From the NCBI GenBank assembly GCA_965235115.1, contig OZ249442.1, positions 11,284,001 through 11,348,000 of the forward strand: a stretch of DNA of 64,000 nt, given 5' to 3'. The position numbers and the translations under genes are program-made. This stretch comes from Laetmonice hystrix (taxonomy: Eukaryota). The stretch's first letter is position 1. Each line of letters starts with the position of its first letter. The notes beneath the pieces were generated by a model, which made no database searches, was not told where the DNA came from, and saw only the letters and a list, made by a program, of their open reading frames with translations. Shown piece by piece: positions 1 through 64,000 of this stretch.

Positions 1-1800
1 AGATATCGTGAGCAGTCTGCAGGTCGGTACCATTGACATAAACCAACTTACGACAAATGATAAACTGGCTTTTGATGAATTGACGGGCGAGTCGATCATT
101 TACATTAGGGTGTCCATCATTTACATTGACCGCTAAACACCGATAAACAAGTAAACCAATAACTAGGGCGCGCACAGCCTCGTTACCAGTTTCAAAAACT
201 GTCACTTAGTATCCAATAAATAAATGAATATGAATAACCTTTGTAAATTTCTTTCAATTCCTCTTCTTGCCAGACATGCCTACATGTATGAGAGTGCCCC
301 TTGAAATTTTGCCTGGTTTTAAGGCCTCTTTTTATACTACTAGCAACACCACCATCACGGTGTGGGCAGGCCAGGAAAGTTTTGGTGCTGGTCCCAAAAA
401 CAATTTACATTCTATAAAATCTTACGATTTCTGAATTTACTGGAACCTCCCATACGTCCAGTCAATAGAATAGGAATGGCTAAAAGTGCACCTGAGATAA
501 TTAAACTGTATGTCAACAATGTGACCAAAACGAAGGAGGCACCCGGAGTTATAACTGGTCACCTTGCACCAAAACCATTTAATTTAGTTGTCAGGGGTTT
601 AATCACCGCTGCCATAGCAGCTTCTGCTGGAATCTGTTTTAACATTTCTTCGTATAGAAGATACCCTTAATGGAAATGGAAGCGGGCAAAGTGGTGTTCC
701 ATGTAGGGCTACTTCACCCACCTTGACCAAAAAAAGCTGGAACGGAAATTATCTCATAGAATTCAACATACCACTTGTTGAGGCGTTGGGAATTGTACAT
801 ATTATGGGGTTCATAAAGCAATCAAGTCATTGGATCTATTCTAACATACGTATGTTTGTTAACCTCATTCCAAGTGCCTGTTGACAGGACAACCAGCAGC
901 CATAATGTACTGCTCTATTACCAATGTAGCAGCATTTATCGTCCTGGGCTCCCTATTGTATGTAGAGTGAAGTCTCTAGAGGCGTTTGGTTTTCATGAAT
1001 TATCAGGATGACAAAATACCCTAACTTTATTCATCCCCGCCTCACAATCACCAACAACACGACCGGTGCCGCCACCTACACTGGTATGTGACGCTTGTGG
1101 TGTGGTTGGAATGGAGCAACCCACCTACCCTTTACCTATACCCTACCCCAAACACACCCCCTCTACCTATAATACCCTACCCCAAACACACCCACCATGA
1201 CCACCGCCACGACCACCGTCACCATGAGGATGGTGGCAGCATCACCAGCACTACCGCTTCTCTAAATTCAGTTACATTCTAGATTCTAAATTCCAAAAGG
1301 TCTCTATGGCGCGTAACAGAGTTTTGGAGTCGGCGTACTGGAACCATTTGTACCAAAGTGACCCTGTGGCACCGACCATCAACACACGTCATCAAAAACA
1401 CCTCTATCACACCCACCTATACTCCAACATGTCTCTACAATGTCAACATGTTTTGCTGGAAGCTGCTGAGCCCACCCGTTTGGGTGCGAATACATTTGAT
1501 CACACCATTTGCAGCCGATTTGGATCACCTGTATCAACTCTCGACCCCCGGTCAGGTAAACAATGCCATGCGGGGTCCCAGTAATTGTCACCACCATTAC
1601 ATCGACAACAACAATGCGCTTTTGTCTTATGACAGAAAGCGACAACTGTCCAGTCGTGTCTCCTGGCAGTGACTCCTTACACGTCAAGTCGGCATTCCTG
1701 GAATTGTTTTTCAAACTCTGGGAATGGCAGCGGGAGATGGGGGTTCGTGTGTGTGTGTGTGTGGGGGGGGGGGGTCGTGTTGGGGGGGGGGGGGTAAGTA

Positions 1801-1883
1801 CTTGACCTAAGTTTAAGTTCAAGGCGTCTGATTGGCTGGACTACTTAAATTAACCAATCGGAAGCGTCAAGTTCAAGGTCAAG
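1801..1883. mobile_element. Short hairpin (MITE-like) element
   Basis: Terminal inverted repeat CTTGACCT...AGGTCAAG, with inner convergent ATTGG/CCAAT arms (ctgattggct...accaatcgg). Confidence 0.4.
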
Positions 1884-3048
1884 CAAGAACGTAAGTTTTG
1901 GTGATTGACAGTGTAAGTACTACACGTTGGTTCTTTCGAATAGAGCATTCTTACACTGTCATCTATGTTTCACTGGACGAATGGGACATGAATGGATTGC
2001 CCCTCAGACAGAAATGCAATAAAAGTGCAATATTGGGTATACTAACGCTATATGCTCCAGAAGCGGGTAGTTTGAATATTGTAAGACCCGGATTGCGACA
2101 GTGAGGAAATAGCGACGCATGGCTGTTAGAAATTAGCCCTTCTGAACTGGTATACTCGGTTCAATGCGATTCGAAACAATTACTATACTTATGGAACTAT
2201 GCTTCACTTTCATGTTGTGCTGGAACTTTTCTACATAACACGGCTCTTGGTTTGGTGTTCCATAATAATTTAAAAAGAATAAATGTTGATAGGGGTTTGC
2301 GGAACAAATAGATATCTATAAAGCGAGGGTATTTCCAAGGGACTCTCCCTTTGGGACGAAGTGATTGATCTCTGCCCTGCATCCACACATGCAGCTATAT
2401 TGAGACCCCAAGTGTCCGGTTGGGTGACAGAGCTGCACCGAATTGACCCCTCAAACTCCCATCAGATTTTTCTTATAAGCAATTATAGAAGTTGTGTTGA
2501 CAAGCTCAATTGTCTGCCTTCCCGCTCTGTCCTCATTGAATGAAGCGCGGCTGCCTCAGTCTCTAAGTGTCTGAAGGACGTATTGGCATTCCGACGGCGT
2601 TCTGGCATTCCGGACGCTGCCGAGAATGTCTATGGCCCTTGCCATCTAGTTCCGGGTCTGGGTCTAAATATAGCGTGGGGACGGAAGGCGACCAGCTTCT
2701 GCGATGTTTGAGAGAAGGGTGATCAATGGTTAGAACCACCTGCACCCAACCCAATGCCGTGGCGAGTAGAAACGCGTGTACCTCCAAAAGGCGTGGGCGG
2801 CACGGCCGGTGGCAGGGGATGGCAGGGATCAGGACTGGCTGGGGGGTCGGGGGTGGGGATGGGGTGGCAAGGGGAGTGGTGACCTTAGGGTCTCAAGTCT
2901 GGATACAACTCCAATCACCTAAACTCTCCCAGAATCGTTTCTATTTCATCCGTTAAAGTGTCATTATAAACCAAGGTCCCTCTCGTCTCCCACTTCCTCC
3001 CTTCGTCCGAAGATTTCGGTAGGGGGGAGTATACAGGAACGATGTCTC

Positions 3049-3120
3049 TGGCACCGTGGGGATCCAACGGGACACGACCTGCGCTGTTCTATATACTGAC
3101 CTCATGAATAATTGATCTGG
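3049..3120 (-). repeat. Left copy of ~75-bp inverted repeat pair (partner 4745-4825)
   Basis: Reverse complement ccagatcaattattcatgaggtcagtatatagaacagcgcaggtcgtgtc...cgttggatccccacggtgcca aligns to 4745-4825 with few mismatches and one indel. Confidence 0.8.
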
Positions 3121-3624
3121 TAGCTGTAGCTCGAGGGCGAGGAACCACGCGTTTCCTTGTCGTAATTTGTATTCAACATGAGCTGGTATAAAGGAGTTCG
3201 TTTCTGATTTAACCGCATGACATTCTTGTATAGGCCCTACTTATCCATAGTTGCCAACATGTGAGAGGGACAATGCGGTAGATCTTTTTCCGGCCTGTGT
3301 AGCATGCCCGGCTGATGCCGAAGGCGCATGGGCCTGCAAGAGGGCCGGTGGCATGCTCCCCGAAAAAGTTTGAAAACTTTAAAGTGCAAAGCATGCATGC
3401 ATTCTCGTGCGATCTAAGAAGAAAATAAAGTTCTCAAAATTCAGTCAAAAAGTCAAAATTTTTAACATTTAACATTTATTTAACAAAATGGTAAAAGCGG
3501 TAGATTTTTAGTCCTCAACCCCCTTGATGCGGTAGGCGGCATGCTTATCAAAACACTAGGGGCCGACTTCTCAGACACATTTGACACCCCCAAACAATCG
3601 CCGTCCTTGTATTATAACCTTTTT

Positions 3625-4661
3625 TTCTGCAGGCAGTTGGACAGACCTTCTGCAGGCAGTTGGACAGACCTTCTGTAGGCAGTTGTACAGACCTTCTGTG
3701 GGCAGTTGGACAGACCTTCTGTAGGCTGGAGAGACCTTCTGCAGGTAGTTGGACAGACTTTCTGTAGGCAGTTGGACAGACCTTCTGTGGGCAGTTGGAC
3801 AGACCTTCTGTAGGCTGGAGAGACCTTCTGCAGGCAGTTGGACAGACCTTCTGTAGGCAGTTGGACAGACCTTCTGCAGGCAGTTGGACAGACAGACCTT
3901 CTGTAGGCAGTCGGACAGACCTTCTGTAGGCAGTCGGACAGACCTTCTGTAGGCTGGGCAGACCTTCTGTAGGCAGTTGGGCAGACCTTCTGTAGGCAGT
4001 TGGACAGACCTTCTGTGGACAGTTGGACAGACCTACTGTAGGCAGTTGGACAGACCTTCTGTAGGCAGTTGGACATACCTTCTGTAGGCAGTTGGACAGA
4101 CCTTCTGCAGGCAGTTGGACAGACAGACCTTCTGTAGGCAGTCGGACAGACCTTCTGTAGGCTGGGCAGACCTTCTGTAGGCAGTTGGGCAGACCTTCTG
4201 TAGGCAGTTGGACAGACCTTCTGTAGGCAGTTGGACAGACCTACTGTAGGCAGTTGGACAGACCTTCTGTAGGTAGTTGGACATACATTCTGTAGGCAGT
4301 TGGACAGACCTTCTGTAGGCAGTTGGACAGACCTTCTGTCGGCAGTTGGACAGACCTTCTGTAGGCAGTTGGACAGACCTTCTGTAGGCAGTTGGACAGA
4401 CCTTCTGTCGGCAGTTGGACAGACCTACTGTAGGCAGTTGGACAGACCTTCTGTCGGCAGTTGGACAGACCTTCTGTAGGCAGTTGGACAGACCTTCTGT
4501 AGGCAGTTGGACAGACCTTCTGCAGGCAGATGGACAGACCTTCTGTAGGCATTTGGACAGACAGACCTTCTGTAGGCAGTCGGACAGACCTTCTGCAGGC
4601 AGTTGGATAGACCTTCTGCAGGCAGTTGGACAGACCTTCTGTAGGCAGTTGGTCAGACCTT
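3625..4661. repeat. 23-bp minisatellite (GCAGTTGGACAGACCTTCTGTAG), ~45 copies, with higher-order block duplication
   Basis: Direct inspection; period 23 (e.g. 4321/4344). The variant order (acag insertion, tcgg, short ctggg, ttggg, cta, cata) recurs about 230 bp later. Confidence 0.97.
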
Positions 4662-4744
4662 TAGGCAAGGGGCTTCCCCAGCGACTGAGAAAACGACCCC
4701 AGGTTTGGACTTAATTTCCGGAAATCGTCCTGGAACAGCGGAAA

Positions 4745-4825
4745 CCAGATTAATTATTCATAAGGTCAGTATATGGAACAGCGCAGGCCGTGTCGGTCCC
4801 ATACCGTTGGATCAACACGGTGCCA
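4745..4825 (+). repeat. Right copy of ~75-bp inverted repeat pair (partner 3049-3120)
   Basis: ccagattaattattcataaggtcagtatatggaacagcgcaggccgtgtc...cgttggatcaacacggtgcca is the inverse of 3049-3120. Confidence 0.8.
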
Positions 4826-5714
4826 AAATGCATGATTTCGCAAAGGATTCAAGTTCATGGTAAGCTGGCCTAGGTTTACGAATACTCTGTACCGCTATCG
4901 TGTATTTGAGGTCCTGAAAGCTGCTAACTAACTCCACGTCCTCCACGCCACCTGTTAAGACATCTCTTCATGGACGCCCCTTGCTGAGGTTGTCAAACAT
5001 TGAACAGTTTTATATGATACAACAGCTGCGCTATCTCTGCGCAGTTATTGCGGTACATTCCTCAGTCCCAGCCCATGGTCAGACGAACAATGAACCATGA
5101 ACGGAGGGAAATTTTAACATTAGAAAATATCAACTTAAACACCGTTGATAAATATCAACTTAAACACCGTTGATACCCTTGGGGTTCGAACCCCACCGCC
5201 TCCGTTACGGAATCCGGATCTGAGGGTATCGAACGCCCCCTCTCTCTTTCTCTGACAAAAGCGGCTTACAAAACTCATTTATCCCCACCGGCCCCCTGAC
5301 CTTTGACCTTGAGAACAGATTTATATAGGCCTACATGTATACCTAATAGTTGATCATAGAAACCGGTCACTCCGGGGGAAATATCTTGAAGTTTGAAAAT
5401 TGCCCAAAATATACTCAATTAGAGATTATTAGGGTCATACGTAACACAATGTATGTCTTATCGGCAGTGCTGGAGGCAGGCGAACGGCCACGACCTGCCT
5501 GACAAGGCTGGCAAGTAACGCCATTCCCACGCTCCACTCGACATAACAAAATGCCGTTATTTCTTCCCTGCGTGTAGATGCGAACGACGGGAAACAACCC
5601 ACTATGCACTTTGAAAAAAAGATAGAAGGAAAAAATAGCGAAATGCCTGTAATTGTCTTGGCGGGGAGGCAAAAAGGAAAAGTTGTTGAGATCTGTTCAT
5701 TTCTCGCCCCTCAG

Positions 5715-5788
5715 AAATAAACAACCCTGTGTTGAGAACTTCCCTTCAAGGCTTGATGGCCGTCTATAATGATCTAACAATGTTGAAG
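5715..5788 (+). CDS. Possible internal coding exon of an unidentified plus-strand gene
   Basis: Good acceptor (tttctcgcccctcag) and one open frame (INNPVLRTSLQGLMAVYNDLTMLK). The donor is weak (AAG|gtgata) and no homology is recognised. Confidence 0.25.
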
Positions 5789-7169
5789 GTGATATCCTTC
5801 AGAAGTCTCATTACTGCCTGCAAAACGTCCTGATAAATAGAGGGCCTATTTTTTATGTTCTTGCATATATCTTTTCGCAGAAAAAGATGTTATAACCTCA
5901 TGACTTTTGTTTATACTTGGACCACCAACGAAGAAACCCATTCCAATACTGGAGCTACTCATTATTTATAAATTAACAGTGCTTTCCTTCATTTATATTA
6001 TATAAATAACTACATACATAAGTACAAAGGATACAAAGGGCCACTAAGCTATACTGAAGCTCATAGACAGATTTCCCCTATAGATAGGGGCCTACACGAA
6101 CATTGCCACCGAGACTTTAATTACAAAATCTCCACTACTGAATGATCCTGGCCCAATTTCTCTGATGTAGGGCTATAAAAATACGTCAATCCAACAACAT
6201 CTAGGGTAGTTTAGCTTGAGGGTTATCATGTCGGCATATATTCCTGACTAGGCTGTGCTCCCAGTCCGGTATTCCCTAGTACCAAGACGACGACACGCCC
6301 CTGGATGCGGGTCTATAAGGGACCATTTGAATGTTGTCTGCTAAGTTCATGGCGGTGACCTCGCTGAAAGTCACCAAGTCTAAGTGAACGTTTACAAAAG
6401 CATTCATTAGCAATGAATGCGTCAGAAATAAAAATATGAGTGTGAATGTTAAATGAAGGCGAGCACTTTAAAAGTTTTAACCCTCGAGGGAATGTCACTG
6501 GTACATGTTCTGGCTTTTAGTGACTGGAAACTTGTACTCAGTGCATTCTGGCCTTTGAACCTCGAACAGAAAGTGCTGGGAGGGGGAGGGATAGGGTGGA
6601 GAAGGGGAGGGAGGGGTTCTACGATCTCCCCCACCCTTCACCCTGCCCTACAGACGATAACGCCCTGAGTGGACAATCACCATCAATGCTCAAATACAAA
6701 ATGTTTAAGTTTATGTTTCGCTCATTTCATATAGTCACGGAAGGCTGGTAGTTGCCTGGGGAGGGGAAGCTTTACCAAATCCACGCTTCCAGATCGACAA
6801 CTCCCTGGCGCGTGCAAATACAATTGCACGTTTATGCATGCAAATGCCGACCGAAACGACCCACTGAGGGGGACTGGTCGTCTTTGAAACGAAGGCGTTG
6901 ACAGGTTGTGACTAACTGTAGAGAGAGGTTGGTACGACTCTACACGGCATTTATACGTCCTCCAGTCAAATGGCGCGAACGTGCACGGTGGAAGAAAACG
7001 ACAGGGTCAGAGAGTACGGGCAAGCGGCTGTCGTACCTGGGATCGGGACCCCGTCATTCAGAACTCCACCCGGCCCCCTCTGCACCCTCACCCCCTACCC
7101 CCACCCCTCACCTGGGCGGTCAACCCCGGCCAACAGACTCAATTATGGCAGCTAAAAGAAAATGGCCGG

Positions 7170-7813
7170 CTTTCTCATGGCTCATGTTTCAAGGCATGGC
7201 TGGGTTTGATGCCTTCTCATGGCTCCTGTTTCAAGGCATGGCTGTTTTTGATGCCTTTCTCATGGCTCATGTTTCAAGGCATGGCTGGTTTTGATGCCTT
7301 TCTCATGGCTCATGTTTCAAGGCATGGCTGGGTTTGATGCCTTCTCATGGCTCATGTTTCAAGGCATGGCTGGTTTTGATGCCTTTCTCATGGCTCATGT
7401 TTCAAGGCATATCTGGTTTTGATGCCTTCTCATGGCTCATGTTTCAAGGCATGGCTGGTTTTGATGCCTTTCTCATGGCTCATGTTTCAAGGCATGGCTG
7501 GTTTTGATGTCTTTCTCATGGCTCATGTTTCAAGGCATGGCTGGTTTTGATGCCTTTCTCATGGCTCATGTTTCAAGGCATAGCTGGTTTTGATGCCTTT
7601 CTCATGGCTCATGTTTCAAGGCATGGCTGGTTTTGATGCCTTCTCATGGCTCATGTTTCAAGGCATGGCTGGTTTTGATGCCTTTCTCATGGCTCATGTT
7701 TCAAGGCATGGCTGGTTTTGATGCCTTTCTTATGGCTCATGTTTCAAGGCATGGCTGGTTTTGATGCCTTTCTCATGGCTCATGTTTCAAGGCATGGCTG
7801 GTTTTGATGCCTT
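7170..7813. repeat. 42/43-bp minisatellite, ~15 copies, each with an internal hairpin
   Basis: Unit GGCTCATGTTTCAAGGCATGGCTGGTTTTGATGCCTTTCTCAT; AAGGCAT/ATGCCTT form a 7-bp inverted repeat. Confidence 0.97.
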
Positions 7814-7986
7814 AATGTTTATCGGTTCAGTGTTTGTTTAGTAGCCCACGCCCACAGGTGTCGTGTGAGCTATACACCTCTGTTAACTTAATGATCACTC
7901 CGGATAAAAACGAGAAAAAAGAGAAGGCAAGGCAAAATCTAGATTCGTCTATGGGCGTGAAGCAATAACTTTAGAGAAAGTTGGAG

Positions 7987-8113
7987 ATAATGATAAGATA
8001 TCTAATGATAAAATATCTAATGATAAGATATCTAATGATAAGATATCTAATGATAAGATATCTAATGATAAGATATCTAATGATAAGATATCTAATGATA
8101 AGATATCTAATGA
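7987..8113. repeat. 15-bp tandem repeat (GATATCTAATGATAA), ~8 copies
   Basis: Direct inspection; explains the IRYLM/IIRYL repetitive ORFs. Confidence 0.95.
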
Positions 8114-8149
8114 CGAACAACTCTATGGATGTTCTTTCCCATTTTGCAA

Positions 8150-8403
8150 TAGGCCTACTTGGTGCCATGCACTGGCAGTGAGTGTATGCCTACTTGGTGC
8201 CATGCACTGGCAGTGAGTGTAGGCCTACTTGGTGCCATGCACTGGCAGTGAGTGTAGGCCTACTTGGTGCCATGCACTGGCAGTGAGTGTAGGCCTACTT
8301 GGTGCCATGCACTGGCAGTGAGTGTAGGCCTACTTGGTGCCATGCACTGGCAGTGAGTGTAGGCCTACTTGGTGCCATGCACTGGCAGTGAGTGTAGGCC
8401 TAC
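8150..8403. repeat. 35-bp minisatellite, ~7 copies
   Basis: Unit AGGCCTACTTGGTGCCATGCACTGGCAGTGAGTGT; period 35 (8151/8186/8221). Confidence 0.97.
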
Positions 8404-8415
8404 ATGTTTCTAAAG

Positions 8416-8522
8416 GGGCGAAGGCAGATGGAGGTGCATAGTTAAAGTATTAGAGACAATGCCTACTACAAAAGATAAAAGAGAGAGAAGACGGACAATT
8501 GTTATGCTTACCCTGGTGCCAG
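8416..8522 (+). CDS. Possible internal coding exon, unidentified plus-strand gene
   Basis: ag|...|gtaatc. Only one frame is open across the exon (GEGRWRCIVKVLETMPTTKDKRERRRTIVMLTLVP); it ends in phase 1, matching exon 9437-9485. Confidence 0.35.
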
Positions 8523-9436
8523 GTAATCGGAGATCTCTTCACAAATCTACATTACCCCTGTCAGGGTCTAACCAATCAGGGAACCAAAGCCTGGTCACGT
8601 GGCGGGTTGGTGTTGACAGAACTATGGCATATAATCGAACATGTTGCTGTAAGAAATCCTTGTTCCACACAGTCAGTGTGTCAGTCATCACTTAGCATAA
8701 CCTGGCAAAGAATTACAAAATCGGCATTCTTAAAATACATTTTGTATGACAGTTGTAATCCTTAACTATAGAATGCTACCACTAATTACTTCATTGTTTA
8801 TTTCCCTGCGAAATCTGCAGGCAGATTGGGATATTTTCCAACGAATCAGACGATCGTCTTTTACCCGTTTTCGCTCGTGTTTTTTGGTCGCACTTTTGTG
8901 TATACTTGCGCGACGTGAAACATACAAGTCTATCTCAATAAGTGCAAACCTATTCACTTAATTTAATGATACTTTTGTCTGTTGTTGCGCGACATGAAAT
9001 ATGCAAGCTTATCTAATTAAGTGCAAACCTATAATAGGATTTTATATGAGAAACCAAATAACTACGCCTCTTTTTAATGTATTCATGATATTACTAAAGT
9101 TACTTTTACGAGTTTTCATGATGTATTTTGTAGAGATAGGTATAGCATCCATACGCAGCACCTCCTACATAGACATTTCCATGTTTTAAAGGCGCAAAAC
9201 GTGCCAATGTATGTAATTTCCACTGCCAATCTTTTGACTATAAGTTCACCATTTAGGTGTTGCGGCTAATGGATACAGTACAATTCCCTGCTTTCAGATA
9301 AGCCATAATTCACTGGGTTAGAACTGAATAATCAACAATACTTTGATTGCTGAAAGCTCTACTTGAAGGCAGAGGCCTCCAAGGGATCTGGGAGAACAAT
9401 ATGTCCCTAGGCACAGTTTTTCTTTGTCTTCTCTAG

Positions 9437-9485
9437 GCAAATATCTAGGCACGTTACGGAAAGAATTGCTTAAGATTGCCGCAAA
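9437..9485 (+). CDS. Possible 49-nt coding exon, unidentified plus-strand gene
   Basis: Strong acceptor (tttttctttgtcttctctag) and donor (AA|gtgagt). Only the phase-1 frame is open (GKYLGTLRKELLKIAA). A compatible next acceptor lies at 9866/9867 (ttatatctttgtag|...SEISRFIIKQASLDHD). Confidence 0.45.
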
Positions 9486-12101
9486 GTGAGTCAGTGAAAT
9501 TAGATATTCCACCAACTGAAACTAAAAAGAAAATCACTAATTACATGTAGTGTGAATTGTGCCCCCCGAGGCCATGTCTACTTTACATGTGCCTTCAAAT
9601 TCTTTACTTTTCTTTTCTCTTTCTCTGTCTCTGTCTCTCTCTGTCTCTCCCTGTCTGTCTGTCTCTCAGACTCTTTTTAATCCAATTCTTTTACATGAAT
9701 ATCCTCGGGCTAAAGAGTTTCCCTAGGCACACCAAATATATTGGTCCTCAGGGACCTTGGCAGGGACCTTGATAGGGACCTTGATAGGGACCTTGGCAAA
9801 GCAATTTCTAAGGGGTGAAAGCTATGGACATTTTCGCCTAACAATCATGTGCTTATATCTTTGTAGTTCAGAGATCTCACGCTTTATAATCAAACAAGCC
9901 TCCCTGGACCATGATACAATTACATATTCAAGATTATCTTCTTTTACAAATTTGTTAATTATGTCAACCTCTTGCTCATTTCATAGCAAATTATACAATT
10001 AGTCATATCACTAAAGAAACACATCAATTATTCAGTGTCGGTTTTTTCTGCCATGCTATATACTGTAACATTGCCCGATAAAAAAGTTCAACAATAGAGG
10101 ATATTATCTTTATTAGTCATGACCAGGTGTCAGAGTGTGGATGGGCCTCGTTTTGACGTTTTATCATACCGAGGCTCAGATTCGTACGCCAATCACACCG
10201 ACTCGCAATGGCCTAACCTTTGTACTCACCACCAGTTTTCAGTTTTTGAGTATCAACTCGATTTTGTTTCTCCATGTGATATATTATGCATGCATGACTT
10301 TCAAACAATTATAGATCTTCACTTTATAGATTCAGTGCGACTTATGCGTCAGCTTGGTCGGAAGTAGAGGGTACACGAAACAATTGCAGGGCTGTCCAAA
10401 GTTGCGGCTGTTTGGTGCGCAGCACATCCAAATCTGCGCACCAGAACTATCAACCCCAGCAAATTAGAAGCCAGGCGTACGAGCCGGGACGGGGGCAGGG
10501 GGCAGTCCACCCCCCAATTCGGGCAACACAGTGGGGATAATTCAGGCAAAGCAACCAGAACAAAAATCGGACAGAGAAATTTCGAGCAAATCAACTCCTC
10601 GGCCCCCCTTAACCACAGAGTCCCCTCCCCACACGCCCATTTTAGCAGCTATTTTACAAGGAAGGGGATGGGTGTAGGCGGCAAAGGCGTTGGGAAACAG
10701 ACGGCCGAGTATAATCTTTTCAAATTAAAGTCAAATCTGCTCAACTTTGCCCCAAAAAGGCACTAGGCCTATCTCCGTCACGCTTATACTCCTGTGAGAT
10801 TAAATGCGTGGTTACAGTGCTTTGACTATGGGTCACGGGGGGACCACCAAATCAAATGCGTCACCTAGGCCTGGTTCCCAAATCAATCTGTCGCTCAGTT
10901 TTTTCCTTGTCGCATTTGCGTTGTTGTTGTTGCTCCAATATGCGACATAGCGACAAATGGACAGCCCTGAATTGTAGGACGCTATAATTGATTACAGTTC
11001 CCATGGACGCACTGTCCTAGTAAACAAAACATCTAAGAGAATAATATACATTAGCATATTTTGGCAGAGATTTAGATTGACAGTGGTCTGGGTCTGTCTT
11101 GTAAGCGACAAGGGTTCCATTAAGGAGGCTTTTAGTAATGGAAATGACTTAACAACCTGACAGCCGTAGGCCCCCTATATATGCTGCTTGCCTGGATCAT
11201 AGCTGTGCCGTGACTTAATATATTAACCTTCTTGCACCTATAGTAAAATTAACATTTAGGAGCGTTACTATGAAGGTCTCCGGGGAGTGTAATTATCACA
11301 CTTTTGTTATATTTAAATTGAATGAATTTCTGAAGATGAAAACATATTTCAAGATGGTGGTGGTTAAATGTTGGTAGGCGGGGGCGTAGTTTACTGGAGG
11401 CAAGAGGGTGTTGGGTCATGGTTGGGGGTAATGACGGTTTCAAATTTCCCGAGAACTGTCAGAATGATGCATGTCCTTGTCTACATTCAGGTAATAATTC
11501 TAGACGGTAAAAGGTTAGGGGCTGTAATTGTAGAGGGGGCAATTATTTCTGCAAACTTTTTTTATTAAACTTTATTATAATTATTATTATAAGAACACTT
11601 TTTTCTGCATCATCTGTTGAGCAAAGAAAAAAAGCCATACCCCCTTCTCAAATGGGCCTCCCCTAAAACAGATAGAATTCAGGCCTTTGCCTATATGTCT
11701 TCCTTTTTTTCTTTCCTTCTTTCTTTTTTTTCTGCGGGCATTGCGAAACGTCACTGTCAACTCCTACTTTGAATTTATGTGGACAACTTCCCATCTCACC
11801 CCCGTGGGATCGACACCTTAAAAGGTCACCCTGGGGGGCATGAGTGGCTCTGCTCATACAACATTGTGTTCTAGGACAACGCTGCTTTTCTCTCAAATAT
11901 ATCAACGTCTACATGTAAATAATGCTCTCACTATCCCCGGGGTATTGTTTCACATTAGAAGCTTTATCCTAAGTGCCTGTTTATAGTAAGTACTATGCTA
12001 ACTACAAAAATGGACCAACTTCAAAGGATCCATTAGCGGCAGCTTTGAGGGGGCATAGAATCAACGGAAGGGGGCAGCACCGTAATTTGTAATGCGTTGA
12101 C

Positions 12102-12451
12102 TGCCACCAGATGGCACTGGTTCACTATGTCGGCGGGCAACTGATCGCAACGTCTCGGGCTTTCCCAATCGGGAATCCTCGTAGCCTGGTGCTAGGACCG
12201 CCTCAGCACAAGTCAGCCTGTGGCCGAATGATAGTGGATAAGCCCTGTATTGCTCCGCGAAACCCCTATTTCTGGGGGTGAAGCGACATGTGTGCTGCGA
12301 GTGCCAGTGCCAGTTGAAGGAAATCTGGCGCCACCTGGTGAGTATGGACTTGGTCCCATTTCTCGATAGACTCGACCACCCGCCATCCGCAAGCTGGATA
12401 TAGGCTACGGATACAAATACATCTGCTGGCTGATGCCACCAGATGTCAGCA
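12102..12451. promoter_or_regulatory. Cluster of three CTCF-consensus-like motifs (candidate insulator)
   Basis: TGCCACCAGATGGCACT (+, 12102-12118); CACCAGGTGGCGC (-, 12328-12340); TGCCACCAGATGTCAGC (+, 12434-12450). Compared by eye with the CCASYAGRKGGCRS core. Confidence 0.55.
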
Positions 12452-12491
12452 CCCTGAGCTGCCTTCCCATATTTGGATGTGGCCTAGGCGG

Positions 12492-12670
12492 GTGCCCTGG
12501 TTTTTAGTTCGTCATTTTACCAATCTTAAGACTGGAATTTTAAGACTGACTTGTGTTATGGTCTCTCATTGGCTGACTTCATTTGAAGGACCAATCAGAA
12601 GCTCTGAAACAAGGATTCAATCTTAAGATTTGAATCTTAAGACTCAGTTTCCAAACTAAAAACCGGGCCC
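12492..12670. mobile_element. MITE-like hairpin element
   Basis: TIR-like ends GCCCTGGTTTTTAGTT / AACTAAAAACCGGGCCC, internal TCTTAAGA palindromes and a convergent ATTGG...CCAATCAG core. Confidence 0.65.
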
Positions 12671-13441
12671 TGGCGGACCAATAGGTAACGGCGTTTGCCA
12701 ATCAGAACTTCTGATGCCATTTCCGGTGCAGAAATAACTTCCTATTTCGTGTTTTGCGTCTGGAAAGCCCGAGATGTTGCGATTGCGGCATTTGCTCCCT
12801 GGAGTTCTTTCCGATGTATAGGCTACTTAAACACCACCTTGACTATTTTGAACATTTAGGCTAACTTTCCCACCGAGGCCTTTCCCTTTTGCAATTGACC
12901 ACGTGTTCTAGGCCTACATTTGGGGTCATCGGCCAATCACTTGGGGGCGTTTGAAGTTGCATGATTGCAAGACATTCGGGATTCCCTTGTGCATAATCAC
13001 GTCACTTCCTGCTATTCAAATATACCCTCCGGTGAATTAGTGGCCATGTTGGCAACCAGATACATGGCCAAATGAAGCTGTGTAGCGAGGCACTGAGTGA
13101 ACCGTCATATCCCATCGAGCCAGGAAGTAGTGCATTATTTTAAACCTGCTCCTTGGCATCGTATGTGCAAATATAAATTTGTGGTATGAAGGGGGACGTT
13201 TGAAGAAGAAAAATGAATCACCTAATTTATCTAAATCGACGCGTAATATGGAAATTCATCAAATTATAAGAAGCAATATGGCCGCGCCCATGAACGACAA
13301 CAACACGACACATGGTAGCACAACTTGTATCATGAACATGATTCTATCGCATCCAAGTTGAGGGCAAGAAAAAAAACTGATGCGCGGCATTTGAAGTGAC
13401 GCGCGCGGGTACCAGAAACCGGGATTTTTTTCTTGGCCTGA

Positions 13442-13631
13442 GCAGGGTTTCCTGCAGGCCCTTTTTGGGGGGGAGCCCCCCCCCCCACCCCATTATTTAG
13501 CTACTACCCCCCCCCCCCCCAAAAAAAAAATCCCAGGGGGAAATATTTTGAATTACTCCCCCCCCCCCCCAAACTCACAGCATCCCCCCCCCCCCCAAAA
13601 AAAAAAGTCGAAAATCTCCAGGAAAGCCTGC
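13442..13631. mobile_element. Non-autonomous TIR element with poly-C/poly-A interior
   Basis: Ends GCAGGGTTTCCTGCAG and CTCCAGGAAAGCCTGC are 14/16 inverse; no clear TSD. Confidence 0.5.
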
Positions 13632-14110
13632 TAAGGTATATTTATTATGCCTGGCCTAGCGTAGATTGTAAAAAATATATCCCATTGTCTGTACACAATC
13701 CTAGTAGGCGTACACCAGACCGGGAGAGTCCCCTGTACAGAACGTCGAGAATTATACTTCATTCGTGACATGTAGGCCCTATTTCGCCAAAACAAAATTC
13801 ACAAGTTATAGAATAACTAGAGTACGGTGGATCAAATCCCTCTTAATTTGCAATCAAAACGTAAACGCGAAAACGCCGCATTTGCCTGCTTCAGTGGCCT
13901 CTTTCCCGAAACTACTAACTATACTGAATATTACGACATTGGAGAAACGCCGAAGTCGCGCGGAAACCTGATACTGAGATTAACCACAAGTACAACCAAA
14001 CCTAACGAACAGTACATGTACATTGTTATACGAAACTTCAGAATGGGATATTATTATTTAAACCGATTCCTTTACCGACAATGATTCAGTGGGAGGGGGG
14101 GGGGTGAGGG

Positions 14111-14403
14111 AATAATACACACCATTGAATAGACACATCATAGAAAATAATACACACCTATAGACCATTGAATAGACACATCATAGAAAATAATACACAC
14201 CTATAGACCATTGAATAGACACGTCATAGAAAATAATACACACACCTATAGATCATTGAATAGACACATCATAGAAAATAATACACACCTATAGATCATT
14301 GAATAGACACATCATAGAAAATAATACACACCTATAGATCATTGAATAGACACATCATAGAAAATAATACACACCTATAGGCCATTGAATAGACACATCA
14401 TAG
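14111..14403. repeat. 43-bp minisatellite, ~7 copies
   Basis: Unit AATAATACACACCTATAGA(C/T)CATTGAATAGACACATCATAGAA; period 43 (14146/14189). Confidence 0.95.
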
Positions 14404-14813
14404 CTTTGAATTTAAAGGGCCGTGCGTGCAATTCTAAAAGGGAGCCACGACGAATAATACTGAAAAGTGCTAAATGCCGGTTTTCTTTCCTAAAATGATA
14501 AAAGAACAGTTCGGTCTATACACCGGCGCCGATTGCCACGTTTTCAATGCGTATAGGACGTAAAGAGACGAGTTTCCATAGGAAAGGAAAAGGTGATACA
14601 CCGTTTCAAGTACAGAAAACGGTTAATCTGGAGGGGGCATACAAGTAAAAACGGGTTGGGGGCATCCCTTTTCTGATTTCGTCAAGGGTTTGGGGGGTGG
14701 GGGGTGGGGGTGGGGGGGGGGGCAGGTGCCCCCTAGCTCCACCCTCAACCGGAAGTAAGGAGTAATGAACGCTCAGTGTCGTGCCCACCAGTGGTTGATT
14801 GCTGTATGTCAAC

Positions 14814-14819
14814 TTTATT
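14814..14819 (-). terminator. Candidate AATAAA polyadenylation signal for the minus-strand membrane-protein gene
   Basis: TTTATT on the + strand at the far end of a ~3.4-kb AT-rich stretch downstream of the stop at 18248; assignment is inference only. Confidence 0.2.
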
Positions 14820-17800
14820 GGTCGCTTCATGGTTCAGGTGAAGTCCATTTACATAAATATATATAGACTTCAAAAACCAGTCATAATAAATAAAGTATCT
14901 AAATGCTCATATTAACAGGAATAATCGTGCACTATGTTATTTCCCCGTGTGTTCCTAAGGTAGTTGTACCGACTCCATGAGATAGGATAACACCCGAAAA
15001 TAGAATAATCCAAATTTTATACCAGAAACTAGACACACCGGACGGTTTTGAAAAACCTACACAGTCTATTTCAACTCCCATATTGATGTGGTAAAAAAAA
15101 CATCATAATGCAAAATTAAAGTTAACGCTGTATATTTCCGGTCTACCCCTATTGCATATTCAATCCCAGCAGATTTCATCAGAGTATCAGAGTGTTTTGT
15201 GTCCATTTAACGATCATATATAAAAATCTGAACACATCATAAAGTCGCCTCGCCTTTACTCTGGCAACTCCTGTACAAAATTGTAATATAAAAAGGACTA
15301 TTAATATATATCGGTATCAAAATTGTTCCTACATGATCGCACTCAATCCCACGCCTCTTACACCTTGTAAAAATACTGCACTGGTCACAGCGCAATATGA
15401 AAACTCAGCACACGCTGGCATCGCTAATAGTTACATTACACCCTGATAAAAGTTCCCTTATTACGGCATAATGCCACACATCTCTATTCTAAGGAAAGCA
15501 CGGTGGTCAAGGAATCATAAGTAGCATGCCTACGATGGACCTCTGACACAGTTGAACAGTTTCTTGACATAAAATATTGAGCAATAGTGTCAATAAGTTA
15601 AGGACATTGTGGTAAGAATGTCTAGTAACTCTGGCTGAAAATTGTGCACGACCCTGTAGCCTGTCCAATACCAGATAAGCCGACAATTGTACGCTGAACA
15701 CTTTGTCCTTTAAAATTATTCCAATGGCCCTTCACATATACATGTGATTAAATATTTTTATGGGTACATCTGTTATCGTCCACAGATATTTTACTGAGGT
15801 GAAAAAATACGGAGGCCTTCACATTTTATCTCGTCTGTACGAGGACGGTCTAAGCCTCGGTCGTCGGGCGTCAAAATCTCTCTACTAACGTCGTGACGTC
15901 CAAATCGTGGCTCCTTACAAGGAATGCGCTGTGGCCAAAACGGGCCACTGACAGACGAGACCTCAACAGGTGACAACAGTACACGTTTTGGGTCTCAATG
16001 TTCTATATCGATATCTCAGAGAAGCAAAGCAAGTTTCTAAAAGCACAAAGGCAAGATGAGGTATGAGGTAGAATATATACAGAAAGTAACTTCGTAACAA
16101 AAGTAGCAAAAAGAAGTGGCAACTTGCATACTTATTAAAACCACGCACGCCCTTCAGGCTCTGTGGAATGCATTAATGCCAAAATACAAGTGGCGGAAAC
16201 GATAATTGTGTAAAAAGCAGAGGTTTTACTGTCACATGGAATGAATTCGGTCCTCTTGCCCCATGCATAACCTTCTGTCCCAGGTCACACAGGCCAATGG
16301 GTATTCTTCAATGGGTATTCTTTTAAAATGCAAAATAGGTACCGTTTTCTTGATTTCAACATGGCACGTAGCATGGCACGTAAAGTCCCCCCCCCCGGTA
16401 ATACTAAAATGTTCTATTCGTTCTCATATACCAATCTCATCATATCTATGTTACATACATAGATCAGGTTCAGGACAAGTAAACTTCATTTTATCCCTAC
16501 TGCCTGATCAGCAGGCCTAGAGTTACATGAAGAATATAATAACGTGTCCATGCTATCGGTCAAATGCCAAAAAGTCACAAAAGAACAAAACTTGTAACAG
16601 CAACATCAGATGAAAGGCCTTTCGTGATAAATTAACACATTTTTAAAGTGTAACATCAAAAGGTAATTTAACAGCACTGACACGTTTTAATGATAATCTG
16701 TACCTTTTCAATATGACAGCAAAACAAACATTCCACCGCGTCGTCTGTCCCATAGTTCATCCCTATAAAATATCATAATCATATAAATGCTCACATACAA
16801 TATGAACATTAAAAATACAAACGACGCAGCAGGGACAATAAAAGTATTGTTTCCCTTCTATCACTCATATCACACAACACTTCCTAGAAACCATTCGGGA
16901 AACACTTATTCCATCCATACAACCGTTGATGTCTGTCAAAAATACTCAATTGTCTCAACAAGCACTACACGTATTAAAATGTACAAAACAAAACTCTTCT
17001 GCCAATATTAATTTAGCTTTATATTTAAGGGGCACAATTGGACTTTTTTGTCATTTATATAAAATTTTATCAGAAACATATATACCGGTAGTCATATATG
17101 GCTCCTTGACAGCTATCAAAACTACTGGTTAGTGGTATTATATTTCTGAAATACTGACATTTTAGGCATAAAATCAACAGATTTCTTCTGCAGGGACATG
17201 TACTGAAAGACATTTTTCTGGGAGCAGTGAAGGCCTCAGTACTGGAAGACATGTTTTACATTAAAATACGTTGTGATATTCTAATATAGATATATAGAAC
17301 ACATGATATTTTATGATCTGATCATGACCACATAGGTAGTTGCCTGCGTTCTGCAGAGTTACCACTGTCATGGATAGTACTACCCTTTTTACCCTGTGAG
17401 TGTGCCTCAAATCATTGTCAAAAATCCTCCAAGATTCAATCAACATCATGTTCAATCAGTTCAGGTACATGTATAATACAAAAACCAGACATGTTAATAC
17501 TAATTACAATCCTGAAAATTCATTGTCAAAAAGTAATTAGGTATGGTAGTTATACAAAAACATGTACACGTTTCAAAAAACACAATTGATGTAATGTCAA
17601 TTGTTAGAAACTGTCTAAACATGATGGCAAATATAACCTTCCTTTTCAGTTCAAGTACCTGTTAATTATAAGACCAATTATAAGGCTCTTTACTCTAGAA
17701 AAACATCTATGAACTTGCACTGCTCTGATGGAAATCTGAAATATTATAGTAACATTAACCTGCAAAGCACTTTATAGATCACATATAACATTGAGACACT

Positions 17801-18247
17801 TAGGCCGAACCCCACATTGTAAAATTTCGCCCAGTGGCCAAGCAAGCTGGCATTACGTGTGAAATAATGGCAATGGCAACATTGGTTGTGCTGTACTTAT
17901 ATTAACAATGAAAGACAGCACAATTTAAATGGGACAGAACGAGGGTTTCCCTGTAGATATTTAAAAGAAAATTCGTAATGTTAGGCCTATTATTATGCTT
18001 CTTTTTGATTATTAACAGAAGGCAACGCAACAAAATCCAGGTTTTGTAGTCTACTCACTGGAGATTCTGGATTGGTTCAAATGCTTATTCTCTGCCAACA
18101 TAAAGACGGGCAACAAAAACAGTTTATGGGACAAACAACTTGACCAACACTGACCCTGAACGTTTCTAAAAGTATATCAAGGTGGAGCATGATAAGAACC
18201 ACTTCCCTGGAATCATATTTAGTTCGGCACAATGGTGTTGAGGCAAG

Positions 18248-18718
18248 TCATAAGGCAATAGATCTAGTAGTAGTATTAGTTGTCATACTGTTGTGAACTT
18301 CAGCCTCAGTGTTGTTAGCATCAATGTCAGCTACCTGGCAACGGCTTGAGCTAATTCTAGAAACAACATCGCTACTATCACTACTTTGGCGAGAATTAGA
18401 CGCACCCTCGCCATCTGGTTTTGGTCCCTGTTCTATCTCTCTGTCGTCTGCATTGCGCGTTTTCTTTCTCTTATCGTTACGGTCGTCTGCCTCAGTCAAT
18501 CGCTCACGTTGTTCGTGATTGCCACCAGGCGGCTCTCCTGTCGGTGTCTCCCGCAAAAGGTTGGATTGTTGTTGGTAATGGCCATCAGGTGGCGCCACAT
18601 TCTCCACAGCTGGTGTCAACGCCTCTGGTGGCGCGGCAGAACTCTGCGGGACGCCCCCAGGGGGAGCTGCGATCGTGTAGGCCGGCGGGCTTGGTGGTAG
18701 TTGCCGTGAACCACCATA
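18248..18718 (-). CDS. Last coding exon of single-pass membrane protein with PPxY motifs (contains PPAY)
   Basis: Acceptor ctctccttacag|TAT, phase 0. Reads YGGSRQLPPSPPAYTIAAPPGG... and continues in the 18248-18619 ORF frame to TGA. Confidence 0.85.
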   Translation of the reverse strand, partial: YGGSRQLPPSPPAYTIAAPPGGVPQSSAAPPEALTPAVENVAPPDGHYQQQSNLLRETPTGEPPGGNHEQRERLTEADDRNDKRKKTRNADDREIEQGPKPDGEGASNSRQSSDSSDVVSRISSSRCQVADIDANNTEAEVHNSMTTNTTTRSIAL

Positions 18719-18957
18719 CTGTAAGGAGAGTTACGTAAACTATTTCATCCTATAAAAATGCAGAACAATTCAGTCGTTTATGTCCTAAAGAAGAAACTTA
18801 TAAAAGAAAACGGCCTACAGGAAAACCTAGCCTTAAACTTTGCAGGGTCGATGGAGTGAGACTTTGTGACTTAGGACTGCAGACAGTTTGGTTCGATATT
18901 GGCATACATGCTGTGATAAATCTCTGACTACACTAACAAATACGAATTCATTCTTAC

Positions 18958-19148
18958 CGGTTGCTGCTGACTGGTGGGATAACTCGGGTTGACTGGACTT
19001 AAGATAGCTTCATCATAGGAGGGCGGCTGTTCAGGGTAGAAGGGGCCCGGGGCGCCACCTGGCGGGACCGTCCCGTACCCATGGCCTGGTCCTTGCCCCC
19101 GGCCGTGCTGTTGTAGGTGGTAGCCGTAATTCCGATAGGCATTGACGT
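18958..19148 (-). CDS. Internal coding exon of PPxY membrane protein (contains PPSYDEA)
   Basis: tctgccttccag|ACGTC...CAACCG|gtaaga; 191 nt, phase 1 in and phase 0 out. Reads NVNAYRNYGYHLQQHGRGQGPGHGYGTVPPGGAPGPFYPEQPPSYDEAILSPVNPSYPTSQQQP. Confidence 0.9.
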
Positions 19149-20202
19149 CTGGAAGGCAGAAATATTACATGTATAAAACGCCACTACACATGTAATGATA
19201 GAACCTGAATATGGTGCAGTATAAAGTGTCACCACTCGTATTACCTAGGAATATGGTTCAATGCACATGGCCCAATATTTTTACAGTATTCTTTATATTT
19301 CATGGAATGCAACTGAACTAATATCAAAAGAGACAGAGATTTTTCTACTAGCCTAGTTCCATTACATATAAATATAACGACTTTTTGCCCACTCCTGCCT
19401 GTGGTAGCCAGGTGTCAAAGCCAGGAACAGGTGGACAACTCCGTCCCCTCGAGATATTTTTACTGACACGAGTGGACAGGTGTAGCAGGAATCAATAACT
19501 ACACAAGACCCCTCAGATATGAACAGCTGCTACCATGCTTTCACCTCAAGAAATAAGTTATGTAGGGATGAATTTTACTGTCATTGATAGCTTGCAAACA
19601 ATGGAGCTTCCAGTAAGAGAATATATGTAATTGTTTTGTTGTAGAAACATTATAGCCTATCTCGAACAGAAAGTAAAAAAACCCCAACTTTGTCAGGCTT
19701 TCTATATCTAAAACACTGTCCAATCATGCTAATAAAACACTACATAGCTAAGTAGGTTGCCTCTATTAACATGAATAAAATGGCACTACCAAAAGTGACA
19801 GACAATCAGACATGAACATGCTCCACTGAATAAGATAATGATATATTCCATACAACCTCAGATATTCGAGAAGCATGGATGCACCACTCAAGTTCTAGTT
19901 GGTACCGGTAATAAGAAAGTTACTTGTGACTGAAATAAACAGCTATGACACATGCCGTGTCGGAAATCACTGACGCGCAACCTACTCTAATTGAAAATTC
20001 AAGTATCTTATTTCCTTTTTAGTAGAGTGATAATTTTTAAAACTGCCAAACTGCAAGGAACATTTCCCCCAATTTTTCAAATTCATGGGGCAACTTTACA
20101 ATGTTTTTCCCTTTTTCTTCCATCTTCTGATGTGATGTTGAACAACCTAAAACCCATCAGAAAAGTTTGTTTGTATGTCCCCTGGGCCCTACTAATACTC
20201 AC

Positions 20203-20527
20203 TCATAGCCACTCCTCCACTAATGGACCTTAGACTGGCTACCGGACCCTCTGCCTGGCGCTGGCGGCGTCTTCGTGCTTTTGTGTATGCCACAACCATG
20301 CATAGGATCATGCAAACAAGAACTGTTATTGCTAAAGGAATACCAAAATCTGTAGCATTCAAGGAATATGCTCGGTGTCTTGTTGGTCTCGAACTCCTAG
20401 TAGTAAACCAGTAATCCGTCTCATCCCTGTACACTGTTGTCAAACTCCCGACCGTCACGCTCTGTGGTGGTAACTCCCGGGTTGTGGACGTGACGTTTTC
20501 AGGATTCTGCTCACTTGGCGTTGACAT
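20203..20527 (-). CDS. First recognisable coding exon of PPxY membrane protein (S/T-rich N-terminus, TM helix, basic stop-transfer)
   Basis: The exon starts after acceptor tattttctctgcag at 20595, with an in-frame TAA upstream of ATG 20527. It has NVT and NAT sequons, TM FGIPLAITVLVCMILCMVVAY, then TKARRRRQR, and donor ATGA|gtgagt (phase 1). Confidence 0.85.
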
Positions 20528-21000
20528 GATGTAGCTGGCGATAGGTTCCTTAACTCCTGGCTCATCTTCAAATGACTCTTAACACTGACTCATAGCTGCA
20601 GAGAAAATACATAATTAATGAACCAGTTGTTATGCTGGACACTATACAGGATGACAGACCACCAGGCGTGTCCTGATGAGACATAACATTCCAGTCACCA
20701 GTGTGCCAATATTTGAAAAACAATATACACGTACTGCTGGCTTTTACAATTGCGACCTCTTTTACTCACACTGGTCACAAACTCACTCTCCAATAATTTC
20801 ATTTTAAAATGAGCAACAAGAATGTACTCTTGAGTGCAAACTTGCGATTTTTTACATGCTACCCCTGTTTGTATGTTTTCATGACATGTTATCCCAGATG
20901 AACCTGAACAAGGAAGATTGATTATAACTGATTCTAATTCTATCCTCACATTATGACATCTTAATGATATAACAATGAGATTATTATTCCCCACAGACTG

Positions 21001-21112
21001 TGACGTCAAAATCCACTAAGCCATGCAACTTCAAACGGAAGGTACCAATCGGGAACCTGGGCGGTGCCATTGTGCTGTTGCAGGGGTTAATATTTTTCTC
21101 AATTGTGATTGG
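21001..21112. promoter_or_regulatory. Promoter/enhancer-like motif cluster
   Basis: TGACGTCA (21001-21008), CCAAT (21045), GGGCGG (21059) and ATTGG (21108) within 112 bp, just upstream of the membrane-protein exon. Confidence 0.3.
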
Positions 21113-21779
21113 TCAAAAGAATGTCAATTAATTAGAAACATGCAAGCAAGACTGCATAGGCTAGACTATAGTATAGGCCCTGTGATCAGCAATCATGTAC
21201 AAGGCTACACACTACGCACTCTGCTATGACTATGTCAGTGACATATAACTTAAGTTATGTGAGGCAGTAGAAAGTAGGTAACGTTTATGTAACTAATCAT
21301 CAGGACCTCAGTCATCATGTCAAAATCTAGGCCTCTGCCTCGGCCTGGTTCCACAATATTTTTTTTTTTTTTTTTTTTTTTTGATTGCTTTATTTACCCT
21401 GGCTAGACGTCAGCGTTGCCGCTGGTTTTCACAGTCAGCCAGCAAGTTGTACAGCGTCGGAGAGTTTCACAATTACAGAATTCTGTATATTTAATAAACA
21501 TTTAGAGAAAACAAGGCCCTCCCTGGGCTCTTAGTCTTTAAAAGTAATATAAACATAGATACGTATGAGAGACAGCACAAATGAGTTAAGTTACCAACGT
21601 AAGAAACTCAGTTGTGAGTTATTATAGTACATACCGTGCAATATATCACAGTACAGTCGTAAACTCTGGGCCATACACATGCTCATGCACATTTTAGCTG
21701 CTATCTCAAGACGCTATCATACAATTGGAGCGACATAAGTGTTACACAGGGCCGAACAATGCACACCGCAATGGTAAGT

Positions 21780-24662
21780 TCATTCATCAACTGGGAAAAG
21801 GGTTGAGCTCAGCATACAGTTCTTCTGATAGTACTTAAACTGGTTGTATGTTGGGATGTTTCGTATGCTTACAGTTAGGTCATTCCAGGCTATGGCACCT
21901 CTATATAGCGGGTTTCTCTTAAATTTTTCCAGTTTAGGTTGCGGGACCTTAAACACTAGGGCCTCATGAGTTCTGGTAGTAATGTTTCGGGTATCAACAA
22001 TATCTAGTGAGTTTTGTTGCTTGTACATAAAGTTTCTGAGGTGTGCCAGCCTTCGTGGGACTAATTTTGCAGTGTTACACCTTCGATGTAAGTCGATGGT
22101 TGAAATATAACCCATTTCATTAATACAGATTCTGAGACCGCGGTTCTGTAGAGTTTGGAGCTTTTTCATATCCGACTGGTTACCACCATCATATATAATG
22201 TCCCCATAATCCAGGATGGGAAGAATCATAGTTTTATATATCGCTAAGCTCGCTTGGAATGTAATAAGCCCCCTTATCTTAGCTAATATATAAGTTTTGT
22301 GTGCAACTAGTCGGTGACAGTTGTCAATATGCTTGTTGAAGGTTAATTGAGCATCCAGAGTAATTCCTAAATATTTATAGCAGTATGTCCGTTCAATATT
22401 CCTGTTATTAAACACCAGGTTATGGTTCTTGATCTTTTTGGTTTGTGATTTTAACCCATATAGTACATATTTAGTCTTTTTAGGGTTGATAGTCAGCTTA
22501 TTACTCACAGCCCATTCAGCTAAGCCAGTCAAGTCATCTTGGATATGCCTGGTGACATCAGCGATGGCTCTGCCAGACTTAAAGACTACGGTATCATCTG
22601 CATGGAGTTGGATGTTTGAAAAACGTATGGCAGTAAACATATCATTTACATAAACTAGGAAGAGTAGAGGGCCCAGAACCGATCCTTGCGGTACTCCACA
22701 GACTATTTCCTTTTTCTCTGAGAGAGCATTGTTGCATGATGTGCGTTGGGAACGGTTGGTGAGATAATCAGTGAACCATTGTTGCGATAGACCTTTGACT
22801 CCTAAAAAATCTAATTTTTTTAAGAGAATCGAGTGATTAACCGTATCAAAAGCTTTTGATAGGTCTATGAAAGTGGCAATCGTGACTTCTCCGTCATTCA
22901 GTGCTTTAAAAAGTTTATCAACAAGGTTTACCACTGCGCCAGTGGTAGAGTGGTTCGGACGGAATCCACTTTGTCGCTCGTCTAGCAGGTTATTTTCTTC
23001 GAGATGGTTGCGAAGTCTGTTACCTACCACCTTCTCCATTAGTTTCCCTGGGATGGGGAGGAGTGAGACCGGTCTTAGGTTTGAAACGTCGGCTTTGTTA
23101 CCCTCTTTTTGAAGAGGAATAATGGTAGCACACTTCCAGTCTTGAGGAAAAATCCCGGTCGTGAATGATAGGTTAAACAGACGAGCTATCTTATCGGGGA
23201 CAGCAAGGAATGCATCCTTTAAAACCTTACTAGAAATGGTATGAACTGACGACGCTTTGTAGATATTTATTTGTTTTGTCAGGCTAATGACTTCGTCAAT
23301 GGTTGTCAGGATGTCACCCATTCTGTGGTCACATTTTGTACCCTTGTACTCCCATCTGGTATTGTGCTGCCTCGCAAGTTTAGGTCCAATATTAACAAAG
23401 AAGTTATTTACATAATCTGCAGTGCGATGTTCTTCAACAATGTTATCTGTTTCTGCATCAGTAAGATTAAAGGTAATCGCTTGCGATTTATTATTGGGTA
23501 GCACTTGTTTAATTGTTTGCCAGAATTTCTTGCTGTTGTCACTATTAGCTTCGAGATTGTCTTTAATAAAATCAGACTTGGCCCTACGTACTCTACCCAG
23601 TGTAAGGTTCCTTAAGGTTCTAGCTATTTCACGGTCTTCCGGGTTCTTAGTGCGCCGAGCCCGTTTCAGGGCATAGTCCTTGTCTTTAATAAGCTCGAGT
23701 AGCTCAGGGTTAATCCAAGGGTCCTTTTCTTGTTTGATTTTAAACATTTTTAATGGGCACATCTTGTCAATTATCTCCTTAATACTACTAAGGAGAATAT
23801 TCCAGGCTCTATCTGGGTGTGTTGCGGCATCGAATCCCTGCCAATCAATGTCCCTAAGGCGATCTTTAAAATCCGTAGCGTTATATTGCCTGTAGGATCT
23901 CCCGGTAAAGGACACTTTCTTTTTAACAGATACTCCTTTCTTCCTCGTCACGTAAACCATAATGTGATCACTAATGTTACAGTCCACTAGTCCTGAGTTA
24001 GCAATAAATTCCGAGTTGGTCAGGATCAGGTCCAGGCAGCTACATCTCCTATCAGATAATCTAGTAGGTTCGGTAATCAGTTGACGTAGGCCATTAGATC
24101 TGATCAGGTTAGATAACAATTTTGTGTTTTCATTTTTTTTATCGAGGTAGTCAATGTTAAAGTCGCCCAAGACGAAGACGTCTTGCCTAGTTAGACTGAC
24201 TTCTGATAAGGCGGCGCCAATACTTTCTATAAAAGATTTGGGATTACCTTGGGGAGGTCTGTACACTGTGGCGACTATAATTTTTCGTTGGTTTATCGGC
24301 TTAAGCGTTATCCATTGGATCTCGATATTTGAGTTACTGAGGTTAAGATTGCATAGGTCGGTTTCCGAGAAGGGAATCCCTGATCTAATAAAAGTCGCAA
24401 CGCCCCCTCCTTTTTTGGGGCTGGAGCCATGGTTTCCTTGAGAGTTCCAGGTTCTATCGGATCTAGTTAGGTTAAAGCCGGGGATGGAAATCATATTATC
24501 AGATAGTTGAGTGCTAAGCCAGGTTTCCGAGATAGATAGAACGTCAAGTCTCGAGTTAGCCATATAGTTTTTGAGAAGGTCTACCTTCCTGAAGATGCTC
24601 CTAGTGTTCAGATGTGCTAAGTGTAGGCCCTTACGACTAGTTACCAATGTTAGGTCTTCCAT
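21780..24662 (-). CDS. LINE ORF2: APE endonuclease + reverse transcriptase, 960 aa
   Basis: APE motifs HLNTRS, ISETWL, VYRPP, LGDFNID, LDLIL, ISDH. RT motifs LRPVSLL, QSGFR, FIDLSKAFD, GVPQGSVLGP, HADD, YKYLGI. No stops or frameshifts. Confidence 0.97.
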   Translation of the reverse strand: MEDLTLVTSRKGLHLAHLNTRSIFRKVDLLKNYMANSRLDVLSISETWLSTQLSDNMISIPGFNLTRSDRTWNSQGNHGSSPKKGGGVATFIRSGIPFSETDLCNLNLSNSNIEIQWITLKPINQRKIIVATVYRPPQGNPKSFIESIGAALSEVSLTRQDVFVLGDFNIDYLDKKNENTKLLSNLIRSNGLRQLITEPTRLSDRRCSCLDLILTNSEFIANSGLVDCNISDHIMVYVTRKKGVSVKKKVSFTGRSYRQYNATDFKDRLRDIDWQGFDAATHPDRAWNILLSSIKEIIDKMCPLKMFKIKQEKDPWINPELLELIKDKDYALKRARRTKNPEDREIARTLRNLTLGRVRRAKSDFIKDNLEANSDNSKKFWQTIKQVLPNNKSQAITFNLTDAETDNIVEEHRTADYVNNFFVNIGPKLARQHNTRWEYKGTKCDHRMGDILTTIDEVISLTKQINIYKASSVHTISSKVLKDAFLAVPDKIARLFNLSFTTGIFPQDWKCATIIPLQKEGNKADVSNLRPVSLLPIPGKLMEKVVGNRLRNHLEENNLLDERQSGFRPNHSTTGAVVNLVDKLFKALNDGEVTIATFIDLSKAFDTVNHSILLKKLDFLGVKGLSQQWFTDYLTNRSQRTSCNNALSEKKEIVCGVPQGSVLGPLLFLVYVNDMFTAIRFSNIQLHADDTVVFKSGRAIADVTRHIQDDLTGLAEWAVSNKLTINPKKTKYVLYGLKSQTKKIKNHNLVFNNRNIERTYCYKYLGITLDAQLTFNKHIDNCHRLVAHKTYILAKIRGLITFQASLAIYKTMILPILDYGDIIYDGGNQSDMKKLQTLQNRGLRICINEMGYISTIDLHRRCNTAKLVPRRLAHLRNFMYKQQNSLDIVDTRNITTRTHEALVFKVPQPKLEKFKRNPLYRGAIAWNDLTVSIRNIPTYNQFKYYQKNCMLSSTLFPVDE

Positions 24663-25046
24663 GTGAGAGTGAATTCAGCATAGCATGTTCTACGTACGTT
24701 TAACGCTATCTTCATCGTATCCCAAATATAAGTACATAAACTGATGTTGTGATGACCTTGGTGTATGCATATGTTGCTACCAGGGTCATAAACAGCAGAC
24801 TGAGTCATGAGAGAGTCGTAATACCTTAGTGGCCGACTACACATGGGTGGAAGCCAGCCCCTCCGTTTGAAAACCTATCAGCAGCATTATACATATTTAT
24901 CTACAAGCCTCGTGCGTCATATAGCAGTGAACAATATTAAGCTATTTACACGCCTTCATTAGTTGGATACGTTCTCAACATCCTACAATTGGGGTCGGTA
25001 TCCTCCTTGGGACACATTCCAGATAGATACATGCATTTCGCCCGGG

Positions 25047-26130
25047 CCACCTTCTCCAGTGAGATCGGTGATTCAGGCTTGGTGAGGTCTTAGACAAGCT
25101 ATACACACTATACAGGGGATTGAGTTTGTCTAACAGCAAAATACTCCCATTCCCGCCATTGTACCACCTTCTGCAGTGAGATCGATGGTTCAATCTTGAG
25201 GGGATCCCAATATGATTTGATTCGACAAACAATGTATAATTAAACACACACATTCCCGGTAATTGGGCCACCTTCTGCAGTGAGATCGGTGGTTCCAACT
25301 TGAGGGAATCCTAACACAGTATACCTCGGCAAACAATGTATATACAAGTACACCCATTCCCCGTCAGTGTACCACCTTCTGCAGTGAGATCGATGGTTCA
25401 ATCTTGAGGGGATCCCAATATGATTTGATTCAACAAACAATGTATAATTAAACACACACATTCCCGGTAATTGGGCCACCTTCTGCAGTGAGATCGGTGG
25501 TTCCAACTTGAGGGAATCCTAACACAGTATACCTCGGCAAACAATGTATATACAAGTACACCCATTCCCCGTCAGTGTACCACCTTCTGCAGTGAGATCG
25601 ATGGTTCAATCTTGAGGGGATCCCAATATGATTTGATTCAACAAACAATGTATAATTAAACACACACATTCCCGGTAATTGGGCCACCTTCTGCAGTGAG
25701 ATCGGTGGTTCCAACTTGAGGGAATCCTAACACAGTATACCTCGGCAAACAATGTATATACAAGTACACCCATTCCCCGTCAGTGTACCACCTTCTGCAG
25801 TGAGATCGATGGTTCAATCTTGAGGGGATCCCAATATGATTTGATTCAACAAACAATGTATAATTAAACACACACATTCCCGGTAATTGGGCCACCTTCT
25901 GCAGTGAGATCGGTGGTTCCAACTTGAGGGAATCCTAACACAGTATACCTCGGCAAACAATGTATATACAAGTACACCCATTCCCCGTCAGTGTACCACC
26001 TTCTGCAGTGAGATCGATGGTTCAATCTTGGGGGGATCCCAATATGATTTGATTCAACAAACAATGTATAATTAAACACACCCATTCCCCGTCAGTGTAC
26101 CACCTTCTACAGTGAGATCGATGGTTTTGA
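25047..26130. repeat. 104-bp-period array (208-bp A/B dimer) with 11 conserved ~28-nt cores, inside the LINE between ORF1 and ORF2
   Basis: Core CCACCTTCTGCAGTGAGATCG(A/G)TGGTTC starts at 25047, 25164, 25268, 25372, 25476, 25580, 25684, 25788, 25892, 25996 and 26100. Confidence 0.95.
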
Positions 26131-26212
26131 CATGAGGGAATCTTGACATGAAGTATCAGAGTGAACATCACCTAATACATGCGTAAGTCTACGTGGCATC
26201 GGAATGACTAGG

Positions 26213-26674
26213 CTAATTTACCAGATTAGACAGGAAGGACTTCATGAAGAGATGGGCCCATAAACCTAGCGTTTGTTCAGAGGGATGGAGCCCATCAGCG
26301 AGACGGTTGTACTTATGGCAGAGCCTATGATGTATTATAGCATGGACCGTGGTTTGCAACCAGGGACTTCGAACATTGCTATCACGGTTCATAAGGTTAA
26401 TGGCATGGTTAACGTGAGGCAAGGACTGGTCGATAATATGTTGCCCAAAGGTTTGGGAGTTGCTTTGTTTGTTATATACATCTAGGTTGATACCCACAAG
26501 CTGGCAAATCACAACATTCTTAGCAAAGGGAGATAAATCAGATCGGGCATTTTCGAAGTAATCAGTCATCGTGTCTACAAGATTGGAAATGTCATCAAAC
26601 GCGGCCGTTACTATGCCTGAGCGATGTTTCACAGATAGGTGGTTTACACCTCCAAACAGGTAAATATAGTCAAG
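26213..26674 (-). pseudogene. LINE ORF1 C-terminal part, SGNH/GDSL esterase-like
   Basis: The open frame extends upstream of the listed ORF: LDYIYLFGGVNHLSVK...ADGLHPS...LWA. GxN and DxxH blocks match the esterase ORF1 known from CR1-like LINEs. An in-frame TGA lies immediately upstream. Confidence 0.7.
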
Positions 26675-27589
26675 TCAATATGTATACAGATGGCCACAGA
26701 CTTCAACGTGTTCAAGGTCTGTGGCATGTGAGTATGGCCATGCATGATCAGTGACAACAGCACCAGCCTTTACCTCAGCCTCAGCTCAGGTCAGGCACCC
26801 TGTGGTCTGTCACTTCCTTGACTTGAGTTGGTCTGAGTCGACACCCGGGCCAGGATAGGACAGGGATGTTTTTGGCAATTTGGGAGGTGTATGGACCAGG
26901 GTTAGGGATAAGGTGAGGACTATGGATCTTTACTTCCAACCACATTTCATGGGGTGTAAGTTAACACGAGCGAATGTACCAGAGGCACAAGTCAGAACCA
27001 CCTGTGACCATACATGCACGGTCTATTCTTTACTCCCTTTTAGTTTTAGTTACAATACAACTTACAAGCCTACGTTATACTTCACTCGTTACTTGCGATT
27101 TTTTTGTGTCGTGTGGTACCGTCCCCAGGCTGGGGCAGTTACTCAATATGCATAGATTTCAATATCATGTTCATACCCAGTCTCATAGTCAACATGGTCA
27201 ATAGACCAATGCTCCAATGGGGAATTAAAAAAAACCAGGTCACTGTTTAAACTTGTTTCTCACCCTCTCGCCCTCCACAGCTCCCTGGCTCCGTGGTTCT
27301 CCAGCCGAGCACTATTTTGTCAACACACTCGTGCTTTCCGGCATGTCGCGAAGCACGCACCTGTTGTAGATCTGTGTCGTAAAGGCTGTCAGTGCTCGAG
27401 TTCTGTCAATCGATACCTCTCCTGAGCTGAGTCCTTATACGTACAATGATACCAAAGGATGCGGGCCAAAAACAACAAAGGAGGTTGGCGTTGGTAAGGC
27501 AAGTCAAGTAGAACTGCCGCTGCCTTCGGACTGTCAAGCAAGTGTAGTTCCCGACCCGCGGGGTCACGGCCTAATTATCACACCTGGGC

Positions 27590-28080
27590 GACCCGTGACG
27601 TCATAACACTACTTCCTGTTCTGATCGTGTTGACGCGTTCGCTCTCGTGTTGTGTTGTAGTACTGGAAAGTGTCGGATACCTATCGCTCGTGCCACTCCA
27701 AAAAGACGCGGAAAGACTGTAAAATCGGTATGTACTTTACAAGTTCCTTGTGTTGTATGATCTCAGGATGATGACTAGCCCCGAGGTTTTAGTCTGTATT
27801 TACCGTTCCCTACACTACAGTCTATACACCTGCTACGGTGACAGCTTGATCGGCACCGACCGCTCGCTCGGCCCGGGGAGCGTGGCAGCAGACCACGGCC
27901 TGTTGACGGGGGACGGCCGGGCGAGAGCGCGTCGGGCCCGGAGCGACGGGAGGGCGGCTGGTAGGCCGGCGTGGAGGGGCCGGGGGACGGCACGCGTCAA
28001 GCCCCGGGCTACGGTTGGGGGAGGCTGTGTCGACATGTTACGCCGTGTCGAATGTAACATGCATGTTCACGTGTCCTGTT
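27590..28080 (+). promoter_or_regulatory. CpG-rich promoter candidate with possible non-coding first exon
   Basis: TGACGTCA (27596-27603), ACTTCCTG ETS-like site (27611-27618), donor TCG|GTATGT at 27728, then a very GC/CpG-rich stretch at ~27870-28030. Confidence 0.45.
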
Positions 28081-29473
28081 TGCGCTTGCCGTCCTGTCTC
28101 CTGAGTGCTTTGTACTTTGTAGTCTATGAGCTTGGAGATTAGACGGTACCGTACCGTTCTTTTGACATGAGATCGAATCTTCATGTGCGGATCTGCATGC
28201 AATCACTCATCCCCCCGTACCTATGTATCAGTGTCGGTGAGTGTGTAGAGTCTACACATGTATGCACACCCTCCTTGCAAGTTGCATGGGTACATGACTT
28301 GTGCCGAGGGCTCTGAAAATCATGATTCAGGTGGAGATCCGATTGTGTTGGGAGGTGAATCAGTACCGGTAGGCCTAATGCTTAGAAGATCCAAAAACAC
28401 ACCTTTTATTAGACGTTCAAAAGTTCTTTATGATAAACCATCATGTATGTTAGGAGGTGATACTGATAGTCTCTAAGTCTAACTCTCTTTTTAAAATTCA
28501 GTGATCGAGACTGAATGAATGAATGAGAGCCAATAAAACACGTTGAAGTTTTGAGATCTAGGCCTAGGCCTACCGGTAGGCCTAATGTGGCATATGATAC
28601 ATGCATCATATCTTGTGTATTCAGTAGTGTAGGAAGGAAAAAAATATTGGGGGGGGGGGGGCAGAAGTGACGTCATGATGACTTACGCCTATGCTTTTGC
28701 ATTGAGCCATGTGGTCATTTTATAATATATTGGGGGGGGGGGGGCAGCAGCCCCCTCTGCCCTCAACTTCCTACGCCCCTGGTATTTAATTATTGTGCCT
28801 ATTCGTATATCATGACCAGTCAAATGTTAAAGGGGAATTAATTTGGTCAGAAATGATGTTGACACAAAAACCTGTTTTATATAAGTTGAAGAGCATTGCC
28901 GGTTGCAGCGCCGCCTAGTGTCTTATCTGCCAACTATATCCGTGGGCTGCTCTCGACATGAGCTGATAAAGCGACTTGACTTGAAGTCTAGATTTTTACA
29001 GGACACAAACCTTGGTTTTTTCTGCCCCGGTCTGTTCATGTTGAAGAATAAGACCACCAGCTTTCCATAGCATGTGCAGAGAGTTTTATAAAACCTACCA
29101 GCATTGACGTCATCAGTTACTGGTAGTCAGGAAGAAGGACCATCATGTCGGGATGAGTAATGATTACACACATTGAATGACACTTGGAAAATGATAGGAA
29201 GATCAAGTCAAGGAATACACTAATCAAAACAATGACAACGGAAATGGTCAGTGGGATGGCGTTTTGCCACAATATTTTTCAGGTTTCAGCCTATTTAATA
29301 GCAGGCCTTCATTAAGGAAAAAATATGAAGAGTTTCAGGGTCAAAATATTTTTCTCAGAGATATTCCTACCAATTTGTTTCAAAAGTACAGGATTTCAAA
29401 TATATTGCGGTGTGGAGTAAAGGTTACAAGGGCAGATTGATGGTAGCAGGAGGTGTACCATGGCTGGTAAGAT

Positions 29474-29598
29474 CTGGACCCAGTTTGTGAAAACTATCTT
29501 GCCACTATCTAAGCTTACCACTTCTGCTTAGACCAGCCAATCACAAACGTTAAGCTTACGCAAAAGCAAGATTTTAAGTTTTTACGCACTGGGTCCAG
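29474..29598. mobile_element. MITE-like hairpin element
   Basis: Perfect 11-bp inverted ends CTGGACCCAGT / ACTGGGTCCAG extending imperfectly (gtgaaaact vs cgtaaaaact); internal GCCAATCAC. Confidence 0.7.
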
Positions 29599-32500
29599 GA
29601 CCAATAGGTCCCGTAACGCGCTGGTTTCTGTCAGACTGACACATTGCCACTACATCCTGTCATCCAGACTACATCATGACACATATGGCATGCTGCTTCT
29701 TGACTTCTGCAACGTTTACAATTCAGTATGACTGACTTAAGTCTAAAATAGCCGCCCGCGAGATTCCATTAAGTAGAAATAACATTTTGGCACGTCTTAC
29801 ATACAGAATCCATTATGTATGAATCTATAGTGCCTTTATTTACTGACTGATGCCGTGAAGGTCATGAGAATTTAACTCAGCACTATTCTCGTGCTGTCAG
29901 CTGACATGTCGGAGATCTGCTGTTGTGGACATGTGGTTGGTCATCATGAAATGTTGATGTTACGTGATACCCAATGTCGGTTATTTATTCTGACAGACAT
30001 CATATTGTGTCAGTCGTGCACATGCAGATCGTGGCAGCTGTTTGGCCCATTAGAAAAACCTGAGTTCAGGGGACAAGTTAATTAGGTTGCTGCTGTAAAA
30101 ACTAATGTAAAACTAAGACGGTTAAGTCCTGGATGATTTCGCCAAGTAATCGATGATGCATGGAATCTTTTTTTTTCTAAGATATGAAACACACTTTCTA
30201 GGAAACCTTATACAATACTGTGAAGAAAGACATGGATAGCTGTGACTCACACAGGACTGGCGATCACGAAAACACAATTAATCGTGAATCAACTGTTATA
30301 AAAAAAGACAAGTGTACCATATTCAGGTCAGTCCTCTTACCTGGCCAATATATCAGCATGCTGTCCCACTTCGTTCTCACAGTGAAAACACACGAGCCAG
30401 CCAGCTAGAACATTTTTTTATTAGCAGAGAAGGAAATTCCCCACTGACTTTCCCGACAGCATGGCACAGGTGTAGGTACATCACATAGCACTGGGACCTT
30501 TTCCTTCCAAGGGCACATGCATGAACTGCAGCGTAAAGTCCACGCACTGGGGACTTAGTCCAAATCCTCTCAGTCGACGGAGACCAGTTTAGATATTTGC
30601 ACACGAATTCAAAAGGCTAAGCACCCAGCAGCTAGAATTCTGCTCTCACCTGCATTTTTTATGTACTTTATAGTGATCAGTCATATATAAGAGACCTCAC
30701 TTGACTTGGCCTCAGTCTAGACGAGGATTTCATTATTTTTTCATACCCTCACAATGCCCCATGTATGGCTGACATTATGTGGTGAGATATCGTCTCAGGT
30801 AAACCTCTGGTTTCTACAACAGATGGGGCAGCTTTCTGGGGAGTGGCAGAGTAGTTATTTTTGTTACTGAGTATATCGGACTATGTATGTTAAGTGTAAA
30901 TTATATAGACTAGGACGATCCACTTCCAGTATGGTATTTCCTTGAGATAACGTATACATCAAACACTGGGTACAAATGGCTGGAAAACAAAGAAATCCCT
31001 TTCACAATTTGCTGACATACATAAATTAACGGATTATTCTAATATGATTGACAATAACGGATTGTGAAATCTACAAACATACTGTTTTTTTAATGTTCAG
31101 ATAGTTAGCAGGGTGCGACAAGAAAAAAATTCAACTTCCCGAAAGCGCATCATTATTTTCTCCTGAGTGAGCTTCAAGGCTCACTCCGACGTCTAGCTAC
31201 ACGGTCACTGAGCTGGCGTAGGCAGACTTACTCAATGAAGATATTAATTATATTGGCAGCTACTTAGATAAGAACCACCTTTTAAATACATAATGCCAAA
31301 GTGTGATTACATTATTGTTCTAGTATTCTAGAGAAAGAGGCTGTACGACCTTCAGACATTGGTTGTTATCAGTGATTCCGTTAAAACATAGATACTTCCA
31401 GTGTTATCGTCCCACGGCACAATAAAAATATTGATCATTGTAATATCAATCCCTGACTTTGTGACTTTCTCAAGTCGGATTAAGTTTTTAAATAACGCAA
31501 CTGAGTGTATCCGCAATGGTGGAGGAGAGTTATACGTGGGGGGGGGGGGGGGGCAGAAAATACCGGCGTCCTCGAGACGAATAGACGGGGCTTCCATTGT
31601 CACCAATTAGATCTACCCCAGCCATCGTGATTTAATAAAATTGCCAGAATCATTGTGATTACAGCAAGCCCACTTGTCTTCTATAGGCTCTGGCAGCCTC
31701 GCTGGTCGGTCGGCACTGTCAGACTCGCAGCCCTTCTCATCTAACAATGATATGTTAGTTCTGTCAGCATACATCCGCGGGTCCAAGGATATAATTATTG
31801 CTAGTGTGTCCCCCGATTTAGAAAGCCCGGAAAATTACCCTTTTTGAGTCCAACGGAAATCCGACATCTTAACAGTCAGAATCCTTTAATATTTTAGATG
31901 TGAGCCTCCCAATAGAAGAAATTTGATAATGGTGGCGGATCTTAAGTAGTATAACTCTGGCGACAAGGATTCAGGCTTGTTTGAAACCAAGAATATTCAC
32001 TATTGTCATCTTGAGAATTTAGAATTGGATTCCATGAAAAAGTGTAGTTAATCTACTTCCCACCCACGCAGAAAATGAGTGGGCTGAAATGTTGAAGGTG
32101 CCATGCCAGGAAATTGTTTTCAGTTGTGCTGTGTTTTCAGAACGGGATTCTTTTTAACGATAATGGACGTTAAGTTACGACGCGGAGTATCAGAAAGTGT
32201 TCTCTGAAACGCGCTACAGCCTTGTTTGGTGTGCTGCTGTAAGCTGCATTGCTTCAGGCTGCATCAAGAGATTAAGGCGTTGTTTGGTGACTCAACAAGC
32301 AACTGATGGCAAGAGGGAGATGGCAAGACTAGATGGATTTTAAAATGTTACTCCTAGATGTGGTTCACCTTTACAATGGTACATAGTAAATGTATGCACA
32401 ACTTATTTTGTATATATGCCGATGTATTAATGTTGTTCATATCATGGGACAAACAGAGCTCTGACCAGTTCTCCATTACGTGTACATGATGTATATTGCC

Positions 32501-33340
32501 GGTGGGAAACGTGACGATTCATCAATTGCAGGTCGTAATTAATGCTTACACACAGAAACAAGTGAAAACATACATTTTTTTGCGCATGTTATTAACAGTC
32601 ATAATTTGTAGCCTTGTGCCTGCATGTTGCCAGGTAGAGTACTAGGATATTTAATTATTCTCCCCACTCAGCCGGGAGATTTTGTGATTCCCGTATCAGC
32701 TCTGCCTAATACCTACATGAGAGTCCCTCACTGATGTGGGCATCTCTCGTTGAAAACCACTAACTGCTTGGATCATTTAAGTGCTGTCAACGATCCATTA
32801 AAGTTGTGTCTCAAACCATTAGATGATGGGTAGCTGGGAATGGGGCTGCAGGCCAGTCGGGCTGCAGGCCGGGCTGCAGGCCAGCCACCAAAGAAAGTGC
32901 TTGTAAAAGCTGTACCTGCATAGCGCATAGAAGATGGCTCATTAGACAGCTGATTCTGTTTTGTCAATTCCCACTTAGCGGATGTAGATGCTGAAATCCT
33001 GCACTCTAAAACATTTTCGGATCCTGGAAATCACAGTGAGCCAAATGATTAAGAAGCGTCTCTATTACATGTTCTGCTTGGACACCTCTCAAACTGAAAA
33101 ACCTGTACTTTATTCAGGATCCAAGTTTCGCTGTTTTATACCTGTGCGGGGACTTCATCATGTCCTTGCCGTGACTCTGTGGCTTGCGGTGTTCATCAGA
33201 CATCAGTAAAAGTGGTATGTATACGTGAACGGACGTTGGCTTGAGGACACTTCACACAATGAAAGACAAGTGAAGGGGAACACAGGAGTTTCTTCCCGTC
33301 TCCAGCATATCAGGTTCATTTTTCTTGGCAATCAATGTAT

Positions 33341-34831
33341 AGTACTGGTATCACGTCATCCGTCTCACTCACAATGTCCTACAGTACTGGTATATAGCAC
33401 GTCATCCGTCTCACTCACAATGTCCTCAAGTACTGGTATATAGCACGTCATCCGTCTCACTCACAATGTCCTCCACTCCAGTACTGGTATATAGCACGTC
33501 ATCCGTCTCACTCACAATGTCCTCAAGTACTGGTATATAGCACGTCATCCGTCTCACTCACAATGTCCTCCACTCCAGTACTGGTATATAGCACGTCATC
33601 CGTCTCACTCACAATGTCCTACAGTACTGGTATATAGCACGTCATCCGTCTCACTCACAATGTCCTACAGTACTGGTATATAGCACGTCATCCGTCTCAC
33701 TCACAATGTCCTATAGTACTGGTACATATAGCACGTCATCCGTCTCACTCACAATGTCCTACAGTACTGGTACATATAGCACGTCATCCGTCTCACTCAC
33801 AATGTCCTACAGTACTGGTATATAGCACGTCATCCGTCTCACTCACAATGTCCTACAGTACTGGTATATAGCACGTCATCCGTCTCACTCACAATGTCCT
33901 ACAGTACTGGTATATAGCACGTCATCCGTCTCACTCACAATGTCCTACAGTACTAGTATATAGCACGTCATCCGTCTCACTCACAATGTCCTACAGTACT
34001 GGTATATAGCACGTCATCCGTCTCACTCACAATGTCCTACAGTACTGGTATATAGCACGTCATCCGTCTCACTCACAATGTCCTACAGTACTGGTATATA
34101 GCACGTCATCCGTCTCACTCACAATGTCCTACAGTACTGGTATATAGCACGTCATCCGTCTCACTCACAATGTCCTACAGTACTGGTACATATAGCACGT
34201 CATCCGTCTCACTCACAATGTCCTACAGTACTGGTATATAGCACGTCATCCGTCTCACTCACAATGTCCTATAGTACTGGTATATAGCACGTCATCCGTC
34301 TCACTCACAATGTCCTACAGTACTGGTATATAGCACGTCATCCGTCTCACTCACAATGTCCTACAGTACTGGTACATATAGCACGTCATCCGTCTCACTC
34401 ACAATGTCCTACAGTACTGGTACATATAGCACGTCATCCGTCTCACTCACAATGTCCTACAGTACTGGTACATATAGCACGTCATCCGTCTCACTCACAA
34501 TGTCCTACAGTACTGGTATATAGCACGTCATCCGTCTCACTCACAATGTCCTCCAGTACTGGTATATAGCACGTCATCCGTCTCACTCACAATGTCCTCC
34601 AGTACTGGTATATAGCACGTCATCCGTCTCACTCACAATGTCCTACAGTACTGGTATATAGCACGTCATCCGTCTCACTCACAATGTCCTACAGTACTGG
34701 TATATAGCACGTCATCCGTCTCACTCACAATGTCCTACAGTACTGGTATATAGCACGTCATCCGTCTCACTCATAATGTCCTACAGTACTGGTATATAGC
34801 ACGTCATCCGTCTCACTCATAATGTCCTATA
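33341..34831. repeat. 46-bp minisatellite, ~32 copies
   Basis: Unit GTACTGGTATATAGCACGTCATCCGTCTCACTCACAATGTCCTACA; period 46 (33601/33647); 48-bp and longer variants. Confidence 0.98.
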
Positions 34832-36118
34832 CCAGGCCGTCACAGAGATGCCATGCTGAGAGCAGCAGCCACTGCCAGCCGGCGGGGATGACGGAGATAC
34901 TTGTAGCCAGGCGTCGTTATGATGAAGATATATGTGATCAAATGTTTCCAGTCAAAGGCACCGTGGTGATTATAACAAAAGGGGAATAGGAAGCTTAGTG
35001 GGCGCGGGGGGGGGGGGGGCAGGGTGGCCAGGCAGCAGCAGTCTGCAGGCAGTCAGGCACCAATTTGACAGGAGTGCTTTCACAAAGCTTGAGACAGCTA
35101 AAGTGGAGGATTTTGGGTTGGCTATACTGTTATAGGCGGCTACGTATAGGGTAGCAAAGATGTCGCATCCTTTTCCGTGGAGAAGTGATGTTTAATTGTC
35201 GTAATTGACGCATAATCTCTCCGGTTTATACGTTAGATATTTTTGTCCCACCTGGATACATAAAGAGCGGTGTCATTACATGCACGCGTAATGTGCCCTC
35301 GCGTGCATCACTTGCCGAACGGTGCCATATTGAAGCAGGGAGCATTTGTGGGTCAAATATTACATGGCTGAAATGACGTACTGATAGTATGATTTAGCTG
35401 ATGGGGTGGGGTGGGGGGGGGGGGGGGGGGGGGGGGGTAACCCGTCCAGGCGTCCACCGTCTAAAGGTACAACTACAAGTTCTGTGTACGATTATTACAA
35501 GGGATATCTGCTGGGATGCACCTACCACCGTCTTATACATGTAGTTGGTTATCTGCAAAGTTTGAAAAAAATGCAATTTATCTCAGATAATTTGTTGTTG
35601 GTGCAGACATTAATGTGTTGAGCCTAGTCAGGCAAAGCTCGGGCTATTTGTAAAGGAAATATTAATTCATTTTTTTATACGGGAAAGCAGGCGGCTGTCT
35701 TGGTGTGTGTTTCCACCTGCCAGTGTATTTATTGTGAGAATGGTTCTCACAGCCGGGAGGGAGAGATTGCAGATACTGTACACCTCGCCAGGAGGTCTAC
35801 GACCCGGAGGGGCGCCGGTTGTACCAATTCCTGTCTCGTAAGTTTGAGTGTGAATGCAGCGAGCCTGAGTTGTCAGGACTAGGAGACGAGTCTGCCAATC
35901 TCCCGGTTTGTGCCACGAGGGTCGCCAGTAGCTCCACCTCCCTTGTATGTGTTTGGTATAGTAACGCCGACTTTCAAAGATTCAACTTCTATTGACACAA
36001 ATTTCAACCGGCTTTTGCGTTAAATTTCGCCGAATTCTTGAGTTTAAGTCCACAGACTCGTGTAGTTCCGAATTCTAAATTTTATCATGTGTTCAATCAG
36101 CAGAGGAGTGAAGAACGA

Positions 36119-36604
36119 GGACAGATCCCACATTAAGGCCCTGTTCCAGTGTCCAGATCCCACATAAAGGCCCTGTTCCAATGTCCAGATCCCACATAAA
36201 GGCCCTGTTCCAGTGTCCAGATCCCACATAAAGGCCCTGTTCCAGTGGACAGATCCCACATAAAGGCCCTGTTCCAGTGGACAGATCCCACATAAATGCC
36301 CTGTTCCAGTGGACAGATCCCACATAAAGGCCCTGTTCCAGTGGACAGATCCCACATAAAGGCCCTGTTCCAGTGGACAGATCCCACATAAAGGCCCTGC
36401 TCCAGTGGACAGATCCCACATAAAGGCCCTGCTCCAGTGGACAGATCCCACATAAATGCCCTGTTCCAGTGGACAGATCCCACATAAAGGCCCTCTTCGA
36501 GTGGACAGATCCCACATAAAGGCCCTGTTCCAGTGAACAGATCCCACATAAAGGCCCTGTTCCAGTGGACAGATCCCACATAAAGGCCCTGTTCCAGTGG
36601 ACAG
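36119..36604. repeat. 32-bp minisatellite, ~15 copies
   Basis: Unit GGCCCTGTTCCAGTGGACAGATCCCACATAAA; period 32 (36241/36273). Confidence 0.97.
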
Positions 36605-36775
36605 TATGGCAGTACATCTCGGGACCTTTCAGACTGCTCAGGTCATGCAGACACGCTCCAATTTGATGGTTATTGCAGACATAGACACAAAAAAGACCAG
36701 TAGCGGTCTAAACCTCTGGCTTGGATTAGCCGTCATTCACATCTCCGTTCGGCTGTCCCACGCCCTCTATATATA

Positions 36776-36835
36776 GGAAAGTCAGTTACTTGCTGCAAGG
36801 TTGGTGGTTTCAACTGATGCTCCAGTTTCCTCACA
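36776..36835 (+). mobile_element. Degenerate V-SINE/RUDI-like fragment
   Basis: gtcagttacttgc...ggtggtttc...ctccagtttcctc resembles the copy at 38222-38390. Confidence 0.4.
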
Positions 36836-37029
36836 GGTCGGGCGGATACGTCGGGCGGATGCTTCGATATGACACTAGATTGCGTTGGGACACTAGCGGT
36901 TGCTAAGGTGTAGCATCCAGGACAAGATTGTGTTGGAACCCGTAGGCAAGGCCGTGAGATATAATGTGTAAAAAGCTATAGTACTTTTTCTCCTTCTGAA
37001 TGAGGGTTTGTTTGTGAAGTCAGGGAAAA

Positions 37030-37600
37030 GGAAAGTGGCCTCATGCTGTGAGTGGAGCGTGGTAGGAATGTGGATGGGGGTGGTAGGAAAGTGACCTCAT
37101 GCCCTGGGTGGAGGGTTTTACCAGTAGGAAAGTGACCTCATACCCCGGGTTGAGGGTTTTAGCAGTAGAAAAGTGGCCTCATGCTGTGGCTGGGTGGTGG
37201 TAGGAAAGTGACCTCATACCCTGGGTTGAGGGTTTTACCAGTAGGAAAGTGGCCTCATACCCTGGGTTGACGGTTTTACCAGTAGGAAAGTGGCCTCATG
37301 CTGTGGATAGGTGGTGGTAGGAAAGTGACCTCATACCCTGGGTTGAGGGTTTTACCAGTAGGAAAGTGACCTCATACCCTGGGTTGAGGGTTTTACCAGT
37401 AGGAAAGTGGCCTCATACCCTGGGTTGACGGTTTTACCAGTAGGAAAGTGGCCTCATGCTGTGGATAGGTGGTGGTAGGAAAGTGACCTCATACCCTGGT
37501 TTACCAGTAGGAAAGTGGTCTCATGCTGTGGCTGGGTGGTGGTAGGGAAGTGGCCTCATACACAGGGTTGAGGGTTTTACCAGTAGGAAAGTGGCCTCAT
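37030..37600. repeat. Composite minisatellite: constant head GTAGGAAAGTG(A/G)CCTCAT with two alternative tails (41-bp and 35-bp units)
   Basis: From 37083 the unit order is A A B A A B A A A B A(short) B A; tails recur nearly identically. Confidence 0.92.
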
Positions 37601-38221
37601 GGAGGGTGGTGACCCTTCAAATTCTTATGTGGCCCGATCAGGCGGTTGAACACGGCTGTTAGGTGTTATAGAACTTTCAGTTTGGTAGTGAGTGCCCCCA
37701 GCCGTGAGATCCCCAGACTGTAGGGGAGTGTTACACTTGGCAGGCTAGCGGCCCATGTGGACGGACCAACATTAGGCTTGGAGCCCAGTACCGAGCCGAG
37801 GTACCAGGAAAAGTTACCAGGCAAAGGTAGCTGGACACAGCTTGGCATCACTTTGTTCACGCACAAATTAACACGTGTTGGGAAGCAGTTCAAACCGTGA
37901 ACCTGCCCCGTAGGTACCTTGGTGACAGGGCTTTCAGTAGGTACCCTCCACCCCAACCCCTTCTGTTGCAGAATTCCGTCTATAGTAATTAACTGGGTTT
38001 CCTGGAGGAGAGGTGAAGGACTTGGGGAACATCCTAATGTAGTTCTCCTTGTGTGCTCGGTTGTATTTGTGTGATATTCTGATGAAGAGAGAATGTTGTA
38101 TGTTGGATGGTTTGAGTCTATCCAAACTCAATGGTAGTCGACCCAGGGATGATTTCATCTGTATGCCAGTGCATTACGTTGAGGACATATCGGTGCTCTG
38201 TAAGACCCTCCTTGTATGAAT

Positions 38222-38390
38222 TTGTCAGTTACTTGCTGAGTGCTGTATATACTGTTGGCGGTTTTCCTCGGGATTCTCTGGTTTCTTCCAGCAGTAAAAC
38301 TGACCGCCTTCATAATGACCCTGACTGTTGCGCAGGCGTAAAAACCCCAATCCAAATCCAATCCAAACTGCCTAAATTTGGGAACAGAAG
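38222..38390 (+). mobile_element. SINE 3' half resembling molluscan RUDI / V-SINE
   Basis: ttgtcagttacttgc...ggcggttttcctcgggattctctggtttcttccagcagtaaaactgaccgcc...gcgtaaaaacccc, then a short ccaaat tail. Matches my recollection of the V-domain consensus (GGTTTTCTCCGGGTACTCCGGTTTCCTCC...AAAACTGACCGCC); no database check was run. Confidence 0.6.
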
Positions 38391-40845
38391 TTAAGTTACA
38401 TATTCCGTGTTCATGCTCTGGAGATGGGTTATCTCATTCTTTATGTTCAGTGAGAGGAGGCTTTGCGGAGGAGGGGAGGGGATTAACTTCTGAACTGCCA
38501 TGATGTATATTACCCCCCCCCCACCCCCCCCCCACCCCCGCTGGTAGACTTTAAGTACGTACATGTTGAGTCAGGTCGTAGCATGAACAGATCGGATTAA
38601 TGGAGGTTGGTGTCGGATCGTTGAGCCATGGAGCAGTCAGGATCCACCACTGTACATAGACGATCATGGTTCCATTGCTTATCGTCAAACGTATTCATGC
38701 AGTGGTCACGACCTTAAAGCGATGCAGAGTCTCATCTGAAAAATATCGGCACCGGATCTGGTTGAACCAGGATATAATAGGTAGAAGCTTCAGAAAAAGA
38801 AAATAAATGTATTATATCCGATGTAGTTGTTGGTCACCTGGTGGGAGACAGGGGGATTACCAGCATGGTGGGGACCCGGATTAGAGTGTCCAGGCCACAC
38901 CGGTCGGCGCGATGGGGTGTTAAGGTCGGGGTCGGGGGTTAGTAGGGGAGGGAGGGGCGGTCCGCTATCCGGGCACTGACAGCTCCACTAACGAGGTCAG
39001 GGACGATGCCTGGACCTGTCATGGTCCCAACATCGTCTAACAGCATGGTCCCAACATCTTCTAGCAGCATGGCCCCAACATCTCCTAATATAAAGCCGTG
39101 AAATGCAGGTCTGTCACTCAGTCACCTTGTTATAAACACGGCCCTAACTATGAAACCAGACCGAGCATATATCGAAAAGGCAGCTGCGAATATTCCCATG
39201 GAGTCTCTAACATGGAAGGTGAAACCGAAACCAGTGGTTGCTGGAACAAGTAGGACTGTTCAATATTTGGTCGGTATGTATCAAAGATATTGGTGTGTAT
39301 ATATATAACTCCTTTTATTTCCTCTGAGAAAGTGGCAGGCAGAGAGCTAGAGTAAATATCGCTGAGAACCGGGAGATCTGAGACGGTAGTGGTGGCAGTG
39401 AATATTGCTCAGAATGACAGATCCTAGATCCGTGCGTAGCGGTGCTGGGGGAGGGTGGGGGTGTAGAAAGGGGTGGGGGTAGAGGAGGGGAGGGTGGGTG
39501 TGGATCAATGAACAGGCGCCCTCTGCACCGATCAGAGTGCGTAGATGGAAAGGTTCGGGCCACACTCACCATGCCACGGCAACCCGTGCCAAGACCACAT
39601 GATGCCAGGCTTTTATTTCGTCAGCGAGGTGAAAGGGAAATTTTAAGTTCAATATTTAATGTGCTTTAATGCTACGGTTGACTCTCAGTGATATTGTCCA
39701 TTATGGCGTCGATTCTGGTCGTGTTGAAAGTGAAAACATGTAAATAAATGCATTATTAATAAGCTGGATTTGAAGCAAATGGCTATTTTTTTAAATCCCT
39801 TAAAAGTACCTTTTACCGAACTTTGGTGCTGTATATATTGGTTGTCAGAAACACCGGCGGGACAAGGAGATTGGCTGAGAATCTGAATGGACGATTTCCC
39901 GCCATTTAGTAGCAGGGATGAATCTGGGCAGGTCACTGGTTGATAAGAAGGATGCGAGGGCAATAATTATCTTCATGACAGCCATGAAAATATCAAGGCG
40001 GCAAGGCATTGTGTAGGGTCGTGTGTTTCTAAAGACCAGTGTTTGATAAGAGCCAGGTGACCCGAGTTGGTTGTCAGCCTGCCGCAGTCTTACGCCAGCC
40101 AACGGCAGGTGCTTCATTCACTCAGTGGCCACTCCGAGACAACGGTAGACAACCTGCCTGCTTACCTTAGACCCCGCCCGTGACCTCACGGAGACATGAC
40201 CTCAAGCTAACGCCTGTGGTTGGCTCCATAATTGTGCACCGACCCATCAGATGCTGTAAGCTTTGCGGAAGCTCAGACCTGCGGAGCTCAGTGTTACAGG
40301 ACTGCAGGTACCTGTTACCAGAACCACCCACCAAGTTGTAAGTATTGATTTAATGACTTTAATACCCCTATACCATGGCAAGTCCCGTGGGGAAACATGT
40401 ACCGTAACTTTAAACGAGGCCAAGTGTAGACCATACCTGTGCATGATGTGGTGTTTGTTTTAAGCTTACTGGTACCTGGCAGTAAATTGCACAAGGAGAA
40501 AAACGATGTCTCGTGACCCGTTTCATGATATGAGTCACAGAATCCCCCATGAAATAGGTCAGTAATTCGTCGGTTAACTTAAGCGATGTTGCATGGTTTT
40601 AAGGATTTCAGGTTGGCAATGCCCAGGTCAATGTAGACCCGAGACATTATTGCGTGTATTGACTGGTTGACTGGTCAAGCGCAAACTAAAGTCAAACTGA
40701 AATATGATAACTTTGTGTAAATCGAACACTTCATAGTGATCCGTAAATGTAACGACATGAAAGAATGGCATAATTAATTTATGGACTACATTCTGGTAGC
40801 TTGTGAAAATTGTGTTCTCTCTCTCTCACACACAAGGTAGATCAG

Positions 40846-40928
40846 GGCCCGGTATTTAAAAATCTTAAGATCTTGCTTATGAGCTTAAGCAAGATCTTTA
40901 GTTAAGAAATATGTGTTTAAATCGGGCT
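40846..40928. mobile_element. Short MITE with CAG target-site duplication
   Basis: CAG|GGCCCGGTATTTAAA...TTTAAATCGGGCT|CAG; internal inverted AAGATCTTGCTTA...TAAGCAAGATCTT. Confidence 0.65.
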
Positions 40929-41201
40929 CAGGAGATTGCAGCGTTTTCTATTATCATATTTTGTCATCTTTTCCAAGGTTTGACTTCTGTAATAATTGAA
41001 TGCTGGCTAGGGCGGCTTAAATGTTGCTCGTTTTGCTGCCTGTCGCATTTCCTCCCATGGTAGGGTGAGCCGCGCTGAAAAGTTACCCTCATAGTCTGCC
41101 CGTTTCTCGAGACAACTAGTCAGGAGCTGTAACAGAGAGTAAGGTGGCTGATTGATCGTCCGTCTTTGAGCCACGCCATCCGTCTGTATGACTCTTTGAG
41201 T

Positions 41202-41684
41202 TAGTGGCATCAGAGACATAACGATGTCTGAAGGCGCCGCACACAGCATGTTAACACTACTGACATGAGCTCAGCGTAACCTGTGTACAGGGTGGAGGCT
41301 GCACAGCTCGCCTGTCAACTCCAACCTTAGTGGCATCAGAGACATAACGATGTCTGAAGGTGCCGCACACAGCTGCTGACATGAGCTCAGCGTCACCTGT
41401 GTACAGGGTGGAGGCTGCACAGCTCGCCTGTCAACTCCAACCTTGGTGGCATCAGAGACAAAACGATGTCTGAAGGTGCCGCACACAGCATGTTAGCACT
41501 ACTGACATGAGCTCAGCGTAACCTGTGTACAGGGTGGAGGCTGCACAGCTCGCCTGTCAACTCCAACCTTAGTGGCATCAGAGACATAACGATGTACACA
41601 GCATATTAGCACTACTGACATGAGCTCAACGTAACCTGTGTACAGGGTGGGGGGCTGCACAGCTCGCCTGTCAACTCCAACCTC
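41202..41684. repeat. ~128-bp tandem repeat, ~4 copies with internal deletions
   Basis: agtggcatcagagacataacgatgtctgaagg...gtgtacagggtggaggctgcacagctcgcctgtcaactccaacctt recurs at ~41202, 41330, 41446 and 41571. Confidence 0.92.
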
Positions 41685-43769
41685 AAGTCAATTTGCCTCA
41701 ACTCAATAGTCGCCCTGTCTGTAAAAACTCGAACTCCCCACGGGGAGGAGAACCTGAGACGAAACAGCTCTGATGGCCCGTGCTCCGGGCACCGACTGAT
41801 GAGGCGAGGACGGACCGTTTCTCATGATACCTTGTAGATGTTGACCCCAAGGATGAAAAGGCCCTCCACATCCAGGATGGCGGTGGGGTATGGATCCCCG
41901 TGGTTTCATTCCTAGGTAATTTGGCAGTTAGAACTATTAGAAGATGTTGGGAAGATCTATACACTAGTCTCAACATCCATACTCAATAACCCCCACAGCC
42001 AATTTCATGGGAATTTTACCCGGGGGGATTCACTGGATAGGGTGGGCATATCAGCCCCCCCCCCCCCCAAAAAAAAAAAAAAATGCTAGACATATTTGGG
42101 ACATAGCATATGTTTGCCTGTCAATTAAGGAAACATGATTCTGTTTTTGTCAGGAAGAATAAAAAACGATTACTGCGGTGATTTGAAGCTGGCGGTTGGT
42201 GTCGGAGAGTGGCGAGAGATAGGTTTGTGTGGGTTCCCGGGAGTCGGAAGGTATTAAGATATATTGGACCTAATTGGCGTCTAGACTAACGTGTACCTGT
42301 CTGTTTGAGAAAGCATCGCAGCAGGTGAGGACATTTCTCACATAATGTTTGGATTAGAAACACATTCTGAGGATGTTTTCCTCAGTGATGTTCTCCCTAA
42401 GCTGAAAGGATCTAGAATCATGACTATTGGCACAACACATGTCGTCACATGGAAAGGGTTTCCACTTGAATTATTACAGCATAAATCACGGTAACGATCC
42501 CCAAACAGTGTAGTTCTCTCGATGATAAGAATACAAACCGCTCCTCAGATATATTACCTCGGTTCCATCTGCTGACAGGCAGACAGTGCTCCAGGAATCG
42601 TATTATCCGCGTTGTGGCGCAGCAGATGTGAAAGAGGAAAATTTGCATCTAGAGTAGGCAGAAGACTACAAAGGGAACTTAGTATTATTTATTACTGTGG
42701 AGTATAAAATTGTTTGTATGTGTTAGTTAAAGGATCCTTGGGTCTGTGATGTAGTGAGCCTGGCACAGAACGGACAACTTGACGGTCACATGTCTGTGCT
42801 GAGTTGACATGGAGCTGATTGAGACGGAGAGGGGCGGGGGACATTGCGTTCTATTTTCCTTTTATATAGGGGGCGGCGGACGTCAGCTCTGGTGGCTGTC
42901 TCATGTATAGTTTGATCAAACCAGCCGAGCGTTGGCGGCCAAACTCCTGGCCGTCTCGAGTAATCAGATCTATAACAGCAAGACCAGCTCGCCAGGAAAC
43001 CATAGGGCACTGTTGTTATCAAGTCAAGACTTTAATGTCAGGATGGAGCGGTACACTGCCTGCGGGTGGTGTTAGGCGATTGTTCACACAGGAGACAGGC
43101 ATGGTTGAAGTTCCAGCTTGCTGATTACAGCTGCTTTAGATTGCTGCTGGATGCTGTAATTATTGTATTTGGCAAGGGGATACTGAGACGTGTTAGTTTG
43201 TGACAAATGGGAAGGACATGGACAGCAGCATTGCTGGCACTCACAGTTGGAGAGAATTCTGTCAACAACCTGCTAATTCCAACTGGAAATTAGGGCTGGG
43301 ATTCGGGAAAAGGAATCTGGCATCTTTTGCACACACTGGGTGGAACGGAGAGTAAGCGCTGGGATTTTGGAAGCCGATCGTGAAAAGATTTCGATTGCAA
43401 GCCAGTCCTCGTCGGAATCTGTCCATTATTGTGTTCGCCGCCCGGTGGGAAAGGGGGGAGGGTCGTGTGTGACTTGTGACTAAGTGAGTGAGTGGGGAGA
43501 TTCAAGAGAAAATTTGGTAAAGCCTCGAATCTGCTGCGTTTTCTGGCATGGATTCTTCACTGAAGGCCAGGGCCACAGCTGGCGCGTTCAATAATTCACT
43601 GAGCATTATCATCCGGGCAGTACTATAGGATTGTTCAGTCTCCTGTCGACCTGGGGTTTGTTGAATCTGCTGTATCCTTACACCCGGGAATATTGACTGT
43701 CAGCCCCAACCCGCAGCCTTGAGCTTTGATTAATTGCCAGTCCATCTCACAGCTTGGAAGATTTTCTGC

Positions 43770-44650
43770 CTTTACCCATAGCTTGGAGCAGTTAGCCAGC
43801 CCACAGTTTGGTAAACTGACCACCTTTACCCACAGCCTGGAGCACTTGGCCAGCCCACAGTTTGGTGAATTGACCACCTTTACCCACCGCCTGAAGAATT
43901 AGCCACCTTTCTTCAACATTGGGTGAATGAGAGTTGGTGGGTTTACGGCCTGTCGGCAACTAAGGTCATCTTTACGGCGAAAACAAGAGTAAAATATTGT
44001 AAAGTTAAAGGGACTTTTTGTCGCTCGGGTCTCCACGGGAGCCCCACGGCCTGGGGCAATTGTCCACCATAACGAAATCCTGGAGAGATTGGCCACTTTT
44101 GTTCTCAGCCTGGAGCAGCTGCTAATCTTATCCCACAGCCTGGAGGAGCTGCCAATCTTAACCCACAGCCTGAAGCAATTGGCGACATTTGTTATCATCC
44201 GCGAGGAGCTACCAATCTTAACCCACAGCCTGGAGGAGCTGCCAATCTTAACCCATAGCCTGGAGCAATTGGCCCCCTTTGTTATCAGCCTGGAGGAGCT
44301 ACCAATCTTAACCCACAGCCTGCCTGGAGGAGCTGCCAATCTTATCCCACAGCCTGGAGGAGCTGCCAATCTTATCTCACAGCCTGGAGGAGCTGCCAAT
44401 CTGGAGCAATTGGCCCCCTTTGTTATCAGCCTGGAGGAGCTACCAATCTTAACCCACAGCCTGCCTGGAGGAGCTGCCAATCTTATCCCACAGCCTGGAG
44501 GAGCTGCCAATCTTATCCCACAGCCTGGAGGAGCTACCAATCTTAACCCACAGCCTGGAAAAGCTGCCAATCTTATCTCACAGCCTGGAGGAGCTGCCAA
44601 TCTTAACCCATAGCCTGGAGGAGCTGCCAATCGTAACCCACAGCCTGGAG
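43770..44650. repeat. Related repeats: ~54-bp duplication (43770-43885) and 30-bp composite minisatellite (44081-44650)
   Basis: 30-bp unit CACAGCCTGGAGGAGCTGCCAATCTT(A/T)(A/T)CC interspersed with GAGCAATTGGCCCCCTTTGTTATC blocks; both parts share CCCACAGCCTGGAG. Confidence 0.88.
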
Positions 44651-47600
44651 TAATTTACTTTACTTTACTCACAACCTGGAAGAGTGAACGCTGAGATTTT
44701 CCTCTATATATCAGCAGTCGTTTTTCTTTCAAGTTGGTCCTCTATAGACACAGGGGCTGCACAGTTTGAATGTGATGCCAGATTCCTCGCCCGTGCGTTG
44801 GAAGTGACCTCCAGAAGACATCGCTGTCACAAGAGGTCATGAATCCCATTCCAGGGAGACATCTATTTTCTCGGCCACGTGAGGTGTTTGTGCCGCTGGA
44901 GGGGGGGGGGGGGGGAGTAGGGGGCAGCGATATGGCTAGAGTACGGCTTTCGCCAGAAGACAAATGGCACGGAAATGTCTTTGACAAAACGGGCAAAGAT
45001 AGCAGTGCCAGTCCCTGGCCAATTGCTGACTGACGTCTTCTGTGAGCGTGGTGCTACTGTTTGGCTGCAAGGTCATTACACCGTTCTCAAAAACCAAACA
45101 GAGGGCCTAGATACTTTTGCCTATCTTAAAGTGAACAGTAAGATGGACAGAATGGGGTCATTAAGGGTCAAAACATCCCCTGCAGAAGGAAATTGATTCC
45201 TCTAGTTTTCTCCATTTTTTCAAACGAGAACGTGAGATTGTATTTTATAGAAATTGACTTGCACCAAGTTCGACGTAAGAGAGCTTGTTTGGGAACGTGA
45301 GCCGTCTGGCCTGCCTTAGGATCAGCTGCTGACCGGTGGTCATCTGCAGGCCTCGGATTGACCACAATGAGTCGGACAATGTGCTGTTATTATTAGAACG
45401 GTTGTTGGGTTGGAAGGGGAGGTACGGCCACTGGGACAGATCAATCATGTTATCAGTGACAAGCTGTCATATGTGCACTAATTTGTAATAAGTTATGATT
45501 CCTGGACGGTTGACGACTCAGAGGTCACCGGCGCACTCAGACAACAGCCCTGTATACGTCGCAACCATTCCGGGTTGTTTTAAAGAAGAATTCCTGTTTT
45601 GCCGGTGAATGCAGGACATTGTGTTGTTTACGTGTAGGTTCCTACCGAGGCGCCCCCTATGGGAGTTAGACGTCGTTACCATATGACGTACTGTTCGGCC
45701 AGGTATAATGTGACGGATCAGACGACGTAAAGGTTTACTGTTAGTCACCCTGATAGATAACTCAAGGGACTCCCAAGTCCACCAATTATTGTCCATGCTG
45801 TCATCTACTGAGAGACAAGCTATCGGTCCTAACATCACGCGGATGGTAAGACCCTGGGGCCTATTCTGTCCCTTATAAGCTACCGGAAGCTCTCGTATGT
45901 CACCATGGCTTGCACCCCGAACAGTGTCAGTAAAAACTGAAAAGATCCACAGCGATACATGTGGATCTACAGATAATACTGTAACCAATGTACACATGTA
46001 AATGGTTCTCGAACCTGGCTTTACTAATGACCCAACAATAATTCTCTTGGAACATATCATATAGGACTTGCCAACATTTATAATGTAATAACCAGATGGA
46101 TTCACATTGTAATGGTGGGGTCGTTTCCCACATGACCTTTAGTCTTGAATAGGAACAGGTGTTTTTTCTAATGTCACTGTGGCATGTAAATAATCTGAAG
46201 GGTCATTTGGAGTTATAGGTCATGAAACTTTTACCTGTTAGCTAGAGAAATACATTTAGGTAAGAAACTGGCCCATTTTACTGTAAACATTGATTTGAAT
46301 GTTGAATGTGTTTACCCATCTATGGATGTTTTTATAATTAACCGATTTCCAGGCGTTTATGACCCACAGATTGTTGAGATTAGAAATGAGCATCACATTT
46401 ACACGTAATCCCTGCTCACTTCGTCATCGTCATTATCCCAGTGTTGTGTGATTCGGGTGACATCCATGATTCTATCCTCATGTCTGTGGATGGACAGGCA
46501 TAACGAGGGACTGTTCAGTAGCACGTAGAGTGTACCATCACATTGTGTTACCTAACGTTACTGAACGCCGTTTAGCCTATAACGTATAACGTTTTGTAGC
46601 GCTATATTCCACTGAACTGCCTGTCGTTTTCACCGGCCATTGTAAAAACGTTTACCTGTCAGTCCCGTTAGGTGCGTGGTTGGAAAATGTCAAAAAACAC
46701 GTTTAAAAAAAGACTCTGATCAACCTGAAGAACATGTGGGGATTCGTGTGAGGATAATAAAGTAATAGCCCCGCTGTTCTCAAACAGGATTGATTCATTT
46801 TGTGAAATTCTGCTGACTTGACAGACCGACTGCCATCCAGATACGAATAGAGCCATCCGAGATTTTTACGGCCCTGTCTGACCGAGCATGCATTGATATT
46901 GTGATTTATTCCCCTAATGCACGCTGAAACCCAACACCAGGTGAACCGGTAAAGTTACCCATTGTTGCCCAATTCTCCGATATCCGATTGCCAAGAGCAC
47001 ATTATGGCGAGGAAGAAGACAACCAACTATCTCGGCTCAGATTTATGAAACAGCAACTATTTTTAAAGTCATATCTCCACCTCTGCAGATCTTCTGCAGC
47101 TTTTCTGCAATCGGTAGGTCTGATCGTTACCAGTAGTAGACCGAGCTGTAGTAGACCGAGGTCCCCTACTCCGTATAAACGTATTCAACAGAAGTATAAC
47201 TTGTAACCTTTGTACTCTATATAATATGTGAAGGAGAAAATGCAACTGAAATCAGCTGAAACTAGAGACTGATAGATGTATTATCCTTAAAATCAGTTAA
47301 GGCACCCCAGTGTGTATTGACCTCCAGCGGCGCTATTGGTATGCTAGGTGGATTGTGGCTGCCAATAACAAGAGGATTAATATGCATGGGGATTAACGAC
47401 AGCCCCAGAATAACAGAACGCCTGGACCTGGTGTATAGAACTTAGAAGGTTCCCCTGGCTGACCCTGCTTCCAAATAGCCATGGCGACAGATCAGAATTT
47501 CTCAGTTGCATGGCTGCATGTACAGACCTTCGCTACGGTTTGGAGAGATGAGTTTATGACCCCTGTGTAGCAGTGCCGTGGGGAGAGGGCCAATAGGGGT

Positions 47601-49879
47601 TGGGGTAGGGGTGGGGGTGGGGGGAGTAGTGCAATATGGACTCAACCCCCATGGGATGGATGGATTGCTGAGCGACTGCTGACTGGGGGAGAGGTTATTA
47701 TCTGGATTAGTGTTACAGAGTTCTGGCGGCAGGAGTGTAGGGACCGTACGTTGATTCCTGTAGTGCTTAGGTTCCAGACGTAACTCTGAACCTATCGGGG
47801 GCGGACTGACGGGAAGGCCCAGGTTCTATCAACGGAGGCAGTCAGTCACACAGCTATCTGACCTGGCGGCAGGAATGGACATTAAAATTATTCACTGAAC
47901 TTAGGTAATCTGGTGGTGATATTTTGTGTGATACCAGTGCCCAAGGACCCCACACGTAGAAAGGAATGTCACTAGTTGATTTCCCACGTGACGGCTATTT
48001 GAGATACTGCGCATGTCCACGTGTATTTGTTTTGTATCGCACCTTGGCGTAATGATATATCGTGCAAAGAACAGTGACACTAGATTTTACCGCCAGGCCT
48101 TCGTCTTTTGAATGTCCAAAGTCAGTGGTGCTTTTTTAGGCTAGGTCCACCAATTTCAATTAGACAAGCATTGTATAAAATCCTTCATGAAGAGACAAAC
48201 TCCAGTTAATGTACCAACCAATTAGATTGATGTAAATTACGAAACAGACGACCAAAATGTCGAGGTCTCCAACCAGACGCCAGCCTCGCTTTGATTGATA
48301 TCTCGTGACCTCACACTTATTCGCGCGACATAACCTGCAACGCCCAGTTCATTTGACGCGCCTCAGGCTTTGGCTCGCTATATTATGCACTAACTAAAAC
48401 GTTTTCAGTTATATCCAATGAAAAAATGTGCACATAAAAGGAGAGGGATTGTAGGGACATGATGGCGAGTTGGCATTGTGACGTGTTAGCGTCTGAGCGT
48501 AACGTGTTGTGTGTTGGCACGTGGCCACGTCATGGGTTACCTGGGTTCAAAGTCCACCGCCAGGTGTCAGGTAACAGTGGTCACCCCCTCAATCAGATGA
48601 CCGCCATTTGGGGACAAGGTCATGCAGTATGGCCATACAGCGACACTTTCAATGGGTGAGTTATATTGTGATAATATTCTCGTAATGAAACGCATCCGGA
48701 GGTCAAATAGTTGACAGTGTCAATTCAGAGAGTCAACCTATTTGATGAGAGACCAAAGATTCTGTGCGTACGGTATCCATAGACGATAGGCTTAAGACGC
48801 TCTTGTGATCAAAGAGAAATAATAACCAAAGATATTAGCCGTAGGGAAGCATATGCAAAGTTCATCTCTATATTATGATTAAAATGAAGTATAAAAGGAA
48901 CAGGCCAGGGGAATATATGCGGACTGTTTTAAAAAGGCTTCGCATCTCACTTTTGTGCCCGTATAATTGGCGTGTTCAATACGTCTTAATAAACGTCGGT
49001 TTCGCTTGGCTAGCCTGCAGGAAGTCGCCGGTCCTGTTTAGTATTTACACCAACCGTGGATGTCAATAGCTTGTCGTAATGATTGACGTGTGTATCAGGA
49101 ATAGCTAGACAGCAGCCCAGCAGGATGATAAACAAGCTGAGGATGACACCTAAGTCATAACAGAGGAGCAGGAGATGGGGAGGTGGCTTACAGCCCGGCG
49201 GTATCATCCATAGATCCCCGCCTCTGTGAAGTAGAAAACTGTCAGATAGGCCCTGAAAAACATGGGTTTGATTATGTAAAGGGATATGACTTCTGACAGT
49301 GCACCGACCGCCACCTCGCCTCTGTACCAGGTCTGTACGGTAGAGGCCGACCATACTCCATCTTTACCATCCAGACCCAGGTCTGTGGGAACCAATTAAT
49401 GTACAGTCATCCTGAAAATGTTTTGTGGAAGACGCCCCTCATCTAGTAAGAGCCTGTTTTTATGGGTCACGGATGCATGAGAATATGATATTGGGAGTGT
49501 ACGGTATCTTTAAAAAAAGGGAGGCATTTGTAGCATGCTTGGAGAGGGCGAGGGTTAAGGGTGGGGTACGGGCAGTGTGTTGGGGGCCGACCACAGCGGC
49601 GGCGGCAGAGTCTCTCGGTAAACCGAGTCGACCACAATGAGAGGTAACCGCTATATAAGCCACTTTATCTGGCTGATATGACAACAGTTGTGAGCACATA
49701 GGCCTCCTGTGCCAAAACCTTCCTAACCCAGGAAGTCTGTGGTTCTATTCCCCTACCTATAACATCCTCAGGAAAAGACATTTCTATTTCTAACCCTAAC
49801 CGCTCCGCATTCCGTGGGAATTTATCCATAGGGAATGATGACAGTTTGCGCTCTGCATATATCACAGGATTAGGGGCAA

Positions 49880-50095
49880 GACCTCCCGTTTCCAGGCAGG
49901 GCTCCTGTTTCCTACAAGACGTCCGTTTCTGAGCAAGGCTCCCGGGCAAGGCAAGACCCCCGTTTCCGGGCAAGGCAATGCCCCGTTTCCGGGCAAGGCA
50001 ATGCCCCGTTCCGGGCAAGGCTCCCGGGCAAGGCAAGACCCCCGTTTCCGGGCAAGGCAATGCCCCGTTTCCGGGCAAGGAACCCGTTTCCAGGC
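49880..50095. repeat. GC-rich ~23-bp composite tandem repeat
   Basis: Units GGGCAAGGCAATGCCCCGTTTCC, GGGCAAGGCAAGACCCCCGTTTCC and GGGCAAGGCTCCC. Confidence 0.85.
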
Positions 50096-50119
50096 AAGGT
50101 GCTTAATGGATTCAAGCAG

Positions 50120-50912
50120 AGTGTTGAGACTGGTGCTCTCTTCATGTCTCCCCTCTGACCAATCACAGTGTTGAGACTGGTGCTCTCTTCATGTCTCCCC
50201 TCTGACCAATCACAGTGTTGAGACTGGTGCTCTCTTCATGTCTCCCCTCTGACCAATCACAGTGTTGAGACTGGTGCTCTTTTCATGTCTCCCCTCTGAC
50301 CAATCACAGTGTTGAGACTGGTGCTCTCTTCATGTCTCCCCTCTGACCAATCACAGTGTTGAGACTGGTGCTCTCTTCATGTCTCCCCTCTGACCAATCA
50401 CAGTGTTGAGACTGGTGTTCTCTTCATGTCTCCCCTCTGACCAATCACAGTATTGAGACTGGTGTTCTCTTCATGATTCCCCTCTGACCAATCGCAGTGT
50501 TGAGACTGGTGCTCTCTTCATGTCTCCCCCCTGACCAATCACAGTGTTGAGACTGGTGCTCTCTTCATGTCTCCCCTCTGACCAATCACAGTGTTGAGAC
50601 TGGTGCTCTCTTCATGTCTTCCCTCTGACCAATCACAGTATTGAGACTGGTGCTCTATTCATGTCTCCCCTCTGACCAATCAAAGTGTTGAGACTGGTGC
50701 TCTCTTCATGTCTCCCCTCTGACCAATCACAGTGTTGAGACTGGTGCTCTCTTCATGTCTCCCCTCTGACCAATCACAGTATTGAGACTGGTGCTCTCTT
50801 CATGTCTCCCCTCTTACCAATCACAGTGTTGAGACTGGTGCTCTCTTCATGTCTCCCCTCTGACCAATCACAGTGTTGAGACTGGTGCTCTCTTCATGTC
50901 TCCCCTCTGACC
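50120..50912. repeat. 47-bp minisatellite, ~17 copies, each with a CCAAT box
   Basis: Unit CACAGTGTTGAGACTGGTGCTCTCTTCATGTCTCCCCTCTGACCAAT; period 47 (50164/50211). Confidence 0.98.
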
Positions 50913-53039
50913 TATGATTGGGTTTTCTCCACGGAATCCAACGTAAATCAACATCATTATGTGGCGAGCGTGGATTTGAGGCAATCAGACTAAAAGCCGC
51001 CATTTTTATCGGCGCGGCTCATTAGGCAGAGTATGATCATTAAATCCATTGTATTTATGATGTCAATGGCAAGAACACTGCAGTGCAGAATCAAAACCAT
51101 AATTGACCCCCTGGCCTTTCTTGCGGAAAACAATTTGGTTCATGGAATTTCTTCCTTTGATTTGAAGAGCTGGTACGATTTGACGATGAGATCATTTTGG
51201 TTTAACATTAAAATTACTGGTTCCCTTGCGAGGTGGTCTGAAATCAATAAATATATAAATATTTGCGTCGGGACTGATTTGATCAAAATCAAAGGCATGC
51301 ACCATCCAATGATTACAAACATCTAGTGAAAAATGGAGGCTTAGCTCTTAAAGGTCTGGTATCAGAGGAATAGGAGAGACACGTTGATGAGGTTGAGATG
51401 GTAAATTAATGGTTTGTGCTATTAAAATGAGATCATTCAACTCTTATTGCACTCGAATAAAATAAATAGGGAAACTTCAACAGCTTAAAGCTCTCCGGGC
51501 GCCGGTAGCTTGCAGCAGCTGAGGCGGACCACAATTTGTGTGGAACCCAGATCATGTTTCTGCACAGCCGTCAGAAATTGTTGGAAAATGTCAAGAAGGT
51601 AGGAGCAGACCCTTGTTGTGAAACGACTTGGTTTGCTGTGAAATGTCAAACAGCCTACTGTCGAGGTTCCTGTGTGTTTTGTCAGTTGTCTGAGCTGTTG
51701 TCTGTACCATATGATGATAGACTGTGATACCTATACCGGGTAGCAGAACATCTTTCTTTCACTGTTTACGCCTGTCGTCGACAGGTCGCCAGCACTGGGA
51801 GCACATATATTCTGTACCACCCAATGTGTGCAGTTTGTGTGGTGTAGGCTACACCCTTACATGTAGTTACAGTTCAGTTTGAGTCATGGCAGTGATAACA
51901 TAAGAAGTTAGCACTAAAAGGGTTTTACTGGAGTATTTCACCCTTTGGAGGGGGAGGTGAAGAACTTTTGAAAGAAGGATTCGAGGGAGTAAGTGGGTAT
52001 TTTTCGGGGGTGGATGTCCCCCAAAAACGGGTCTATAGGAAACTCAGGCTAGCCCTTTCAAATTTCATGGGTGGGGATGTACCTTACAAAATTTCACTTG
52101 AGGAAGAAAATCAAATTAGACCTATCCGGGTAGAGTTATCAATTGGATTTACTAGAAGGTTGGAAAAGCACATTCTAGGTTCGTCATGCAGGTGTAGCTG
52201 TACAATAAGGTGTACAAGGGTGTTTACCATAGGGAAATTATAATGGCAGGTTATGATAGAGTGATAGCATACTACAGTATGATCATACCTCCCTCAGTTC
52301 GAGAGGCGATGATCTTGTTATATTGAAAGCGCACTTTGATGTGGCCGAGCCCCGTGTCTGGCGGTGAGAGCCTTGCCTGTCATTACAACAGTTCATGCCT
52401 GCCATTACCGGGGACCGCCGAGTCCGTCCGTCCGTCCCCGCAGGCCTCTCCGCCACTCACCGCCGACCTGCCACCTAGCGGTCAAACGCGGCTTGAGGCT
52501 CATGGCGTGATGGCGACCTTCCTCAAAGATTTAAAGGGTGACCGGATATTGGAAAATGGTGGCGTTCTGAGCCCGAGGGGCACTCTGGGTATCAGGTCCT
52601 CGACGTACACGTAACGTAACCGTCTGATGTTCAGTCTTAATTAAGCCACGGAACCCTTTGATGCTGAGCTAAAGTCGGGTCTTTTAAAGGATCCTTCATT
52701 GTCAGTGAAAGATGACAAACGGCCTCTAGCAGCAGCACATAGTGTTAATCTAAGTCATCTTGACGATAGACTGCCAAATATGTGATAGAGCACAAAAGGA
52801 ATACGATAGTGACCTTTCTGATGGTGACGGAGTGTAAAGGTATTAGTGTTATTTCATTTATAAGGTGTAGAATTTGAAGTATTTTAATTTGTAGCATACT
52901 ACTAGATATAACCAAGTCTAGGTTATATTTTTAACCCCCCCCCCCCCCCCCTCCGGCTCATGTCAGAGTGCATGTTCTCTTTGGTAAAAGTTATGAAATG
53001 TCATTAAAACATGTAGCAGCGTCTCCAGCAAGTCCACTG

Positions 53040-55025
53040 GCAGGAGGTATACTTCCTGCCCAGTGATGGAGGTGACAAGACATGCCATGTCGTACTAGAA
53101 CAGGACGTCTGACGTGCTGCAGGAGGTTTACTTCCTGCCCAGTGATGGAGATGACAAGACATGCCATGTCGTACTACCACAGGACGTCTGACGTGCTGCA
53201 GGAGGTTTACTTCCTGCCCAGTGATGGAGATGACAAGACATGCCATGTCGTACTACCACAGGACGTCTGACGTGCTGCAGGAGGTTTACTTCCTGCCCAG
53301 TGATGGAGAGATGACAAGACATGCCATGTCGTACTACCACAGGACGTCTGACGTGCTGCAGGAGGTTTACTTCCTGCCCAGTGATGGAGAGATGACAAGA
53401 CATGCCATGTCGTACTACCACAGGACGTCTGACGTGCTGCAGGAGGTTTACTTCCTGCCCAGTGATGGAGAGATGACAAGACATGCCATGTCGTACTACC
53501 ACAGGACGTCTGACGTGCTGCAGGAGGTTTACTTCCTGCCCAGTGATGGAGGTGACAAGACATGCCATGTCGTACTACCACAGGACGTCTGACGTGCTGC
53601 AGGAGGTTTACTTCCTGCCCAGTGATGGAGATGACAAGACATGCCATGTCGTACTACCACAGGACGTCTGACGTGCTGCAGGAGGTTTACTTCCTGCCCA
53701 GTGATGGAGATGACAAGACATGCCATGTCGTACTACCACAGGACGTCTTACGTGCTGCAGGAGGTTTACTTCCTGCCCAGTGATGGAGATGACAAGACAT
53801 GCCATGTCGTACTACCACAGGACGTCTGACGTGCTGCAGGAGGTTTACGTCCTGCCCAGTGATGGAGATGACAAGACATGCCATGTCGTACTACCACAGG
53901 ACGTCTGACGTGCTGCAGGAGGTTTACTTCCTGCCCAGTGATGGAGATGACAAGACATGCCATGTCGTACTACCACAGGACGTCTGACGTGCTGCAGGAG
54001 GTTTACTTCCTGCCCAGTGATGGAGAGATGACAAGACATGCCATGTCGTACTACCACAGGACGTCTGACGTGCTGCAGGAGGTTTACTTCCTGCCCAGTG
54101 ATGGAGATGACAAGACATGCCATGTCGTACTACCACAGGACGTCTGACGTGCTGCAGGGGGTTTACTTCCTGCCCAGTGATGGAGGTGACAAGACATGCC
54201 ATGTCGTACTACCACAGGACGTCTGACGTGCTGCAGGAGGTTTACTTCCTGCCCAGTGATGGAGATGACAAGACATGCCATGTCGTACTACCACAGGACG
54301 TCTGACGTGCTGCAGGAGGTTTACTTCCTGCCCAGTGATGGAGATGACAAGACATGCCATGTCGTACTACCACAGGACGTCTGACGTGCTGCAGGAGGTT
54401 TACTTCCTGCCCAGTGATGGAGGTGACAAGACATGCCATGTCGTACTACCACAGGACGTCTGACGTGCTGCAGGAGGTTTACTTCCTGCCCAGTGATGGA
54501 GATGACAAGACATGCCATGTCGTACTACCACAGGACGTCTGACGTGCTGCAGGAGGTTTACTTCCTGCCCAGTGATGGAGATGACAAGACATGCCATGTC
54601 GTACTACCACAGGACGTCTGACGTGCTGCAGGAGGTTTACTTCCTGCCCAGTGATGGAGATGACAAGACATGCCATGTCGTACTACCACAGGACGTCTGA
54701 CGTGCTGCAGGAGGTTTACTTCCTGCCCAGTGATGGAGATGACAAGACATGCCATGTCGTACTACCACAGGACGTCTGACGTGCTGCAGGAGGTTTACTT
54801 CCTGCCCAGTGATGGAGATGACAAGACATGCCATGTCGTACTACCACAGGACGTCTGACGTGCTGCAGGAGGTTTACTTCCTGCCCAGTGATGGAGAGAT
54901 GACAGGACATGCCATGTCGTACTACCACAGGACGTCTGACGTGCTGCAGGAGGTTTACTTCCTGCCCAGTGATGGAGATGACAAGACATGCCATGTCGTA
55001 CTACCACAGGACGTCTGACGTGCTG
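53040..55025. repeat. 79-bp minisatellite (81-bp variants), ~25 copies
   Basis: Unit CAGGAGGTTTACTTCCTGCCCAGTGATGGAGATGACAAGACATGCCATGTCGTACTACCACAGGACGTCTGACGTGCTG; the ORF-track offsets are 79 bp. Confidence 0.98.
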
Positions 55026-55360
55026 ATATAAGGTCAACATCTCTGTCAGTTCTATGTGACCATGTGAACACAATTGGTTATAAAATTAGGGCAGAGATGT
55101 GCGTAGACAGTCTGTAAGTGTGTTAAGAGGTCGTCAGTGAATGAGAATGATTTAGAGGTGAGCAGATGTTCTCCGATACAAAGAGGCTCACCTGTGGCTA
55201 GGATGGACATAACAATAGCCTAACTATACATTGTACATTGTATCTGGGCTACGGAAACTGAAAGGTAAGGATCCTAACTTAAGTTTGACCTCGGGCTTCC
55301 CATTAACACGAGTGGCTGCCTGACTAGCCAATCAGAAGCCTACAGGACTTAGCCTGAGAT

Positions 55361-55539
55361 CCAGGGGTCCGTTCCACTAACGAAAGACGTCTTTAGCAAA
55401 GACGTCTTTGGAAAGACGTCTTTGCAGGGCCAATGTTAAAGAATAGGAGGTTAGTGGAACACCCGTCGCTGCAAAGACCTCTTTGGGCTCAGCGACCATT
55501 TCAAAGACGTCTTTCGGGCTTAGTGGAACGGACCCCTGG
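55361..55539. mobile_element. MITE with perfect 20-bp TIR and internal AAAGACGTCTTT palindromes
   Basis: CCAGGGGTCCGTTCCACTAA / TTAGTGGAACGGACCCCTGG; four exact copies and one variant of AAAGACGTCTTT inside. Confidence 0.85.
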
Positions 55540-57460
55540 TTCTTTATATAGGACCCCAGTTCTGTAAATAGGCCCCAAAACAACGTCTTTCAAGTCACCT
55601 ATAATCCTGCCAAGAAATGAGGTGGAAAGTAAAAATGTTATGCGGTGTGCCTGTCATTTTACTACAGTACGCGTCGGCTGGTCAAACAGGCTGGAAGAGG
55701 GCATTAATCTGCAAGTCTTTGCAAGTCTTAGTAAGAACAAAAAATGACAGGAAGGTAGATTTATTATGATAAACTGTTGGCCGGTGGCTGAGCGGCTTGT
55801 TGGTGGCAGTGGGGGAGTTTTACTGCCGGACTGTGTGATTGGTTTTACACTGGGACCCAGACTCTGGTCCTGCCACACTGTCACAGGAGTCTGCCAGTCT
55901 GGAGAACGCCCCAGGACAAGTGAGTTAATGTGGTGTTTTTTGTACGCCTCATTCGTGAAACAGTATTATATCACACAAATCTGTCGGTAGAGCAAATAAT
56001 CCAATTAATTATCCTGATGACAATCAAAACAAAGACGAAAGAAATGACGTTTGATTTGTTGATGTGCCCTTCACGAAAATTGGCTAATATTAATAAGAGA
56101 GTGGCTTGATTTAGTGACTGGTTTAAAGGGAATGAGGCTGATCATCACCCAGAACATTGCCTTGAGCCGTGTCAGGTCTCATGGTGTCAGTGAGGTCAAG
56201 CTTCTATCGGTCAGTGCTGACAATGAAAGCGGAAAACGTGGAGTGAGACAGTTTGGTGAGTTTACGAGACTGTGTCATCTGATGGCGTATAGATTCTGTG
56301 CGGGTTTCTACTTGGTATACTTCCATATATACAATGTATAGCAAGACTTACTTGAGAAGTTGTGGAAGTTAAAATCAGCGTCTTGGGTACATTAGGCCAT
56401 ATTGCAGTATTGGTAAAGAAGAGAGCAGCGTGATCGTTTTCCTTTTCTTTATGCGTTACTGGTTGGGCTCCAGGGGGAACTGTCCTCTGTCGGGAGGTTG
56501 GCTATACGTATTCCCACCAGTTAATGAGTTTGGCAGTACATGTGTAGTTAGTGGACTATTTGCAGCCAGTGTCCTGTGATGTTTTAGGGTCAATGGAGAA
56601 CAGTTTGAATTGTGTCCTTGTGAATTTCTGCACATCCGTCCTGCTCAGATGATTTTAGGATTGATCCTTTACTGACTGGTTTATAACATTTGTTACCATA
56701 GAAAATATAATCTTTAACGCTATGATCTTTAAATGATTATATGTCTTTAAATGAGAGTTATTCCTGATGACCTCACAGTGGGTATGTAAGAGAGGAACCT
56801 GACCGGTACGAACGCTGTATTCACTCGGCAGCCGTTACCAAAGCGACTTGCACTTGCTGTTCTCAAGGAGGCAACGTTTACACTTCAGCAAGAACGCCGC
56901 CTGCGGACACAGCAGGCCTCTTGTGGTTCCAATATAACATTCATTAACTTAAAGACATTATGCAATTTCCAATGCACAGTCATTTTTGTATGATACAACA
57001 AAAATTGCCTGGCAGTGTTTACGTGGGATGTGATTTTCTTGAAGTGATAATCGGCTTGCTGCCTGGATAGCGTGGTTTTCGAGACGATGTGATTTCCCCC
57101 ACGGGTTGCTAAGTAAGAGAGTTGCTGATTACTATTGACAGAGTCTGCCTTGCTCCAGGCCATTTTGTAATTTGGAACAAGAATGACAACGACACAGACA
57201 TTAAGTAATTCAATCATTGTCAAGCCTGTACTAATGCCTTCAGAAGGGCTAATATTGCAAGTCTTTGAGCTGAAAAGTTTACAACTGGCTGGAAAGTGGA
57301 AAGCTTCAACTAAAACCCTCGACGTGTTATGTAATATATTCAACGTCTTCCCATTTAGAAGTGTGAGCGATTTTCTTTTTAAATGCACGGACATCAGGCG
57401 TAACCCAGTTACTTTAAGAATGTCCGGAAAGAGAAAAGTATATAGTCCTCTACTGGAATG

Positions 57461-57742
57461 GAGTGAGTGAGTAGTTAGTGTTTAACGCCCAGTCAGCAGT
57501 ATTTCAGCTATATCAGATAATGTGATAATGATAGGAAGAAACCCGCGCACCTACTCTTTTCGGTAAATACCAAGGGATCTATAACGTGCCCCTCCACATA
57601 AACGTATCGTGACACGGCCGGCCTTTGATAAAGCAGTCGGCAGCACTGCTATACAGGAAAGTCCGACAAGGCGGCATCTCGGACCCAGAACCTTTAGATC
57701 AAAGATGATCCCGCGTTCTAACCACTGCGCCACCCCGGACCC
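57461..57742 (-). mobile_element. tRNA-derived SINE
   Basis: On the minus strand: head GGGTCCGGGGTGGCGCAGTGGTTAGAACGC (A-box), degenerate B-box region GGTTCTGGGTCCGAGA, body with GATCCCTTGG...GAAAAAGAGTAGG, and tail AAACACTAACTACTCACTCACTC. Confidence 0.7.
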
Positions 57743-57882
57743 ATCCCTTTTAGAAATGTAATTTGGCGTGGAAAATTGTATTTTTAGAGGGCCTGAGTCA
57801 CATAGACTATGTTCTTTTCGTACCATCATATCTCATTCCGTCATGAATGTGTCCACGTTATAAAGATCATGGGTTCTTTTCT

Positions 57883-58009
57883 GTCCTCGTTATAAGAATT
57901 GATTATTTTGGGTCCTCGTTATAAGAATTGATTATTTTGGGTCCTCGTTATAAGAATTGATTATTTTGGGTCCTCGTTATAAGAATTGATTATTTTGGGT
58001 CCTCGTTAT
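57883..58009. repeat. 29-bp tandem repeat, ~4.3 copies
   Basis: Unit TCCTCGTTATAAGAATTGATTATTTTGGG; period 29 (57901/57930). Confidence 0.95.
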
Positions 58010-59764
58010 TTATTATGATGATTATTGATAACATGTAGATCCAAGGCTCCGCAGCCTTTATGACTCAATAACTGCTGCGGGTGGTATACAACTATAAACC
58101 AGTAATGGTACAACAAATGGTTTATTGTTATCGGCTACATGTTTTATTGAGATCATCTCCCCGGTTTCAGGTTGTCGTACACAATCAAAGTGACAGTTCT
58201 TACCGGCGAAATCTGTGGTTAAATTACAGCTGTCGTTTCAAGGAAGGAAATTTCATTAGGCGATCCCCAGAGCACTGATAGTACCAGGTGTTAAAATGTT
58301 GTTGCCTTGGTAGAACTAGAAACTACTTGTGTCAAGGAAAACCTGGCGGCTTTGTCCTGTGTCAGGAGCCACCATTCCAAGGGATTCCGTGATGTGCCAG
58401 CAGCTATTAAAGGGCTTCCGTTGATCCAAACTGCCACACGTATTTCTTGGACATGCGGACCTGGATGGTGATGTTACATTATTCAGACACAGCGGAGGCC
58501 GAGTGGTGGCGAGCCAGACAACATTACAGTTGCATGGAACTCATTACCACCCCATCTGAACACATGTTGTGATCAACCGCTGCTGACTCACACACCCACC
58601 GCTAGGGGGACGACGTCGGGCTCCACCGCAGGAATTCTGCATGATCTGAGATGGACAGATGGTGACCTAATTTTCTCCTGATGAGGGAATGTCCGTACGG
58701 CTGTGGCATGTCCAATTGGAAGGGATCACAACCATGTGGTGTTTAGAAGGGAAATCATTAATAGAAACTAGGCTTGCACAGATGCAATCTATCTTCCAGC
58801 CTAATGACCTTGGCGTGACCTTCACAGTTACTATCAGGTGACCAAGGTGGACAGGGTTGTTGGTGAATGTGACAAATGACAGATGACTGAACCAGATTCA
58901 TCAAAAGTTATGATTAATAATTGAATGTTGAGGAGGAGGAGGAGTTCTGCCCAAATTTGGTAAATGACGTATCGGTTTTTACTGCTATATGTAAATAATA
59001 TTTTCACAGTGGCAGTGATGTAGCTTGGAAATCACGAGGAAAGAAAAACTTTATGTTATGATTGACAATATTGCAGTATATTCGCATGGTTAATGAACAT
59101 CAGAAATGTTTCAAAACTAGTCATTTTTAAGGGACATGCGAGGGGGTTTGTCATGAATAGATCTGCCTCGTCAAGTCTGGTATCAGACAAAACTGAATTT
59201 GACGTTCCTATACTGGGATCATAAGAATCTACGTCTTTTTAAAATTCTTAATTGAGCCCCATGAAAGGTACAGCAGAGGTACAAACATGCATAATGTGTC
59301 CTATGATGAGTTGATCCTAGACAGAATGCCAGTAGAATGTAGGATCAAATCCAACAAATTGTCAAGTATTCAATCGTCCGGCAAACAGCGGACTGAAATG
59401 GAAGCCATTTTCCATGCATCCACTGCATATCTGTGGAGCCATTAAAACATTGAGACATTTCCCACCATAGTTAATCATGTTTGTTTCATGGAAAATTAGA
59501 AATCGGCGTGGCGTTAAAACGCAGCGAATGTCCTTATAAAACCCGTATCGTTTCCAGGACAAATATTTCCATGTGGAAGAGCGTAATTACTGTGCAGATA
59601 CAAAGTGGTGTAACTAAGTTTTGTCATGGCACAGATACGCTGAACACATTTGGCTTGTACAAGCAGATCTGTCCGATTGCAGAGGAGAAGCAATTGGAAA
59701 TTTGCATGCAATTTGGTCAGGCTATTAGTGAGCCAACAAGGACGTTGTAAGAGGTTTGAACAGA

Positions 59765-59769
<5 letters not shown>

Positions 59770-59808
<39 letters not shown>
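59770..59808. repeat. (CAG)13 microsatellite
   Basis: Perfect 39-nt run. Confidence 0.97.
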
Positions 59809-59809
<1 letters not shown>

Positions 59810-60644
59810 CGCTGTGGCGGCAGAGGAGGTGGTCGTCAGGCAATCTCAGGATCCACAGCCAGACAGACAGACTGGTACAATGGTGGGATGTCACAGACTT
59901 CCCGGCACAGGAATGGGATTAGCGGATAAATCAATGACATCTGAGCTGTGACCGACCGGAATCCTGCGACAAATATTCTAATTGGATGGAACCTCCACGA
60001 GCTTTCACCGTGAGGTCCGTGGAGAGGATTATATATGGCTGAGCGCCTCTCGAGACGAGCGAGCGAGCCACCGGCAGCGCTGGGCACCGGCTGCGGCGGT
60101 CGGCCACCCGGCCACCCGGCCACCCACCCCATGGATTCTCACGCTGACCATTGTGAGCCGTAAAAAGCGACAAGGCGGGGTTTGACCGGTGTGGCAAACA
60201 GGGGCAGCAGGGCAGTGGGCATTGTACACAGGACTGGCTCACAAAGTAGAATAGGGATGGTTCGCATACCTGGGGCTGGCCATGTGCTGTGCTGTATGTC
60301 AAGTACTTGCCTCAGCTAGTTTGGAAAGTTAGTTACGTGTCATAATAACACTAGATTCTTCAGGCGGCCACAAACAATGGCAGTAAACAAGGAAGTGGAT
60401 CGTTGTATGGGATCTAGCAGCGCCGGTCTACTCTAGGATGTGAAGCGAATGACGCCATGATAGCACGTGTACAGTTTGAGGATCCATTCCGCACTATCTC
60501 AAAGTTATCCGATCTCTTCTCATGATCAGTCTGCACTGGTGGTAAGTTTTCAAACTCAAGTTTTCAGCTCTCATTATTTTGAGGTCAATTTCTGTTATAC
60601 ACAACCGATGATCAAACCGTGCCAAATCGTTTCGAGGCATGACC

Positions 60645-61648
60645 CAGATAAGTGAAGGTCGATGATATCAGGGATCCATACGTCAGGGCATGACCTAGAT
60701 AAGTGAGGGTCGATGATATCAGAGATCCATACGTCAGGGCCTGACCTAGATAAGTGAAGGTCGATGATATCAGGGATCCATCTATACGTCAGGGCCTGAC
60801 CTAGATAAGTGAAGGTCGATGATATCAGGGATCCATACGTCAGGGCCTGACCTAGATAAGTGAAGGTCGATGATATCAGGGATCCATACGTCAGGGCCTG
60901 ACCTAGATAAGTGAAGGTCGATGATATCAGGGATCCATACGTCAGGGCATGACCTAGATAAGTGAAGGTCGATGATATCAGAGATCCATACGTCAGGGCC
61001 TGACCTAGATAAGTGAAGGTCGATGATATCAGGGATCCATCTATACGTCAGGGCCTGACCTAGATAAGTGAAGGTCGATGATATCAGGGATCCATACGTC
61101 AGGGCCTGACCTAGATAAGTGAAGGTCGATGATATCAGGGATCCATACGTCAGGGCCTGACCTAGATAAGTGAAGGTCGATGATATCAGGGATCCATACG
61201 TCAGGGCCTGACCCAGGTAAGTGAAGGTCGATGATATCAGGGATCCATACGTCAGGGCATGACCTAGATAAGTGAAGGTCGATGATATCAGGGATCCATA
61301 CGTCAGGGCCTGACCTAGATAAGTGAAGGTCGATGATATCAGGGATCCATACGTCAGGACCTGACCTAGATAAGTGAAGGTCGATGATATCAGGGATCCA
61401 TACGTCAGGGCCTGACCTAGATAAGTGAAGGTCGATGATATCAGGGATCCATACGTCAGGGCCTGACCTAGATAAGTGAAGGTCGATGATATCAGGGATC
61501 CATACTTAGGGCCTGACCTAGATAAGTGAAGGTCGATGATATCAGGGATCCATACGTCAGGGCCTGACCTAGATAAGTGAAGGTCGATGATATCAGGGAT
61601 CCATACGTCAGGGCATGACTTAGATAATTGAGGGTCGATGATATCACG
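60645..61648. repeat. 51-bp minisatellite (55-bp variants), ~19 copies
   Basis: Unit GACCTAGATAAGTGAAGGTCGATGATATCAGGGATCCATACGTCAGGGCCT; period 51 (60901/60952). Confidence 0.98.
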
Positions 61649-62720
61649 TATCTCTGTGGGGAAAGCGGCAAAGATTGAAGATTCACACAGGTTGGCGTTT
61701 GTCGCGAGTGCGTCAATGGTAAAAAGAAACCTGAACTACAGATTGACCGACAGATATAGTTTTAGATGTAGAAGAGCCGTGATTTGAACCGTTTCATATG
61801 GCTGGTCTCTGGGAGGATTAGTCTGGTATCTCATACAACAAACTTTGAGCAGGGATTTTAACCCCTATCGACCGGCACACAAAGCAAATCAACCGGAAAG
61901 GTTTGTATAGAATGTGGACTCCGCCACTTGGGCCTAAACATGTGTGTGTGTGGACTTGATGCACACACCTGGGGTCCCTCAGACGCTGACCCTGGTCCAG
62001 GTTTGACCTAGATTTACCTGGTGTTGACATCTGGGATGTTTCCAGTAGTGACGTACTGTGTCAGAAGGTACCAGGTGTTCAGCCTGACACGCGGTCAGGT
62101 ATAGGCCGAGCGGCCGGCCTCAGAACACCCAGACTTGGCATTGTTACAGTCATCCAGGCTCACTCTGAGCGTCCCACCAACAATGACACCCTTCACGGGC
62201 CCTGTTTGATGTGGGTCGAGTAAGTAAACACCCCAAAAATAATTGTCATATTCAGCACATTCACAGGTGTCAGGACGGCGTATCCACTTTGTATTTGTGT
62301 GTGTGAGTGAATGTTTCGGGTGAAAGGACAGATTTCGAGAAGGGTTGCCGATAACAGTAATTTTATTATGGCGATAAAAACGGAGTATTGCTCTACATAA
62401 CGGGCATCAAATATTCAAGTCCTTAGAGTTTTATATATCGGTGATTTTATTAATGCTCTTATAGATCAGTTATGAATAATGGCCTATTTGTGTTAGCAGA
62501 TATCATTTGTGGCACATGTAGGCGCTGGGATTGGGCAAGGGGGCACCGTGGAGAAACCAAAGTATAATTTTGTCGCCACCAAAGCTATGAATATACGACC
62601 TGCTGACATAACCTCTCAAATCATTATAAATCAGAAGGTTCCGAGAATACTGTGACGTTATAGAGACGTCTTCCCCCACGACCGTATCAATTGAATTGGG
62701 AATATAGAACAGCTACTCGT

Positions 62721-62794
62721 CAAACGAGCGTCACACAAGGTAGCTGTGGGCTTCAGACAAACGAGCGTCACACAAGGTAGCTGTGGGCTTCAGA
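62721..62794. repeat. 37-bp exact tandem duplication
   Basis: CAAACGAGCGTCACACAAGGTAGCTGTGGGCTTCAGA twice (62721, 62758). Confidence 0.9.
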
Positions 62795-63106
62795 ATGCCG
62801 TATAACAAAGTAACAGTTGTATTCCATTATGACAGATATCCCAGATCATCATACCGTTCTACGTCTACAAGAACCCCGCGCTTCCTCCTCTCTCTCTCTC
62901 TGTCTCACTCTGGTAAGCTAACACCTTGCCTCTGATATCTTATCATTAGACATGTTGATGTGACCGCATAGTTCAGAATACAGTACCCGAAAGGGTTATT
63001 CTATAGCCAGGAGACAAGACAACTCTATAATGTGGGTCGGGAAGGGTATAGGAGTGCTGCTGTATAACCTGACTTATGGGGTAATGTCGGATGGCTATAT
63101 AATGGC

Positions 63107-64000
63107 CTGATTTGACCTGTGATGGCTGTAGAATGGCCTGATTTGACCTGTGATGGCTGTAGAATGGCCTGATTTCACCTCTGATGGCTGTAGAATGGCC
63201 TGATTTCACCTCTGATGGCTGTAGAATGGCCTGATTTCACCTCTGATGGCTGTAGAATGGCCTGATTTGACCTCCGATGGCTGTAGAATGGCCTGATTCG
63301 ACCTGTGATGGCTGTAGAATGGACTGATTTGACCTGTGATGGCTGTAGAATGGCCTGATTTGACCTCCGATGGCTGTAGAATGGCCTGATTTGACCTCTG
63401 ATGGCTGTAGAATGGCCTGATTTGACCTGTGATGGCTGTAGAATGGCCTGATTTCACCTCTGATGGCTGTAGAATGGCCTGATTTCACCTGTGATGGCTG
63501 TAGAATGGCCTGATTTGACCTCTGATGGCTGTAGAATGACCTGATTTGACCTCTGATGGCTGTAGAATGACCTGATTTGACCTCTGATGGCTGTAGAATG
63601 ACCTGATTTGACCTCTGATGGCTGTAGAATGACCTGATTTGACCTCTGATGGCTGTAGAATGACCTGATTTGACCTCTGATGGCTGTAGAATGACCTGAT
63701 TTGACCTCTGATGGCTGTAGAATGACCTGATTTGACCTCTGATGGCTGTAGAATGACCTGATTTGACCTCTGATGGCTGTAGAATGGCCTGATTTGACCT
63801 CTGATGGCTGTAGAATGGCCTGATTTGACCTCCGATGGCTGTAGAATGGCCTGATTTGACCTGTGATGACTGTAGAATGGCCTGATTTGACCTCCGATGG
63901 CTGTAGAATGGCCTGATTTGACCTCCGATGGCTGTAGAATGGCCTGATTTGACCTCCGATGGCTGTAGAATGGCCTGATTTGACCTCCGATGGCTGTAGA
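63107..64000. repeat. 31-bp minisatellite, at least 28 copies, runs off the window end
   Basis: Unit GATGGCTGTAGAATG(G/A)CCTGATTT(G/C)ACCT(C/G)(T/C); ORF offsets are 31 bp. Confidence 0.98.

What the first reader, a model, noticed from the sequence alone, without database searches (positions are those of the whole stretch)
24663..26674. LINE carrying an ordered core-and-spacer array between an esterase-like ORF1 and an intact APE-RT ORF2
Seen: 11 near-identical ~28-nt cores (minus-strand reading GAACCA(T/C)CGATCTCACTGCAGAAGGTGG). Ten are spaced exactly 104 bp apart and separated by two strictly alternating ~76-nt sequences A and B that are only partly related to each other. The first interval (117 bp) is unique, and the last A unit ends with the B-type tail, like a recombinant. 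The array lies in the ~1.55-kb gap between the ORF1 stop (26213) and ORF2 start (24662), so a full-length element transcript would contain it. Established: tandem monomers act as promoters in the 5' UTR of mouse L1, and CR1-like LINEs can carry an SGNH-esterase ORF1. I do not know of a core-conserved array between ORF1 and ORF2. Inference: the core is far better conserved than the spacers, which suggests a constrained protein-binding or RNA-structure module, such as an internal ORF2 promoter, a translation-reinitiation element or a processing site. The alternative is a satellite born inside a LINE and spread by it.
Basis: partly seen in the sequence, partly recalled or inferred. Interest (0 to 1): 0.72.

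Follow-up and report, generated by a model that had tools for sequence, protein, structure and literature searches.

The report
Hairpin-centred tandem repeat inside a LINE
A young jumping gene (a LINE retrotransposon, probably in a mollusc genome) carries a 1.1-kb block of 104-bp repeats between two of its genes; every copy spanning that region has it and it occurs nowhere else in the genome, but nothing yet shows that it does a job.

Summary
The window has 11 cores; ten lie exactly 104 bp apart (nine such intervals) and one interval is 117 bp. Two spacer types alternate, and the array fills much of a 1,550-nt gap upstream of an intact APE-RT ORF2.

Three corrections:
- The array is a 208-bp dimeric higher-order repeat (A+B; dimers 97-99% alike, A vs B 75%). 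The 11 cores therefore amount to about two independent monomers plus decayed edge units.
- The window copy is 5'-truncated. Full-length copies (~7.1 kb, poly(A)-tailed) have a separate ORF1 (coiled coil + NADAR), then an SGNH-esterase ORF, then the array, then ORF2.
- The core is the apex of an imperfect hairpin that spans each monomer junction.

Genome-wide, all 77 cores lie in eight copies of this one family (0 in the control). All seven copies that span the region carry the array, with 6-16 cores and a varying A/B order. It is therefore neither a one-off expansion nor a free satellite.

Evidence for constraint is weak:
- A/B conservation clusters at the core (P≈0.03).
- Recent substitutions hit the core as often as the spacer.
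- Covariation is marginal, and Rfam finds nothing.
- No RNA data exist.

Best reading: a LINE-borne minisatellite whose palindromic junction drives expansion and contraction. The closest analogue is the palindrome-bearing core repeats of bivalve MITEs. A cis-RNA or promoter role remains open.

The parts
21360..26675 (-). 5'-truncated copy (5.3 kb) of a young poly(A)-tailed LINE family. Its 5' end lies inside the esterase-like ORF.
   Evidence: blastn against six other copies: homology 21360/21371 to 26675 at 95.9-99.9% identity, with unrelated flanks. Other copies continue upstream of 26675.
21360..21779 (-). 3' UTR with AATAAA and a 24-nt poly(A) tail at the low-coordinate end
   Evidence: All copies end ...AATAAAGCAATC(A)n, with n = 11-24 and different downstream flanks.
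21780..24662 (-). ORF2, 960 aa, intact: APE endonuclease plus reverse transcriptase. No C-terminal CCHC motif.
   Evidence: Pfam RVT_1 1.9e-37, Exo_endo_phos 1.5e-12. No stops. No CCHC pattern.
24663..25029 (-). Unique part of the inter-ORF spacer next to the ORF2 start. It contains 16 upstream ATGs in its last 374 nt.
   Evidence: 98-100% identical in all 8 copies that reach it. ATG count.
25030..26165 (-). Tandem array of 11 cores. In element sense it runs: decayed partial unit, A/B hybrid, (A,B) x4, a 117-nt old unit, then a terminal partial unit (core only).
25459..25520 (-). Example of the B-type junction hairpin: 20 bp (ATTCCC/GGGAAT, AGTTGG/CCAATT, CCACC/GGTGG, TCT/AGA) with loop CACTGC
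   Evidence: RNA fold -23.2 kcal/mol, z -2.87. The antisense strand folds about as well, z -2.65.
25355..25416 (-). Example of the A-type junction hairpin: the same inner stem with a U.G pair, and weaker outer stems
   Evidence: -19.1 kcal/mol, z -1.12.
26166..26212 (-). Short unique spacer between the esterase-ORF stop and the array
   Evidence: The C5 fragment matches up to window-equivalent 26134.
26213..26674 (-). 3' part (154 codons, frame open to the element's 5' end) of the SGNH/GDSL esterase-like ORF. It lacks block I with the catalytic Ser.
   Evidence: The full 240-codon ORF in L031:2177-2899 has a conserved DSRG..GVN..DGLHP pattern and an SGNH fold.

Best explanation
The array is a minisatellite (VNTR) that arose inside the long non-coding spacer between the esterase-like ORF and ORF2 of one young LINE lineage. 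It has since been copied around the genome as a passenger of retrotransposition.

The repeat unit is 104 bp. In the currently active lineage, two diverged monomers (A and B, 75% identical) were amplified together as a 208-bp higher-order unit. That explains why the window shows 'identical cores and two alternating spacers'.

Each monomer junction forms an imperfect palindrome/hairpin with the 28-nt core at its apex. I infer that this stem-loop promotes replication slippage, unequal exchange or reverse-transcriptase template switching. That would both generate the copy-number and order changes and keep the junction segment homogenised. On this reading the better-conserved core is a mechanistic by-product, not a selected protein-binding or RNA module.

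Shown: anatomy, family-wide presence, restriction to the LINE, variability, hairpin potential, and no depletion of recent substitutions in the core.

Inferred: the slippage/recombination mechanism, and the absence of a sequence-specific function.
For: Repeat structure.
- Period 208 at 97% against period 104 at 75%. A and B units within a copy are identical or differ by one base.
- Edge units are decayed (the 117-nt unit, partial units at both ends), as expected for an array homogenised in its centre.

Distribution.
- All 77 cores in the 627-Mb assembly lie in 8 loci of this family, with 0 control hits.
- The 208-bp unit finds only those loci.
- Contig depths in DNA runs of the same organism (flank about 55, dimer contig about 1,700) agree roughly with the roughly 38 dimer-equivalents (77 cores) in the assembly, so no hidden satellite is indicated.

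Variability.
- Seven of seven copies spanning the region carry it, with 6, 9, 11, 11, 11, 12 and 16 cores.
- Monomer order differs: ABAB in the three youngest and C3; AAAA'BAB in the most diverged copy (C18); AA'B trimers in C4.

Constraint tests.
- Private variants are not depleted in the core: 9 per 28 nt against 14 per 76 nt (one-sided P for depletion 0.94).
- No Rfam family. The dimer fold is not unusual (z -0.3 sense, -0.9 antisense).

Palindrome and fragility.
- A hairpin is present at every junction type.
- The three rearranged or partial copies break at or in the array. C29 starts in the last monomer, the C5 fragment ends 7 nt before the first core, and L036 has a 627-nt deletion with one end in the array.

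Precedent. The DTC84 MITE of the clam Donax trunculus has an internal array with ordered repeat variants and variable number. It also has a palindrome in a low-variability segment near the monomer junction, proposed as the hotspot for length change (PMC3879986).
Against: - Conservation between A and B is non-randomly concentrated on the core and hairpin. A 28-nt window with at most 1 difference has P 0.029. The hairpin part differs at 10 of 62 sites against 16 of 42 in the linker (Fisher 0.02).
- The old 117-nt edge unit keeps a perfect core while its spacer has decayed.
- The two variable positions in the inner stem (C/U opposite G) preserve pairing only on the sense RNA strand. Some outer-stem differences look compensatory.
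- The lineage retrotransposed recently with a 1,550-nt spacer holding 32 ATGs in front of ORF2. ORF2 must therefore be reached by something other than simple scanning, which leaves room for a function of the spacer.
- Sister families could not be read, so conservation beyond the family is unknown.
Confidence: 0.6

Rival explanations
1. The repeated hairpins are a cis-acting RNA module of the full-length LINE mRNA. They might let ribosomes reach the ORF2 start across a long, AUG-rich spacer (IRES-like entry or shunting), or provide repeated binding sites for the element's own proteins during RNP assembly.
For: - A hairpin with the core at its apex occurs at every junction type (z -2.9, -2.75, -1.8, -1.1, -0.6).
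- One-sided changes in the inner stem are G.U-compatible only in the sense strand.
- Conservation clusters on the hairpin part.
- There are 32 ATGs, with short ORFs, in the 1,550 nt before the ORF2 ATG. Even so, near-identical copies show recent activity (99.8-99.9% identity; ORF2 intact in three copies).
- Known precedents, from my own knowledge and not tested here: an IRES upstream of mouse L1 ORF2; a secondary structure needed for ORF1-ORF2 coupling in silkworm SART1.
Against: - No compensatory double changes in the inner stem, and an overall covariation score within the range of slid controls.
- RNAalifold covariation term is -0.11.
- The antisense strand folds equally well, and the whole dimer is not unusually stable.
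- Copy number ranges from 6 to 16 and monomer order varies.
- Recent substitutions hit stem positions 20 and 24 and are not depleted in the core.
- Sister families (66-68% ORF2 identity) have no such core.
Confidence: 0.22
2. The array acts at the DNA level as an internal promoter or enhancer. Each palindromic core would be a dimeric factor-binding site, analogous to the tandem promoter monomers of rodent L1, driving an ORF2-only or antisense transcript.
For: - Tandem units of about 100-200 bp, subfamily-specific and variable in number, as in the rodent L1 5' UTR (PMC2241872; perissodactyl L1s).
- The dyad-symmetric core is equally good on both strands.
- A TATA-like TATATACATTG block is conserved in both monomers.
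- One copy (C29) begins inside the last monomer.
Against: - Five of the eight array-bearing loci extend upstream of the whole esterase ORF, and the two other copies that span the array also start upstream of it. The template RNA therefore does not start in the array.
- Only one copy starts in it, which ordinary 5' truncation explains.
- No expression data of any kind.
- The factor-binding idea is inference only.
Confidence: 0.1
3. The array is a piece of an independent satellite or another mobile element that was captured by one LINE copy.
For: The monomer has no detectable similarity to the rest of the element.
Against: - The core and the dimer occur only inside this LINE family in the whole assembly.
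- The read-depth check agrees.
- A metagenome scan for the core found nothing.
- The array grades into decayed partial units on both sides, as expected for in-situ origin.
Confidence: 0.03

Closest known systems
Tandem 'core repeats' inside bivalve MITEs (DTC84 of Donax trunculus; pearl elements of Crassostrea virginica) - PMC3879986
   Same: - An array internal to a mobile element and spread by it.
- Copy number varies between copies.
- Ordered monomer variants distinguished by diagnostic changes.
- A palindrome in a low-variability segment near the monomer junction.
- Truncated or decayed edge units.
   Different: - The host element here is an autonomous LINE, not a MITE or Helentron.
- The array sits between two ORFs of a transcribed mRNA.
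- There is no flanking microsatellite.
- The unit is 104 bp rather than about 160 bp, with no sequence similarity claimed.
- Copy number here is low: 8 loci.
Promoter monomers in the 5' UTR of mouse and rat L1 (also repeats in some perissodactyl L1 5' UTRs) - PMC2241872, PMC5872511
   Same: Subfamily-specific tandem units of about 200 bp inside a LINE. They are inherited by retrotransposition and vary in number.
   Different: - Those lie upstream of ORF1 and transcription starts in them.
- Here the array lies between the second and third ORF, and copies extend upstream of it.
- Promoter activity is untested here.
VNTR region of SVA and LAVA composite retrotransposons - PMC7353768
   Same: A central variable-number tandem repeat carried through RNA-mediated transposition.
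   Different: Those are non-autonomous primate elements mobilised by L1, and their units are unrelated.
Inter-ORF regions of L1-type LINEs (58-60 nt in rat L1, PMC2241872)
   Same: A non-coding segment between the nucleic-acid-binding ORF(s) and ORF2 that ribosomes must pass.
   Different: The spacer here is 1,550 nt, about 25 times longer. It is AUG-rich and 70% of it is tandem repeat.
Esterase-bearing CR1-like LINEs (Kapitonov and Jurka 2003, cited in PMC5203782; ZfL2-1 ORF1p esterase, PDB 4c1b)
   Same: An SGNH/GDSL esterase encoded upstream of ORF2. The family profile weakly touches 4c1b (E 0.3).
   Different: The esterase here is a separate ORF after an ORF1 that ends in a NADAR domain. 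The element has AATAAA plus poly(A). Clade not established.
LINEs with a NADAR domain in ORF1 (Repbase 'Tx1' families of Crassostrea gigas, noted in PMC12477816)
   Same: ORF1 ends in a YbiA-type NADAR domain (Pfam 4e-24; PDB 8bau 6.5e-10).
   Different: That paper mentions neither an esterase ORF nor an inter-ORF array. ORF2 here has no CCHC motif.

Membership tests
APE-type LINE (non-LTR retrotransposon) | ORF2 with apurinic-type endonuclease followed by reverse transcriptase | tested here: met
   Pfam Exo_endo_phos 1.5e-12 and RVT_1 1.9e-37. Weak but best PDB matches are to L1 ORF2p and R2.
APE-type LINE (non-LTR retrotransposon) | Dispersed copies with a common 3' end, a 3' tail and variable 5' truncation | tested here: met
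   - All copies that reach the 3' end stop at AATAAAGCAATC(A)11-24.
- 5' ends lie at five different positions.
- Flanks are unrelated.
APE-type LINE (non-LTR retrotransposon) | Target-site duplications | tested here: inconclusive
   Only short, ambiguous matches: ATATTG in the window copy, and an A-rich target in L032.
CR1-like LINE with esterase ORF1 | SGNH/GDSL esterase domain encoded upstream of ORF2 | tested here: met
   - 361 relatives.
- Conserved Ser37, Asp214 and His217.
- 13 of 48 relatives hit Lipase_GDSL.
- AlphaFold2 pLDDT 91.9.
- All top Foldseek hits are GDSL/SGNH esterases.
CR1-like LINE with esterase ORF1 | The esterase is part of ORF1 | tested here: not met
   In full-length copies ORF1 (L031:723-2084) stops 92 nt before the esterase ORF (2177-2899). 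The esterase ORF is in another frame and has no ATG near its start.
CR1-like LINE with esterase ORF1 | 3' end without poly(A) (microsatellite-type tail) | tested here: not met
   AATAAA plus poly(A) in every copy that reaches the 3' end. That CR1 lacks poly(A) is from general knowledge.
CR1-like LINE with esterase ORF1 | RT phylogeny places it in the CR1 clade | not testable with these tools
   No named reference LINE sequences were available.
L1/Tx1 clade | C-terminal Cys-rich (CCHC) motif in ORF2 | tested here: not met
   A regular-expression scan of the 960-aa ORF2 finds none. That this motif is typical of L1/Tx1 is from general knowledge.
L1/Tx1 clade | NADAR-bearing ORF1, as in oyster 'Tx1' families | tested here: met
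   Pfam NADAR 4e-24. The literature note is PMC12477816. This is a resemblance, not a phylogenetic placement.
Rodent-L1-type promoter monomers | Tandem units at the 5' end, with transcripts and new copies starting within them | tested here: not met
   The array is 2.4 kb inside the element. Five of the eight array-bearing loci extend upstream of the whole esterase ORF, and two more start upstream of the array.
Rodent-L1-type promoter monomers | Promoter activity of a monomer | not testable with these tools
   No RNA runs for this organism. The runs laid were DNA contigs.
TE-internal tandem-repeat array (DTC84/pearl type) | Array internal to a mobile element, with variable number among copies and ordered variants | tested here: met
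   6-16 cores in seven copies. A/B/A' order patterns and fixed edge units.
TE-internal tandem-repeat array (DTC84/pearl type) | Palindrome in a low-variability segment near the monomer junction | tested here: met
   Hairpin centred on the core at each junction. A/B differences are 10 of 62 in the hairpin against 16 of 42 in the linker.
TE-internal tandem-repeat array (DTC84/pearl type) | Host is a non-autonomous MITE or Helentron with an adjoining microsatellite | tested here: not met
   The host is an autonomous LINE. There is no microsatellite next to the array.
Free satellite DNA | Long arrays independent of the mobile element | tested here: not met
   Core and dimer occur only in the 8 LINE loci. 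Depth is consistent with this.
Structured cis-RNA element (IRES or similar) | Conserved secondary structure supported by covariation, or a match to a known RNA family | tested here: inconclusive
   - The inner 8-bp stem is almost invariant, with two G.U-compatible one-sided changes.
- Covariation score is 0.072 against 0.063 in shuffles (30 of 500 reach it), and slid controls reach similar values.
- No Rfam match.

The most novel reading that the evidence does not exclude
The repeated junction hairpins are a functional cis module of a tricistronic LINE mRNA. For example, they could be a multi-copy ribosome-entry or shunt platform that lets ORF2 be translated across a 1.5-kb AUG-rich spacer, or a repeated docking site for the element's own ORF1/NADAR or esterase proteins. 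That would be a new solution to the ORF2-translation problem of LINEs.
Probability: 0.2. Interest if true: 0.75.

Novelty: new variant of a known kind. Interest (0 to 1): 0.4.

Why it matters
Arrays inside mobile elements are thought to be one source of satellite DNA. This case shows such an array at an early stage. It is present only in an active LINE lineage, it is being remodelled from copy to copy, and it has a palindromic junction like the one described in bivalve MITEs.

It also exposes an unusual LINE architecture. The order is ORF1 with a NADAR domain, a separate SGNH-esterase ORF, a 1.55-kb repeat-filled spacer with 32 AUGs, then ORF2. That raises a concrete, testable question: how is ORF2 translated in such an element? 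If the hairpin array turned out to be needed for that, it would be a new kind of LINE cis element. If not, it is a clean natural example of a retrotransposon carrying and seeding a minisatellite.

Tried and rejected
1. Free or captured satellite. Rejected: core and dimer occur only in the LINE family, and there are no metagenome hits.
2. One-off local expansion. Rejected: seven copies carry the array.
3. Coding repeat. Rejected: the 208-bp period is not a multiple of 3, and only 88-aa ORFs recur out of frame.
4. Known RNA family. None in Rfam at E up to 1.
5. Monomer derived from the element's own UTRs or ORFs. Only chance-level matches.
6. The spacer is an intron, with the L036 deletion as a splice product. 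Read by eye, the ends of the deletion are not GT..AG. All copies retain the spacer.
7. RNA evidence. The look-up of sequencing runs found no RNA run. The four runs laid were DNA contigs: three from the same sample, and one small run of a second organism with ORF2 at about 90-95% identity and nothing on the array. A gap in such a small run proves nothing.
8. Reading sister families. Not possible. I did not try to get those letters any other way.
   - Only coordinates could be compared. The ORF1-to-ORF2 gap is about 691-743 nt in the 68% family, with no esterase hit. It is 1116-1776 nt and length-variable in the 66% family. The esterase-to-ORF2 gap is about 835-1075 nt in distant families.
9. 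Metagenome relatives of ORF2 (80 loci at 24-40% identity). TRF found two arrays upstream of ORF2. One lies inside an ORF (L053) and one is in a decayed locus (L080). Neither is a clear inter-ORF array.
10. Clade assignment. PDB hits to L1 ORF2p and R2 are too weak to decide, and no named references were available.
Full report
**What is there**

The finding lies in a minus-strand LINE copy at window 21360-26675. Tandem Repeats Finder reports one array at 25139-26142, scored both as period 104 (9.7 copies, 75% matches) and as period 208 (4.8 copies, 97% matches). The repeat finder gives 11 core copies spaced 117 bp and then 104 bp nine times.

In element sense the monomers read core plus 76-nt spacer. 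A monomers have a T at core position 7 and B monomers a C. A and B differ at 26 of 104 positions; one difference is in the core and 25 are in the spacer.

The order in the window, in element sense, is:
- a decayed partial unit,
- an A-head/B-tail hybrid,
- four A-B dimers,
- one old 117-nt unit,
- a terminal core followed by unique sequence.

The A units are identical to each other and the B units differ by at most one base. What looks like 11 conserved cores between two spacer types is a recently amplified 208-bp dimer. The number of independent comparisons behind 'core conserved, spacer not' is close to one.

**The element**

The window copy is not full length. Five other copies continue upstream of 26675, and three of them reach a common 5' end. 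A full-length copy (L031, G000 C19) is about 7.1 kb and is laid out as follows:

| Part | Position in L031 | Notes |
|---|---|---|
| Leader | 603 to about 722 | about 120 nt |
| ORF1 | 723-2084 | 453 codons; coiled coil, then NADAR domain (Pfam 4e-24; PDB 8bau 6.5e-10) |
| Esterase-like ORF | 2177-2899 | 240 codons, a different frame, no ATG near its start |
| Inter-ORF spacer with the array | 2900-4449 | 1,550 nt; cores from 2985 to 4065 |
| ORF2 | 4450-7332 | APE + RT |
| 3' end | to about 7742 | AATAAA and poly(A) |

The second ORF is a genuine SGNH/GDSL hydrolase homologue:
- 361 relatives in the representative library.
- Conserved DSRG, GVN and DGLHP blocks, with Ser37, Asp214 and His217.
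- 13 of 48 relatives hit Pfam Lipase_GDSL.
- A confident AlphaFold2 model, pLDDT 91.9.
- The best PDB fold matches are all GDSL/SGNH esterases, 115 of them at E up to 0.001.

The window keeps only its last 154 codons, without the catalytic serine block.

ORF2 is intact (960 aa) and has no CCHC motif. The clade could not be settled. The esterase recalls CR1-like elements. The NADAR ORF1 recalls oyster families filed as Tx1 in Repbase (PMC12477816). The poly(A) tail does not fit CR1, and the missing CCHC does not fit L1/Tx1. The protein atlas puts the esterase ORF's nearest cluster mostly in Mollusca, which is only a lead to the host taxon.

**Is the array part of the family?**

Yes. The core pattern with up to 3 mismatches occurs 77 times in the 627-Mb assembly and never in the reversed control. 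All 77 lie in eight loci of this LINE family:

| Locus | Cores | Note |
|---|---|---|
| C7 (the window) | 11 | 5'-truncated in the esterase ORF |
| C19 | 11 | full length |
| C1 | 11 | 5'-truncated |
| C3 | 16 | full length |
| C18 | 9 | full length; most diverged ORF2 (91% aa) |
| C4 at 35.36 Mb | 12 | 5' end inside ORF1 |
| C4 at 33.72 Mb | 6 | 5' end inside ORF1; 627-nt deletion from inside the array into the esterase ORF |
| C29 | 1 | copy begins inside the last monomer |

The 208-bp dimer finds the same loci and nothing else.

All seven copies that contain both sides of the spacer carry the array at the same place. One further fragment on C5 has the esterase ORF and stops matching 7 nt before the first core. 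No ORF2-proximal spacer was detected on that contig near it. I could not read what follows.

Logan contigs of three DNA runs of the same sample give depth about 55 on the unique flank, 710-800 on ORF2 and about 1,700 on the dimer contig. This roughly agrees with the assembly (77 cores, about 38 dimer-equivalents) and gives no sign of a hidden satellite. The tool itself warns that contig depth is a crude measure.

None is met.

**The family is young, and the array changes within it**

The window, C19 and C1 copies are 99.8-99.9% identical over 5 kb, have intact ORF2 and share the same 11-core array. More diverged copies differ in number and order. C18 reads A A A A' B A B, one C4 copy has A-A'-B trimers, and C3 has 16 cores with two 112-nt units.

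So strict alternation belongs to the youngest subgroup and to C3. The array has been remodelled repeatedly in the active lineage or after insertion.

**Tests for constraint on the core**

- For constraint: placing the 26 A/B differences at random gives a 28-nt window with at most one difference in 2.9% of permutations. It gives an identical run of 21 or more in 3.5%.
- For constraint: the 117-nt edge unit keeps a perfect core while its spacer has decayed.
- Against constraint: among all monomers of all copies, the new variants (neither the A nor the B state) number 9 in the 28-nt core and 14 in the 76-nt spacer. The core is not depleted (one-sided P 0.94).
- Against constraint: the terminal 'eleventh core' is simply the partial last repeat that every tandem array has. 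It is not independent evidence.

**The hairpin**

Folding shows what the core is. It is the apex of an imperfect palindrome spanning each monomer junction. The inner stem is CCAYC/GGTGG plus TCT/AGA around a CACTGC loop, and the outer stems are made from the tail of one monomer and the head of the next.

| Junction (62-nt window) | Energy (kcal/mol) | z against shuffles |
|---|---|---|
| B type (20 bp) | -23.2 | -2.87 |
| 5' edge | -19.9 | -2.75 |
| 3' edge | -19.4 | -1.80 |
| A type | -19.1 | -1.12 |
| 117-nt unit | -17.1 | -0.58 |

(All values.) The antisense strand folds about as well (z -2.65 and -1.21). The whole dimer is not unusually stable (z -0.3 sense, -0.9 antisense).

A/B differences are rarer in the 62-nt hairpin part (10) than in the 42-nt linker (16; Fisher 0.02).

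On an alignment of the 28 distinct junction sequences:
- The inner stem is nearly invariant.
- Its two variable positions are C/U opposite G, which keeps pairing on the sense strand only.
- A few outer-stem pairs change on both sides.
- The covariation score is 0.072 against 0.063 in shuffles (30 of 500 reach it), and controls with slid partners reach similar values.
- RNAalifold keeps only 11 pairs, with a covariation term of -0.11.
- Rfam has no match.

The structure is real as a sequence property. It is not demonstrated as a selected RNA fold.

**Interpretation**

The closest described thing is not the mouse L1 promoter monomer. It is the 'core repeat' array inside bivalve MITEs. DTC84 of the clam Donax trunculus has an internal array of variable length and ordered repeat variants. 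It also has a palindrome in a low-variability segment near the junction with the next unit. Its authors propose the palindrome as the hotspot for length change, and they cite a stem-loop replication model for the birth of such repeats (PMC3879986).

The present array shares each of those properties but sits in an autonomous LINE, between two ORFs. All three rearranged or partial copies break at or in the array, which fits a fragile, recombinogenic palindromic repeat.

I therefore favour a passenger minisatellite whose junction palindrome drives expansion, contraction and local homogenisation (confidence about 0.6).

**Why a function is not excluded**

The spacer before ORF2 is 1,550 nt, against 58-60 nt in rat L1 (PMC2241872). 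It holds 32 ATGs (29 expected from composition) with short ORFs, four of which overlap the ORF2 start. Yet the lineage has made near-identical copies containing ORF1, the esterase ORF and the array. The transposition template is therefore the full-length RNA.

If ORF2 protein acts on the RNA that encodes it, as in other LINEs (general knowledge, not tested here), ribosomes must reach ORF2 by something other than scanning. An array of sense-strand hairpins is a candidate for that (about 0.2).

A DNA-level promoter or enhancer role like the L1 monomers is less likely (about 0.1). Five of the eight array-bearing loci extend upstream of the whole esterase ORF, and only one copy starts in the array, as ordinary 5' truncation would produce.

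**Limits**

- No RNA run exists for this organism in the index. Transcription starts, small RNAs and translation could not be examined.
I did not try to obtain those letters by other means, so the spacers of sister families could not be read. Only coordinates were compared:
  - The 68%-identity family has a 691-743-nt ORF1-ORF2 gap without an esterase hit.
  - The 66% family has gaps of 1116, about 1590 and 1776 nt in three copies. That length variation would fit arrays there too, but it is unverified.
  - Distant esterase-bearing families have 835-1075 nt between the esterase ORF and ORF2.

**Verdict**

The structural reading needs three corrections: a dimeric higher-order repeat, a truncated copy in the window, and an esterase that is a separate ORF. 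The functional inference is unproven and only weakly supported. The finding is a new variant of a known kind: a mobile-element-internal tandem array with a palindromic junction, here in the inter-ORF spacer of a three-ORF LINE. Interest is moderate (0.4).

Noticed in passing
L031:723-2899 (G000 C19); also L032 and L034: The full-length element has three ORFs: ORF1 (coiled coil plus a YbiA-type NADAR domain), a separate SGNH-esterase ORF 92 nt downstream, and ORF2. The esterase ORF is in another frame and has no ATG near its start. How it is translated is unclear. Its relatives are stand-alone proteins of about 210-220 aa that align from query residue 30 or so.
   Followed up: partly
window 26784-26950: The flank just upstream of the truncated LINE has contig depth 27,000-43,000, against about 55 on the neighbouring unique sequence in DNA runs of the same sample. 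It therefore belongs to a very abundant repeat family.
   Followed up: no
L032:220-516 (G000 C3): One full-length copy has a 137-nt segment of the 5' end present twice, 160 nt apart, at 99% identity. This is a small tandem duplication of the leader and ORF1 start.
   Followed up: no
L035:2078 and L036:1954 (both on G000 C4, 1.6 Mb apart): Two more diverged copies lose homology to the full-length element at the same position within 1 nt, inside the NADAR part of ORF1, although their upstream flanks are unrelated. An ORF1 N-terminal piece (93-95% identity) lies about 5.7 kb upstream of the L036 copy. At least that copy may therefore be interrupted rather than truncated.
   Followed up: partly
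G000 C5:36281018-36281851: A family fragment has the esterase ORF (94% aa identity, one TAA) and stops matching 7 nt before the first core. No array or ORF2-proximal spacer was detected nearby. It is either a rearranged copy or a trace of a pre-array form. It could not be read.
   Followed up: partly
G000 C4:34135657-34141622, C1:39243408-39248728, C1:22445344-22451131: Three copies of a sister family (ORF2 66% identical) have ORF1-to-ORF2 gaps of 1776, 1116 and about 1590 nt, with no esterase hit. The length variation suggests another variable repeat at the same position.
   Followed up: no
run X4 (organism B), laid on window 21398-24586: A second organism's small DNA run holds contigs about 90-95% identical to the 3' UTR and ORF2 of this family, so a close relative of the LINE exists in another species. 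Nothing was laid on the array, but the run is too small for that gap to mean anything.
   Followed up: no
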